54,184 bases of DNA, taken from a virus (Duplodnaviria > Caudoviricetes). The notes beneath the pieces were generated by a model that worked only from the letters and a program-made list of their open reading frames with translations, had not been told where the DNA came from and did no database searches. The stretch is from positions 1 to 54,184 of the IMG/VR virus record IMGVR_UViG_3300017971_000339. The stretch is one strand, 5' to 3'. Both the position numbers and the translations under genes were made by a program. Of this stretch, positions 1 to 54,184 are shown piece after piece (position 1 is the stretch's first letter; every line of letters starts with the position of its first letter).

Positions 1-105
1 AAGTTGGGAATTATTGTAACTCCTAAAACGAAATCAATTTGGTATCCCCACAAGGAAAACGATGATGTAATGTCCATCGCTTTTGAGTTGGACGAGAGCG
101 CATGA
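1..105 (+). CDS. 3' end of a truncated gene (KLGIIVTPKTKSIWYPHKENDDVMSIAFELDESA*), coupled to the glycosyltransferase
   Basis: Open frame from base 1 to TGA at 103-105, ATGA overlap with the next start. Confidence 0.6.
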   Translation, partial: KLGIIVTPKTKSIWYPHKENDDVMSIAFELDESA

Positions 106-992
106 ATCTACCCAGATATCCGATTTATATTCCATCGAAGGGGCGCGCTAAGATGTGTTATACAGCGCGATTTTTGATAGATGACGATGTTCCATTTTTC
201 TTGGTAATCGAGGAGCAGGAGCACGAATCGTATGCTCGTATCTATGGTGATGAGCGCTTGTTGGTGCTACCATTCAGAGATAAGGGTTCTGTAATCCCTG
301 CGCGCAATTGGATCAAGGAACATGCTACGGAGCAGGGGTTTGAGCGTCATTGGCAGCTGGACGATAATATAAAACAGATTGATCGTCTGTATAAGGGCAA
401 GAAAATCAAAACAAATTCTGCAGCTGGATTCTGCTCAGTTGAAGATTTTACCGATCGATATAAAAATATTGCTATTTCTGGAATGAATTACTCGATGTTC
501 GCTTATTCTGGGTCAACGGTTGTTCCTCCGTTCTTTTTGAATTGTAGGGTATATTCCTGCAGCTTGATATTCAACTCTATTCCTAATCAATGGAGAGGGA
601 AATACAATGAGGATACTGATATCTGTTTGCAGGTTTTAGCTGATGGTTGGTGTACGGTGCTGATCAATGTTTTTTTGATACGAAAAATCCGTACCATGCA
701 GATGAAGGGCGGGAATACGGATGAGATTTACAAGGGTGATGGGCGATTGGAAATGGCGCGATCATTGGAAAGATTGTGGCCTGGGGTCGTAAAGACTGGA
801 CGCAGATTTCAGAGACCGCAACACGTGGTGCATGATGCGTGGCGAAAATTCGATACGCAACTAGAATTTAAAGATGAATTTGATCCTGAGAAAATCAAAG
901 AGCGCAACGAATACGGATTGAAATTAAAGCAAGTAGCCCCAGAAGTGCGCAGCGATTACCTAAAGAAGTTGCTCAAAGAAAAAGACGAATAA
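102..992 (+). CDS. TET-associated (TAGT/GREB1-like) GT-A glycosyltransferase, putative DNA base modification
   Basis: YPIYIPSKGRA N-terminus, ARNWI..H, HWQLDDNI (DxD-like), YNEDTDICLQ and MKGGNT motifs. Confidence 0.8.
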   Translation: MNLPRYPIYIPSKGRAKMCYTARFLIDDDVPFFLVIEEQEHESYARIYGDERLLVLPFRDKGSVIPARNWIKEHATEQGFERHWQLDDNIKQIDRLYKGKKIKTNSAAGFCSVEDFTDRYKNIAISGMNYSMFAYSGSTVVPPFFLNCRVYSCSLIFNSIPNQWRGKYNEDTDICLQVLADGWCTVLINVFLIRKIRTMQMKGGNTDEIYKGDGRLEMARSLERLWPGVVKTGRRFQRPQHVVHDAWRKFDTQLEFKDEFDPEKIKERNEYGLKLKQVAPEVRSDYLKKLLKEKDE

Positions 993-1028
993 TTACCATG
1001 AGCATCGAAAATACCATGAGCAGGGAAA

Positions 1029-1775
1029 ATGCGTAAGAAAAAGCCTGAGAATTTTTCTCCCGTACCTGATTTTCCCAAAGACCATAAGCATTACGGCAAA
1101 CCTCGCTGTCAAGCATGGAACCCAAATTATGGCAGACAATGTTTAGGGCTTGCTCGCCCCAATGGGAAATGCCGTTCGCATAATGGGAGCGCTGCATCTG
1201 GTATTGCTGCTCCGAATTATAAGCATGGAAAATATGTTTCTAATTTACCCAAACGCTATTTATCTAATTTCAGGGCTGCGCAAGACAATCCGGATTATCT
1301 AAAGTTGCAGGATGATATACATCTTGTGGATGCTCGCCTAATGGAACTAACGGGAAGTATAGACGAGAAAAGCAGTTCATTGATATTCGATAAGCTAAGT
1401 GCGGAAGTATCGAAAATGGAGATGGCCCAAGCTGCTGTGGTGCGATCTCAGAATATAACAGACAAAGAAACCAGGGAGCGCATGAGAGCGAAAGCAAACG
1501 CAGATTATATCGATAGCGTTTCAGAACTTTCAAGATTGATTAAGCGGGGAGCAAAAGAGTGGTATATCTGGCATGACATTACTGATTTGATTGAAAAGCG
1601 CAGGCGCTTGGTAGAAACAGAGCGTAAGTTATTAGTGGATATGCAGAACCTAATCAGAATTGAGGATACTTTTGTGCGCTTTGATATTCTCATGGAGAGT
1701 ATAAGAAGGAATGTACCAGACCGCGATACAAGAGCCGCGATCCAGTCCGACTACAACGCAGCGGTTGGACGATAG
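1029..1775 (+). CDS. Putative terminase small subunit with HGGxSTG-like Cys/His domain
   Basis: RCQA...C...NGKCRSHNG...NYKHGKY motif, helical C-terminus, position directly before the large subunit. Confidence 0.65.
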   Translation: MRKKKPENFSPVPDFPKDHKHYGKPRCQAWNPNYGRQCLGLARPNGKCRSHNGSAASGIAAPNYKHGKYVSNLPKRYLSNFRAAQDNPDYLKLQDDIHLVDARLMELTGSIDEKSSSLIFDKLSAEVSKMEMAQAAVVRSQNITDKETRERMRAKANADYIDSVSELSRLIKRGAKEWYIWHDITDLIEKRRRLVETERKLLVDMQNLIRIEDTFVRFDILMESIRRNVPDRDTRAAIQSDYNAAVGR

Positions 1776-3195
1776 AGTCAATGATGGATTTGGGCTAGAC
1801 GAAAAGCAGGGGATAGATTGGCCTAAGAATCATTTGATGGGATTGTGGGGAGATCCTGTTCCTTTTCATATGGCACAGGAAATCGCGATTTCAAGTCAAT
1901 CCAAAATTGTTGCGCTCATCGCAGGAACACAATCTGGTAAAACATCCTTTGGCCCCTGGTGGTTAGCAGATGAAATAGAGCGCACTTCTTCACCCAAAGG
2001 GAATAACGATTATATTGTAATTACTTCATCTTACGGATTGTTCTCGCTTAAGCTGCTTCCGGTAATGCGCGAGGTTTTCGAGGACATTCTGGATATCGGG
2101 CGTTATTGGGCGGTCAGTAAAGTAATTGAACTGAGAAATCCTTACACAGGATTATTTGAGGCCAGCAAAGCGTCAGATAAGATGTGGGGGCGAATCATTC
2201 TGAGATCCGCGAATGCTCTGGGAGCGCTGGAAAGTGCAACTGCGCGCGCTGCGTGGCTGGATGAGGCGGGGCAGGATGAGTTCACCCTGAGAGCGTACCA
2301 AGCGATCAAGCGCCGTTTGAGTTTGTTTCGGGGCAGGCAGCTATTCACCACCACCCTCTATAATTTGGGATGGGTGAAATCTCAAATCATTGACATTGCG
2401 TTGAAGGGTGGGAAACAGCAATACCATAAGATCGGTGATGCAGAATTGACGCATACCGAGAATGAGCAGAAAAGCATTACGCTCGTGCAATATGATTCCA
2501 TCTTGAATCCTGAGTTTTCTATTGAGGAATTCCAGGATGCGCAATCCACCATGGCAGATGATGAATTCAAGATGTTTTACAAGGGTGCGGTTGCGAAATT
2601 ACGTACCATTGTTTACGATTGTTTTGACAGCGAGAAACACGTGGTTCCTGCTTTCAAGATTCCCAGAGCATGGCCAAAAGGGTTTATTGGGATTGATCCT
2701 ATTGGCGTAAAGAATGCGGGGGTGTGGTTGGCGTTTGATCCTGAAAAGGGGCAGCTACATTTATATCGAGAATATGAAGATGATTTCGGAAAAACTACGC
2801 AGGGGCATGTAACCGAAATTCTCAAAGCAGCTGCAGAGGATGGCGAGATTTTACGCGTTATCGGTGGTGGACCATCTGAGCGTCAATCGCGCGTGGATTG
2901 GACGGGAGCAGGATTGCCAATGGGCGCTTGTCCGGTGACAGATGTTTGGGTTCAAATCCGCAAGGTTTACGCGCTGTTCAAAGAGGGAAGTTTGCTTGTA
3001 CATGATTCTTGTCCTCGCATAATTTCAGATCTCGGCGTGATGCGCAGGGAGAAAGATCGGCATGGAAACCTGACGGATAAAATCGAGGACAAGGATACCT
3101 GGCACTTGCTTGATGCGCTGCGGTATATCATTGGGTGGTTGAGTTTTTCAAATGAGGTTGAAGAAGTAGTGTATAATCGAGTCAACATTATGTGA
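1711..3195 (+). CDS. terL: Terminase large subunit (true start may be further downstream)
   Basis: Walker A AGTQSGKT, Walker B WLDEAG, coupling motif TTT, nuclease GIDP and HLLDALRY. Confidence 0.93.
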   Translation: MYQTAIQEPRSSPTTTQRLDDRVNDGFGLDEKQGIDWPKNHLMGLWGDPVPFHMAQEIAISSQSKIVALIAGTQSGKTSFGPWWLADEIERTSSPKGNNDYIVITSSYGLFSLKLLPVMREVFEDILDIGRYWAVSKVIELRNPYTGLFEASKASDKMWGRIILRSANALGALESATARAAWLDEAGQDEFTLRAYQAIKRRLSLFRGRQLFTTTLYNLGWVKSQIIDIALKGGKQQYHKIGDAELTHTENEQKSITLVQYDSILNPEFSIEEFQDAQSTMADDEFKMFYKGAVAKLRTIVYDCFDSEKHVVPAFKIPRAWPKGFIGIDPIGVKNAGVWLAFDPEKGQLHLYREYEDDFGKTTQGHVTEILKAAAEDGEILRVIGGGPSERQSRVDWTGAGLPMGACPVTDVWVQIRKVYALFKEGSLLVHDSCPRIISDLGVMRREKDRHGNLTDKIEDKDTWHLLDALRYIIGWLSFSNEVEEVVYNRVNIM

Positions 3196-3207
3196 TAGGA
3201 GTTGATC

Positions 3208-3450
3208 ATGCCAGAACTAAACGAAACAAAAGGATTAGCGTATTCCATTGGAGCGATCAAAAAGATTTACGATTTTACGGATGAGCAGTTGGAGGAAATC
3301 TTGGGCGATTCGGTATTCGCTGCCATGATGCAAAACAACTATGGATTTGTCACTATCAAAGATATGATGAATCTTGCCGATGCTCTGGGATTGGTTTTTG
3401 TGATTAACTTTCAATCCCTGGATGTATACAATGCGGAACCGACTGAATAG
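3208..3450 (+). CDS. Small HTH (XRE-like) protein
   Basis: RBS AGGAG before ATG 3208; TIKDMMNLADALGL resembles the end of an XRE domain. Confidence 0.45.
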   Translation: MPELNETKGLAYSIGAIKKIYDFTDEQLEEILGDSVFAAMMQNNYGFVTIKDMMNLADALGLVFVINFQSLDVYNAEPTE

Positions 3451-3536
3451 ACATTGATCGAATTTTGATATATACTCTCAATGGTAGCACTAATAATTTG
3501 AGGTCTTTTTGCTAGGGAGCGAGGAGAAAAAGCAGG

Positions 3537-5294
3537 ATGAGTAGAATAAATAAATGGCTGGATGACAGAACTGGAAAGAGCGATTTACAAGCGCAGCTGG
3601 AACAGGAGCGCTCTGCGTTTGTGGAAGAACTCAAACGTTTGCAGGGAGCAGTCCAGTATCTTGTCGAGGACGCAGCATACGAAGCGCCCATGCCCATAGC
3701 ACCGGAGAACATGGTTTCCAATCTGCGAGAATTTGACAGCCAGCTTGTGAACGAGTTGATCGATCAAAAGAGGTGGGATGTAATCGGTGGATTGGGGTTA
3801 TCGGCATATGATCAAGGCGAGGCTGCGCGCGCTCGCTCGGTTGCTGATTCTCGCTTTCTAGCAATTTATTCACCGCTCGCAGAATGGGGGCTTTCTGTTT
3901 GGACGAATTATGGAATGGGTGATTCTGTGCGCATTACCGCGAACAATCCGGATGCTGATATTATATTCAACGAATTCTGGACGGCAGAGCGAAACGCAGA
4001 TGTGTTAGCAGATGATAAGTTGCAGTATCTTTCTCAGTTTACGCTGCAGGATGGGAATACATTCCTTGCTTTTTTTGCCGACAAAGAAGATGGCAGGGTA
4101 ACAGTTGAGGAAATCCCCGTAGACGAAATTTCGGAGATTGTTACGCATCCCCAGAGAAAAACAGAAAAGCTATTCTATAAGCGCACATTTGAAACCAAAG
4201 ATGGCAATAAAGAAGTGTATTATCCGGATTGGAAAGCGAAGTTTTCCGGTAGATTGGATGATAAGACCATCGCCAAAGTATTGCCAGAGAAAGCAGAGCG
4301 CGCAGATGAAAAGAAATACGATAACGAGATCTTGAATTCTGCCGAGGAAACACTAGGAACAGATGTGGTCGTGATGCACATCGCACATAATCGAAAAAAG
4401 CGCAATGATTTGTGGGGTTGGCCCCTCATGACAAGCGCATCTCCGTATGTCAAAGCACACAAGAAATTCCTGGAAGATCGATTAACTGTAGCTGCCAGCA
4501 AAGCGATGTACGTTCGGAATAAGCGGGTGAAGGGTGGATCTCGTGCAATAGATACGGTACGGAATACGATTCAATCTGCGATCTCATCCACGAATTTCAG
4601 GGATTCAAATCCCGCTGCAGCTGCCGGTTCGGTGGAGATCGATAACGAAGCGATTACAACCACCGAAAAACCCATGATGACTGGTGCGAGCGATGCCAAG
4701 AGCGATGGCGAGATGTTCTCCTGGATTGCGCTCCTGGGTTTGGGGATATTCCCTACAACCGCTGGCATGGATACGAGCAGATGGGCAACCGCTCTGCAGA
4801 TGGATAAAACGTTGTCGATGCAATGGGCGAGATACCGCACCTTCTGGTCAAGCAATTTTCAACGAATGGTAAAAATCGTATTAAGATTTGCAGAAATTTA
4901 CGGGGAGCAGGAATTCATAGATGAGAATGGGAATCCGGATTTGGGCGCGAACGTGAATATCGATACGCTTTCTCTGGTTGATTTTCCGGACGTTGTCAAA
5001 TCGCTTTCACAAGCGGTAAAGGATATGCTCGAACCCTATCTGGACAATGGAATTATCCCAGAGCAAACCGCGAAAGCGTTACTGAGAGAACTCTGGTTGA
5101 TCATGTTGCAAGCGCTCGGTTTACAAACCTCACGAGACATCGCTAGTGAGAGCGCCTTTGGCATTGATGTAGAGGAACTTGATATGCTGCCAAAGCTGCA
5201 CCGCACATTCTTGAAAATGGCACAACAAAAATTCAAAGAAGGCGATTTGACGGAGATTGCGGAATTTCTGACAGACGATTTTTCAGAGGAGTAA
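3537..5294 (+). CDS. Portal protein
   Basis: 585 aa, follows terL; DGNTFL, EISEIVTHP, WGWPL motifs typical of portals. Confidence 0.85.
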   Translation: MSRINKWLDDRTGKSDLQAQLEQERSAFVEELKRLQGAVQYLVEDAAYEAPMPIAPENMVSNLREFDSQLVNELIDQKRWDVIGGLGLSAYDQGEAARARSVADSRFLAIYSPLAEWGLSVWTNYGMGDSVRITANNPDADIIFNEFWTAERNADVLADDKLQYLSQFTLQDGNTFLAFFADKEDGRVTVEEIPVDEISEIVTHPQRKTEKLFYKRTFETKDGNKEVYYPDWKAKFSGRLDDKTIAKVLPEKAERADEKKYDNEILNSAEETLGTDVVVMHIAHNRKKRNDLWGWPLMTSASPYVKAHKKFLEDRLTVAASKAMYVRNKRVKGGSRAIDTVRNTIQSAISSTNFRDSNPAAAAGSVEIDNEAITTTEKPMMTGASDAKSDGEMFSWIALLGLGIFPTTAGMDTSRWATALQMDKTLSMQWARYRTFWSSNFQRMVKIVLRFAEIYGEQEFIDENGNPDLGANVNIDTLSLVDFPDVVKSLSQAVKDMLEPYLDNGIIPEQTAKALLRELWLIMLQALGLQTSRDIASESAFGIDVEELDMLPKLHRTFLKMAQQKFKEGDLTEIAEFLTDDFSEE

Positions 5295-5297
5295 ATT

Positions 5298-5570
5298 ATG
5301 TTAAGAATGTTGAAATTAGAACAGAGCGATATCATTACACAGATGATTGGGAGAAATTTTTCTATTACACCGACAAATGAATTCCATATTATTTTGTCTA
5401 CCGATGCTGCTAGGGAACTTATAAATGATTTACAGAAACTTATGGACGAGAATAAATTCCTCGATTGTCAGGCGTGCGGAAAGGTTCTTGATATAAACAC
5501 AATGTATTCTATCGATGCTTGTAGTGAGAAATGTCAAAATATTATTTTCGAGAAACAAAGATCGGAGTAA
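5298..5570 (+). CDS. Hypothetical protein with CxxC...CxxxC zinc-binding motif
   Basis: CQAC...CSEKC; RBS GAGGAG. Confidence 0.55.
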   Translation: MLRMLKLEQSDIITQMIGRNFSITPTNEFHIILSTDAARELINDLQKLMDENKFLDCQACGKVLDINTMYSIDACSEKCQNIIFEKQRSE

Positions 5571-5573
5571 ATC

Positions 5574-5768
5574 ATGGAATTGGTATATGCGTTTATCTGC
5601 GGTTCGTCAATTTTATTTGTGATTGCACTGACCGTTTATTTGCTCTCGATTACGCATCGAAATGCTGTCAGGGATTTGCGAGCGAGGGGTTGCATTTGTG
5701 AACTGAGTTTTGCTGGCCCTACTGTGGATCGTGATTGTCCGGTGCATGGAGCATGGGACGAAGGATGA
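5574..5768 (+). CDS. Small membrane protein with CxC...DCPVHG motif
   Basis: N-terminal hydrophobic helix; RBS GGAG. Confidence 0.55.
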   Translation: MELVYAFICGSSILFVIALTVYLLSITHRNAVRDLRARGCICELSFAGPTVDRDCPVHGAWDEG

Positions 5769-5882
5769 AAAGATTCCTGGCGATTTTCTTAGCGTATGGA
5801 TTGATTGTTTTTGTATTCCCCTGGCTGTTTCGTAGGCATGATATGAGCAGAGAAATTTTCGTAGAATTACGATGAGTGTAAA

Positions 5883-6086
5883 ATGAGCGGAAAAACATTG
5901 TGGTTAATGGGATATGTTTTAAATTGGCCGGAATGGGAATTCATGGGTATATTCTCTAGTAAAGAAAAAGCGGAGACTGCACTTTCTAGGGAAAATGAAT
6001 TTTATTGTCCAGTTGTATTGGATGAATTGGAATCCACGGAAGTACGAGATTTCGAGAATGTTGTTTGGTTTTCGGATAAAAAATGA
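5883..6086 (+). CDS. Hypothetical protein
   Basis: WEFMGIFSSKEKA motif common in small phage proteins; ATGA overlap with next gene. Confidence 0.55.
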   Translation: MSGKTLWLMGYVLNWPEWEFMGIFSSKEKAETALSRENEFYCPVVLDELESTEVRDFENVVWFSDKK

Positions 6087-6664
6087 GCGTAAAATCCTAT
6101 CAGTCAGATTTACATCAAATCATGCGCGGCTATTGGTCCGGTTTCTGGCCGCGCGATGTGTTCTTTGATTTGATGTATGCTGCGATTGATCGGGGCTTAT
6201 CAAGAGCATGGGCAAGCGGAGCAGCAAAGGTAGGGATAGCAAAAGATGAAATCTCAGGAGCAGAGCAAGCGTTGCTCTCCGCTGCGATCTTTTCAGAATA
6301 TGCGCGCATCCCTGGATTAGCTGCATTCATAGAACAGAATATGCGTAAGGATGGGGGCAAGCTGCAAACGGTATTGAATCGTGCATCTCTCTGGGTAAAC
6401 CGTTATCGAGATTTAGAAAACAGAGCAAAAGTTGAAGGAGAGAAAGACCCAAAATTGCGTTGGGTTTTAGGTCCCACGAAAACGCATTGCAATACGTGTG
6501 GCAAATTAGCAGGAAAGGTCAAGCGCGCGTCTTGGTGGCGGGATAATGTTATGCCACAACAACCACCCAATCCAGCCCTAGAATGCAAAGGATGGAAATG
6601 CGGTTGCGGATTGGAAAAAACAGACGAACCCATGAGCCGTGGTAGAATGCCAAATGTACCGTAA
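6083..6664 (+). CDS. MuF-like minor head morphogenesis protein
   Basis: W...HCxxC...G and P...C..WKCGC C-terminal Cys motifs; downstream of portal. Confidence 0.7.
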   Translation: MSVKSYQSDLHQIMRGYWSGFWPRDVFFDLMYAAIDRGLSRAWASGAAKVGIAKDEISGAEQALLSAAIFSEYARIPGLAAFIEQNMRKDGGKLQTVLNRASLWVNRYRDLENRAKVEGEKDPKLRWVLGPTKTHCNTCGKLAGKVKRASWWRDNVMPQQPPNPALECKGWKCGCGLEKTDEPMSRGRMPNVP

Positions 6665-6674
6665 GGAGTTAGAT

Positions 6675-6830
6675 ATGGAATTTATTCCTGGATTTTCGTA
6701 TAACGTAAAGGTTCACACCGAATCGGGAGAATATCAGTTCAATCTGATTAGCTGGAAGATTGCAACTATTCTGATTGCACTATGTGATGATGTTGGACTG
6801 GATTATGAGTGGGATTCGGTGGAAGTATGA
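6675..6830 (+). CDS. Small hypothetical protein
   Basis: RBS AAGGAG before ATG 6675, inside the 6639 ORF. Confidence 0.4.
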   Translation: MEFIPGFSYNVKVHTESGEYQFNLISWKIATILIALCDDVGLDYEWDSVEV

Positions 6831-7183
6831 GCGAAAAAAAAGTTGTTTATATTGCTGGCCCTTATCGCTCCAAAGACGGTATTTGGTATATAAAAGAGAA
6901 TATCAGAAAAGCAGAATTGGCTGCGTTGGAAGTCTGGAATTTTGGGGGCGTGGCGCTCTGCCCTCATAAGAATACTGCTTTCTTTGATGGTGCGGTGGGT
7001 ATTCCGGATGAAACATGGTTGCAGGGGGATCTCGAATTACTCTCGCGCTGTGATGCGGTTTACGCCATTGAAGGATGGGAACGGAGCGCAGGAGCAAGGG
7101 CAGAAGTGGAGTGCGCCCAAGAGTTAGAAATGCCAGTATATTTTTTTGTGCAACAAATTCATGAGTATTTAAAAAATGACTAA
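6827..7183 (+). CDS. DUF4406/DUF1937-like (nucleoside deoxyribosyltransferase-fold) protein
   Basis: VYIAGPY, CPH, LLSRCDAV, GWERSAGARAE motifs. Confidence 0.8.
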   Translation: MSEKKVVYIAGPYRSKDGIWYIKENIRKAELAALEVWNFGGVALCPHKNTAFFDGAVGIPDETWLQGDLELLSRCDAVYAIEGWERSAGARAEVECAQELEMPVYFFVQQIHEYLKND

Positions 7184-7454
7184 AGAGCAGCAAGAGCAAG
7201 ATGCGTTGACCCTCGCTGGAACACTAACACAAACGTATATTGAGGCGATTACGTGTATCATGACTTCATCTGATACGGAATCTATCAGGATACAAAACAA
7301 GATGCTGTTAGCAGTACGCGATGCTGATTTGGCGAAGGTGGACGCAATCGAAAAACGATTAGGTATCTCTCCAACGACAGCGGAGATTCGGCGATGGTAT
7401 AAAAACGAAAAGCGCTTGAATAATGGGGAAACCTGGATACGGGAGCGCAGTTGA
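7176..7454 (+). CDS. Hypothetical protein
   Basis: Overlapping ORF in operon. Confidence 0.5.
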   Translation: MTKEQQEQDALTLAGTLTQTYIEAITCIMTSSDTESIRIQNKMLLAVRDADLAKVDAIEKRLGISPTTAEIRRWYKNEKRLNNGETWIRERS

Positions 7455-7669
7455 TGACTGATATAATTGAGCAGGATAAACCAAAAATGCTGCTGCATTT
7501 CAATAATGATTATTATAGGCGCAAAACGAGAACGGGAGACAAATCATATATTCCTGTAATCAAGGCAAACGGAGCGGACAGGATTACGCGTAAGAAGTGG
7601 TTCCGGACTGCACATGCAGCTTGTGAATATGCCAAGGAGGTCGTATCTCGATATAATCGGATGTTCTGA
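7451..7669 (+). CDS. Hypothetical basic protein
   Basis: Coupled ORF with GGGAG RBS. Confidence 0.5.
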   Translation: MMTDIIEQDKPKMLLHFNNDYYRRKTRTGDKSYIPVIKANGADRITRKKWFRTAHAACEYAKEVVSRYNRMF

Positions 7670-7705
7670 GAGCGCTAATCAACAGGGAGCGAAGGACGAA
7701 CAACA

Positions 7706-8650
7706 ATGCAGAAAAAGAGAACGATTTTGTACGTTGAAAGCGATGATCATGGGGGCAATATTCGGGGGCTAATGTCGCCAGATACCCGACTCCCTGACGA
7801 TAACTTGATATTAGAACTGGCAAATGATGAGGATTTGAGTTTTACGGAAGCGGAATTGATGGTGATTAGCGATCCAAAGGAGTTTGATTATTGCTATCAT
7901 TCCCCAAAACTTAGATCATTCCAGCTATATCTCAATAAACTGAGGAACAGAAATCTTGAATGGCTAGTTGATTTATCTGCAGGTGATGAGATATTGTATC
8001 TTCATTTAGGTGATATTACGCAGGGGCAAAAATATGTTTCTGATTGGGTTACAACCAGGATTGGAGATCAATTCTTGATTGCACTCGCCAATCATCGCCC
8101 TATCATGGAATTACCAAATTTGAAAGCTGCGCGATATGTAGAGGGGACGAGTTCTCACGTGTTCGGAGATGGAACGAGTGGGGGCGTGGTTACTGCTCAA
8201 TTGAAAGCGGAATACCCAGAGATTGACGTAAAACCTATTCATCATGGATTGATTGAATATAATGGGCTGTTGATTGATTGCGCTCATCATGGCCCCGGGC
8301 CTGGATCTCGTAAGTGGTTAGAGGGGAATATTGCCAGCTATTATATACGGGATAGAATGATGAAAGACTTGCTGCGCGGTCGTAATCCTGCAGATTTGTT
8401 CCTGAGAGCGCACTTTCACACTTGGGCGCGCGCATTCTGGAATATTTCCATCGATGACAAAGATTATATATCTGAAATCTGTTTGATGCCTTCCATGTGT
8501 GGCTTGAATTGCTACGGCAGACAGGTTACAAAAAGCGTGGAGCAGATCACAAATGGAGCGCTGGCGTTCGAGATTTACGGGGACAAAATCCTGGATGTGC
8601 ATCGTTGGACAAAAACGCTTGATCTAAGAAACTACGAGGTAATAGCATGA
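7706..8650 (+). CDS. Calcineurin-like metallophosphoesterase
   Basis: SDDH, LGDITQG, GTSSH, AHHG and AHFH metal-binding motifs in canonical order. Confidence 0.8.
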   Translation: MQKKRTILYVESDDHGGNIRGLMSPDTRLPDDNLILELANDEDLSFTEAELMVISDPKEFDYCYHSPKLRSFQLYLNKLRNRNLEWLVDLSAGDEILYLHLGDITQGQKYVSDWVTTRIGDQFLIALANHRPIMELPNLKAARYVEGTSSHVFGDGTSGGVVTAQLKAEYPEIDVKPIHHGLIEYNGLLIDCAHHGPGPGSRKWLEGNIASYYIRDRMMKDLLRGRNPADLFLRAHFHTWARAFWNISIDDKDYISEICLMPSMCGLNCYGRQVTKSVEQITNGALAFEIYGDKILDVHRWTKTLDLRNYEVIA

Positions 8651-8895
8651 GCGAACTTGATGCACTTGCAAGAGCAGCGTTAGATGAATTAAAAAAAGAT
8701 ATAGTCCAGCCCATACAACCAGGAGATTTGAGGGTAAGAGATATTGCGGAGAGTATCGGAATTGGGCGCTCGTCCGTGTATTCTCTTATGGCTAAAATGA
8801 TTGATTCTGGAACGTGGGAGAGCGAGATTGTCCGAGATCATAACGGAAATCAAGTAAGGGTATATCGAAAGGTGGTCAAAGATGCAAAAGGGTAG
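8647..8895 (+). CDS. Winged HTH DNA-binding protein
   Basis: VRDIAESIGIGRSSVYSLM HTH plus beta wing. Confidence 0.7.
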   Translation: MSELDALARAALDELKKDIVQPIQPGDLRVRDIAESIGIGRSSVYSLMAKMIDSGTWESEIVRDHNGNQVRVYRKVVKDAKG

Positions 8896-9949
8896 ACGTT
8901 ATTTGCTCTTGATTATAATTTTCTCGTTTCTCATTTTATTGTTTTCGATAACTACAATTATCATAAACAAGGATGGTGTGCGATTTGTGCTGCCTAGCGT
9001 ATCCGAATTGCACACAATATATATTCCCGTACTGTTGAAAAGCGATCAACAGTCGCCTTATGAAAAAAAGCCAATTCGAGGTGTTGAGGTTTATTCTCGC
9101 CCATTCTCGGAGTATGCCGAAAATTACAATGGATTGATCCTAAAATACACAATCCATTTTACGGATATTATTCCGGAACCACTCACCCAACCAAATTGGA
9201 CAAAACCGGACGGAATATTCCAGAATGATGATCGGCGCTATGGCGGGTTTCAGGGTTCACCATCCTGGATGAACGGGAATCAACCTACTTGCAAGCTGCC
9301 ATTACCTGAATTCTGGAATTTATGGGCAGCGATAGCAAAAGAAGCGGTTAGCAGATACGATCTTGATTATATGTCTGTCTGGGTGGAACCGGACGTTTAT
9401 TATATTGGAGCAGAATATTATTTTGGTTGCATTGGTTCTGATTATGCAAGCGGAGTAGAATATGCAGAGTTTTATAATTTTGTGTATTCTGCGATCAAGA
9501 GCGAGTATCCTGATTTGCAGATTTTAGCAGGAGAATTGGCTGATCCATCGCAAGCGTTTTTTCTTGGTTTCCTGGATACGGTTCACGAATTTGATGGGAT
9601 CTCATTTCATGGGTATACGTATTGCTCTGAATACAGCTATTTCGATATCAGTAATAAGATCGAATCGATTAAATCGCTAACGCAAGATAAACCTGTTTGG
9701 CTATCTGAAACATCCGTAATTACTTCTTTGAATGAGAACTCCATCTGCTATGAGAACTCCCCTGCTGTTGAGCAGCTGCAGGTTGAGCATTACAAGATCG
9801 TGGAGCAGGATAATAGATTGGATGGATTCTTGTGGTTTACGTTGAATGATTCTGGATGGCGTTATTCGTCCATGATGCGCAGGGATCGATTGAAACCCGT
9901 AGGATGCTATTATAATCAGATGAATGAATGTGCTGATTTTGCACCATAA
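8882..9949 (+). CDS. Membrane-anchored clan GH-A glycoside hydrolase (GH5/GH39-like)
   Basis: N-terminal TM helix; WVEPD (acid/base), ISFHGY, PVWLSET (nucleophile), FLWF. Confidence 0.7.
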   Translation: MQKGRRYLLLIIIFSFLILLFSITTIIINKDGVRFVLPSVSELHTIYIPVLLKSDQQSPYEKKPIRGVEVYSRPFSEYAENYNGLILKYTIHFTDIIPEPLTQPNWTKPDGIFQNDDRRYGGFQGSPSWMNGNQPTCKLPLPEFWNLWAAIAKEAVSRYDLDYMSVWVEPDVYYIGAEYYFGCIGSDYASGVEYAEFYNFVYSAIKSEYPDLQILAGELADPSQAFFLGFLDTVHEFDGISFHGYTYCSEYSYFDISNKIESIKSLTQDKPVWLSETSVITSLNENSICYENSPAVEQLQVEHYKIVEQDNRLDGFLWFTLNDSGWRYSSMMRRDRLKPVGCYYNQMNECADFAP

Positions 9950-9952
9950 TTC

Positions 9953-10030
9953 AATCTAAGGCGATTCTGTGATTGATATATAGCAGAATATAGCATATAG
10001 CGTATAATCGCCTTAGAATCAATCTGGGCG
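9953..10030 (+). repeat. Dispersed ~78-bp inverted-repeat element, copy 1
   Basis: TCTAAGGCGATT (9955-9966) ... AATCGCCTTAGA (10006-10017) followed by ATCAATCTGGGCG. Confidence 0.8.
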
Positions 10031-10041
10031 CTTCTGGTTGC

Positions 10042-10071
10042 TTGACAATGATTGCGGTTATCTGGTACACT
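10042..10071 (+). promoter_or_regulatory. Sigma70-like promoter before the head operon
   Basis: TTGACA-18 nt-TACACT with TG extension. Confidence 0.6.
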
Positions 10072-10104
10072 CCGATTAGTTGAATATTTGGCATACCGCA
10101 ATGG

Positions 10105-10140
10105 GAGGCCGTGAACAATTCTGTTCGCGGTCTTTTTTTT
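10105..10140 (+). terminator. Intrinsic terminator/attenuator in the head-operon leader
   Basis: GAGGCCGTGAACA-attc-TGTTCGCGGTCTT stem followed by a T run. Confidence 0.75.
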
Positions 10141-10158
10141 GTTTCTGGGAGAAAATAA

Positions 10159-10635
10159 ATGTTACCAATTGCTTACCCCCATCCAACCGGACAAGCGAAT
10201 CCCATCACATTTCGTGCTGCAGCTGCTTTGGCTGCGCAGGGAGCGTGGGATGCGTCTCCAACTGAGATTCCGATTATCGCCTACGATTGGCTAACGTTAT
10301 ATTTCTCATACGATGAAGATGCAGATGCAACGGACGGTGCGGTTGATTGGTATCTCGAATATTCTCCCTATTCCATTGATCAAGTTGGTGTACAGAATTG
10401 GTTCCAGATGACGCTCTATGCAGCTGGCGTGATGGCTGCTGGCTCTGATATTCAATCGAATATACAGCGAGAATACATCACATATGCTGCTACCGATGCT
10501 GCGATTGAAGCATTCGTTTATGGTCCATTGCAGTTGGAGCGCACAATTGAGCGTATTCGTTTGGTGGCGCGTGAATCTGGTGATACGGATAATCCTGGAT
10601 TATTCCATGTGGTTGGCGTAGCAAACGGAGAATAA
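10159..10635 (+). CDS. Putative virion structural protein (beta-rich)
   Basis: RBS GGGAG; first gene of the head operon. Confidence 0.55.
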   Translation: MLPIAYPHPTGQANPITFRAAAALAAQGAWDASPTEIPIIAYDWLTLYFSYDEDADATDGAVDWYLEYSPYSIDQVGVQNWFQMTLYAAGVMAAGSDIQSNIQREYITYAATDAAIEAFVYGPLQLERTIERIRLVARESGDTDNPGLFHVVGVANGE

Positions 10636-10638
10636 CGT

Positions 10639-11214
10639 ATGAAACCTACTAACCGGACATTCTTTGAATTATCAAAGATCGATAGTCTTGCCACTGAGGG
10701 GCTATTGGGAACAAGCAATTCCCTGGCATATCGTGTGCATGAGATCGAAAAACACATTCACAGTCGCGGCCGTTATTGGGGAGCGTTAGCTATACCAAGC
10801 GAAGTGAACGCAATCGAGGCGAATGTGGCTCGTCCATTTGCTGCTACCAGTGGAAACAATACCTGGGGCGCGGCGATTCCGATTTGTGGCACAGATGATG
10901 TTCCGGTTGTGGCTGGATTAGTTAAATTTGATGCTCATAGATTATTGATTACAGATTTAGATGACGACACATCACCGTGGCGAATCCGGTTTATTTACGG
11001 AACCGGAACGAGCGCAGATGCAATTGCTGCAGGGCAATGGTCAGAGGAAATGATTACAACATCTGCTGTTCCAGGAAATCGGGCAGGTGGTACTCCACTT
11101 GATTTTCAAATGCCACGCATTGATGTTGGGTCAAAATTATGGGCGCAAGTTTGGAATGATACCAACGGAGAAATCATGTCGTTCTTCTGGGGCGCTCATG
11201 GATACGCAGGGTAA
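10639..11214 (+). CDS. Putative virion structural protein
   Basis: Coupled ORF; composition typical of virion proteins. Confidence 0.55.
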   Translation: MKPTNRTFFELSKIDSLATEGLLGTSNSLAYRVHEIEKHIHSRGRYWGALAIPSEVNAIEANVARPFAATSGNNTWGAAIPICGTDDVPVVAGLVKFDAHRLLITDLDDDTSPWRIRFIYGTGTSADAIAAGQWSEEMITTSAVPGNRAGGTPLDFQMPRIDVGSKLWAQVWNDTNGEIMSFFWGAHGYAG

Positions 11215-11218
11215 ATCG

Positions 11219-12694
11219 ATGCCTTATCTGAAAGTAAAACAGGGAAACAAGTGGTGCATCTACAAAGAGCAAGACGGCAAAAAAACCGGTGCGACTTTGG
11301 GTTGTCATCCAACCGAAGAAAAAGCGAATAAACAGATTGCTGCTCTGAATATAAACGTAAAGGAAATCATGAAACCTAAAAAACTTGATGAGGCCGTTGA
11401 TGAGATTGAAACCGAAGTTGAGGAAATGTATCCATCCTACGATGTGATTGATCGGGCGAATGTTCCCTGGGGTGCAATGAGTTTTGATGATGTAGCAGCT
11501 GCTCGAAAAGCATCTGAACTTATGGAGCGCCTAGAGGGACACACGAGCGTTTTCTACACGCTATTTTGGCGTATCTGGAACAATGATGATATTCCGGTGA
11601 GCGAAAAGGTTCCTGCCTGGGAAAGTCTGATGGCAGATTTTACATCTGCCTTTGACGCTGAGATTTCAACCGAGGAATCCGCAATGGCAGAACTGGAAGA
11701 TTTCGCAGAGAGCGATATGGGGTCCATCGTGCGCATTTCTGAGAGCGATAAACAGAACTCAGATGCGCGCTCTCCGCTTAAGATGGATATCGTGGTAATT
11801 CAACCAGGATGGGGAAACCCCAAAGATAACCATTATTACCCCGCTGAGGTGCTGCGCAGGGATGCGCACATATTCGAGGGTGCCAAAATGTATGCTACGG
11901 ATCATCGCCCAGAAGAAAAGAACGTGCGTACCGAAGTAGCTAAAGTGGAGCGCATTATTGGTTTCTCTGAGGATGGCGCTCCCATTGGGCGTGTGAAGGT
12001 TTGGAACCCTGATTTTGCCGAAGATATTCGGAACCGCGAGAAATTGGGAGAATTGGAAACCCTAAAGTGTTCTATTCTCGCCAAAGGGAAGGCAAAAAAG
12101 GGTCAGATTGACGGCAAGGATGCAAATATTGTCGAGGCGATCATTGCATCGAAATATACGAATGTCGATTTTGTAACAAACGCGGGTGCGGGTGGTCGCG
12201 CTCTGCGATTGGTTGAAAATGATGAGGAGGTTCAAATGGAAAAAGACGAAGATCTCGTTGAAGTAGATGAGATCGAAGAAAAAACCACCGAGGACGAAAT
12301 CCAGGAATCAGATGATGTGATCCTGGAAGAACAGGACGATGAAATTGCCGAAGATGAAACCGAAGTTATCGAGGATGAAACCGGAGATGATGAAGTTTCT
12401 GAGGGTGATGAGGACGAGCCGACTCATTTAGCCGAAACCGATGTTTTTGAGATCCTGGAAAAATCAAAATTACCAGAGCAAGCGCGCGAGCGAATTGCCA
12501 CTGGCAATTACCTATCAGAGGCTGAGTTGCAATCCGCAATTACAGCCGAAAAAGATTACATCAAAGCGCTGTTGGGTTCTGGCGAACCGCAGGATTTGGG
12601 CAATACTTCTGCAGCTGCAGAAAAGCCCCTTACTGACAAGGAAATCGCCGAAGATCATCAACGGCGCATCGATGCGATTATTTTTAGTGACTAA
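11219..12694 (+). CDS. Prohead protease/scaffold fusion
   Basis: IQPGWG..HYY, ATDH, CSI, VDFVTNAGAGG protease-like motifs; acidic C-terminal scaffold; start moved to MPYLK (11219). Confidence 0.8.
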   Translation: MPYLKVKQGNKWCIYKEQDGKKTGATLGCHPTEEKANKQIAALNINVKEIMKPKKLDEAVDEIETEVEEMYPSYDVIDRANVPWGAMSFDDVAAARKASELMERLEGHTSVFYTLFWRIWNNDDIPVSEKVPAWESLMADFTSAFDAEISTEESAMAELEDFAESDMGSIVRISESDKQNSDARSPLKMDIVVIQPGWGNPKDNHYYPAEVLRRDAHIFEGAKMYATDHRPEEKNVRTEVAKVERIIGFSEDGAPIGRVKVWNPDFAEDIRNREKLGELETLKCSILAKGKAKKGQIDGKDANIVEAIIASKYTNVDFVTNAGAGGRALRLVENDEEVQMEKDEDLVEVDEIEEKTTEDEIQESDDVILEEQDDEIAEDETEVIEDETGDDEVSEGDEDEPTHLAETDVFEILEKSKLPEQARERIATGNYLSEAELQSAITAEKDYIKALLGSGEPQDLGNTSAAAEKPLTDKEIAEDHQRRIDAIIFSD

Positions 12695-12708
12695 GCAAGG
12701 AGGTTGCT

Positions 12709-13329
12709 ATGGTTGATGTGTTTTATGGTGATGTAGACTGGCAGGATACGAGCGGTCCATATGTCACCGTTCCAGTACATGAACAGGATATTTGGCCTGT
12801 GGCTGATAATTCCGGTTCTGGAACCAAAGATGGTATCTTTGACGCGAACGGCGATTACGATGGGGTGCATCCTGTCATTGCAATCGGAGGACGAACTGCT
12901 GCTGATGGTCGCCCTCTGAATATTACGGGGATTGTAGTGAGCGCCATTCCTGGGCTTACCACTTCTCTTGGGCGCGTGATTATCAACATTGCTGATGGTT
13001 TTATCATCAAAAATTATGTTGCTAATGTTCTCACCTATAGTGGTGGGGATGCGAACACGTTCGAGCAAGCCCCAGTTCCTGGACAACCCGTTTACGTGGA
13101 TGACTCAGATGATTTGGGAGAAGGTGTGACGCTATCACTTTCACCGCTCAATGATGCTGATGTCAAGAACCCACAAGCCGGGGTATTGTTCTACTGTCAA
13201 GACGAAATGGCTGATTCTGCGCAAGGTGGGCCGAATGCAACCTATTCGTTTGACACTTCATTGGCCAATGAATTAGTTGAGCAAGTATTCTGTGTCTTGC
13301 TGTTCAACGGTTCACGAGATCTTTCGTAG
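12709..13329 (+). CDS. Head decoration/cement protein
   Basis: Between scaffold and capsid; GQPVYVD motif; AGGAGG RBS. Confidence 0.6.
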   Translation: MVDVFYGDVDWQDTSGPYVTVPVHEQDIWPVADNSGSGTKDGIFDANGDYDGVHPVIAIGGRTAADGRPLNITGIVVSAIPGLTTSLGRVIINIADGFIIKNYVANVLTYSGGDANTFEQAPVPGQPVYVDDSDDLGEGVTLSLSPLNDADVKNPQAGVLFYCQDEMADSAQGGPNATYSFDTSLANELVEQVFCVLLFNGSRDLS

Positions 13330-13342
13330 GAGGATAGCAACT

Positions 13343-14485
13343 ATGCGTAGAATATTACAAAAACTAAACGCTATTCACCGCGAACGAATGACGACCGCGG
13401 CGTTAGCAAACCCAGAGATGAAGGAACATTACGCCAAACGCGCAAGCGATGGCAATGATATGTTCCGGATGCTCAACGAGGGCATGGATGGATTAAGCCA
13501 TCAGTTTGATCCTGCTCCCCTCCAGGAAGTTATGGTATCGGCAGATTTTACCTATACCATTCAAGAATTCGTTCAGCGTTTAGCGCTCGAAGGATACAAG
13601 ATGATGGAGTTCGATTGGACTCCATTAGTGAAACCGGATACGGTTCCGAATTATCTACAGGTGTATCGTTATCAACATCGTGGATCTCTGGATGACCTCG
13701 AATTGGTCGGCGAGAAAGAGCGCCCTCGTGCTGGCAGCAAGGGAGAAACCAAACGCACAAATCAGGTTTGGCGATGGGAGAAGGAATACGACTTCTCTCA
13801 TGAATTGCTCGTAAACGATGATCTTGGTTATTTCAAAGATCAAGCAATGTTGATGGGTGATTCTGCTCGCAGAACCCTCGCGAAATACGTTTCTCGATTC
13901 TACACCAACGCTGTTTCCATCGCTCGATTAGTTGCTCTGGGTGCGCTCTATTCTCAGAATGGGCGCTTGACGACTGCGCGTGTTTCAGAAGCGCGCATGG
14001 CCTTTGGTCAACGCGTGGATGATCGCGGAAATCCGATGGAAGTTGAGGCCGTTTATCTGGTCTATCATCGTGGATTGCATGATACCGTTATGCAGATTTT
14101 GCAAAGCACACAAGTTGCAGAACTTGCCACCAACGCCAAGAATGTGGTCAACTTCATTCCCATCAAAGACCCGTACATGACTGGAACCGCCCCGAATTTA
14201 CCCTGGTATATGTTCGCAGATTACAAGCGCAGCAACGTAATTCCGTTCATCTTGGGACGCAGGCAGGGAATGCCTGGGCCTATGATCTTGCGCCGACGCT
14301 CTGATATCGAGAGTGTTACATCCATGCTCGGTTCTGGTTCTCCTGTTGATCCAATCATGGGCGATTTTGAGACTGGAAATATCGTGCTCAAAGTATCCGA
14401 TGTTTGGGGTACTTACGTGGATGGAACGGAAGGAAACCTGTTCGATTATCGTGGAGCGTACTATTCATCTGGTACAGCTCCGTAA
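13343..14485 (+). CDS. Major capsid protein (HK97 fold, Mu gpT-like)
   Basis: LELVGEKE, FSHELLVNDDLG, DYRGAY..G motifs; AGGAGG RBS before ATG 13343. Confidence 0.85.
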   Translation: MRRILQKLNAIHRERMTTAALANPEMKEHYAKRASDGNDMFRMLNEGMDGLSHQFDPAPLQEVMVSADFTYTIQEFVQRLALEGYKMMEFDWTPLVKPDTVPNYLQVYRYQHRGSLDDLELVGEKERPRAGSKGETKRTNQVWRWEKEYDFSHELLVNDDLGYFKDQAMLMGDSARRTLAKYVSRFYTNAVSIARLVALGALYSQNGRLTTARVSEARMAFGQRVDDRGNPMEVEAVYLVYHRGLHDTVMQILQSTQVAELATNAKNVVNFIPIKDPYMTGTAPNLPWYMFADYKRSNVIPFILGRRQGMPGPMILRRRSDIESVTSMLGSGSPVDPIMGDFETGNIVLKVSDVWGTYVDGTEGNLFDYRGAYYSSGTAP

Positions 14486-14518
14486 ATAAAACCATAGAAA
14501 AGTAAGGGAGCATTTCAA

Positions 14519-14929
14519 ATGGCTACAACGAATAAAGAACTTGCTGCGCAGATTGCGCAGCTGCAGGAACAAAATAGGGTGATGGCCCAGATGCTTGGGC
14601 TGTCACCCGAATCCGGAACTGTCAACGAGACAGAGCGAGCGGATTACATAGAGCATGGTTCCGATAAACATGCTGTATTTCTTGGATTGATTGAGGTCTT
14701 AGAGGCTGATATGGAAGATGCAAAACGCAACGATTATATCCTCTATGAATCGCCGGTGTCTGGTCGTACTTGGCGACTGGAGGATGAAATTTCGCCTTTC
14801 ATGGCATTTCCTAACCCCGATAAGATCGCTGCATTATATCTGAGACAAAAAGTATCATCTCTGGAAAGTGGCAAGCCCACAATTCCGGATGGTGCGCCTA
14901 CCCTGCTCATGCCTCAAAGCGGTTTCTAA
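14519..14929 (+). CDS. Hypothetical protein (head module)
   Basis: RBS AGGGAG; short N-terminal coiled coil. Confidence 0.6.
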   Translation: MATTNKELAAQIAQLQEQNRVMAQMLGLSPESGTVNETERADYIEHGSDKHAVFLGLIEVLEADMEDAKRNDYILYESPVSGRTWRLEDEISPFMAFPNPDKIAALYLRQKVSSLESGKPTIPDGAPTLLMPQSGF

Positions 14930-14940
14930 GAGGAGGACTT

Positions 14941-15927
14941 ATGAACTTTCCATTAATTCGTCAACAGCCCTGGTATCCTGGTCAAATGGGTGTACCCGGG
15001 TCGGACGTTTCCAGAGGATTGCGTACACAGCCAAACGGAATCGTGCTATTCGTTGACGGAAACCATCCTAACGCAACTACAACTGCCGATGGAACTGATC
15101 CCAATAACCCGCTCTCCACAATTACCGCTGCGATGGCGAAATTGGTTGCTTTTCATGCGCTGTCAGAAGTTCAAGCCGAGGGCAGTACGATTGTGATTGC
15201 TCCTGGAACCTATACGGACTCAATTGCGATTGATCGCACAAGCTACCCGCCTGATTGTTCTATCATTGGATGCGGGAATTCCAAGTTTGATGTTGTCTGG
15301 GTTCCCGCTGCTGGTGATGCTCTTTCGATTGATCAAAGCGGTTGGTTGATCGATGGGATTCACTTCCAGCCTGCAGCCGATGGCGCAGGTGTAAAACTCA
15401 CCTGGAATGCCGGTGCAGGAGCAGAAGATACGATTATACAAAACTGCTTCTTTGATGGCAGATGGGGAACAGGTTTGTATGGTGTTGAATTTGAGGGTGC
15501 TCCTGCGAATTGTACAATCCAGGATTGCCGATTTGCTGAATTCGATACCGCGCAGCCTTGTATTACCATCACCGCAACTCCCACTGCAAGCCCCTATCAA
15601 ACGCACATTCTCAGGAACACATTCCAGGAGGCTGTGGAGTATATTACGATTGAGGCGGGTGGATTCAATGCCAGTATCATCGCAGGGAATCACTTTGTGC
15701 AAGCTACTGGCGATCTGGGAGCAACCACAACCTATATCAATCTTGGAACCGGATCTCTTGGATACAATCAAGTGGTCGGGAACTATTTTGATGGTGATTA
15801 CTCGAATACCGGTGGCTATACAGCTGAAACAAACGGGAACGACAATTGGGTCGGGAACTTTGCAGCTGATGTAGCCGAAGCAGAAGTTGGCGACAATGGA
15901 ATCACTGTTGCCGAACCTGCAGCTTAA
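14941..15927 (+). CDS. Right-handed beta-helix (pectin lyase-like) virion protein, paralog A
   Basis: FVDG..DGT..PLSTITAA and IVIAPGTY motifs; repeated I.NC.F/I.GN.F rungs. Confidence 0.75.
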   Translation: MNFPLIRQQPWYPGQMGVPGSDVSRGLRTQPNGIVLFVDGNHPNATTTADGTDPNNPLSTITAAMAKLVAFHALSEVQAEGSTIVIAPGTYTDSIAIDRTSYPPDCSIIGCGNSKFDVVWVPAAGDALSIDQSGWLIDGIHFQPAADGAGVKLTWNAGAGAEDTIIQNCFFDGRWGTGLYGVEFEGAPANCTIQDCRFAEFDTAQPCITITATPTASPYQTHILRNTFQEAVEYITIEAGGFNASIIAGNHFVQATGDLGATTTYINLGTGSLGYNQVVGNYFDGDYSNTGGYTAETNGNDNWVGNFAADVAEAEVGDNGITVAEPAA

Positions 15928-15941
15928 TTGATCGATGATTA

Positions 15942-15978
15942 TTCTGGGGTTGCGTGGATGCTCTGCGCAACCCCAGAA
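15942..15978 (+). other. Intergenic stem-loop without a U tract
   Basis: TTCTGGGGTTGCG / CGCAACCCCAGAA perfect 13-bp inverted repeat. Confidence 0.7.
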
Positions 15979-15998
15979 CAATCGAAAAGGAATATGTT

Positions 15999-16985
15999 AT
16001 GCCAGCCACAAATGTAAATTGGCCTAATCCACAAATCCAAGACTCAGGTTATCCTGGTCAATTTGGAGTCCCTGGTGCTGTTGCGGAATATGGATTACGG
16101 CAGAACACGCAGGGACAGGTGTTCTATGTTGATCCTAATCATGTGGACAATAACAATCTGCGCGATGGAACTGATCCAACTGCTCCATTGACTTCAGTTG
16201 CTACTGCTCTCACGAAATGCCAACCTTATCGCGGAGATGTAATCGCGGTGATGGCGAACAATTCCTGGCAGTATGGAAATTCTGCAGATGGGAACACGGT
16301 TGCAATTTCAGAAGAAGTAACCATTACGGTTCCTGGCGTAAAGATCGTGGGCGTTTGCCAATCTGGTCAAGGTGTATATTGGTATCCTGCGAGCAATGCA
16401 GGAACGTGTATTACGGTGGCAGCGATTGATGTGACCATTGAAGGTTTTTTCTTCTCAGAAGGGCCTACGTTTGCCGGATGTAATGCGATTGCTGCAGAAT
16501 GGGATGGAACTACATTGTTCGGCGAAAATCTCACGGTACGCAATTGCATTTTTGATGATACGGTTGATACTGCGATTGAACTGGATTACTCCTGGTATTG
16601 CAATATTCACGACAATCTGTTCTGGAAATGCGATGTGTACGGGATATCCTCGCCCGTTGCTGGCAGCGGAGTAGCTTTCTCCCTGATTGAAAACAACGTA
16701 TTCCATGATTGCGCAATTGCGATTTCGTTGCTCGGTGGATGCGATGATAACGTGATTTCTAATAACAAGATTTACAATTCGAGCGCCCAGGGTGCTGCTG
16801 CAGCTGCCAATGAAGGAATCAACACAACTGGCGGTGACAGGAACATGGTTGCTAACAATTATTTCTCCTGCTTACTTCCGGTTCCCGCAAATGGTGATTA
16901 TGACGATTTGAATACCGCAGCTGCTACCGATGCCTGGGTTGGAAATCACTGCATGAATGGATTGGCAATTACAAATCCCACCTAA
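15999..16985 (+). CDS. Right-handed beta-helix virion protein, paralog B
   Basis: Shares YPGQxGVPG...GLR...FxVD...DGTDP..PL N-terminus with paralog A; beta-helix rungs. Confidence 0.75.
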   Translation: MPATNVNWPNPQIQDSGYPGQFGVPGAVAEYGLRQNTQGQVFYVDPNHVDNNNLRDGTDPTAPLTSVATALTKCQPYRGDVIAVMANNSWQYGNSADGNTVAISEEVTITVPGVKIVGVCQSGQGVYWYPASNAGTCITVAAIDVTIEGFFFSEGPTFAGCNAIAAEWDGTTLFGENLTVRNCIFDDTVDTAIELDYSWYCNIHDNLFWKCDVYGISSPVAGSGVAFSLIENNVFHDCAIAISLLGGCDDNVISNNKIYNSSAQGAAAAANEGINTTGGDRNMVANNYFSCLLPVPANGDYDDLNTAAATDAWVGNHCMNGLAITNPT

Positions 16986-16997
16986 AGGAACTGCAAT

Positions 16998-17177
16998 ATG
17001 AATGCTGTCAAAAGATTGATGATCAAAGGTGTTGATCAAGAAGTAGCCGAGAAGTTGGTAAAAAACGGATTGCTTACTCCACGCGCTATTCGGGAGAGTA
17101 CCCTTACCAACCTCAAAGATATTACCGAATTGAGCGCCACGAAAACAAGAAATCTTAGAGATAAATTTGCTGTTTAA
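16998..17177 (+). CDS. Small helix-hairpin-helix-like protein (59 aa, below the ORF-track cutoff)
   Basis: MNAVKRLMIKGVDQEVAEKLVKNGL...; IKGV...AEKL..G HhH pattern; AAGGA RBS. Confidence 0.65.
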   Translation: MNAVKRLMIKGVDQEVAEKLVKNGLLTPRAIRESTLTNLKDITELSATKTRNLRDKFAV

Positions 17178-17222
17178 GCGCCTAAAAGCGCAATGCTATA
17201 TTATCTATCAAATACGACTTAG

Positions 17223-17249
17223 AATCGCCTTAGATTTGATCTGGGCGCT
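17223..17249 (+). repeat. Dispersed element, copy 2 (right arm conserved)
   Basis: AATCGCCTTAGATTTGATCTGGGCGCT versus AATCGCCTTAGAATCAATCTGGGCGCT at 10006. Confidence 0.7.
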
Positions 17250-17266
17250 GCAGGGAGCGTACCCGA

Positions 17267-17923
17267 ATGACTTGTACAACTCGATATGCAGAAGCGTGGG
17301 AATATGGGGCTTTCTTTTGCGTGGGGAATCTTCTTGCTGGCGTACATGGGGGCGCTGGCCCTGCAGATGCAGCTTTGTCAGATGCGGACGGAGATTTCAT
17401 CACGCGCGGCATTCGTCCGCTCATTGGTCAAGTTCTCTATAATCTTACACAAGCCACCAATGGATTAGTAACTGCCGTCACGGATACCACGATTACGGCG
17501 GTAGGTGTGACTTGGGATGCGCTCGATGAGTATCGAATTAGTACCATGAATGCCAGCGAATTGATTACCGCCGAACACTATCTGGATATTACCGCTGTTG
17601 ATATTACGATCGCTCTGCAATCTGTGGCAGCTTGTGACTGCAATTGGTGGCCGAACTTTTCTGGTTGGGCTAAAAAGATCAACATTATCGAGGCAGCGGT
17701 TTTGCACAAATGCCCCTGCGCATCCCCACAAATTGACGCTGCGCAACAGCAAATTCTGCTCCAATGGGCCGATGATCAATTGGAGCGTATTCGCATGATG
17801 GAATTTGACCCATGCTTGGGGCATACGGGAAAAGATTTTCCTGTCACTGGATGGGCAGAGCAAGCCACTACTCCGTTTGCAGCTGCAGATATTATTATCA
17901 ACTCTTTTTTGAAGGATGGATAA
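17267..17923 (+). CDS. Putative head-tail adaptor/connector
   Basis: Position after the head genes; helical C-terminal half resembling gp6-like adaptors. Confidence 0.55.
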   Translation: MTCTTRYAEAWEYGAFFCVGNLLAGVHGGAGPADAALSDADGDFITRGIRPLIGQVLYNLTQATNGLVTAVTDTTITAVGVTWDALDEYRISTMNASELITAEHYLDITAVDITIALQSVAACDCNWWPNFSGWAKKINIIEAAVLHKCPCASPQIDAAQQQILLQWADDQLERIRMMEFDPCLGHTGKDFPVTGWAEQATTPFAAADIIINSFLKDG

Positions 17924-18159
17924 TGGCTTGTACTGGATGTGGGAACGGGATCTCATCGCTGCAGCCTTCCAGGAAAAACGGGGGGCTGTATATCTTGCAA
18001 TATATCGGTGCTGCTCCTGCTGTGACCGTGTTGGGAACAAAGACAGGAACCGCATATTCATTCGGCACTGGAAAACTAGAGTTCTTCGTTGATTATCAGG
18101 ATATGACAGGATTATTAGCGGACGAGCAACACGGAATGGATCTCAGGATAAAACAGTGA
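17923..18159 (+). CDS. Small protein with N-terminal CxxC (MACTGCG)
   Basis: TAATG coupling at 17921-17925. Confidence 0.6.
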   Translation: MACTGCGNGISSLQPSRKNGGLYILQYIGAAPAVTVLGTKTGTAYSFGTGKLEFFVDYQDMTGLLADEQHGMDLRIKQ

Positions 18160-18539
18160 CCGAGCAATTATTGGAACTTATTTGCATCTCTTTGGCCAGC
18201 GCCTTCTTGGCGAATCTCATTACATTGCAGAATGGGCCGATGATGATCTTTTCCGCGTTGCGAATGCTCGTGGGTAGCTGGACGGCAAAACGATCAAATC
18301 GAATATCTGGCTTAATTACTCATGGAGCGCTGCCTGAATATCGTATGAAATGGGAATTGCGCAAGAACAAGATATACAAAAGCATCGCAGAAATCTTCTC
18401 TTGCCCCTGGTGCTTGGGTCCCTGGATTGTATTTATTTTTGTGGCAATTTTTGCCAATGATCGATTGATATTTAATTGGCTTGTGGCGAGCGGTTTGTTA
18501 TATGTGTTTCTTGGAGTTATGAATGGGCGTTCTAAGTAG
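18156..18539 (+). CDS. DUF1360-like membrane protein
   Basis: GP.MIF..LR and CPWCLGPW motifs with hydrophobic helices. Confidence 0.7.
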   Translation: MTEQLLELICISLASAFLANLITLQNGPMMIFSALRMLVGSWTAKRSNRISGLITHGALPEYRMKWELRKNKIYKSIAEIFSCPWCLGPWIVFIFVAIFANDRLIFNWLVASGLLYVFLGVMNGRSK

Positions 18540-20466
18540 CAAAAAATCTCCTGAATATCTGCAGCAAATCAGGAATCGTGTTCCGGAAACGCCATATGCG
18601 TTGCGGGATTCTTTTCTAACCCCGCGCTTACCAGGAGCGGTGAATGGAACCGCTGCAGAACCTGGGCCTGGAACTCGTACTGTAGTGGATACTGGGAATC
18701 TTTTGAGTATTACAGATGGATATGCGGTTTTACCTGCAACTGCTCTTTTGGGTGATCCTGCAATTAGGTACAACAGCAAGAGTAGAGAAGTTGGTGATAT
18801 TCTTATTTTCAGGGATGTGATTATTCGAACACTAAACGGCGGTATTTGTTATATTGGGTGGGACAATAATACGGTATCTGTTTTCTATGATTGTATCATT
18901 CCTTATTTCGGAGCATTTCATCCAGGCGAAGCAGGAGCAACAAACTTGTCATCTGACTTTTATGAATACACAATAAATTCGTCTTATGACTTAGCGATGC
19001 TATCAAGGCAAGCTGGATATTTTTGGTTTGTGAAAGACAACGATAATAAGTGGGAATTATGTTTCGTTTCTAATACTAGCAATATTTCGAGTTATTATCC
19101 TGGGCTTTCTAATCGATTAAATGTAACTTCATTTTTGTATAATGTTGGCGAAATCTCTATTCCCAAGAAACTTTGGCTCCCTGCTCCCCTACTCTCAGAC
19201 GGATTCGGAACGGTTCCGGATGTGATTGATTACGGCGGTGTAAATGATGGAACTCCAACCAGAGTCGGGTTCGGCGGGGATGCTCGCAAAGCATTTTTTG
19301 ATGGCACGAACTCTTTTGTAGATATCTACTCTGCAGATTTGAATAATAAATTTAACGGAAAAGAGTTTTCGTGCATTGTGCGAAGCAAAGTCTCTGATGT
19401 GGCTGTTTGGACTGATGGAACAACTAGATATTTGATTCGGTTTTTTGTAGATGCAAATAATAGTTTCTATATATCCAGAGTAGCTGCAAACAATCGTATT
19501 CAATTTATTTATGAGGCTAATGGGGTTGTGGCAACAATGAACGAAACTTCGTATGCTGGCGAAGTTGGTTGGTTTACTTCTGGCATTACAGGATCAGATA
19601 CAAACGATCAAGCTAGAGCATACAAGAATGGCGTTGAAATAGCAGCATCGCCAGCGGTAAACGCAGGTGTATGGACAGGAAATTTAACTTCGTCAGCCGT
19701 AGTTATTGGTGCTGGAACTACTGCTCCAATCAATGTTTGGGATGGCTGGCTCTCCGATGCGATTCTACTCTACGGCGTGGTAGCAACCCCCGCACAAATG
19801 GCAACCATGCACACTCATTTGGACGCGGGAACTCTTACCGAGCAAATCCTGGACGCTGAATTCGGCGTAAATAATTGGTCATGGTGGAAATTGAACGAAA
19901 GCTACCAGAGCGATGGATTGGGTCATGCCGAGGGGATAGCAGGAGGAATCGGTTCCGGTGGCGCAGGGCTGCAATGGGAGCAGCCTATTGGCGCATTTGA
20001 CATTAATTCATCTGATCAATTTGAATGTGATCTTATAGAAAATCCTGGTTGGGGTAATATTTCGATAGCAGTTGCGGAATGCAAAACGCAGGATGTTGTA
20101 ATTACATGCGATGGATGGGCAGCTTGCGGTCCATGTGCAAGATATTTAGATGAAGACAATCTTGTAATGTTATATAACAACGGTGCTGGAACGGTGGTTC
20201 TTCGCGAGATCGTTGGCGGTGCTATAAATGTATTATTAAGTGTTGCTGCAGTTTATGTTCCTGGTGGGAATTTGCGTCTGATTGTAGATGGACAAAACGT
20301 TAGAGCATATTACGAAGATGTTCTTATTGGAACAGCGGTAATTAATAGCACATTGAAAAGCACAAAGCATGGAGTATCTGCAATTGCAACTCCAACTAGA
20401 TGTGACAATCTCACCATCTACGCCCGAGGCACAAACGGCGAATACGAAATCTTGGAGAGTTTTTAA
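18523..20466 (+). CDS. LamG/concanavalin-A-like multi-domain virion protein, paralog A
   Basis: FDGTNSFVDI, AYKNG, GWLSD, WWKLNE LamG hallmarks. Confidence 0.75.
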   Translation: MGVLSSKKSPEYLQQIRNRVPETPYALRDSFLTPRLPGAVNGTAAEPGPGTRTVVDTGNLLSITDGYAVLPATALLGDPAIRYNSKSREVGDILIFRDVIIRTLNGGICYIGWDNNTVSVFYDCIIPYFGAFHPGEAGATNLSSDFYEYTINSSYDLAMLSRQAGYFWFVKDNDNKWELCFVSNTSNISSYYPGLSNRLNVTSFLYNVGEISIPKKLWLPAPLLSDGFGTVPDVIDYGGVNDGTPTRVGFGGDARKAFFDGTNSFVDIYSADLNNKFNGKEFSCIVRSKVSDVAVWTDGTTRYLIRFFVDANNSFYISRVAANNRIQFIYEANGVVATMNETSYAGEVGWFTSGITGSDTNDQARAYKNGVEIAASPAVNAGVWTGNLTSSAVVIGAGTTAPINVWDGWLSDAILLYGVVATPAQMATMHTHLDAGTLTEQILDAEFGVNNWSWWKLNESYQSDGLGHAEGIAGGIGSGGAGLQWEQPIGAFDINSSDQFECDLIENPGWGNISIAVAECKTQDVVITCDGWAACGPCARYLDEDNLVMLYNNGAGTVVLREIVGGAINVLLSVAAVYVPGGNLRLIVDGQNVRAYYEDVLIGTAVINSTLKSTKHGVSAIATPTRCDNLTIYARGTNGEYEILESF

Positions 20467-20469
20467 AGC

Positions 20470-22386
20470 ATGGGAATTCTGACCAGTAAAAAATCCCCTG
20501 AATATCTGCAACAGATGCGAAATCGAAAACCGGATCTCGTTTATTCTTTGCGTGATGAATTCCTTACTCCCAGACTTCCAGGAGCGATCAACGGAACCGC
20601 TGCAGAACCTGGGCCTGGAACGCGTACGGTTGTGGATACTCTGAATTTGTTGGATATGGGGCGTGGTCGATTATCTGTACATGGATTGAACGCAGTTGGC
20701 GATCCTGGATTGTGGTACGGTTCGATATCTCGAAACCCTGGTGTAATTTTTAAAGCGATCACAAAACACATTTACGCTTTATCTAGTTGGATGATCGGAT
20801 TTGATACAAATCAAGCCGGAGCTATCAATGAATGTGCTTTTTGGTTATCTGGTGGAGTTTTTAGAATCAATGATGGAGCTGCAGGTGCTGCGTCAAGCGC
20901 AGTTTTTACTGCATCCACTAATATATCTTACGGTATTGTTTATGCTTTGCGAACGACTGGTGCTTTGTTTTTTTATAAAGACGGTGACACTAATTATAAA
21001 CTCGCTTGGATTGGATCATCAGGAGTAAATGTAACATTATATCCTGGTGCATCGTTTAACGGTTTACTGTCTGATATTTCCGAAATCTCAATTCCCAAAA
21101 AACTCTGGCTCCCTGCTCCCCTGCTCTCCGATGGATTCGGGACGGTTCCGGATGTGATTGATTACGGTGGTGTGAATGATGGAACGCCAACCAGAGTCGG
21201 GTTCGGCGGAGATGCTCGCAAAGCATTTTTCGATGGCACAAATTCTTTTGTGGATATCTACTCTGCAGATTTGAATAATAAATTTGATGGTGCGGAATGT
21301 TCCGCAATTGTGAGAGCGAGAAATGATTGGGCAGACGCGTCCGTAGATTATATGTTGAATTTGAGTGTTGGCGCATTCTCTGATGGTATTGGTATTTCAA
21401 AGTCAGGAGCAAACACAATTACATTCAATCGATGGGGTGGTGGTGTTACAGAATCAGTGGTAAAAGCTGCGGTTATTACAACATCTACTATGACATTGGG
21501 GCTTACTGTTTCCGAATTGGCAGATGAGTTTAAGGCATTTTACAATGGAGCACAAGAAGGGTTGACTCAAAATGCACTTGGTGTATTCGCAGGAAATCTA
21601 TCAAATCAAAGGTGTTATATCGGTGATAGATTTGTTGCACATTCTGCGCCTTATTTGGGCTGGCTCTCAGATGCAATTATTCTTTATGGCGTAGTGGCAA
21701 CCCCTGCTCAAATGTCAGATATTCATACTCATCTGGACGCGGGAACCATGACAGAATCATGGCTCAACAGCACTTTTGGGCCTGGAACATGGTCATGGTG
21801 GAAATTGAATGAAAGCTACGAGAGCGATGGGTTAGGTCATGCTGAGGGGATAGCAGGAGGGATTGGTTCCGGTGGCGCAGGGCTGCAATGGGAGCAGCCT
21901 ATTGGTTCATTTGACATTGTCTCTAATGCGCTGCATTGTTCATTTCTCGAATCAGAACCGCTTAGTGGAGCATTCCTTGCCATAACAATTAATGATATCA
22001 AAACTGCGGATGTAATTGTAACCTGTGAACCTCAAATCGCTTTATGTGGGTTGGCTTTAAGATATGTGGATAATGCTAATTATATAAGAGTATTCCACGA
22101 TGGGGGCAATGCTGTTTTACGACAATACATTGGTGGTGCACCCACTAATCTAATAAGTGCTGCAGCTGTATTTGGGGCGGGGCAAGAATTAAGGGCAATA
22201 CTGGAGGGTGCTACTGCGCGTCTTTATTACAATGATGTACTGATTGGAACTGCCGTGGTAGATAGTTCCTTGGTTGGCTCCACAAGACACGGTGCTTATG
22301 GAGGGGGGATAAATACTGCTGTCGATAATCTCACCATCTACGCCCGAGGCACAAATGGAGAATACGAAATCTTGGAGAGTTTTTAA
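20470..22386 (+). CDS. LamG/concanavalin-A-like multi-domain virion protein, paralog B
   Basis: Same architecture; several blocks identical to paralog A. Confidence 0.75.
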   Translation: MGILTSKKSPEYLQQMRNRKPDLVYSLRDEFLTPRLPGAINGTAAEPGPGTRTVVDTLNLLDMGRGRLSVHGLNAVGDPGLWYGSISRNPGVIFKAITKHIYALSSWMIGFDTNQAGAINECAFWLSGGVFRINDGAAGAASSAVFTASTNISYGIVYALRTTGALFFYKDGDTNYKLAWIGSSGVNVTLYPGASFNGLLSDISEISIPKKLWLPAPLLSDGFGTVPDVIDYGGVNDGTPTRVGFGGDARKAFFDGTNSFVDIYSADLNNKFDGAECSAIVRARNDWADASVDYMLNLSVGAFSDGIGISKSGANTITFNRWGGGVTESVVKAAVITTSTMTLGLTVSELADEFKAFYNGAQEGLTQNALGVFAGNLSNQRCYIGDRFVAHSAPYLGWLSDAIILYGVVATPAQMSDIHTHLDAGTMTESWLNSTFGPGTWSWWKLNESYESDGLGHAEGIAGGIGSGGAGLQWEQPIGSFDIVSNALHCSFLESEPLSGAFLAITINDIKTADVIVTCEPQIALCGLALRYVDNANYIRVFHDGGNAVLRQYIGGAPTNLISAAAVFGAGQELRAILEGATARLYYNDVLIGTAVVDSSLVGSTRHGAYGGGINTAVDNLTIYARGTNGEYEILESF

Positions 22387-22928
22387 TGTTAGCTTATGTA
22401 CTGATTAACAAATCGATTGCACAAGCAGCTGTGGATGCGCTGGATTACGATACGGGAGAGATTGTTACGGTTCCCATGCGTGACCCCATCTACGAAGAGC
22501 GCCCCATCCTGGACGAGAACGGGGAACCCACCGGAGAAACGCAGACCGTTTTTATCGGATGGGGAGAAGTCTACGAATTGGAAGTAGAAAAGCGCTCTGG
22601 TGGATACGCTCAAATTGGAAGATTAGGAAATTGGTTCTGTTTGCTAATGACAAGTTCTACGGCGAGATTGGCAACGATAGCAGAGCAGGCCGGCGATGAT
22701 CTCATTCCTTTGGTAACAATCCAGAATACCGAGGACGGTGATTTGCGCTGGAAGGTGCGCATTAGCACACAAAACGTTAGCAGAATCAATACGTGGTTAG
22801 AAAATCATGGATACCCAACGCTTCCAGGAACCTGGACATACGCTCAAATTGTGCGCGCTCTGATTGGCTTATTTGCAGGAGAGCAATTTGACATTAAAGA
22901 TTTTTCTATTTTAGCGAGCGAGGATTAA
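22386..22928 (+). CDS. Hypothetical protein (possible fibre assembly chaperone)
   Basis: TAATG coupling to the LamG gene. Confidence 0.5.
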   Translation: MLAYVLINKSIAQAAVDALDYDTGEIVTVPMRDPIYEERPILDENGEPTGETQTVFIGWGEVYELEVEKRSGGYAQIGRLGNWFCLLMTSSTARLATIAEQAGDDLIPLVTIQNTEDGDLRWKVRISTQNVSRINTWLENHGYPTLPGTWTYAQIVRALIGLFAGEQFDIKDFSILASED

Positions 22929-23432
22929 ATGGCGCTCATAGTCAAAGCACTCACGCCCAAGAAATTCAAGGATGATGTATTTCGCAAAGAGATCTTTATT
23001 ACTGCGAAAACTACGGCGCGTGATATTCGCAATGATTTTCAAAAGACGGTCAGCACCTGGGAGCGCAAACCTAAATTTGAAATGATCGTGGCGGTAGGTC
23101 CTAATTCCATTGATATTTATGTGGGAACAGACGATGAGATATACGGTTATGTAGATCGCGGCACAAAAGAGCATATTATTCAACCCAAGAAACCGGGTGG
23201 AGTATTAGCATTCAAATCTCAGTATAAACCCAAGACCATCCCGAACATGATCGGCTCGCGTTCCGGTGGTTCTTCTGGGAATACTGTGTTTGCATCCTGG
23301 GTGATACATCCAGGAACGAAAGCAAGAAATTTCGATAAGGTAATTCAGAAAAAATGGACTCCAATTTATAAGCGCAGGATGGAACAAGCGATTTCTCGTG
23401 CGAATAAAAAATCGGGCCATTCATACAATTAG
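22929..23432 (+). CDS. Neck/tail-completion protein (HK97 gp10-like)
   Basis: Basic protein; YVDRGTKEH.I.PK and V.HPGTKAR motifs. Confidence 0.75.
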   Translation: MALIVKALTPKKFKDDVFRKEIFITAKTTARDIRNDFQKTVSTWERKPKFEMIVAVGPNSIDIYVGTDDEIYGYVDRGTKEHIIQPKKPGGVLAFKSQYKPKTIPNMIGSRSGGSSGNTVFASWVIHPGTKARNFDKVIQKKWTPIYKRRMEQAISRANKKSGHSYN

Positions 23433-23447
23433 TGTAGGAGGTTCTTC

Positions 23448-24905
23448 ATGAGTGATAATTTCTTAGCAGGTGAAGGCGCAATTTTTGTTCAACCGGATGG
23501 AGCGAATACACAGCCCCGCTATTTGGGCTGTCATCAGTTATTGGGGATTGATGTTCCCAAAGGTGATGTCACGCTCTATTATTGCCCTGATCCATCTGCC
23601 CCAAACAAATTTGTGGTAGACAACTCTTCACAAGCTGCCCCTGGCCCCGTAACTTTCGATATCGAGATGAAAGTTGGGCGCACAGCGGATTGGCTTGAAA
23701 AGGTATCGTGTCCAGTTCCGGTTCATGTACTCATGAACAAATGTGGACGAAAAGACACCTTTGTTTTCGAGCGCGCTTATTCGCTCCCCGCAACATATAT
23801 TACGAGCGAATCAATTGCAAATCTGGCCGCGCGTACCCCTGATTCTCAGGATGAAGTTCTCAGTACCTTCTCGATGGCATCTGAGGCGATGTTTAAAGGG
23901 TTTGAGATGGTGGGGCAGCGAAAAGCAACCACCGAATCGCAAGCGCTCAACTGTATTGCGAGTTGCTCTGATCCTGCTTGTTCTGGCGATTGCGGAGATT
24001 CGAGTGATTTCTGCGATGTTCTGGTGATTGGATGCGAGGCAGCTGGCGGGTTGACCGCGAATGTTCTGCGCTCAACAGATCATGGAGCAAACTTTGCTGC
24101 TACTGCTGCTGATCCTTTCGCTGCAGACGAGAACATTATGAGCATTGTTTGTTTCCCTGTTGACAAGAATATAACTCGTATTCTATGTATTCGGGATGCT
24201 GATGTTGCCGATAATGCAGAGGTGGCGTATTCGGATGATAACGGCGCAACCTGGACAAACGCGGACATTGCTACTGCAAACAACGTGGGTGCTGTGGGAT
24301 TCCGCGCTCTATTCGCTTACGATCCTAGCAATATTTGGGCTGTTCTGGAAGGTGGCAACATTGGGTATTCGTCCGATGGTGGCGCAACCTGGACGCTGCA
24401 GGATGCTGGAACCGTAACTGCGAACGATTTGTACGGTGTGCATTTCATCGATGCAAATAATGGTTTCGCAGTTGGCGATACGGACACGATCATTCGAACC
24501 ATCGATGGTGGCGATACCTGGGATACGGTTACTGCTACCGGTGGCGGGAACGGATTGGTATCCGTTTGGATGATTGACCGCAATCGTATTTGGGTTGGTG
24601 ACGATGCAGGAGAACTGTATTACACAAATGATGCAGGGACAACCTGGGCACAGCGGACATATCCTGCAGGAGCAGCGGGTAGTGTTCTTGATGTTAGATT
24701 CATCAACGAACTTTATGGTTTCTTGATTGGCACCAGTTCAAGTGATGCAATCCTGCGCACAATTGACGGTGGCTATACATGGCAAACAATCACGATCACC
24801 GCTAACAGCGGATTGAATCAGCTTGTATTGTGTGGTGAGAATGAACTGTTTGGCGTTGGCGAAGTTGATGCTGCTACCGGAATGATTATTAAGGCATCGA
24901 ATTAG
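23448..24905 (+). CDS. Putative major tail tube protein fused to a BNR/YCF48-like beta-propeller, paralog A
   Basis: Tube-gene position; repeated S/T-x-D-x-G-x-T-W Asp-box motifs after ~200 aa. Confidence 0.65.
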   Translation: MSDNFLAGEGAIFVQPDGANTQPRYLGCHQLLGIDVPKGDVTLYYCPDPSAPNKFVVDNSSQAAPGPVTFDIEMKVGRTADWLEKVSCPVPVHVLMNKCGRKDTFVFERAYSLPATYITSESIANLAARTPDSQDEVLSTFSMASEAMFKGFEMVGQRKATTESQALNCIASCSDPACSGDCGDSSDFCDVLVIGCEAAGGLTANVLRSTDHGANFAATAADPFAADENIMSIVCFPVDKNITRILCIRDADVADNAEVAYSDDNGATWTNADIATANNVGAVGFRALFAYDPSNIWAVLEGGNIGYSSDGGATWTLQDAGTVTANDLYGVHFIDANNGFAVGDTDTIIRTIDGGDTWDTVTATGGGNGLVSVWMIDRNRIWVGDDAGELYYTNDAGTTWAQRTYPAGAAGSVLDVRFINELYGFLIGTSSSDAILRTIDGGYTWQTITITANSGLNQLVLCGENELFGVGEVDAATGMIIKASN

Positions 24906-24932
24906 TCATTCGTGCCACTAGGAGGCATAACA

Positions 24933-26387
24933 ATGGCTAAGAGCTTTTTGGCGGGTGCGGGTGCTATCTGGGTTCAACCAGATGGCCCCAACTCGCAGCC
25001 TTATTTTCTGGGTTGTCACGCATTGGGAGATATTGAGCGCCCCAGAGGGGACGCTACTTTGGTATTCATTCCTGATGTGGAGCATCCTAACAACTTCATT
25101 CCACTAGATATCTATGCGTCTGGTGGCCCTGGCCCTGTTTCAACAACGATTGAATCAGTTATAAAATCTGCAGCTGATTGGCTGGAATCAGTCAATTGCC
25201 CAATGCCGATTTATATCAATCAGGTGCTATGTGGTCGTCAGGATGTATTCGATAATTGGGATCGTGCTTTCATTCTGGATAAGGCAATCGTGACGAGCGA
25301 ATCCTTGTCCGGAATGGTGATTATGTCAGCGGACGATCAAGATCGATCAATGCAGTCGTTTGATGTATCTGCTAAGTTGATGCACCGATTGTTCCCGCTT
25401 TCAACCGGATCTCAGAATATCATTAGTGTGGCTGGACAAACCGGATTGTCAGTAGCATTCTCTGGTTCAAGAAAATGTTATGGTCAATGCGGGAATGTGC
25501 ATTCTGCAAACCAAGATGGGTATCTTGGAGTTACCGGATTGATTGGATCTCCCACGAATCTGTATTACACAGATGATGGGGGTCTGGTCTGGTTCCCAAC
25601 TGCAACAAATCCATTCCAATCTCACGAGGATGTTTCTGGCGTGGTTGATGTTCAAATCGCGAAAAATTCGTATCGTGTAATTGTGACGCGTGGAACTCTG
25701 GATGGATTGAATCCCGCCGAGATTGCGTATTCAGATGATCGCGGAGCAACGTTTACGAATGTGAATGTGGGAGCGGTGAATGGTCAATATGCAATTGGAA
25801 CCGGACAACCGCTCTTTGCATGGAATGGATCAAATATCTGGCTTGTTACAACCGGTGGTTATATCTATTTCTCGAAGGATGCAGGTATTACCTGGACAGC
25901 ACAAGAAAGCGGAGCAACCACTACTCAAAATTTGCATTCGGTGTATTTCGTGGATGATAAGGTTGGTTTTGCGGTGGGCGATAATAACGCGATCCTGCGC
26001 ACAACCGATGGTGAGAATTGGAGCGCCCTAACGGGTCCAGCTGCAGAGAATTTGAGCATTGCACAAGCGGTGTTTGCGTTTGATCGCAATCGCATCTGGA
26101 TTGGATACGATTCTGGGAATCTCTATTTCTCGAATGATGGAGGTGATTCTTGGTTTGAGCGATCTTATCCTGGTTCTGGAACAGGCGAGATCCAGTCGAT
26201 TCAATTCTGCAACGAATATGTTGGTTATATCTCGCATATCTCTACCGGTGGTGCTACTGGAAGTTTATTCCGCACGATCAACGGTGGGTGGAGTTGGATA
26301 ACCCAATCTCTCCCATCCGGAACCGGAGCGCTGTATGATATTCACGTGACAAATTGCAACAATATCTATGTAGCAGGAGATTTGTAA
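24933..26387 (+). CDS. Putative tail tube/BNR beta-propeller protein, paralog B
   Basis: FLAG.GAI.VQPDG.N.QP..LGCH shared with paralog A; Asp-boxes; AGGAGG RBS before ATG 24933. Confidence 0.65.
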   Translation: MAKSFLAGAGAIWVQPDGPNSQPYFLGCHALGDIERPRGDATLVFIPDVEHPNNFIPLDIYASGGPGPVSTTIESVIKSAADWLESVNCPMPIYINQVLCGRQDVFDNWDRAFILDKAIVTSESLSGMVIMSADDQDRSMQSFDVSAKLMHRLFPLSTGSQNIISVAGQTGLSVAFSGSRKCYGQCGNVHSANQDGYLGVTGLIGSPTNLYYTDDGGLVWFPTATNPFQSHEDVSGVVDVQIAKNSYRVIVTRGTLDGLNPAEIAYSDDRGATFTNVNVGAVNGQYAIGTGQPLFAWNGSNIWLVTTGGYIYFSKDAGITWTAQESGATTTQNLHSVYFVDDKVGFAVGDNNAILRTTDGENWSALTGPAAENLSIAQAVFAFDRNRIWIGYDSGNLYFSNDGGDSWFERSYPGSGTGEIQSIQFCNEYVGYISHISTGGATGSLFRTINGGWSWITQSLPSGTGALYDIHVTNCNNIYVAGDL

Positions 26388-26430
26388 GATTTTATCTGCA
26401 GGGAGTTTTTAGCAGCATAGTCCGGACTGA

Positions 26431-26497
26431 GAGACAGTCACTGAGTAGGGTTCGCTCCCTGACCTACTTGGTGACTGCCTCACATTTGCAAGGGAGC
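26431..26497 (+). promoter_or_regulatory. Leader hairpin whose loop is complementary to the downstream RBS
   Basis: Stem 26431-26449/26463-26481; loop GCTCCCT (26454-26460) pairs with AGGGAGC (26491-26497). Confidence 0.6.
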
Positions 26498-26502
26498 AAA
26501 TT

Positions 26503-27105
26503 ATGACGAAGAAAGAGAAAGCGCAAGAGCAAGAGCAAGAAGAACGGGAACCCATTTTTCATACAACTAGAATGGGTCATACAATTGAGATTTTACCTAT
26601 CCCTCCGTTTTTGATGGATAAAATCAACGCAAGTATAAAGTATCCGGAAATCCCCACCTACGAAGCAAAAACCGCAGCGGGTGAAATTGAGATTTTCCCG
26701 CACGATGAAACTACGCTCGAATCCGATGAGGATCGCAAAGCATGGGCAGCTTACCAGAGCGCTCTAACAGCAGCGAGCGAAGCGGAAAACGATATCATGA
26801 TGCGAACCATGATGTTAAAGGGAATTGACGTTAAATTGTCTGGTGATGCTTTCGAGAACTGGAAGGATGAGCAGGAATATCTGGGTTTAGAAATCCCAAC
26901 AAATAAATCTGCGCTAAAGGTTTATTACATTGAAACCGAAATACTTGGCAACAATCAGGATATCGCCGATATTATGACAAAAATTGTTGAGGCCAGCGGA
27001 GTATCTCAGGAGGTTGTCGCTAACGCGAAAGAAAAATTTCGGAGTGCAGTATCAGGGGAAACCCCTGAGTCAATTGAAGCTGAAACCAGGGAAATGGACG
27101 CATAA
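26503..27105 (+). CDS. Tail assembly chaperone (gpG-like)
   Basis: Acidic ~200 aa protein between the tube genes and tape measure. Confidence 0.75.
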   Translation: MTKKEKAQEQEQEEREPIFHTTRMGHTIEILPIPPFLMDKINASIKYPEIPTYEAKTAAGEIEIFPHDETTLESDEDRKAWAAYQSALTAASEAENDIMMRTMMLKGIDVKLSGDAFENWKDEQEYLGLEIPTNKSALKVYYIETEILGNNQDIADIMTKIVEASGVSQEVVANAKEKFRSAVSGETPESIEAETREMDA

Positions 27106-27319
27106 TCAGAGATTCACGGAACTGGAAGTATGCGAAAAATGGCAGATACGCCCCACTGAATTTTGGACGCAGTGGAATGAAGTTGACAAAGCATACGCTA
27201 TTGCGAAATTGCAAGCTAACGCAGAAATCGCAGCTTATGAAAATCAGGTTCACGAAGATGAAATGCGCAGAAAAAACAGACCGTCAAGCAATGCAGGTAG
27301 AAATTTCAAAAGGCGATAG
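27038..27319 (+). CDS. Frameshift extension of the tail assembly chaperone (gpT-like)
   Basis: Overlapping +1 frame with no good start of its own; W.I.P.EFW motif; stop abuts the tape measure ATG. Confidence 0.65.
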   Translation, partial: FGVQYQGKPLSQLKLKPGKWTHNQRFTELEVCEKWQIRPTEFWTQWNEVDKAYAIAKLQANAEIAAYENQVHEDEMRRKNRPSSNAGRNFKRR

Positions 27320-30136
27320 ATGGTAGAGAAAACAGGATTACAAGCAGTCTTTGAAACTAAAGAATTCCAGCAAGGACTGGAAATCTACAAAAAGGGTATG
27401 CAGGATGCGTTAAAGATAACCACCGAATCTACGGGTGGTATGTCAAGCGCGGGAAAAGAACTTGGCGGTATCATGGGAACCGGCGTATCTGGTGGCGCGG
27501 TGGCTGCTGGCGCTGCTCTGCTTGGCGTGGTCGCGATTGGAAAACAGGTAATTGAGGCATTCATGGGGATGGTCAGAGGGATAAAAGATTTTATTGGAGA
27601 ATCTATTAATCTCGCATCCCGTTGGGTTGAACTTGATATGGTTGCGCAACTCATGGGGCAGCGCGTAGGAATGACGACAGAAGAAGTCCACGCGCTAACC
27701 CAAGAATTGCAAGACGCTGGAATTAGAGCAGATGTAGCCAGCAAAGCGATTGCGCAATTCGTGCGTATGGAAATGTCGCCCGATTTGTCGCTTGCTCTTG
27801 GAAAGGTCGCGCAGGATTTGGCGGTGGTTTCAAAAGATGGCGCGGATTCATCTGAAACACTTGATCGTTTGATGCTCGGTATCCAGAGATTATCACCCCT
27901 TATTCTGCGTACCGCAGGAGTAAATGTTGATCTGCAGAATTCGTTCAAGGATTACGCCGCTACGCAAGGCATTGTCAATCGAGAATTGACGCAAGCGGAG
28001 AAACAACAAGCAGCCTATAATGCGGTACTGGAAGAGGGGGCAAAGGTTGCTGGCGCTTATGATATCGCAATGGAGAGCGCAGGAAAACAAATGCGTTCTC
28101 TTTCCGGACGAGAAATTCCCACTCTCAAAAATGCGATGGGCGCTCCATTCCAGGGTGCATTCCTGAATGTTGCCAAAGCTGCGAGAGAGGTAGTAAGTTC
28201 CTTCACCGAGGCGATTTCAGAAGGTGGCGCTCTGTATCCCATGATGGTTAGATTGGGAGCGATTGCGGACATTATCACCGAGGCATTAGCGAATCTTGCC
28301 ACAAATGGAACTAAGGCTGTAATTGCATTTCTGGGAAATCTATCATCCACCTTTGGCGATTCTGTTCAATCTGCGTTTGATTGGGGATTCGAGTTGGTTG
28401 TCAATTTTGCGCAAGGTATCATCGATGCAGCTGCCAGCGTATTGGTGCAAGCGATCAATTATTTGGGTAGTATCCTCGCTGGATGGCTTGCTCCTGGATC
28501 TCCTCCTAAAGTTGCCCCCGATATTATCAAATGGGGAGTTGGGGCAATGAATGAATACCTAAAGGGATTTACATCCGCTGATTTCGGGATACTAAAAAGT
28601 ATTCAATCCCCACTAAAAAGCGCCTTTGATCTGATGGTAAGCACCGGACAAAAAACACGCAAGCAAGCGAGCGAGGCATTCTTGGGTTTGACAGAAGATA
28701 TCGCCGAGGCGTTATCTGGCGGAGATGCTGGCGAGGGATTATTTAGTAAGATTGCATCACAAGCGGGGCAATTCGGGAATGAGATCGCCGATTTGGTACG
28801 AGATCAATTCGCTCTGGCAGGTGCTACGAATGAGGTTGCAGCTGCGCAGGAGCGCGTAAACGAAGCATTTGAAGATCAACAGAGAGCAGAACAATCTGTT
28901 AGAGATTTGACCAACGAATATAATCGCATGTTGCGAGCGGGTGCATCCGATGAAATGCTACAAGCGCAACTCGCACAAATCAACGCGTCTGAGGAGCAGG
29001 CGCTCATTGCAGCTGATCAAAAATCTGCAGCGGAGCAGGAACTTGCCGACAAACAGGAAATGCTGTCTGTTTTACAGGAGCAGGTAAAACTGCAAAGCGA
29101 ATTAGTAAAACAATTGCTAGATCTCGCTAAAATGGCAATTATCCCTGGGCAAACGATTCCTGGCGGTGCTGGCGGTGGCGTAGGAACAGAAACACCCGGT
29201 GGCGGTGGCGCGGGATTTGAGATTGATACAAGCTTGATATCTGACAAGATGAAAGAAGCAGTCGAGGCAGCGAAACGGGCGTTCCTTGAAAAATGGGAGG
29301 AGATGAAACGGATTGTCAAGGAAAAATTCAACGAAGCATTTGGACCTGCGATTGAAGAAGTCAAAGCAGCCTGGGGAGATTTTATTTCCGTTGCTAAACA
29401 ATTTTATGACGAGAAACTTGCTCCAACATTTGAGGCGATTCGCTTATGGGTTACGGAAACGCTCCCTGCTGCTTGGGCAGTATTTACCGCAAATCTAGCA
29501 GCGGTTTGGACATTCTTGAAAACTCTATTTGTGCCAGTATTGGAAGAACTTTGGGGAGCAATCAGTGATGTGTGGGAAATCTTGACGTTATCTCTAACTC
29601 CTGCATGGGATTTGTTTCATCAAACGATGGGATTGCTCTATTTGTTTATCAAGACATTTTTCTTAAAAAAATTGGGAGAAGTTGGAGAAAAGTTCGATGG
29701 ACTGGAATATTTAACAAATCTCTGGAAACTTGCAATCCTGGCGCTCAATGCGGGATTGTATTTGGTGAACGCGCAGCTGAAACGCTTTCGTGATTTCCTG
29801 GAAAAGATTAGAGATCTGATTCTGAATATGCCATCTTACAAGGATGTTACTAAACAATCTCCGGTTCCAATGGCAGAGGGATTAGCACTTGTCAATTCAC
29901 AGATGCGGGAATTCAGAAAAAATCTGGTAGGAACAAAGGTTGCTGTTGGAGAATTGAACGCAATGAATGTATCCAGCATGATCAATCCGCAAGTTGGTGG
30001 TACGTCCATGATTAGCCCATCCAGAACCAATGTGATGAATCTGCAGCAACAAAACAATATTCAATCGCCGATGGATTTAGCTACATTCCGCGCGATGTTT
30101 AATCAAGTTGTGCGTGAACAGTTTGCGGGAGTTTAG
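27320..30136 (+). CDS. Tape measure protein
   Basis: 938 aa, Ala/Gly-rich helical, Trp/Phe-periodic repeats, follows the chaperones. Confidence 0.9.
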   Translation: MVEKTGLQAVFETKEFQQGLEIYKKGMQDALKITTESTGGMSSAGKELGGIMGTGVSGGAVAAGAALLGVVAIGKQVIEAFMGMVRGIKDFIGESINLASRWVELDMVAQLMGQRVGMTTEEVHALTQELQDAGIRADVASKAIAQFVRMEMSPDLSLALGKVAQDLAVVSKDGADSSETLDRLMLGIQRLSPLILRTAGVNVDLQNSFKDYAATQGIVNRELTQAEKQQAAYNAVLEEGAKVAGAYDIAMESAGKQMRSLSGREIPTLKNAMGAPFQGAFLNVAKAAREVVSSFTEAISEGGALYPMMVRLGAIADIITEALANLATNGTKAVIAFLGNLSSTFGDSVQSAFDWGFELVVNFAQGIIDAAASVLVQAINYLGSILAGWLAPGSPPKVAPDIIKWGVGAMNEYLKGFTSADFGILKSIQSPLKSAFDLMVSTGQKTRKQASEAFLGLTEDIAEALSGGDAGEGLFSKIASQAGQFGNEIADLVRDQFALAGATNEVAAAQERVNEAFEDQQRAEQSVRDLTNEYNRMLRAGASDEMLQAQLAQINASEEQALIAADQKSAAEQELADKQEMLSVLQEQVKLQSELVKQLLDLAKMAIIPGQTIPGGAGGGVGTETPGGGGAGFEIDTSLISDKMKEAVEAAKRAFLEKWEEMKRIVKEKFNEAFGPAIEEVKAAWGDFISVAKQFYDEKLAPTFEAIRLWVTETLPAAWAVFTANLAAVWTFLKTLFVPVLEELWGAISDVWEILTLSLTPAWDLFHQTMGLLYLFIKTFFLKKLGEVGEKFDGLEYLTNLWKLAILALNAGLYLVNAQLKRFRDFLEKIRDLILNMPSYKDVTKQSPVPMAEGLALVNSQMREFRKNLVGTKVAVGELNAMNVSSMINPQVGGTSMISPSRTNVMNLQQQNNIQSPMDLATFRAMFNQVVREQFAGV

Positions 30137-30139
30137 CGT

Positions 30140-32173
30140 ATGTGGTCAAAGCTGATTGTCACCGATGGAACAAAAACAGGAACAGTGGATTTGCTCCGAA
30201 TACTAAAAGAGTGGTTGCCAACATTGGCAGCTGCAAAAGAATCCGGATATTGGTCTGGTTCATCTTTCACGCAGGGTCGCCAACTTTATGACAAGCAATT
30301 TGAAAACGTTATCGATACTTTCATGCTGGATATTTCTACCGGAGAACAATCTGATACTATCGCTCTGGTGAACCTGCTCATCGAATTGCTTGACAAAGCG
30401 GTTTCCTATTGGACAACGGACGAGCAAACTGATCCTGTTTGGCTGGAAATGCGCCCCGAATGCCAGGATGAATCCCAATATGCAATTATCATGGAGTATT
30501 CTCTACCGCAAATTGACGAGATCTTTGCACCGCCATTCTCTGGTTCCGGTTTGCTTGAAGGCATATCTCTAATCATAGAACACGGATTGTGGTCAGAGAA
30601 TGAACCTACGAGCGCCACAGCGATAGAATTGAGTGGTGGTAATAGCTTGATTTCAGAAAGCACAGACCGCAAATCAGTGTGGTTATCGAATTATTACGAT
30701 GATTCCCCGCTAACACATATTTTCGTATATGATGCTTCTGGGGGAACTTATACAAATATCACTGGATTAAGTGGAGTGAATTTATTGCCTGCGGTTCCAG
30801 CTGCAGGTGATTTTCTGTACATTGGTGTACAGGATGATGGAACCAATTCTCCATTTGACAATATTGTTTTCAATATTGGAACCGCAGCCAGCGGATTAAC
30901 GCTAACTCCTGAATATTCTACTGCTGCTGGATGGGCTGCTCTTCCAGTTGCTGGATATGGTTTCAGGGATGATACGAGTTTATTTACGAATACCGGCAGA
31001 AATATTATTGTATTTGATCCTGTTGGCGGGGCAAATCCCTGGTCAAGTAGAGTTGTAAATGGTGTCACAGCATGGTGGATTCGATTTTGGGTACAGATTG
31101 CAGTCGCTCCTGTATGCCCAACGCAACAAACGGATGCGATTTATACCAACCAGAATTCATTCTTTGAATTAGCATCTGACCAGATCTCAGGAACATATCC
31201 TGCGCAAGCCAAAATAGAATTATGGCGTAGGGATAATTCTAATAGTTTCAATGCTGCATTCATTACGCAAGGAACACAGGTTGTGGCTGGATTGCGCTCT
31301 CTTGATCGTGGAGCAGGATTTCAAGCATTCTTGAATACCTATAATAATGCTACGCCTACGGGTGTATCCTGGACGAATGGCGGGGCAAGTGCAACTGTGA
31401 CGAATTTATATGCTCCCACTTACCGTTTTGTGCGTTGGTCGTCTGGTGGCGTAGTTGCTCGCCCTGGAACAGCAATCGGATACTGGACAATCTCTGATCC
31501 AACATCCAGAGCGTATACTGGAAAATATCGCGCATTCCTGAGAGTGACGCAACAAGGAACCTTGGGAGATATGGAGGTGCGTCTTGGGATTGGAGCGGGT
31601 GGATTTGGTTCAACATCTTATTTCACAGAATGGAAACGGTGTTCCACTACCGCAAATGTGGCGCTCTTTCAAACTTTCGATATGGGTATTGTAGATATTC
31701 CTGCGCCTAATCCTGCGATTGCAAATTATGCTTATGATGTTTTTATTTCCGTTTGGGGAACAGATGACGGTGGCGTTAGTAATATTCAAATATATGATTT
31801 GGTGCTCATCCCCATCGATGAATGCCCTTTTGATGCGCAGGTAGTAACTGCTACCCCACTGTTTGATTTATTCAATATAAACAATCTTTTGGTTCCGGAT
31901 AGCATTACATGGCCAAAGATGGATATTGCCACTCCGAATCTTTCTGAATTGCTAGATGGAACATCAAAAACATATCAAGCAAATTGGCAAACCAGAACTC
32001 CTGGCGAGATCTTCTGGCAGCATGGAAAAGATCAACGCTTATGGGTTCTTCTGCTATACAATTATAATTATTTGACTGGTGGCGAGGTTGAATATTCGGG
32101 CATCTTTCACTCTGCGATTACTGTTAGAGCATGGCGTAATCAACGCTATAAAATGCTGCGCGGAGAATTATGA
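30140..32173 (+). CDS. Distal tail/baseplate protein with inserted beta-sandwich domains
   Basis: Directly after the tape measure; beta-rich. Confidence 0.6.
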   Translation: MWSKLIVTDGTKTGTVDLLRILKEWLPTLAAAKESGYWSGSSFTQGRQLYDKQFENVIDTFMLDISTGEQSDTIALVNLLIELLDKAVSYWTTDEQTDPVWLEMRPECQDESQYAIIMEYSLPQIDEIFAPPFSGSGLLEGISLIIEHGLWSENEPTSATAIELSGGNSLISESTDRKSVWLSNYYDDSPLTHIFVYDASGGTYTNITGLSGVNLLPAVPAAGDFLYIGVQDDGTNSPFDNIVFNIGTAASGLTLTPEYSTAAGWAALPVAGYGFRDDTSLFTNTGRNIIVFDPVGGANPWSSRVVNGVTAWWIRFWVQIAVAPVCPTQQTDAIYTNQNSFFELASDQISGTYPAQAKIELWRRDNSNSFNAAFITQGTQVVAGLRSLDRGAGFQAFLNTYNNATPTGVSWTNGGASATVTNLYAPTYRFVRWSSGGVVARPGTAIGYWTISDPTSRAYTGKYRAFLRVTQQGTLGDMEVRLGIGAGGFGSTSYFTEWKRCSTTANVALFQTFDMGIVDIPAPNPAIANYAYDVFISVWGTDDGGVSNIQIYDLVLIPIDECPFDAQVVTATPLFDLFNINNLLVPDSITWPKMDIATPNLSELLDGTSKTYQANWQTRTPGEIFWQHGKDQRLWVLLLYNYNYLTGGEVEYSGIFHSAITVRAWRNQRYKMLRGEL

Positions 32174-33390
32174 GTCAAATAGGTAGCTTTTTCTCACAAA
32201 AGGGTATTTCTATTTCTGCGTTTGATCCTGCGATTGATCCTGCAGGAGGAACATATAACCCAACTTATCAACCGTTTGACAAATCTCTAACGCATAGATT
32301 GCAGAGTTATTCTCATGATAAGGATGCAGTATGGGGATATAAATCGATTAGCATTACAATTACGGGGGAATTATTAGGGTATCTTGACAAATGGTACGAT
32401 GAAGGTCTGGGAGTTCACGTTGAGGCATATGATCAATCGGGGCGCGTGATTGTTGCTGGATTTGTAAATCGAATTACACTAGAAAGCGGAACCATATCAG
32501 CAAGTCGCGGCCCATTGATTGATTTGTGTAATCGCTGCAGCGTGATTTATACACCCATCCTGGATGTTTCCGTTTCGCCTCCATTGACAGGAGCAGAGAA
32601 AAGCACAGTAATTGTAGACGATGATCCAAGTCAACAGAAATATGGAATCATAGAAAAGGTGCTTTCTGGTGGGCAGCTGCTAGATGATGGCACAACCGAT
32701 GAGGCAGAAGATTATCGAGATCGTTATATAGACGAAAATCGAGAACCAGGAACCGGAGACAAAACGCTTAGTTTTGGAAATTCCGGAAATGCTACTATTC
32801 AACTTGAAATCTTGGGATATTACGCTTGGCTTAATTTATATATTTATTCAACGATTGCTACCGGAACAACAACTATTTCTGCAAAAATGCAATCTGTTTT
32901 GGGTGCGGACCCTAACGGGATATTCAGCACAAACTATTCTGAGATTGAAACCAACAATCTGCTAACGATGGCTTATGATAACGATAATAGAACCGCACAA
33001 GCGATCATTGAACGCATGGTTGAGCGGGGAAATGACACGGACGATAGGCGCAGAATTTTTGGTATATTTGACAGACAGCGAGCAGTATATAAAACCATTC
33101 CGGATGAATTCGATTATCTGTATAAGGTTTCTAGCAGAGATCAAAAGATTCGGCGCTATGGAACAGGAGATGCGGGTGCTGTTGTTGAACCCTGGAATGT
33201 TGATGCGGGTAAATGGTTGTTTCTGGGTGATTGGTTGCCTGGAAGATTGACAAGCACAATCAACAAAAAAGATGATCCGCGCGCTATGTTCCTTGATAGC
33301 GTTTCTTATTCTGCTCCGTATGGATTATCGCTCAACGGAATCGGGATTAGTGAATTATCCCAATATTTAGCAAAACTTGGAGTTGGGTAA
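32170..33390 (+). CDS. Tail tip/hub protein
   Basis: Position; DDPSQQKYGIIEK motif typical of tail hub proteins. Confidence 0.6.
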   Translation: MSQIGSFFSQKGISISAFDPAIDPAGGTYNPTYQPFDKSLTHRLQSYSHDKDAVWGYKSISITITGELLGYLDKWYDEGLGVHVEAYDQSGRVIVAGFVNRITLESGTISASRGPLIDLCNRCSVIYTPILDVSVSPPLTGAEKSTVIVDDDPSQQKYGIIEKVLSGGQLLDDGTTDEAEDYRDRYIDENREPGTGDKTLSFGNSGNATIQLEILGYYAWLNLYIYSTIATGTTTISAKMQSVLGADPNGIFSTNYSEIETNNLLTMAYDNDNRTAQAIIERMVERGNDTDDRRRIFGIFDRQRAVYKTIPDEFDYLYKVSSRDQKIRRYGTGDAGAVVEPWNVDAGKWLFLGDWLPGRLTSTINKKDDPRAMFLDSVSYSAPYGLSLNGIGISELSQYLAKLGVG

Positions 33391-34188
33391 ATGACCAACA
33401 ATCAGAAGAACGATTCTATGATGCAACAAGTAGATTCTCAGTATCGGAGAACCTATGCTCCCAATTATGCTTGGGCAGATGTGATGGGCGCTTACACTAT
33501 GATTCCAGGATTGCGCGGTTTTTGGCCTATGTCAACGGTCGATTATCAGGGGAACGCATTTGATTTTTCAGAAATAAGTCAAACGTTGACCTACGCTGGA
33601 AATCCAACCTATAATTTGCAGGGGCTTGCACCTTATATTGATCTTGATGGAACCGGAGATTATCTGTTTAGAAACGATCGCGCAGATTTGGATATTCTAG
33701 GAACAGAAACATATATTGCTCCTGCTTTGCAGGGAATGACCGTTGGCGGGTGGTTCTATTTTGATGTTTTGGGCTCAGTTGATATTCTTATGGCGAAAAG
33801 CGATCTGGGCGCACAACAATCATTTTTATTGTCAAAAAGTGTGCTTGATGTGATTAGCTTTTCAACCTATGCTGCTGGTGGAGGTGGTGGGGCTGCTACT
33901 GTTGGAGCAAACACGGTAGCTGCAACGAACTGGTATTTCATCGTGGGTAGATTTGATACGACTGCAAATGAGATGGATTTATTTACAGATGATGCGATTG
34001 AAAATCTTGCTGCAGGTGTTCCTGCTGCTATTTTCAACTCTACCGCCCAATTTACAATTGGCGCATCTTCTGGCGGTACATTCCCATTGAATGGGCGCGC
34101 GACGCTTTGTTTCTATACTGCAGCTGCGCTCCCAACAAGTTATATTCTTTCTCTATTTCATATTAGCAGAGCATTATTCGGGAAATAA
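33391..34188 (+). CDS. LamG-domain tail/receptor-binding protein
   Basis: LRGFWPM, LDGTGDYL, MTVGGW, WYFIVGRFD motifs. Confidence 0.75.
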   Translation: MTNNQKNDSMMQQVDSQYRRTYAPNYAWADVMGAYTMIPGLRGFWPMSTVDYQGNAFDFSEISQTLTYAGNPTYNLQGLAPYIDLDGTGDYLFRNDRADLDILGTETYIAPALQGMTVGGWFYFDVLGSVDILMAKSDLGAQQSFLLSKSVLDVISFSTYAAGGGGGAATVGANTVAATNWYFIVGRFDTTANEMDLFTDDAIENLAAGVPAAIFNSTAQFTIGASSGGTFPLNGRATLCFYTAAALPTSYILSLFHISRALFGK

Positions 34189-34191
34189 AAA

Positions 34192-34497
34192 ATGACTAAC
34201 GGAACCGGATCAACAATAGACAGCATCGAAAAGATTTTAACGGGTGATGAACCTCTCCCAGAGAGAACAAGCAATACTTTGCTTTTGGCTGCAATTAGAG
34301 CAAATTATCAAGCGAATGTTTGTACTTCTGATTTGCTCCTGGAACAGAGAGACAATATAAACAATCTTAACACAGCACTTAAGCTGCAACAAAAACAAAT
34401 GGATGATATCGAAAAGAAATCAAACAGATTCGATTTCCTGATTACCCTGCTTGCTGGCGTAGCGTCCAGCTTAGGTTTTTATTTTGGTCAAAAATAA
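34192..34497 (+). CDS. Coiled-coil protein with C-terminal TM helix (lysis-module membrane protein)
   Basis: Coiled coil followed by FLITLLAGVASSLGFYF. Confidence 0.55.
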   Translation: MTNGTGSTIDSIEKILTGDEPLPERTSNTLLLAAIRANYQANVCTSDLLLEQRDNINNLNTALKLQQKQMDDIEKKSNRFDFLITLLAGVASSLGFYFGQK

Positions 34498-34537
34498 TTT
34501 TGTGGTATAAATGTCAATGAAGTAAGGGAGCGTTGTC

Positions 34538-35176
34538 ATGAAGTTATCACGATCTGATTTTCTCAAATCAATGGGGGTTGTTGGATTTTCTGCTTTTTTT
34601 GGTGGCGATCAACCACCGGAACCCACCGAACACACCGTTTATCTTCCCGCCGTTTCTAATTGTGGTTCGAGCGATTATGCAAAATTGGTGGAATATGCGG
34701 TTCCATTTGGTCACATATCCCCTGGATTTACGTTTGTGGATTTTCCCTCATGCTCAAAATATATCTTGGAATGCACCGCTCGCATGAAATCAGAAATGGG
34801 CTGGATGCCCTGGATTCGATTCAACGATAACCGGAATTCTGTTTATCAGCAAGGGCAATTCCTAACCTGGGGTGATATAGATGCAATAGCAAACGACGAC
34901 AATTGTTTTGATCGTGTCTGGTTAGCTAATGTAATCCCACCAGATGATGATGATTTTCCGTATTCATTCAAGATGGAAGTGCAGAATATCGGAGAGATGT
35001 ATAAATGGTATTCTGTACGGGGAACCGCTGGAACTTCCACATCCAGGATAGTTGTATTTCAGATATCCGGTGTATTCAAGAGTATCAAACCGATTGAACA
35101 AATTGATCTAGGGATAAACTACCCAACCGGATTTTTCAATTCCGATTCCGTGGTTGCTCTGTATGGTGTGAAATGA
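34538..35176 (+). CDS. Putative exported protein with Tat-like signal peptide
   Basis: MKLSRSDFLKSMG (single-Arg variant of SRRxFLK), Pro linker, VYLPAV motif. Confidence 0.6.
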   Translation: MKLSRSDFLKSMGVVGFSAFFGGDQPPEPTEHTVYLPAVSNCGSSDYAKLVEYAVPFGHISPGFTFVDFPSCSKYILECTARMKSEMGWMPWIRFNDNRNSVYQQGQFLTWGDIDAIANDDNCFDRVWLANVIPPDDDDFPYSFKMEVQNIGEMYKWYSVRGTAGTSTSRIVVFQISGVFKSIKPIEQIDLGINYPTGFFNSDSVVALYGVK

Positions 35177-36210
35177 CAGAATTCGCGATTTCTCCTGCAG
35201 GAATTACTTATCCGCGCGTGAATATGCGCGATGAGTACGGCAGAGATCCGGTTCCTTACGAATCTCCACGTATCGTTGATCGGGTTATATCGATGCTCAT
35301 TCAAGCAACCGCAGCCAAAGAATCGTGGTTGCGGGGCATCGATCTGTCAAAATGGAATGGTGTTGTTGATTGGGGAGCAGTAGTTGAGCTGTATGATTTT
35401 GCTTTCATCAAAGCGTGTCAGGATAGAACGATAGATTCCCAATATGATCGTAATACTAATGAAGCTGCAAAGCGCAATTTTGATTTTGGGTTATATGCGT
35501 TTACTGATCCTCAGTATTCGAGCGGAGGAACGCAGGGTAAATTTTTTGCAGATTTGGTTGCGGGTAATCTATCGATGGTGATGGATGCTGAAAGAACGGG
35601 AGGTAAAACTGCTGCTCAATTAACCCTGTGGTATGAAGATTTCTATAACGAACTTGATTATGAATTACCAAAAAAGAAAAAGGATACTTATAATCGCTCA
35701 TCGTTCTGGAACCCGAATGTGTCGCGAGACAATCTCATCAAAGCGAATACGGGATTGTGGATTGCGCGTTATGCTGATTGGCTTGCTGGCCCCTGGGCAG
35801 ATGGGAAATATATCCCGTTAGATTGGGATGATTGGGTTCTCTGGCAGTATACGGATCGCGGCGATGGAAAAGCAATCGGAGAATCGTATGGACTAGATCT
35901 CAATTATTTTCAAGGTGATCGCACAGCATTCAATATTTACTACGGATTAGGGGATACTCCCCCACCAATAGAACCGCCAGGAGGAACAAATTTATGGGAA
36001 TTTGAAACGATAAGAAAAGTTAGGTATCGCACACAACCAGTTGTAAACCCTGCAACTGAGGTGGATTTTCTGTATGCTGGAAATCTAGTACAAGCAAAAG
36101 GAATTGTGGTTCCGAATGGATATGAGGCGTGGTTAGAGTTCGATATGAACGCAGAAACCTATTACACCGCGCTCATTCATTGGGGAACGCAATACCACAA
36201 ACCATTGTAA
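35173..36210 (+). CDS. Endolysin, GH25 muramidase with C-terminal SH3-like domain
   Basis: GIDLSKWNG, FAFIKA, MDAE, LWIARY, WQYT, LDLN motifs; PPPIEPP linker. Confidence 0.9.
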   Translation: MTEFAISPAGITYPRVNMRDEYGRDPVPYESPRIVDRVISMLIQATAAKESWLRGIDLSKWNGVVDWGAVVELYDFAFIKACQDRTIDSQYDRNTNEAAKRNFDFGLYAFTDPQYSSGGTQGKFFADLVAGNLSMVMDAERTGGKTAAQLTLWYEDFYNELDYELPKKKKDTYNRSSFWNPNVSRDNLIKANTGLWIARYADWLAGPWADGKYIPLDWDDWVLWQYTDRGDGKAIGESYGLDLNYFQGDRTAFNIYYGLGDTPPPIEPPGGTNLWEFETIRKVRYRTQPVVNPATEVDFLYAGNLVQAKGIVVPNGYEAWLEFDMNAETYYTALIHWGTQYHKPL

Positions 36211-36223
36211 GGAGTAAAGAATT

Positions 36224-36550
36224 ATGGAATTAACTGCACAACAAATTATGCTCATTGGTTTTATCGCCTCGCTGTTATCCGTAGGTGTAAAACTGTTCTC
36301 CGCTAAATTTGGCATAGAATTATCAAAGGCGTGGATGACCGCAATCGTTGCTGTAATCTCTATTGTGCTTGCGGTGCTTTTCAATCTACCCGCCCTGCCT
36401 GTTTATACTGATCCTATGCAATACGCTGCAGAATGGATTGCTCTAGCATCCGGATACGTTGGATTTGCTACGATTATATATAATATTCTTATTGATAAGG
36501 TTCTGGATAAACTCAAATTGACCTCAGAGCGTTTCTTGAAATTAGAATAA
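36224..36550 (+). CDS. Putative holin
   Basis: Three hydrophobic helices and a charged C-terminus, directly after the endolysin. Confidence 0.7.
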   Translation: MELTAQQIMLIGFIASLLSVGVKLFSAKFGIELSKAWMTAIVAVISIVLAVLFNLPALPVYTDPMQYAAEWIALASGYVGFATIIYNILIDKVLDKLKLTSERFLKLE

Positions 36551-36569
36551 TAATAAGATCTCAAAGAAT

Positions 36570-36600
36570 AAAAAATCCCCTCGAATTGAGGGGATTTTTT
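36570..36600. terminator. Bidirectional intrinsic terminator between convergent arms
   Basis: AAAAAATCCCCTC-gaatt-GAGGGGATTTTTT. Confidence 0.9.
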
Positions 36601-36625
36601 GTTTGATCATTTCTTTATTCTGAAT

Positions 36626-36862
36626 TTAAAATACTTGTTTGCCAAAAGAAATATCCGATTCATCATATGTCCCACCTTTGGAATTTCTGCGAAAACCAAA
36701 ACGTGTACCCTGTGACTGCGCATCGCCTATTTGTCGCTCTCCAATCTGTTCATCTGTTTCTGGTATATCAACAAGATCGGATAGGATGAAATACAAATCA
36801 ATTACGTCCTCAGATGACAGACTATCAATAACCCAATTTACTGCATTCCCTATAATGCCCAT
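36626..36862 (-). CDS. Hypothetical protein
   Basis: GAGGAG RBS on the minus strand. Confidence 0.55.
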   Translation of the reverse strand: MGIIGNAVNWVIDSLSSEDVIDLYFILSDLVDIPETDEQIGERQIGDAQSQGTRFGFRRNSKGGTYDESDISFGKQVF

Positions 36863-36897
36863 CTTATGCTCCTCTATTAGTGTTGAACTTAGATTTA

Positions 36898-36955
36898 AAC
36901 AGTTATTTACTCTAGGGAATCAGTTCCCAGAATATACGCCATCTCCAATTCTGCG
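36898..36955. repeat. Imperfect ~57-bp direct repeat, copy A
   Basis: Shares AATCAGTTCCCAGAATATAC core and flanks with 37378-37434. Confidence 0.8.
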
Positions 36956-37389
36956 TTATCGTATGGACTCTCGGCCTGCGCTGCTTCCATGCGCTCCTCT
37001 GGAACTTCTATCATATCAGTGAATATAAAACCTAATCCGATTGATACTCTGTCAAGAATGCCAAGCGAACTCTGTCCAGATGGCGGTAAATTTTCGATCC
37101 TATCTTGAATGGATTCTCCTGGACGAGCATCCTCAGTAAAGGCTCCATCAAATCTCTCAAATATATCGAAAACATCGTTCAATTCTTCGTAATCTTCTGG
37201 CGCTATTTCGTGCACTCCCTCAAATCTGACTTCGTGTAATTCTTCGTAATCTTCATCGTCAATCTCAAATAATTCATCCTGACACTCTTCATCCGTATAG
37301 ATGGGTTCAAATCTGATCTCATGGAATTCTATTTCATCGCTCATTTGTAATTTTTTCTCCTGTTGATTTTCGTTTTCAACAGTTGTCAC
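36907..37389 (-). CDS. Highly acidic protein with internal repeats
   Basis: D/E-rich; HE.RFE and EDYEEL each occur twice. Confidence 0.6.
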   Translation of the reverse strand: MTTVENENQQEKKLQMSDEIEFHEIRFEPIYTDEECQDELFEIDDEDYEELHEVRFEGVHEIAPEDYEELNDVFDIFERFDGAFTEDARPGESIQDRIENLPPSGQSSLGILDRVSIGLGFIFTDMIEVPEERMEAAQAESPYDNAELEMAYILGTDSLE

Positions 37390-37434
37390 TCTAGGAAATC
37401 AGTTCCCAGAATATACACCCTCCCCAATTTTGCG
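37378..37434. repeat. Imperfect ~57-bp direct repeat, copy B
   Basis: Matches 36898-36955. Confidence 0.8.
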
Positions 37435-38571
37435 AACTGTTGACTGCTGTTCTGGACTGTTGGATAGTGTTGACTGTTGAAGGTACGTTTTTTGTAGATG
37501 GCTTGTCACTCTGGAAATGGGTGGGAAGTCACCATATTTTATCTCCTCTTGTAATTCCCTGAATGTTCCTTGATGCAAACGTGTAGCTTTCCCCTGCTGG
37601 CGAGGATTACAGCGTCCATAATTTGCAAGGATATCAACCGCTTGATCGCGCTCCGGTTGGGAGATTCCATCCTGCAATTTATCGAATCGTGGAACTTGAT
37701 TGTAATCCATGTGCTTATCGCCCATCATTTGAATCGCAGCGATTAATTTTAAAACGAGTTGTTTTTCTTTTTCCTTTTGTGCCATTATTCCAGAAACGGT
37801 GTTTGCCATTTGAGTGTAATCCATTTTCTTTTGGTTCTTCTGGTGCTGATCCTTTTTCCAGTCTATGTTCTGCTCTGCAGCTTTAGTTACTCGATACAAG
37901 AAAAACCAGAAGATGAGAACGCTAACCACAATTCCAATGGTGATTGCATAGGTTTTGATGGTTTCGATAAATTCATGATTGGATACATCAATGTCGTTCT
38001 TTTCATTCTGGGATTGAACCGCATCTGATTTGGCTTGCAATTCTAACGCCATCATTTCTTTTCCATGCTCAATTGTGGCAACCGCTTGTGTTTCTAACGC
38101 TCCCAGAGAAACCGCTGTTTGAGTATAGGAAACGGACTGTTGCTGCTCAATATCGTCAATCTCTTTTTGTGCTCTTTTTTGTGCAACCTGGATTTCCCAG
38201 TATTTCGCCTCGGATGTAGCGCTCGCTGCTAATCCACCCAAATAGGATTGCGTCTTTTCGAGCGCTTGGCTAGTTTTCTGGAAATCAGGAACAGACGCGG
38301 GTTTCTGGATATCTTCGCTCTTACTGCCTCCCTGTCCGATGCTGTCCGATGCTGCAGCTGCATTTCCAATATTCAAACGCAAGTTTTCCATGATTGCAGT
38401 TTGCTTGGCAGAATGATCGTTTGGTGCGTCTACGGGTCCAGCGTAAAGCGCCCATCCAATGATGGACAATAATAGCATTCCAAACAAAAAGAAGAAAATC
38501 CAAAAACCCGCCTTATTCTTTTTTTTGCGGTGCGCTCTAATTGCAGCCATTTCTTGCGGTGTTAGTTTCAT
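37399..38571 (-). CDS. Two-TM membrane protein with extracytoplasmic coiled coil
   Basis: Two hydrophobic helices, TQTA-type repeats; start moved to MKLTPQ (38571). Confidence 0.65.
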   Translation of the reverse strand: MKLTPQEMAAIRAHRKKKNKAGFWIFFFLFGMLLLSIIGWALYAGPVDAPNDHSAKQTAIMENLRLNIGNAAAASDSIGQGGSKSEDIQKPASVPDFQKTSQALEKTQSYLGGLAASATSEAKYWEIQVAQKRAQKEIDDIEQQQSVSYTQTAVSLGALETQAVATIEHGKEMMALELQAKSDAVQSQNEKNDIDVSNHEFIETIKTYAITIGIVVSVLIFWFFLYRVTKAAEQNIDWKKDQHQKNQKKMDYTQMANTVSGIMAQKEKEKQLVLKLIAAIQMMGDKHMDYNQVPRFDKLQDGISQPERDQAVDILANYGRCNPRQQGKATRLHQGTFRELQEEIKYGDFPPISRVTSHLQKTYLQQSTLSNSPEQQSTVRKIGEGVYSGN

Positions 38572-38588
38572 AATTTCGTTTTGTGGAT

Positions 38589-38665
38589 CGCCCAGATTGA
38601 TTCTAAGGCGATTCCTGGTGAGATTGGATTGCTGATATGGATAGAACCACAAAGCGCCTTAGATT
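38589..38665 (-). repeat. Dispersed ~77-bp inverted-repeat element, copy 3 (opposite orientation)
   Basis: 38589-38613 is the exact reverse complement of 10006-10030; second arm at 38651-38665. Confidence 0.8.
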
Positions 38666-39347
38666 AGCCCTTTCCTTCACGGAGATATTCTTTCCATCTT
38701 GTGACTGTTCTGCCCGTTACTTCCGGAAACATGGTTTTTAGGGTTTCCCTGGAATGTCCATTCTGCAGCTGTGCTTTCATCTCTGGCGAAAGTTCGCGCC
38801 AATCACTGACAGAATAGATCGCGGTGCTGTCCAGTTCTGTCTTTTTTCTGTCCGCTGCTTTCCTGGATTTGCTGGATGCTTTTTTTGTACTAGATCTCGC
38901 ATTCTTGTTTTCTACCATGCTGATCGAATTATTCGTGGCAATCAGGAGCGCTCCTGAGAGGCTAAGTAAACTCAGGAATGCTATCGCCAGGGATTGAATG
39001 ACAGCGCTGCTCTCGTGCCAGTTGTGCGCCTCTAGTAGCACATTTGTAAGAATGATTGCTGTAAGATAGATCGTATAAGAAATCAGTGGTGGGTATTCGG
39101 ATACGTGATTTTTCTCATCCTTGTATCTGCGATTGAATTGTTTCGCTTTGTAATAGATGGATATCGAACCAATTCCGATTCCCTCTGCAGCTGCAGCGAT
39201 GAGCAGAGCGCCTACCCCATGCAAGCCCATGATTCTAGTAAGATTGATAAACAGAAAAATTGCGGGGATGATCGAAGCAACAAAAGGCGTAATGCTAACG
39301 ACTAATTCTGTTAGCGTTTTCTCAAAGAATTCTGTAATCTTATTCAT
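38664..39347 (-). CDS. Four-TM membrane protein with C-terminal HTH-like segment
   Basis: Four hydrophobic helices, basic linker, VTGRTVTRW; start moved to MNKITE. Confidence 0.65.
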   Translation of the reverse strand: MNKITEFFEKTLTELVVSITPFVASIIPAIFLFINLTRIMGLHGVGALLIAAAAEGIGIGSISIYYKAKQFNRRYKDEKNHVSEYPPLISYTIYLTAIILTNVLLEAHNWHESSAVIQSLAIAFLSLLSLSGALLIATNNSISMVENKNARSSTKKASSKSRKAADRKKTELDSTAIYSVSDWRELSPEMKAQLQNGHSRETLKTMFPEVTGRTVTRWKEYLREGKG

Positions 39348-39525
39348 CGTTGTACTTCTTTGAATTCGTGCGAAAATAAAAATAATGTTCAATCGCTCTA
39401 TGGATTGTTCCGGTAATATCATCTCCGTCTAGTTCCATGATGCGCTCAAATTTTCGGTTGACTACATCTGGTAAATTGACGGTTATTTTTCTGTGAGATT
39501 TCTTGCTTGTTGATTTGTTTGGCAT
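39340..39525 (-). CDS. Ribbon-helix-helix (CopG/Arc-like) regulator
   Basis: KITVNLPD strand followed by two helices ending IHRAIEHY. Confidence 0.65.
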   Translation of the reverse strand: MPNKSTSKKSHRKITVNLPDVVNRKFERIMELDGDDITGTIHRAIEHYFYFRTNSKKYNDE

Positions 39526-39537
39526 AAGATACCCATT

Positions 39538-39623
39538 GCATCCTCGCAGCGAGTAGAATCAATCGGATGGGTAACATCGCCCCCGCGAATAATTATAGGG
39601 GTCGGTTTTCGCTGCGAGGATGC
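39538..39623 (-). promoter_or_regulatory. Structured 5' leader closed by a perfect 15-bp stem
   Basis: GCATCCTCGCAGCGA / TCGCTGCGAGGATGC. Confidence 0.7.
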
Positions 39624-39643
39624 GTTAAGGAGATAATAAGATA

Positions 39644-39672
39644 ATATTATCGTTCTAATCTTATTATGTCAA
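39644..39672 (-). promoter_or_regulatory. Sigma70-like promoter for the RHH operon
   Basis: Minus strand TTGACA-17 nt-TAATAT. Confidence 0.65.
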
Positions 39673-39681
39673 GTAGCAAAT

Positions 39682-39712
39682 AAAAAAGAGAGAGCGTCCA
39701 CGCTCTCTCTTT
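39682..39712 (-). terminator. Intrinsic terminator
   Basis: AAAGAGAGAGCGT/ACGCTCTCTCTTT stem with T run on the minus strand. Confidence 0.8.
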
Positions 39713-39732
39713 GATCTTAGGTTAATTTGTGT

Positions 39733-40119
39733 TTATACGCTCTCTTTTGCCATTTCGTGTTCGAGCGAATTACGAAATTGTGTCCAGAGAACATCAAGGT
39801 CATTCTCAGGAATATTCTGGGCGCTCATTAGAAACCGGAACGCAGGTTCAATCATGTTGTAGTCAACGTAGTTCGCTCTGGCAATCTTCCGGTATCGCTC
39901 GGTGATCTCCTCAACTTGCGCTTGAATCTCTCCATTGACATATGCGATCAAATCGGCGGTAGCTTGATTCAAGTCAGCATCATCTGGAACATCCATCCAC
40001 GCCCCCGCTGTAACTTCATCGCTCATGTACTCGAATTTGCGAGAGATCAGTGCAGGATTGATTTTGCGTTTGCGCTCAATATGGATTGTTTTGGGTTGGA
40101 TCTCAATTTTATCTACCAT
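39733..40119 (-). CDS. Hypothetical protein
   Basis: AGGAG RBS before MVDKIE (40119). Confidence 0.55.
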   Translation of the reverse strand: MVDKIEIQPKTIHIERKRKINPALISRKFEYMSDEVTAGAWMDVPDDADLNQATADLIAYVNGEIQAQVEEITERYRKIARANYVDYNMIEPAFRFLMSAQNIPENDLDVLWTQFRNSLEHEMAKESV

Positions 40120-40556
40120 CCTGCTCCTCCTGATTTCGAGTATAACCATGCTTTTGTCAGCGATAGAACCGTTTCATGGTAGCACTTTTCCGCTTGCACT
40201 GCATTGAGTGAATCCTGCTCAATTTGAAGTTCTTCACGCGCGACCTTCACGCCGGTATCAAGTTCAACGGCCTGTTCTTCAAGTTGCTTGATTTGCGCAA
40301 CCTTCATTTTTTGATCAATGGTTCCGGTTTCATAAGCTGCGAGAATTGCAGCGGTTTTTGCTTTGCTCAATTTGCGCTCGGCGATGTTTACCGCTTTCTT
40401 GGCGAGATACTCCTGTTCAACTGCGAGTTCTGCAGCGAGCGCAAGTGCTATTGCTTGCGCGGGAACTGAGAAATCTTTTTCTTGCGCTTGCTTGATGTTC
40501 TCGATTATAGCCTTTAAGATTTCTTTTTCATGGTTAGTCTGTTTTTCTTCCATCAT
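40113..40556 (-). CDS. Hypothetical coiled-coil protein
   Basis: AGGAGTTGA RBS; helical. Confidence 0.6.
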   Translation of the reverse strand: MMEEKQTNHEKEILKAIIENIKQAQEKDFSVPAQAIALALAAELAVEQEYLAKKAVNIAERKLSKAKTAAILAAYETGTIDQKMKVAQIKQLEEQAVELDTGVKVAREELQIEQDSLNAVQAEKCYHETVLSLTKAWLYSKSGGAGW

Positions 40557-40616
40557 TCAACTCCTGATAATAGATTGAGAGCGGGGATTTCTCCCCGCCC
40601 AATTAGTGATTATGGG

Positions 40617-41453
40617 TTAGAACGGGATCTCGTCATCCTGGATTGGATCGTTTTGCGGTGATTGCTGCTGGCGAGAATATCCACGATTTGATTTGCTTTG
40701 ATCTGCATTCTCAGGATGCAACCAATCCTCATCGTTATACCAATCGAGTGCCTCAACATTCAGTTGCGAGATGGTACGAGCGAGTTCATTCCCAATATAG
40801 GGGAGATTCGTAGCGTCCAGCCCATCCCGAATGAATAGCTGTGGATAGGTTTCCTTTCCGTGCGATCCTGCAAACTTGCTCACGTCACCAAATGTTCCGA
40901 TGGCGCAGTAGAAAAAATGAGCAGGGATTCCGGTATCGAATTTGCTGCAGAAATCCAGCCATTTCTCACGCGCTGTATTGAATTTCGAGGCTGTCCAGGA
41001 TTTCGTGGTTAGGATTGCAGGCGTTAGTGGTTCCAATCCATTCTTGGTTTTATTGGCAATATATACCAGGGTTTGTGATTGGCTCTTTCCATCTATCCAG
41101 CGAACCCGCCCACCAATTGGAGCGAATATCAGGAAACGCCAAGTGTAGATGTGATAAAACTCGTTGGGGATTGGAACGTAATTCTTGTCTTTTTTTGCGT
41201 GTGTTTCCTTGATTTCTGGAACTGGAATATCCAGTTTCTCGCAGAGCTTGTCCCAATCTGCGCAATCGATACCCCACCGCCCAAAATATTTGCTAGTGGG
41301 TTTTTGTTGCTCATCCAATGAATCTGGGTTCCCGTGTCGCCAGGAGATAAACGGCGCATCAAATGGCAGCTGTACCAAATTGCTTTGGTTTTCATTCTGG
41401 GTATACTCCTCATCTGCTAAAGATGAGTCAAAATTATATGGGTTGTCATTCAT
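40617..41453 (-). CDS. Putative single-stranded DNA-binding/recombination protein
   Basis: Disordered Q-rich tail ending in DDEIPF, the SSB C-terminal motif. Confidence 0.6.
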   Translation of the reverse strand: MNDNPYNFDSSLADEEYTQNENQSNLVQLPFDAPFISWRHGNPDSLDEQQKPTSKYFGRWGIDCADWDKLCEKLDIPVPEIKETHAKKDKNYVPIPNEFYHIYTWRFLIFAPIGGRVRWIDGKSQSQTLVYIANKTKNGLEPLTPAILTTKSWTASKFNTAREKWLDFCSKFDTGIPAHFFYCAIGTFGDVSKFAGSHGKETYPQLFIRDGLDATNLPYIGNELARTISQLNVEALDWYNDEDWLHPENADQSKSNRGYSRQQQSPQNDPIQDDEIPF

Positions 41454-41486
41454 TTGTAACTCCTTGAATTCTTTGTGTGTTTTGAA

Positions 41487-41951
41487 TTATTTACAGGAAA
41501 TATAAAAATCAATTAGATAGCGCATCTTGCGCGAATGATTTTTTCCTGGAACAGAGTCGAGAACTGCGCTCTGCTCCTCATTGATGTAAAAACCTCCTAG
41601 TTGGCGTGGATAATTCCCATCTTGCGCAGCTGTAAAATCTGGTTGCTGCTCTGCATGGGTTGAATAGAAATCAATCAGGAATCGGATTTTCTCAGAATAG
41701 AAAGTGAGTCCGGTTTCTGAGATTACATCTGCTTGATCTTGCGATACACGGAATCCATTTTTCAGGATGGGATACGTTGGGGGCATGGTGATTTCCTGCG
41801 CATCCTTGCCGAGATCTTGTTCCACTTGCTTTATGATTGCGCTAACCCGCTGTTTTGATACTCCGAATCGCTCCCCAATCTTGGAGAATGAGGGGCGATT
41901 TGGATCAATTGCAGCTTGATAGATTTGCATAGTCTTTTTTGTAATGCTCAT
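41487..41951 (-). CDS. Transcription regulator: sigma-r4-like HTH plus two repeated RHH-like units
   Basis: SFSKIGERFGVSKQRVSAI; internal repeat ending RxLIDFY. Confidence 0.7.
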   Translation of the reverse strand: MSITKKTMQIYQAAIDPNRPSFSKIGERFGVSKQRVSAIIKQVEQDLGKDAQEITMPPTYPILKNGFRVSQDQADVISETGLTFYSEKIRFLIDFYSTHAEQQPDFTAAQDGNYPRQLGGFYINEEQSAVLDSVPGKNHSRKMRYLIDFYISCK

Positions 41952-42361
41952 TTGTTCTCCATTTCCCAGAGATGCGGGAATTCTGCTTGTACCTGCTCTA
42001 ATTTTGTGTATCCTGTTTTAGCGATTAATTCGCTAATAACCTGCTTGTCGTTGATCGCGCCGCGCTTTGAAAATGCAGCGATATTTTTTATCGTAACCCA
42101 TCGCCGAAAATTTCTTGCTTTGAGCGCATTTAATTCTGCTTGGCTCAACGCTAATTTTAGCAGCTGCGCAAGCATTTCGCGATCCAGTTGATTCTGCTCA
42201 TTCAATGAATTTAAAATGCAGCTTTGAGCGATCAATTCCGCTTTTTCTGATCCTAATAATTCGATGAGTTTATTCGTCGCGATCTTTGCATCCCATTCTG
42301 CGTTGCGGGTGCGTGCATGGGGGTCGTTGATTTGCTGGTTGGGATTTCGATTTGCTTTCAT
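41948..42361 (-). CDS. Hypothetical protein
   Basis: AAGGAGTTGAA RBS, preceded by its own promoter. Confidence 0.6.
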   Translation of the reverse strand: MKANRNPNQQINDPHARTRNAEWDAKIATNKLIELLGSEKAELIAQSCILNSLNEQNQLDREMLAQLLKLALSQAELNALKARNFRRWVTIKNIAAFSKRGAINDKQVISELIAKTGYTKLEQVQAEFPHLWEMENK

Positions 42362-42393
42362 AATTCAACTCCTTTTGATTAATGATCTGCGAT

Positions 42394-42426
42394 AATCTTA
42401 TCACATTGTAGAATATGTGTCAATAG
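42394..42426 (-). promoter_or_regulatory. Repeated early promoter, copy 1
   Basis: TTGACA-catattctacaatgtga-TAAGAT on the minus strand. Confidence 0.8.
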
Positions 42427-42428
42427 AA

Positions 42429-42671
42429 TTATGATGATTTCTCAGGATAATTCCAGACTACAAATCGGTGTGATCTCTTATTGAGAAATGCGGAAACAGC
42501 AATTTGTCCATGATCGAATATTGTTAGATAGCAATATTGAGATCTTTTCCCTGCTCCACTAATTTTACCCCCTCTGATAACATGACCAACTAATATTAGA
42601 ATTTCATTGAAATCAAGTTCTGTTCTGTTTTCTATGATAATTTTTTTGTCTTGCTCTTGCTGCTCGTCCAT
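42429..42671 (-). CDS. Hypothetical protein
   Basis: AAGGAG RBS. Confidence 0.55.
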   Translation of the reverse strand: MDEQQEQDKKIIIENRTELDFNEILILVGHVIRGGKISGAGKRSQYCYLTIFDHGQIAVSAFLNKRSHRFVVWNYPEKSS

Positions 42672-42674
42672 TTT

Positions 42675-44894
42675 CTACTCCTTGATGGTTTCTCGAATAT
42701 CTTCTGTTTTCGATTTGATGATCTTGCTCAATTCTCCCAGAATGGAGAACTGTTGAGTTACGTTTTGTCCATCCAATGTTTGATGGGCTATTTTTGCTTT
42801 TTGTTCTAATAGGGAAATAATGTGTTCATCGATGGTATTTTCTGCAGCTAAGTGCCACGCTGTTACCGTTTCGGTTTGCCCGATGCGGTGAACTCGATCA
42901 ATTGCTTGTTCGATATCGTCCGGTGTCCAGGGGAACTCCATAATCGCGACATTGCTGGCAGCGGTAAGCGTAATGGCAACTCCTGCAGCTTGCATGTTTC
43001 CTACGAATAAGCGAATGCGTGAGTTGTTCTGGAATTCATCGATAGCATTCTGCCGTTTCTTGTCGCTCATCCCGCCCCTGATCATTACCGCTTGATCTGA
43101 GAAAGCAGCGAAAAGCGCTCCTGTAATTTCTCGATGGGTTGCAAATACTACCAACTTTTCTCCGCTTTGCAGGAATTCTCTAATCCATTCGATGGTTGCT
43201 GGAAGTTTCCCGCGCGCAGCTGCTTGTTTAGCTTTTTCGATAGCAGCGAGGTGTTCTGTTCCGGTCGTATTCGCTGCAACGTTGATATATTCTTCGTATG
43301 CTGCGCGCTCGCTCTCTGAGAATTCTAAAACGATAGTTGCTCTCATTTTCTCAGGTAGTTCGCTCATAACTTCGCGCTTGGTTCTGCGCGTAACCCAGGG
43401 CTTGATTTTCTCATGAAGTTCGTCAAGGTTTCGAGCTGCTCCCAATCCATAACCCCGCGCGAATGAATTATAGCGAGTGGCAAATTGGAACCAGTTACCC
43501 CAGGATGCTGGATCGATGGCATTCAAATGGGTGAATAATTCCATTGGTCGATTCCGGATGGGCGTTCCGGTCATTGGGATGTATGCTTTGGCAATTTTTG
43601 CCAATCCTACCATTTCTGAATTTTTTGGATCTCCCACAATCGCTTTAGTGCGCTGTGCTTTGGGGTTCTTGATTTTATGCGCCTCATCTACGATGAGCGC
43701 TTTAGGTTCAATCTCTGCGAGCACAGGATACCAATATGAGAGAATATGGTAATTGATAATCAGGATAGTAGCATCTTTGATCAAGTTGATATCAGGTTTC
43801 TGCCCCTGCAGGATTTGTACCACTTCTGGATTTGTCATAAATTTTTTGATTTCTCTTGACCAATTTATTTTCGCTGCAGCTGGAACCACGATAATTGCGG
43901 GGCGCAACTCTGGGTGCAGCTGCAGATACCCAAGTGCTTGGGCTGTTTTTCCTAATCCCATCTTATCGGTGATGAAATGTCGTCCACCAGAGCGCTCAAT
44001 ATTTTCAACTCCTGCTCGTTGAAATGGGAAGAGGCTTGTTCGCATCCCGGGTACATCGAAATCGGTAGATGCTGCTCTGCTGGCATTTTTCGCAACTTCA
44101 ATCTTTTGCAATTCGGCGTTGAAATCCTGCGTGAAATGGCAATCTGCGAATAATTCCCTTACTCTCTCAATTTCTGTGAGCGGGCTTTCCCAGGGTTTAC
44201 CAGTTATATTGCTATTCCATTTGCGTTCTAATTTATCGATGCGGGTTCTATAATCGGTTCCCTTTGCGATGGCCATTCCAAAATAATAGCGTATTTTTCC
44301 ATCCTCAACTGTAATTTTTGGCTTGCTCGCATTATTGGTGACGGTTACTTTGTGATTTGGATCTCGTTCGATCTTATCAACCAAATCGAGAAAAGCAGGA
44401 GCATATTTCCAATCTGGGCGACCCCCGAATAGCTGCTGTACTTTGAGCGCATCGCTCGCGTTGGCAATCCAGGGTAAATCTTTGATGTTAGGGTCCCATC
44501 TGCGAAATGATAGTTCGTCCAGCTTTGCGCGATCTGCGGTGCTTGGCTTGCCCCCGAATACTATCAGGATTTGACCTCCATCCAATGAGATATATTTGGT
44601 TTTCCCGTTGCTGGATTTTTTGCTCTGCTCAAATTGGGCTGCGTCAAATGGGGGAATCTCGAATGGAATTTGGCGCTTATAGAAAGTTGCCATTTTCCAA
44701 GCTGCTTTGAATTGATTGGGGGTCAAATCGCCTTTGGTTTGAATCCATTGGGCCATGCTCTTGCCGAAAGCGGTATCAAATGAATTGAACCCCGCGTCGT
44801 CTTTTTTGGATGCCCCATCGCAATTTGCAGCAAGAATCAAAATTGCATCCTGAACTTGCTCTTGAACCTCTTTAAGATTGATTTTCTTATTCAT
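42675..44894 (-). CDS. SNF2-family helicase (SMARCAL1/HARP-like)
   Basis: DKMGLGKT, DEAH, MTGTP..NRP, RRTK, QAIDRVHRIGQ. Confidence 0.92.
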   Translation of the reverse strand: MNKKINLKEVQEQVQDAILILAANCDGASKKDDAGFNSFDTAFGKSMAQWIQTKGDLTPNQFKAAWKMATFYKRQIPFEIPPFDAAQFEQSKKSSNGKTKYISLDGGQILIVFGGKPSTADRAKLDELSFRRWDPNIKDLPWIANASDALKVQQLFGGRPDWKYAPAFLDLVDKIERDPNHKVTVTNNASKPKITVEDGKIRYYFGMAIAKGTDYRTRIDKLERKWNSNITGKPWESPLTEIERVRELFADCHFTQDFNAELQKIEVAKNASRAASTDFDVPGMRTSLFPFQRAGVENIERSGGRHFITDKMGLGKTAQALGYLQLHPELRPAIIVVPAAAKINWSREIKKFMTNPEVVQILQGQKPDINLIKDATILIINYHILSYWYPVLAEIEPKALIVDEAHKIKNPKAQRTKAIVGDPKNSEMVGLAKIAKAYIPMTGTPIRNRPMELFTHLNAIDPASWGNWFQFATRYNSFARGYGLGAARNLDELHEKIKPWVTRRTKREVMSELPEKMRATIVLEFSESERAAYEEYINVAANTTGTEHLAAIEKAKQAAARGKLPATIEWIREFLQSGEKLVVFATHREITGALFAAFSDQAVMIRGGMSDKKRQNAIDEFQNNSRIRLFVGNMQAAGVAITLTAASNVAIMEFPWTPDDIEQAIDRVHRIGQTETVTAWHLAAENTIDEHIISLLEQKAKIAHQTLDGQNVTQQFSILGELSKIIKSKTEDIRETIKE

Positions 44895-45102
44895 TTTTCA
44901 CCCAGATTGAACCCTCGTGAGAAATCTCTACCCCATTCCGTCCGATTCTTTTCCATTCAAGTTCAATTCTCCATTGACCATGAATATAGCGAGCATCAAC
45001 CGCTTTCAAGCTGTGAGATCTGGTTCCGAACCAAATATCCCCACGCAAATTTTGCTGATTGCCTTCTTCTAATGCTTTTTGAATCGCTTGCTCTTTATTC
45101 AT
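44887..45102 (-). CDS. Hypothetical protein
   Basis: AAGGAG RBS before MNKEQ; first gene after the leftward promoter. Confidence 0.55.
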   Translation of the reverse strand: MNKEQAIQKALEEGNQQNLRGDIWFGTRSHSLKAVDARYIHGQWRIELEWKRIGRNGVEISHEGSIWVKNE

Positions 45103-45133
45103 TTCCGAACTCCTTATTAAGTTGATCTGCTCC

Positions 45134-45166
45134 AATCTTATCAGATTGTAGAATACCTGTCAATAG
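45134..45166 (-). promoter_or_regulatory. Repeated early promoter, copy 2
   Basis: TTGACA-ggtattctacaatctga-TAAGAT; 30 of 33 bases match 42394-42426. Confidence 0.8.
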
Positions 45167-45194
45167 ATTAGATGTGTCAATAACGGAATCCATA

Positions 45195-45223
45195 TTGACA
45201 GAAAAATGGTTGTCGGCTAAGAT
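45195..45223 (+). promoter_or_regulatory. Divergent promoter for the replication operon
   Basis: TTGACA-17 nt-TAAGAT. Confidence 0.75.
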
Positions 45224-45265
45224 TGGAGCGCGAGAGTTAATACCGTTTCTAATTGAATATTTTCT

Positions 45266-45361
45266 AAAACCCGTTTTACTCTGGGGCTTTTTGCCCCACT
45301 GTCATGGTATTTTCTCTCGCAAAGACTACACCTGGGCAGGCCTCAGAATAAAGCGGGTTTT
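45266..45361 (+). promoter_or_regulatory. Structured leader of the replication initiator mRNA
   Basis: AAAACCCGTTTTACTCTGGGGC pairs with GCCTCAGAATAAAGCGGGTTTT. Confidence 0.65.
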
Positions 45362-45377
45362 CTTTTAAGGATAAGGA

Positions 45378-46244
45378 ATGAATAAAATCGAAGGATTTAC
45401 ACCGGTATCTGATCATCTCATTGACGAATTCGATTTATTGACCGCAGTTATATACGGAAAAATTTGGCGTTATTGGGATGCTTACGGGAAATGCTCTGCA
45501 GCCAATAAGCGATTAGCCGATGAACTGGATATTTCTGCGAGAACTGTAGTCCGAAAGTGCAAGCTATTAGAAAGCGGTGGATATATTGAAAAATTGAGAG
45601 CGGGGAAATCTGCAGGAAAGCCAAATATCTGGGTTCCAACTGGCAAGATCGCATACAGAACTATCATAAAAGAAACCATCGATGGTGTGACAGAGAGTCC
45701 TACCCCTATGACTCAGAGTCACAGGGGGTGTGACACAGAGTCCCACAAAGATACTACTATAGAAAGAGATATAGAAATCTTTTCATCTGCTGGCGCAGAT
45801 AACGGGGAGTTTGATCCTTTTGCAGGTTTGAGTTTTGGCAGTAATGGGAATGGGAAACCGAAAACCGAAAAACAGAAAACCGAATATGTCCGGAATATGG
45901 AGTTACTAGAAAGCGCTTTTTCAGCTGCGCGTGGGTGCGCTCTCCCAGATTGGGAGCGAGATCCAAAAGGGAGCAACAAGCGGTGGAGAATGCCACTTGC
46001 AAGAATGTGGCGTAAAGCGGAGCAGGATACACAATTTGTCAAGCGGGGAATTTACGAAATCACCAAACAATTTATATCGGATAATATGACTTTCGATGCG
46101 CCTGATCAAATTGAGAAAACGTTTGGTTCGTGGATGATTGACCAAAAAAATGGAAATGGACACGGAGTAGATGTTCCTGCAGCTGTGATTGTTGCTCCTG
46201 CAGAAGATAAACGCAAAAATATATTAGAATTACAAAGGAGTTGA
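45378..46244 (+). CDS. Replication initiator with N-terminal winged HTH
   Basis: LADELDISARTV..K.KLLE..GYI; internal iterons; upstream of dnaB. Confidence 0.8.
   Translation: MNKIEGFTPVSDHLIDEFDLLTAVIYGKIWRYWDAYGKCSAANKRLADELDISARTVVRKCKLLESGGYIEKLRAGKSAGKPNIWVPTGKIAYRTIIKETIDGVTESPTPMTQSHRGCDTESHKDTTIERDIEIFSSAGADNGEFDPFAGLSFGSNGNGKPKTEKQKTEYVRNMELLESAFSAARGCALPDWERDPKGSNKRWRMPLARMWRKAEQDTQFVKRGIYEITKQFISDNMTFDAPDQIEKTFGSWMIDQKNGNGHGVDVPAAVIVAPAEDKRKNILELQRS
45684..45743 (+). repeat. Three iteron-like repeats, putative replication origin
   Basis: TGACnnAGAGTC at 45688, 45709 and 45731 (21-22 bp spacing). Confidence 0.7.
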
Positions 46245-46246
46245 TC

Positions 46247-46405
46247 ATGGGTATCATAAAAGGTTTTTTGTTGCTCATCTGTACGCTTATTTTTGGAGCA
46301 TCCTTGATTTTGATTTGCGCTCCACAGATTCAAGGTGGATGGGGAATCGGGATGATTGGAATAGTAGCATCCTGCATTGCTGGCGGGATTGTTGCAAAAC
46401 TATAA
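46247..46405 (+). CDS. Small two-TM membrane protein (52 aa, below the ORF-track cutoff)
   Basis: AAAGGAG RBS; MGIIKGFLLLICTLIFGASLILI...IAGGIVAKL*. Confidence 0.6.
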   Translation: MGIIKGFLLLICTLIFGASLILICAPQIQGGWGIGMIGIVASCIAGGIVAKL

Positions 46406-46431
46406 TAGATCGATTTATAAGGAGTTGAAAA

Positions 46432-47823
46432 ATGGAACCGCAAACTGTACCGCATTCTATTGAGAGCGAGGAGAGTTTAATTGGATCGCTGCTCATTGCA
46501 CCGGAATTGCTGCGCGAGATTCGGGCGATCATCCAACCGGAGCAACTATTCATCCATCGTTACCGCTGGATTTATCAAGCGATTATAAATCTGGCAGATA
46601 AGAGAATGAGCATTGATGTTCTTACCATATCAAATGAACTTGGAGCGCTGAATCAACTGGAAGAGATCGGGGGTATATCTGAATTGACTCGCCTCATGGG
46701 ATATGTACCAAGCGCTCTTCACGCAGAGAGTTATGCGCAGATTATCAACGGAGATTTTGTTCGCCGACAAATGATCGAATACGCAAATAATATCGTAAAA
46801 ATGGCATACGGAGAGCAATACGCACTTGATAAAATACAGGAGCGCTCCTGGAAGTTGCTACAAGATGTTTTTTCTGGGATTGCTGATAATCAATCTGGCA
46901 TATATGCTGCAGCTGCAGCGGACAAGCAATACGAACGCATGGAGAAAATAGCCAACGGAGCTGATCCTGGAATACCCACCGGATTGAAAGACCTTGATTA
47001 TCTGTTGAACGGGGGAGCGCGTGGAGGAGATCTGGTTTTAATTGCTGGCCGGCCAGGAATGGGAAAAACCGCGCTTATGCTGGATTTCTTCAAGTATGCG
47101 GTATCCAACAATAATAACGAAAAATACGATGTGTTCTTTTCCCTGGAAATGCCTAATGAGCAACTAACAGACAGATTGGTTGCGAAGGATGGAATCAACT
47201 CCAACAATATTCGGCGGGGGTTATTGGAAGATATAGAGCATCCAATATATACAAATGCTCTGGACACTATTTCTAAACAGAAATTTATCTTGGATGATAC
47301 GCCAGGATTGACTCCTGCGCAGCTGCGTTCTAAGTTGTCAAAGATTGCAGCGAAACATCCACTAGGAAATGTGTACGTGGATTATATCCAGTTGATGGAA
47401 GCGGGAATCAAATCCGATAATCGCGTGAGTGAGGTATCCTATATTTCCAGGCAGCTGAAACTCATCGCCAGGGAATTCGGGATTATTCTATATGCAGGAG
47501 CGCAATTATCGAGAAAATGCGAGGAACGATCTAATAAGCGTCCCCTGCTTGCTGATCTGCGCGAGAGTGGATCATTGGAGCAAGACGCGGATATTGTAAT
47601 CTTCGTTTATCGCCCCGAACTTTATTACGACAAACCTGAATATCAGAATCTAGCAGAATTGATTGTGGGCAAGCATCGCAACGGATCAATCGGAACCGTA
47701 TCAACCATATTCCGTAAAAACTTTATGCGCTTTGAGAATGCGGATGTCAGAACGGTTGATTTGAACGCAGAACCTATCAAGCCCATCGATGACGATAAGA
47801 TGCTGCGAGAGATTGCAATCTGA
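46432..47823 (+). CDS. dnaB: Replicative DNA helicase
   Basis: PHSIESE, AGRPGMGKT, FSLEM, VDYIQL, QLSR, DLRESGSLEQDAD, KHRNG. Confidence 0.97.
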   Translation: MEPQTVPHSIESEESLIGSLLIAPELLREIRAIIQPEQLFIHRYRWIYQAIINLADKRMSIDVLTISNELGALNQLEEIGGISELTRLMGYVPSALHAESYAQIINGDFVRRQMIEYANNIVKMAYGEQYALDKIQERSWKLLQDVFSGIADNQSGIYAAAAADKQYERMEKIANGADPGIPTGLKDLDYLLNGGARGGDLVLIAGRPGMGKTALMLDFFKYAVSNNNNEKYDVFFSLEMPNEQLTDRLVAKDGINSNNIRRGLLEDIEHPIYTNALDTISKQKFILDDTPGLTPAQLRSKLSKIAAKHPLGNVYVDYIQLMEAGIKSDNRVSEVSYISRQLKLIAREFGIILYAGAQLSRKCEERSNKRPLLADLRESGSLEQDADIVIFVYRPELYYDKPEYQNLAELIVGKHRNGSIGTVSTIFRKNFMRFENADVRTVDLNAEPIKPIDDDKMLREIAI

Positions 47824-48518
47824 TGTGGACTTATTACGGGAGCAAGGCAAGTATTGTGAAATTCTACCCCGCGCCAAAATACGATAAGATTATCGAACCA
47901 TTTGCAGGAACAGCGCGTTATGCGTTGCGATATTTCGAGCGGGATGTTCTTCTGGTTGACAAATACGATGTGATTGTAAAAATTTGGAAATGGTTACAGG
48001 AATGCTCTACAAATGATATTGAGCGGTTGCCTCATTTCTTGGACCCTGGTAAATCGCTTGACGATTTTACATTTGATTGTGATGAGGCAAAATGGTTGAT
48101 GGGTTTTTTGATTGGATTCGGAATGGAGCGCCCCCGCTTGACCGCTGGCGTAGTCAGGATGAGAGCGCGACCGAACCACATTAATTATTCGTTGAACCGT
48201 ATCTCTGCAAATCTTCACAAGATTAGACACTGGAAAATTATACAGGGATGCTATACTGAAATTGAAAATCAGGATGCAACGTGGTTCATTGATCCACCTT
48301 ATCAGCATGGAGGGGAGTACTACAAAGAGAGCGATATAAATTATCCTGCGCTTGCAAATTGGTGTAGATCTCGTTCCGGTCAAGTTATGGTTTGTGAGAA
48401 TGACAAAGCGGATTGGATGGAATTTGAATTCCTTAAATCTCATAAGACTGCAACGGGAATTCAACGTGATATGCTGTGGAGCAACGAACCATTTGACAAG
48501 CAGCTGCATATGTTCTAG
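47823..48518 (+). CDS. DNA adenine methyltransferase (D12/Dam-like class)
   Basis: YYGSK, IEPFAG (motif I), FIDPPY (motif IV). Confidence 0.85.
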   Translation: MWTYYGSKASIVKFYPAPKYDKIIEPFAGTARYALRYFERDVLLVDKYDVIVKIWKWLQECSTNDIERLPHFLDPGKSLDDFTFDCDEAKWLMGFLIGFGMERPRLTAGVVRMRARPNHINYSLNRISANLHKIRHWKIIQGCYTEIENQDATWFIDPPYQHGGEYYKESDINYPALANWCRSRSGQVMVCENDKADWMEFEFLKSHKTATGIQRDMLWSNEPFDKQLHMF

Positions 48519-48585
48519 GGATTGGCAATAATTGCCAAAGTCTATTGACGAATATATGATATAATCAGTAGCAAGGAGTTGAAAA

Positions 48586-49194
48586 ATGATAGACGAAAAA
48601 CCAATATTATTCTCAGGGGAAATGATACGAGCGATCCTGGAAGGGCGCAAGACACAAACGCGGCGCGTTGTAAATCCACAACCGGAATTTGCAGAATCAA
48701 TGGCGAATCCAGAAGATTTGATTTTCAAATGGAATTCTAAGTTTTGGGTTAAAAAATCTGTTGTTATAAATCGATGCCCCTATGGTTCCATTGGTGATCA
48801 ATTGTGGGTGCGGGAAACGTGGCATACAGAAAAACGCTTTGATCGCATCCCGCCAATCAGCCTTCCAAGAGATGCAAAGATTTTGTATCGTACAACTTTC
48901 AAATCAGAAATTGACGATGCTGAATTCGGGAAAAGTCGCCCAAGTATCTTTATGCCTCGCTGGGCCAGCAGGATTGATCTACGCATAACGGGATTGCGAT
49001 TGGAGCGATTGCAAGAGATTACGACTCAAGATATTTTTTCGGAGGGGTGCAAGATAACGCAACGTGACGGTGGTTACCGCGATTGGATTGCGCTCTGGGA
49101 TTCGATCAACGGAAAAATGCGTAAGAATGGAGTGGATATTTCCTGGGCTGCTAATCCCTGGGTATGGGTAATTGAATTCGAGAGAATCCCATGA
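48586..49194 (+). CDS. ASCH/PUA-like phage protein
   Basis: PILFS..MIRAILEGRKTQTRR, LWVRETW, PSIFMPRWASRI, NPWVWVIEF. Confidence 0.85.
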   Translation: MIDEKPILFSGEMIRAILEGRKTQTRRVVNPQPEFAESMANPEDLIFKWNSKFWVKKSVVINRCPYGSIGDQLWVRETWHTEKRFDRIPPISLPRDAKILYRTTFKSEIDDAEFGKSRPSIFMPRWASRIDLRITGLRLERLQEITTQDIFSEGCKITQRDGGYRDWIALWDSINGKMRKNGVDISWAANPWVWVIEFERIP

Positions 49195-49463
49195 TAGACG
49201 AAATTAACGTAGTAATATCCTGCTCCCCAGATGCGCAGATTGGAGAAAAATATAATTTACATATTGCTCCTGATCGTAAATATCGTATGTGGGAGCATCC
49301 AGAATTGATTGTTTTGAATGGGTTCGCGAGTGCCTTTGATGCGTGGATATTCTGCGCTGCTCATTTTGGAATTTGCGCATCTCATCAAAACGGATGTTCT
49401 GCAGAATGGACGTACAAGAATCCAAAGAATGAGCAGCAACCGCAGCAAATGAAATTGATTTAA
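49191..49463 (+). CDS. Hypothetical protein
   Basis: ATGA coupling. Confidence 0.5.
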   Translation: MIDEINVVISCSPDAQIGEKYNLHIAPDRKYRMWEHPELIVLNGFASAFDAWIFCAAHFGICASHQNGCSAEWTYKNPKNEQQPQQMKLI

Positions 49464-49474
49464 GGAGTTGAAAA

Positions 49475-50278
49475 ATGACGAAAATTATCAAGCGAAAAAT
49501 CGCTACTCCACTAAGTATTCGTAACCGAGCGCAGGAATACGCCGCGCGCCCCGAACCGCAAGAGATTTCAAAGGGGCGCAGAGGAGCAACGATTGGGAAT
49601 CTCACCAATGGGGTCAAGCGCGCTCTGTTCTCGAATACTATGAGCAAGCACGATAAAATAAAATTAACCAAAGAGCAGCGGGAATCTATCGATGGGCATT
49701 GCCGATTGGTGGTGTCTTGGTTATTTCTTGATCCTGCAGATATGTTCGTGCCTACATCCAGAACTGTATTGACTCCTCAACAGATTCATGCTCTGGGTAG
49801 ATGGAACAGCGAATATAAGGGCGAATATCCGGATGGTCAATGGGTTGAGCGCTCATCATATTTGGATGAGTTGCAATGGGTTCTATATTGGGCTGGATTA
49901 GCTTATAAGCGCACTGTTGAATCTACTATGATGGGAGATGAATTGACGTTCGGTGAGATCCTGGAACAATACAAGATCGAAACGATTGCAGGGGAGAACG
50001 AACCGGATCATTGGGAGTTGACGACTAATGCGATCCTTGCAGGAGAAGTCAAACCCGAATATCCTGATAAGGTTGAATTGCCAGATGGTGCGGTTTGGTG
50101 CGAATGGTGCGGGGAGTATCCCTCATCCCCTGGAACTGCTTGTAAATCTTGTGTTGCTCTGGGAGCGCCTGAGAGCGCTCAAATCTCAGAAAATGATATG
50201 ACAATCAGGGATGCGCCAAAATCGCCACAGGCTGCTAGTAAGCGCGCTGCAGATGCTTTTGCTGGATTATTCGATTAG
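49475..50278 (+). CDS. Hypothetical protein with C-terminal CxxC...CxxC
   Basis: AAGGAGTTGAAAA RBS; CEWC...CKSC. Confidence 0.6.
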   Translation: MTKIIKRKIATPLSIRNRAQEYAARPEPQEISKGRRGATIGNLTNGVKRALFSNTMSKHDKIKLTKEQRESIDGHCRLVVSWLFLDPADMFVPTSRTVLTPQQIHALGRWNSEYKGEYPDGQWVERSSYLDELQWVLYWAGLAYKRTVESTMMGDELTFGEILEQYKIETIAGENEPDHWELTTNAILAGEVKPEYPDKVELPDGAVWCEWCGEYPSSPGTACKSCVALGAPESAQISENDMTIRDAPKSPQAASKRAADAFAGLFD

Positions 50279-50298
50279 GCATATAGGAACAGTTACAC

Positions 50299-50562
50299 AT
50301 GAAAATGAAAATGTTTACGAATAGAGAATTCTTAGCGAAATTTGCGGTAGTGAGATATTGGAAGGTTGGGCATTGCAAAAATCCTACTGTTAGGACTGGA
50401 TATCATAGAGCAGGAATTGTTCCTTCTCTTGATATTGTTTCTCCTCCTGGACGTGATCAGCGGTTCCTGGAAATGTGCATCGATTGCGGTGAAGTTTTCG
50501 CCGAGAATATTTGGTTAGATGGAGAGAATCCCAAAAGGAGTTTGATCAATGGCAGAGAATAG
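50299..50562 (+). CDS. Hypothetical protein (CIDCG motif)
   Basis: ORF in operon. Confidence 0.45.
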   Translation: MKMKMFTNREFLAKFAVVRYWKVGHCKNPTVRTGYHRAGIVPSLDIVSPPGRDQRFLEMCIDCGEVFAENIWLDGENPKRSLINGRE

Positions 50563-51442
50563 TAAAATCGAATGGACGGATCATACATTTAATCCCTGGG
50601 TTGGTTGTCAAAAGGTTTCTGCAGGATGCGCAAATTGTTATGCTGAAACGCAGATGACTCGCAAACCCAGATGGTCAAATTGTTGGGGTCCACCAGAATT
50701 GACACAGCGATTGAAAACATCCGATTCATATTGGAAACAACCTCTCAAATGGAACCGTCAAGCTGCAGAGAGTGAAATGCGACCAAAGGTGTTCTGCGCA
50801 TCCTTAGCAGATGTGTTCGAGGACAATCCGGATTTATCAGGATGGCGTATTGAGTTATTCAATCTGATTGAACAGACCCCAAATTTAGATTGGTTGATCC
50901 TTACCAAGCGCCCTGAGAATATTCGGGAATTGTGGCCAGGGAGATTTTTTTATATGTTCCAGCTACAGAACATTTGGTTGGGAACTAGCATAGAGACTGA
51001 AACGCAGATGTGGCGACTGAAATATTTAATGCATAATCAGGATTTAGCAGCGAAAACGTTTATTTCCTTTGAACCGCTTTTGGGTAAGATTCCATTATCT
51101 GATTATTGGTTTGCAAGTCCATCGTCGATTCCTGATTGGGTAATTGTTGGAGGGGAGAGCGGGAACAATGCTCGCCCATTCAGGCTGCTTGGTGAATGGG
51201 TGAATCGTATTCGGATAGATTGTCAAAATTATGATGTGCCATTTTTCTTTAAACAGTGGGGTGAATGGATGCCTTATTATACGGTGCAAGCCAAGCATTT
51301 CTATTCTGGACAGGGGAATCCAGAACATTATGTGAATTGTTCTTGCGCGGTTGGAATTGACGGATATGGAGCGATCAAACTCGGCAAAAAGTGTGCAGGG
51401 AAAACACTGTTTGGTAAAACATACTTAGAGTTTCCAGTTTAG
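50549..51442 (+). CDS. DUF5131 (phage Gp37/Gp68) family protein
   Basis: SKIEWTDHTFNPW.GC..VS.GC.NCYA, LTKRP, SFEPLL, WVIVGGESG, FFKQWG. Confidence 0.92.
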   Translation: MAENSKIEWTDHTFNPWVGCQKVSAGCANCYAETQMTRKPRWSNCWGPPELTQRLKTSDSYWKQPLKWNRQAAESEMRPKVFCASLADVFEDNPDLSGWRIELFNLIEQTPNLDWLILTKRPENIRELWPGRFFYMFQLQNIWLGTSIETETQMWRLKYLMHNQDLAAKTFISFEPLLGKIPLSDYWFASPSSIPDWVIVGGESGNNARPFRLLGEWVNRIRIDCQNYDVPFFFKQWGEWMPYYTVQAKHFYSGQGNPEHYVNCSCAVGIDGYGAIKLGKKCAGKTLFGKTYLEFPV

Positions 51443-51464
51443 CATAGATGAAATAAGATGACGC

Positions 51465-51764
51465 ATGAATAAAAACGAATTAGTTGATGGTAAATATTAC
51501 TTGATTACAGATGATAATGTTCCACAAGTCGGCCAATACAATCACGGACGGAAACTCTTCGAGTATGTTGAAAACTGGAATGATTGTATCTATCTTCGTA
51601 GTGTAAATAAAATCATTCCCCTATCCACAGCGCTTCGCGCCAACGAACTGCAAGCCGAGAATGAGCAGCTGCGAACGGCATTGAAACAAATCATGGTGTA
51701 TCAACATCCATCTATGGAGCCCGTTCGCATTGCAAAATCAGCTTTGAAAGTGAGTGACGCATGA
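51465..51764 (+). CDS. Hypothetical protein
   Basis: ORF in operon; short coiled coil. Confidence 0.5.
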   Translation: MNKNELVDGKYYLITDDNVPQVGQYNHGRKLFEYVENWNDCIYLRSVNKIIPLSTALRANELQAENEQLRTALKQIMVYQHPSMEPVRIAKSALKVSDA

Positions 51765-52034
51765 AACGTATATTTTTTGGAATTCTGGTAATCGCGATCT
51801 GCATCGCTATTCTATTGATATTTTCAGGAGTTGTAACGCTATGATTATGCTTTTTGTAGATGAGCAGGGAACCGATATTCCGGTGGTGATTGTGGAGCAG
51901 ATTGACGAACATAAGGTTAAGGTCAAATCAAAGATCGGACATCCTTTTGGCTGTGTTCCTGTTCCTGGAAAAATTGTGCATCGCTGTACGAAGAATTTCA
52001 AGATTGTTGAACGTGATGAAATCAAGGAGTTACG

Positions 52035-52517
52035 ATGGCAAAACAAGAGCAAGTAATTGGGGCTGCAGGAGAGCAACACGCCGAGAACCATCTAAGGATG
52101 CTAGGTTTTGAGATGATCGAAAAGATTGGTACGCCGGTGCGCTTGGTTCAGCTGCCTGGATATGCTGCTAAAGCGTTGAATCGAGCGCGCTATTCTCCAA
52201 AAGGAATCTTTCGGGTAATCTTTGGGGAGAAGGTGTCAGGAGATCGCAGGGCGCTCGTGGGGCGCTCTGGGCGCTCTGTACTGATCGAAACTAAGACAAT
52301 CCTAGATAGAAATCTACGGTACTCAGATTTGCGCTCTCATCAACCTGGGCGATTGCAACGCCACCATGAATTAGGTGGGGTATCTCTGATAACGTGGGTG
52401 CATTCCAGCGGGATTTACGCTCTGCAATGGCCCATCCCCAATTTTGGGTCCAGAAAATCAATTACCCCAGAGAGCGCACGAGATCTACAAATAAAAGATA
52501 TAAAGGAGTTGAAATGA
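52035..52517 (+). CDS. PD-(D/E)xK nuclease, RecU-like Holliday junction resolvase
   Basis: G...E, GD, LIETK and HQ...L motifs. Confidence 0.7.
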   Translation: MAKQEQVIGAAGEQHAENHLRMLGFEMIEKIGTPVRLVQLPGYAAKALNRARYSPKGIFRVIFGEKVSGDRRALVGRSGRSVLIETKTILDRNLRYSDLRSHQPGRLQRHHELGGVSLITWVHSSGIYALQWPIPNFGSRKSITPESARDLQIKDIKELK

Positions 52518-52933
52518 TGGTTTCTGTGGAAACAGGAAAAGGAAAAGACAATAAAAGCGGTTCTGCTAATCGCTCTCTAAAGCGTGGTCATCGTCAGAAT
52601 CGCAATATGCAGGATGCAATCACGGATGCGGTAAATAATAAGCTGCGATTCGATTTCAAAGATCAAGTCAATCTATGTGAATTGATACGCGAGAAATACA
52701 AAGCGCAGCGAGGCGAAATCAACCACCTGATTCGGCGAGCGATGCGCAGGAAATTGTACGATTGGTTAGTGGATGATCTGCAGAGCAGCATTAGTATTGT
52801 TGATCCTGGATTTCTCAGGATTGCCCAGATAACAGACGATCTTTTTCCTGGATACGTTTCGAGAAAAGTTCTCGGTCAATACTGTTCCAGAATTACACAG
52901 AGAAATAAGGAGTTAGCAAATGAGCAAGATTAG
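52514..52933 (+). CDS. Hypothetical basic protein
   Basis: AAAGGAGTTGAA RBS before ATG 52514. Confidence 0.55.
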   Translation: MMVSVETGKGKDNKSGSANRSLKRGHRQNRNMQDAITDAVNNKLRFDFKDQVNLCELIREKYKAQRGEINHLIRRAMRRKLYDWLVDDLQSSISIVDPGFLRIAQITDDLFPGYVSRKVLGQYCSRITQRNKELANEQD

Positions 52934-53681
52934 CCGAACCGAATTATTTGAGCAGGTGTTTGGGCTGGAATTCTGCGATGAAATTGAACAAATTGGTTCG
53001 CAGTATTCGGAGCATTGCTGGCAGATCGGCGATAAGGTAGCCGATGCGCTCGCTCATCTGCAGATGATCAAGAGTGTAATTATTCGTGGGGATTCAAATC
53101 CTGCTAATGCAGCGTATATTCTCGCGATGGGATCAATGGATGTGTATCGGCAACTCTCGCTCCGTTTCGGGATCGCAGAACGGACACTCAGGGATTACCA
53201 TTCGATTGCAGTTTACTATTCGCAGGATGAGCGTGGGCGCTTTGAGGTGCTACCTTTTGCGCATTTCCGGTTTGCAAAAAGCTGTGGAGCAGATTTATCA
53301 ACCAAGATTTTAGAGTTGTCCCTTGCTGCGATGGATGGGAACGGTGGACGACCACCTTCGGTTGCGTGGCTGGAAGTGAACTTGCATCGTGTAACGGGCG
53401 ATCCTGGAATCGTTGATGATGTGGCAGCTACGCAGGATTTGAGTTCTGCAGCTGCAGAATTGACTTCGAGTGATTTCCAGGATGATGAGCAGAGAACCTT
53501 ACCAAGTCCGGTGTTCTATTTTCTGGGATCTCTAAAAAACTTCATGCTGCGCTTAAAACTTCAAATAGAAAAAGCAGAATTGCCTGAGAATATCAGATAC
53601 AAGATTGATTCCATCATTGAATTATCGGAAGAACTCGCCGATGAGTTAATGGTAGAGATTGACACGGAGCGCGAGAACTGA
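52920..53681 (+). CDS. Hypothetical protein, possibly DNA-binding
   Basis: WQIGD and FGIAERTLRDY HTH-like segment. Confidence 0.55.
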   Translation: MSKISRTELFEQVFGLEFCDEIEQIGSQYSEHCWQIGDKVADALAHLQMIKSVIIRGDSNPANAAYILAMGSMDVYRQLSLRFGIAERTLRDYHSIAVYYSQDERGRFEVLPFAHFRFAKSCGADLSTKILELSLAAMDGNGGRPPSVAWLEVNLHRVTGDPGIVDDVAATQDLSSAAAELTSSDFQDDEQRTLPSPVFYFLGSLKNFMLRLKLQIEKAELPENIRYKIDSIIELSEELADELMVEIDTEREN

Positions 53682-53693
53682 TAAACTAAAGAT

Positions 53694-53785
53694 TGAAATT
53701 CGCTGTTATCAAACAGCACTTTTCAACTCCTTTGAGGCTTGATCTCCTCGCGAAAAATCCCCTGACTAATTCAGGGGATTTTTTG
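53694..53785 (+). ncRNA. Candidate small RNA antisense to the early-gene RBS motif
   Basis: Promoter TTGACA(53659)-17-TAAACT(53682); hairpin, unpaired CTTTTCAACTCCTTT, hairpin, terminator. Confidence 0.55.
53753..53784. terminator. Bidirectional intrinsic terminator
   Basis: AAAAATCCCCTGA-ctaat-TCAGGGGATTTTTT. Confidence 0.9.
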
Positions 53786-53804
53786 ATTTTGATGGATGGT
53801 GGAT

Positions 53805-54014
53805 TTATTGATATTCTGAGAATGAGCGCCCCAGAAATGTTTTCCCGACTGGTTCTCCGGTTTCCTTATTAACGTAGATGAAATCGGATGTACCCAGGTG
53901 CTGGATACGATATTTCGAGTGGGTGGCTTGCGCTCCCTTGCGCCCAATTTCTCGCATATGCTCTTTTCCGTATTTCTGGACTACTGCATTACCGCCGTTG
54001 CTCTTTGGTGACAT
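53805..54014 (-). CDS. Small KGG-motif (stress-induced/GsiB-like) protein
   Basis: GG.AV..KYGKEHMREIGRKG. Confidence 0.65.
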   Translation of the reverse strand: MSPKSNGGNAVVQKYGKEHMREIGRKGAQATHSKYRIQHLGTSDFIYVNKETGEPVGKTFLGRSFSEYQ

Positions 54015-54184
54015 TTTATAACTCCTTATTTAACTAAAACCGCTTCAATCCAAACTGTATAGAAACTGGATTTCGATAATAAATCAAGCATATATTCGTC
54101 TGCTTTTTCATTCGGAACGATATGAAAATTCGTTCCCAGAGTGCCGAATGCTGCTCCGATAATTGCATGATCTTTTTGCGTTTC

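Follow-up and report, generated by a model that had tools for sequence, protein, structure and literature searches.

A candidate small-RNA cassette behind the last early gene of an uncultured phage, with predicted complementarity to early-gene ribosome-binding sites

What is encoded in the short intergenic segment that follows the last early gene of this phage? A reading of the sequence alone had placed there a promoter (TTGACA at 53659, a 17-nt spacer and TAAACT at 53682) and, behind it, a small RNA aimed at the ribosome-binding sites (RBSs) of the early genes. We analysed this locus in the context of the whole 54,184-nt stretch of viral DNA available (hereafter the window), and the coordinates of its features are collected in Table 1. 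The promoter is there as described, with its -35 box at 53659-53664 and its -10 box at 53682-53687 separated by 17 nt, and it resembles the other best promoters of the phage. Its -10 box is of the extended type, the TG being provided by the TGA stop codon (53679-81) of the 253-aa gene (52920-53681), and the promoter-like site matches the consensus at 10 of 12 positions. Comparison with the rest of the window shows that the arrangement TTGACA-N14-TGaTAA is common to this site and to the promoters at 45163(-) and 42423(-), and that sites of like form are also found at 45195(+) and 39672(-). The best promoters of the TTGACA-17-TGaTAAACT form in this phage fall in expected intergenic places. Sites composed of TTGACA, 16-18 nt and TAnnnT number 9 in the window versus 2.5 in shuffles, and we conclude that the promoter-like site at 53659 is beyond chance. 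The TTGACA box lies in codons for a C-terminal motif (I/V-D-N/T) common to distant homologues of the 253-aa protein, and hence coding may partly explain its presence. Downstream of the unit, the next two open reading frames (ORFs) of the window are both on the minus strand.

Table 1. Features of the locus and predicted targets of the candidate RNA (positions in the window; energies are predictions)
Feature	Position	Strand	Remarks
253-aa gene	52920..53681	+	ends the early/replication operon; promoter lies in its last 8 codons
Sigma-70-type promoter-like site	53659..53687	+	TTGACA, 17 nt, TG-n-TAAACT; overlaps the stop codon
Predicted small RNA, ~95-99 nt	53694..53792	+	fold, promoter, terminator
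Hairpin 1, outer stem UGAAA/UUUCA	53694-98 / 53721-25	+	predicted fold
Hairpin 1, inner stem GCUGUU/AACAGC	53702-07 / 53712-17	+	predicted fold
Seed (box 1) ACUUUUCAACUCCUUU (DNA ACTTTTCAACTCCTTT)	53718..53733	+	predicted fold, complementarity
Second hairpin GAGG/CCTC	53734-37 / 53746-49	+	weak
Box 2 CUCCUC	53744..53749	+	12 nt past box 1; weakly paired with GAGG 53734-37
Bidirectional intrinsic terminator	53751..53792	both	15-pair stem (53751-85), T-run; between convergent genes
Convergent 69-aa gene	53805..54014	-	ends at the shared terminator
52-codon GTG ORF	53561..53719	-	behind the inverted RBS; rejected as explanation
Predicted target: RBS of DnaB-type helicase gene	46419..46431	+	13 nt exact; directly before ATG 46432; duplex with seed -17.5, net -13.3 kcal/mol (cofolding)
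Predicted target: RBS of gene 48586-49194	48573..48585	+	13 nt exact; -17.6, net -11.9
Predicted target: RBS of gene 49475-50278	49462..49474	+	13 nt exact; -17.5, net -10.4
Predicted target: RBS of gene 52514-52933, AAAGGAGTTGAAA	52502..52514	+	13 nt; -17.0, net -18.1
Predicted target: RBS of early gene 41948-42361	42364..42375	-	12 nt; -16.2, net -11.9

Transcripts starting at this promoter would be short. We place the start of the RNA 7 nt past the -10 box and its end at the U-run of the terminator. RNAfold of 53694-53790 gives -36.6 kcal/mol (z -7.06) and agrees with the fold drawn in the sequence-only reading: both hairpins, the seed between them and the terminator are found where they had been located. 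Two details of that fold came out differently, as the seed is partly paired and the GAGG/CCTC hairpin is weak. Only AACUCCUUU (53725-33) is fully open, with a predicted unpaired probability of ~0.99, since the UUUCA of the seed is predicted to pair with UGAAA at 53694-98; the GAGG/CCUC hairpin has no counterpart among the relatives compared. The terminator is 85% similar to the one at 36566-36604. On the plus strand, 53694-53750 contains neither a Shine-Dalgarno (SD) sequence nor an ATG-started ORF. The CTCCTT motif occurs at 21 sites in the window, only 2 of which are on the transcribed strand, the seed among them, and both of these lie directly downstream of strong promoter-like sites. In a control with unrelated phage terminators, a CU motif was present upstream of 7 out of 36 (19%), the motif set having been picked after the data were seen. 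The sequencing runs that contain the stretch are two DNA runs, neither showing any difference from the window, and no RNA run is listed; the contigs of both DNA runs extend ~940 nt beyond the end of the window.

The same letters can be read on the other strand. There, AAAGGAGTTGAAAA followed by GTG at 53719 could be the RBS and start of a minus-strand gene, a 52-codon ORF (53561-53719), and the sequence-only reading had itself named this as the explanation that would compete with an RNA. Three real genes have the identical 13-mer at an identical distance from their start codons, the other 14 copies of AAGGAGTT are all on the sense strand (the 13 named in the sequence-only reading lie before gene starts, and the 14th is at 7877), and the frame behind the RBS and the GTG is open over all 52 codons. 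Yet 40 of these 52 codons are antisense to the C-terminus, conserved in length, of the 253-aa gene, and because the antisense frame shares its wobble positions, openness requires just that NNY-TAN and NNT-CAN do not occur. The minus-strand site is located 10-15 nt behind the 15-pair terminator with no promoter between them, the GTG is placed at a hairpin base, and the peptide is serine-rich and of low complexity; an exact look-up of the 52-aa product in a collection of 15 billion proteins, with a query that began with V and not M, found it absent. In the relatives described below the CU box is kept, whereas a start at SD spacing follows 2 of the 6 motifs checked in five relatives' loci, close to what chance would give (about 46% per motif). 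We rejected the minus-strand ORF on the grounds that its start is not conserved in relatives and that it lies behind a terminator, and we consider it the least credible of all the explanations weighed here, close to negligible.

Complementarity to the RBSs of the phage is extensive. Exact copies of the 13-mer AAGGAGTTGAAAA are found on the plus strand at 46419, 48573 and 49462, in each case directly before an ATG, and on the minus strand at 53720-53732. The 13-nt complements claimed from the sequence (46419, 48573, 49462 and 52502), as well as the shorter matches at other RBSs, were all recovered. With at most one mismatch, AAGGAGTTGAAAA has 7 matches versus 0.14 expected, a number reached in 0 of 100 shuffles, and AAGGAGTT has 15 matches in the window versus 1.23 expected. 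Complements of the seed of at least 8 nt are present at 13 of 27 early gene starts and at 2 of the 41 late starts (p 3.9e-5 by Fisher's test; the gene lists come from our own heuristic gene calling). The regulon proposed from the sequence thus reflects a real pattern, in which early/replication starts and not late ones have the complement. Some late genes, too, are predicted by cofolding to pair, such as the gene at 3537 (net -10.7 kcal/mol).

Part of this match is generic, since the motif is largely a strong SD sequence. The seed of the window does not stop at the SD core but covers 7 nt more, in the phage-specific spacer UUGAAAA. Of the 30 AGGAG-type RBSs in the window, 16 continue with TT, to which AA in the seed is complementary; in each of two further phages from this family, TT after AGGAG is outside the eight commonest pairs. 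We compared seeds and gene starts across these genomes. The window seed matches 13/73 of its own gene starts versus 1/102 and 3/98 in the two other phages, and the seed of phage G001 matches 8/102 of its own versus 1/73 in the window; the C-rich RNA of L105 matches 0/98 gene starts of its own phage at 8 nt or more. Own-genome matches are hence favoured in two out of the three phages compared.

Is the arrangement kept elsewhere? The comparison at the DNA level covers distant relatives; the closest homologues of the 253-aa protein, P0002-P0005, have 43-49% protein identity to it. Nine loci with non-coding DNA directly after the homologous gene are informative: the window, L088, L093, L094, L097, L098, L099, L104 and L105. 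In 8 of the 9 a -10 box lies on the stop codon or at most 12 nt past it, and in 8 of the 9 the -10 box is followed by a C/U-rich stretch and then by a hairpin or terminator, L097 being unclear. This stretch is predicted to be unpaired in most of the eight and partly paired in L098 and L105. Relatives carry over their stop codon TTGACA-17- and then TAAAAT, TAAACT or TAGAAT. The three-part layout is found in five sequence-unrelated versions, all behind one gene family. It is this layout, conserved after homologous genes, that makes a plus-strand non-coding unit with an exposed CU-rich anti-SD segment, as originally suggested, the best reading of the locus.

One of these versions, the L093 type, is particularly well represented. 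The unit is 89-97% identical in 11 of 16 metagenome loci, and the viral contig L101, read by eye, is a 12th. Conservation extends from the -35 hexamer until past the hairpin, behind five different upstream genes, and the cassette is constant though its downstream contexts vary. These relatives have three pyrimidine boxes, CCUCCUC among them. Their hairpin is without a U-run. Where a co-oriented next gene lacks its own promoter, as happens in some loci, the unit could be a leader. A MAFFT alignment of the window with this type brings into register TTGACA, TAAACT, ACTCCT, 11-12 nt, CTCCTC, 8-9 nt and the CCCCT stem, and the window carries the elements by which the type is defined (a TTGACA-17-TAAAMT promoter, hairpin 1, both boxes and a CCCCU-stem hairpin) in like order and with like spacing. 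ACUCCU of box 1 is common to the window and the 12-locus type, and CUCCUC comes 11 nt later in the relatives. The outer stem of hairpin 1 aligns with GUCAAAG/CUUUGGC of the relatives, with 3 compensatory pairs in which both sides have changed, a covariation between one divergent sequence and 12 near-identical ones. A covariance model built without the window (R2) places its top match, of 18 in the window, at 53704-53793 (13.1 bits), with an E value of 0.35 that is not significant by itself.

Searches beyond these loci yielded little. Scanning a viral collection with a promoter-plus-boxes pattern gave L101 as the only match listed, the window's own record possibly being excluded from it, and an exact 20-mer of the seed had 0 matches in viral contigs. 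Two pattern matches in genome contigs were dismissed as chance, one being a signal-peptide gene and the other an unrelated region. Rfam (4227 models, with phage and staphylococcal sRNAs among them) gave 0 matches at gathering threshold over the whole window; the best one around the element (E 0.37) is unrelated, and a weak match to fstAT (E 5.6) was discarded as noise. In the loci of six relatives Rfam gave 0 matches at E<=1, and a tRNA search found none. Close relatives were found neither by DNA search of phage records nor by protein-seeded scans of viral contigs, nor in the first metagenome scan or the genome-contig scan. Loci centred on DUF5131 and DnaB contained no homologue of the 253-aa or 69-aa genes and no further copy of the RNA, the best foreign match of model R1 having an E value of 0.076.

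The protein after which the unit is placed belongs to a large uncharacterised, all-alpha phage family, with 653 homologue representatives at E<=1e-3. It has no Pfam or PHROG match. Its AF2 model is of high quality (pLDDT 92.9) and has no counterpart among PDB folds at E<=0.001 (best E 0.42, TM about 0.2); a sequence search of the PDB gave a best E of 0.15. An alignment of 70 sequences showed no conserved stretch, and 24 closer sequences were used for scanning. Atlas leads for this protein are ParB-HTH/DUF1016 and DUF6192.

With moderate confidence, we read 53659-53792 as an independent plus-strand sRNA gene, a diverged member of the cassette family, whose product is predicted to block binding of the 30S subunit to early genes. 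The promoter set in the last codons and the stop codon of the final early gene would drive an RNA of ~95 nt with a hairpin, two boxes (the exposed pyrimidine stretch AACUCCUUU, then CUCCUC) and an intrinsic terminator, and this RNA would be a diverged member of a cassette family whose slot after one protein family is kept in distant phages. Its boxes would pair with SD regions. Box 1 together with the 3' arm of hairpin 1 could pair without a break over 12-13 nt with the extended RBS, (A)AAGGAGUUGAA(AA), that dnaB shares with genes 48586, 49475, 52514 and 42361, and could form 8-11 pairs with about eight more early genes. Pairing would block 30S binding, and synthesis of early/replication proteins would fall as the RNA accumulates. 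The early-to-late or lysis/latency switch without a protein repressor, as proposed in the sequence-only reading, would be a further and conjectural step. The promoter, the fold, the terminator, the complementarity and the syntenic conservation belong to the sequence itself; from them we infer transcription, the exact ends of the RNA, pairing in vivo and the regulatory outcome. On this basis the unit most likely makes an RNA of ~95 bases able to cover the RBSs of the phage's replication genes, repression of an early regulon by the predicted RNA is plausible, and the unit is probably a new family of phage sRNA of a kind that is itself already known.

An RNA of this kind could be real and have other partners. 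As its sequence resembles the 3' tail of 16S rRNA, it might act mainly on host mRNAs with strong SDs, resulting in host shut-off, or else titrate a pyrimidine-binding protein of the host or the phage, possibly the 253-aa product. Relatives of type C begin with CCUCCUUUCU, CUCUCCUUUCU or CCCUCCUU, which are generic anti-SD sequences, to the seed of L099 the RBSs of other phages are as good a match as its own could be, and in every case the RNA accompanies one and the same protein family, of unassigned function. Phage sRNAs acting on host genes have been described, lambda LPR1/PreS with its target dnaN being an example (10.1101/2024.10.31.621285). Against such partners, the window seed reaches well beyond the SD core and fits the AGGAG-TT flavour of this phage's own RBSs, and, as regards RNA binding by the 253-aa protein, the fold search gave no match at E<=0.001, its translin-like matches having a TM of about 0.2. 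We hold other partners to be an unlikely explanation, and we give the same low weight to the possibility that the unit, located where early and late genes meet, acts in cis and is not a trans-acting sRNA, being instead an antiterminated promoter-terminator or an RBS-masking leader or 3' UTR. Both kinds of element have precedents. In lambda, PR', the 6S RNA and tR' follow gene Q, and the terminator is read through under antitermination; in the icaR 3' UTR, a CU box masks the RBS on its own transcript. Here too a promoter directly after the last early gene is followed by a short terminated RNA, and, whatever that promoter does, the boxes also belong to the 3' UTR of the window's early operon mRNA. 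Co-oriented genes follow in most L093-type loci, and in L086, L092, L096 and L100 no separate promoter precedes the next gene. The RBS of that next gene is AACAGGAG in L086, L096 and L100, complementary to CUCCUGUU of box 1, and AACAGGGG in L092; extended complementarity between seed and RBS in L093-type loci consists of a few 8-nt AACAGGAG matches, which we judged too weak to count. In the window, L093, L094, L098 and L099, however, the next genes are convergent, so that there is nothing to read into. The window terminator is moreover strong and bidirectional, and the cassette stays constant across varying downstream contexts. The 253-aa protein has no fold likeness to any solved structure and hence none that would point to a Q-like factor; Q families being diverse, it may still be such an antiterminator.

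The locus might also have no dedicated function, being an ordinary 3' UTR with a shared terminator in which the inverted RBS is a recombination relic at a module boundary. The promoter-like site could come from the tandem stop TGATAA and from a TTGACA that encodes I-D-T, about 2.5 such sites are expected by chance in the window, and the CU motif precedes 19% of the control terminators. Neither the recurrence of the three-part layout in five sequence-unrelated versions behind one gene family, nor the L093 type, which behind five different genes keeps 89-97% identity between the -35 box and the hairpin, nor the near absence of CTCCTT from transcribed strands otherwise, fits this explanation, to which we attach very little probability.

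The reading as an sRNA gene can be carried further, tentatively and at a clearly lower probability than the reading itself. The unit may be a 'translation timer': an sRNA hard-wired to the stop codon of one protein family, which would mimic the 16S tail with an A for C beside CUCCUU and so be tuned to AAGGAG-UU, the non-canonical early RBS of this phage, and which would outcompete ribosomes on a dozen early/replication mRNAs and switch them off, much as T4 does with RegB but by means of an RNA. The leftward operon might be served by another anti-SD leader, at 39632(-), within a second candidate unit at 39538-39637(-), and the linked protein may be a partner or regulator. To our knowledge, few phage-encoded regulatory RNAs have been described, and most of them come from model coliphages and staphylococcal prophages. 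What the locus offers is a sequence-defined, syntenically conserved candidate RNA cassette in uncultured sediment and marine phages, tied to an unannotated protein family of more than 650 clusters. If the sRNA reading is true, phages would time their early programme through one RNA addressing a shared RBS 'postcode', and metagenomes could be searched with a simple rule (a -10 box on the stop codon, a CU box and a terminator); if host mRNAs are the partners, the cassette would be a candidate host shut-off RNA.

A parallel in position is found in lambda, where the last delayed-early gene is likewise followed at once by a strong promoter, from which a short terminated RNA is made. The PR'-6S-tR' unit serves antitermination into co-oriented late genes, whereas the window and four relatives are convergent, and no Q-like fold was found for the 253-aa protein. 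The antisense RNAs of temperate phages that pair at or near RBSs (c4 of P1/P7, sar of P22 and OOP of lambda) are also small phage RNAs controlling phage genes at RBSs. They are cis-encoded or confined to one operon, while here a dozen scattered genes would be reached by one seed through the RBS they share, and the strand opposite the seed encodes nothing. In T4, the endoribonuclease RegB shuts off early genes via their shared GGAG SD motif; early genes would be hit here through a common SD as well, by a proposed base-pairing RNA instead of a protein nuclease.

In design, the element is like the C- or CU-rich anti-SD sRNAs of bacteria, which include RsaE/RoxS, the UCCC motifs of RNAIII type, AbcR and the alpha-proteobacterial 'cuckoo' RNAs (CCUCCUCCC). 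sRNAs of the RsaE/RoxS kind display several exposed pyrimidine boxes between or in hairpins, end in an intrinsic terminator and cover the SDs of many mRNAs. Exposed pyrimidine boxes are shared with RsaE/RoxS, AbcR and the cuckoo RNAs, the L093-type relatives having three. The element differs from the RsaE/RoxS kind in being phage-encoded, in having no match in the window or in the six relatives' loci to any Rfam family, those sRNAs included, and in a seed that covers, besides the SD, 7 nt of a phage-specific spacer. Among phage-borne RNAs, lambda LPR1/PreS is a recently described trans-acting sRNA, detected during infection, that enhances translation of host dnaN (10.1101/2024.10.31.621285); it is unrelated to the element in sequence and context. 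SprX (RsaOR), encoded by the converting phages of S. aureus, has no sequence or Rfam relation to the element; it is likewise a small RNA carried by phages, and its CU-rich domain binds the signals for initiation of spoVG translation and blocks that translation (PMC4005690). SprX is directed at host genes and has its CU-rich part in a loop, whereas here the phage's own early genes are the predicted targets, and the element, unlike SprX, is tied to the stop codon of a specific phage gene.

The candidate small RNA lies between the gene for a 253-amino-acid protein and a convergent 69-amino-acid gene, in a linear viral record of 54,184 bp with an estimated completeness of 86% (coordinates in the table). 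The rightward operon that it follows encodes an HTH protein, a DnaB helicase, a methyltransferase-like gene, DUF5131 and a resolvase-like gene. At the other end of the window, the first gene, 102-992 (+), has a hit to TET-associated glycosyltransferases (PF20691, E 4.9e-45), which hints at hypermodified phage DNA. A sequence check found every feature of the element where a sequence-only reading had placed it, so that this observation is confirmed as a whole, and of the sequencing runs listed as carrying the region, none is of RNA and two are of DNA, both without any change in it.

Window features and relatives' promoters
Feature	Position	Strand	Description
Late genes	up to ~36.5 kb	+	genome organisation
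Leftward early block	36.6-45.1 kb	-	genome organisation
Rightward early and replication operon	~45.2-53.7 kb	+	genome organisation
253-amino-acid gene	52920-53681	+	last gene of operon
Candidate small RNA	53659-53792	+	promoter to terminator
Seed	53718-53733	+	box 1
69-amino-acid gene	54014-53805		convergent
Terminator of element	53751-53785		bidirectional, 15 pairs and T-run
Terminator alike	36566-36604		bidirectional
Second candidate	39538-39672	-	promoter TTGACA(39672)-17-TAATAT
Minus-strand GTG frame	53561-53719	-	52 codons
L088, L093 (relatives' loci)	promoter at stop		TTGACA-17-TAAAAT; stop codon TAA
L105	promoter at stop		TTGACA-17-TAGAAT; stop TAG
L104	-10 box at stop		TATAAT over TAA stop
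L094	-10 box at stop		TGA-TACAAT
L098	-10 box		TGtTATAAT
L099	promoter		TTGCAA-17-TATAAT

The promoter-like site of the element (TTGACA at 53659, 17 nt, TG-a-TAAACT) has an extended -10 box and matches the consensus at 10 of 12 positions. An exact pattern scan for TTGACA, 16-18 nt and TAnnnT yielded nine sites in the window versus 2.5 ± 1.5 in shuffles (n=100), including 45163(-), 45195(+), 42423(-) and 39672(-) in expected intergenic places, which have the form TTGACA-N14-TGaTAAGAT in common with the 53659 site. The promoters at 45135-45163 (-) and 42395-42423 (-) have ~30 nt in common outside the hexamers (tctaTTGACA..tattctacaat.tgaTAAGATt..gcagatca), pointing to an operator present in both or to duplication of a regulated promoter. 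The two bidirectional terminators, both at ends of convergent blocks, are 85% alike (AAAAATCCCCT...AGGGGATTTTTTG). A 97-nt RNA starting at 53694 folds with -36.6 kcal/mol (z -7.06). The exposure of the seed proposed from the sequence holds for AACUCCUUU, predicted open, while UUUCA of the seed is predicted to pair with UGAAA at the 5′ end of the RNA.

The motif complementary to the seed, AAGGAGTTGAAAA, occurs in four exact copies in the window: one inverted at 53720-32 and three directly before the ATG of dnaB, the ASCH gene (48586) and 49475, which bears out the 13-nt complementarity described earlier. Allowing one mismatch gives seven matches versus 0.14 expected, and the shorter AAGGAGTT is present 15 times versus 1.23 expected, 13 of these copies within 41-54 kb. 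Another copy, at 7877-7884 (+), falls inside the ORF called at 7706-8650, which may have its true start further downstream or an internal start. With gene starts taken from our heuristic gene calling, an exact complement of at least 8 nt to the 16-nt seed was found at 13 of 27 early-region starts versus 2 of 41 late ones (Fisher p 3.9e-5). The strongest seed duplexes are those with dnaB, 48586, 49475 and 52514 (~-17 kcal/mol each), for which cofolding of the whole RNA gives a net gain of -10 to -18 kcal/mol, and a value in this range, -10.7 kcal/mol, is also obtained for the late gene at 3537.

Seeds were compared with gene starts across three phages from the family, namely the window, G001 and G002, and in two of them the seed favoured its own genome. 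The window seed matches 13/73 of its own starts versus 1/102 and 3/98 foreign ones, and the G001 seed 8/102 of its own versus 1/73 and 5/98, but the C-rich G002 seed matches none of its own (0/98). Among AGGAG sites upstream of an ATG-started ORF of 50 or more codons, TT follows AGGAG in 16 of the 30 window sites, and this pair is outside the eight commonest in each of the other two phages. The window seed carries AA complementary to this TT, at positions where relatives read CC or AC. Canonical 16S tails read CACCUCCUU; if that of the host is canonical, the RNA would out-pair the ribosome on these RBSs.

CTCCTT is found at 21 sites in the window, 19 of them being the antisense side of RBSs. 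The only two on a transcribed strand, in the element and at 39632(-), are both just 3′ of strong promoter-like sites. The latter belongs to a second candidate anti-SD RNA or leader, in which the promoter is followed by AUCUUAUUAUCUCCUUAACGC and a 15-pair stem (GCAUCCUCGCAGCG.../...CGCUGCGAGGAUGC, -42.7 kcal/mol); no plus-strand start codon after AAGGAG was found opposite it.

No close DNA relatives of the window were found in searchable DNA collections. Four homologues of the 253-amino-acid protein have 43-49% identity, a metagenome profile scan gave 16 loci (24-47% identity), and a later profile scan of viral contigs five more. Non-coding DNA lies directly 3′ of the homologous gene in nine loci, window counted, and eight of them, L097 being unclear, have the same three-part layout: a -10 box at or near the stop codon, a C/U-rich stretch (CUCUCUCU, ACUCCU and CCUCCUC; UCCUUUCU; CUCUCCUUUCU; CCUCCUUUCU; CCCUCCUU; or UCCCC twice), and a hairpin or terminator. 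Predictions leave this stretch unpaired in most loci, with partial pairing in L098 and L105. In unrelated phage loci, serving as a control, a CU motif was located at most 60 nt upstream of 7 of 36 strict terminators, with a motif set picked after the data had been seen. L094, L097, L098 and L099 all have AAAAT..GTGTA(A/C)TTACGC within ~100-200 nt 3′ of the cassette, which may be an operator or iteron.

A two-box cassette, the L093-type unit, recurs with 89-97% identity across 11 of the 16 metagenome loci and was recognised by eye in one more viral contig (L101). Five different genes precede it, ending at a TGA within TTGACA or a TAA within the -10 box; sequences upstream of the -35 box are unrelated between contexts, and similarity stops past the hairpin. 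Because similarity is confined to the stretch from the -35 box through the hairpin behind different genes, the unit behaves as a self-contained transcription unit. A MAFFT alignment with the window element matches TTGACA, GGAGCG, TAAACT, hairpin 1, ACTCCT, 11-12 nt, CTCCTC, 8-9 nt and a stem starting with CCCCT. RNAalifold keeps the terminal hairpin and also hairpin 1, where both partners differ at three pairs; this covariation effectively compares just two sequences. Scanned over both strands of the 54-kb window, a covariance model made with only the 12 relatives ranks 53704-53793 first among 18 hits, though at only 13.1 bits (E 0.35). The window element is probably homologous to the L093-type unit.

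In L086, L092, L096 and L100, a second hairpin, CCCCGGCCAGTATCAGCCGGGG, directly follows that of the cassette and precedes an RBS and a co-oriented gene without its own promoter; in L086, L096 and L100 this RBS reads AACAGGAG, the complement of box 1 CUCCUGUU, and in L092 it reads AACAGGGG. At these loci the cassette may also serve as a leader. Where extra genes are inserted between homologue and cassette (L085, L087, L090, L091 and similar), the 3′ end of the homologue carries a degenerate promoter copy, TTGAGA-17-TAATGA, and the intact copy adjoins the RNA.

The inverted motif could instead be the RBS of a minus-strand gene, an alternative raised at the outset: it reproduces the phage's RBS exactly, and a GTG that opens a frame of 52 codons comes after it at the normal distance. 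Yet on that strand it lies directly behind the terminator with no promoter between, the GTG is located at a hairpin base, and 40 of the frame's 52 codons lie antisense to those for the C-terminal part of the 253-amino-acid protein, a part conserved in length. The exact protein, queried with V and not M as first residue, was not found in the protein collection. In relatives the pyrimidine box is retained and the start codon is not: two of six motifs checked (five loci) have a start after them at SD spacing, with a per-motif chance of ~46%. Such a gene is hence very improbable. Most likely, the element is a genuine gene for a small RNA, from a new phage family with conserved synteny. We hold it probable that it is an independent RNA gene, either an sRNA or a cis-acting unit; for the full statement, which adds a predicted anti-SD effect of the RNA on the early regulon of the phage, the case is evenly balanced.

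Rfam gave no family match in the window or in six relatives' loci, and no tRNA was found. The linked 253-amino-acid protein, with the core RT(L/V)RDY...LPFSHFRFA, belongs to a large family without annotation (653 representatives at E<=1e-3; no Pfam match among 68 members tested). The confident all-alpha model (pLDDT 92.9) lacks a PDB fold counterpart at E<=0.001, so that nothing speaks for, or firmly against, a Q-like antiterminator. The promoter position of the element resembles that of lambda PR′-tR′, whereas the next genes in the window, L093, L094, L098 and L099 are convergent, which does not fit. Among the titles and opening parts of abstracts searched, none describes an RNA that targets the early RBSs of the phage encoding it. 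SprX, encoded by converting phages, uses a CU-rich loop to act on the initiation region of spoVG (PMC4005690), and the lambda sRNA LPR1/PreS acts on host dnaN (10.1101/2024.10.31.621285).
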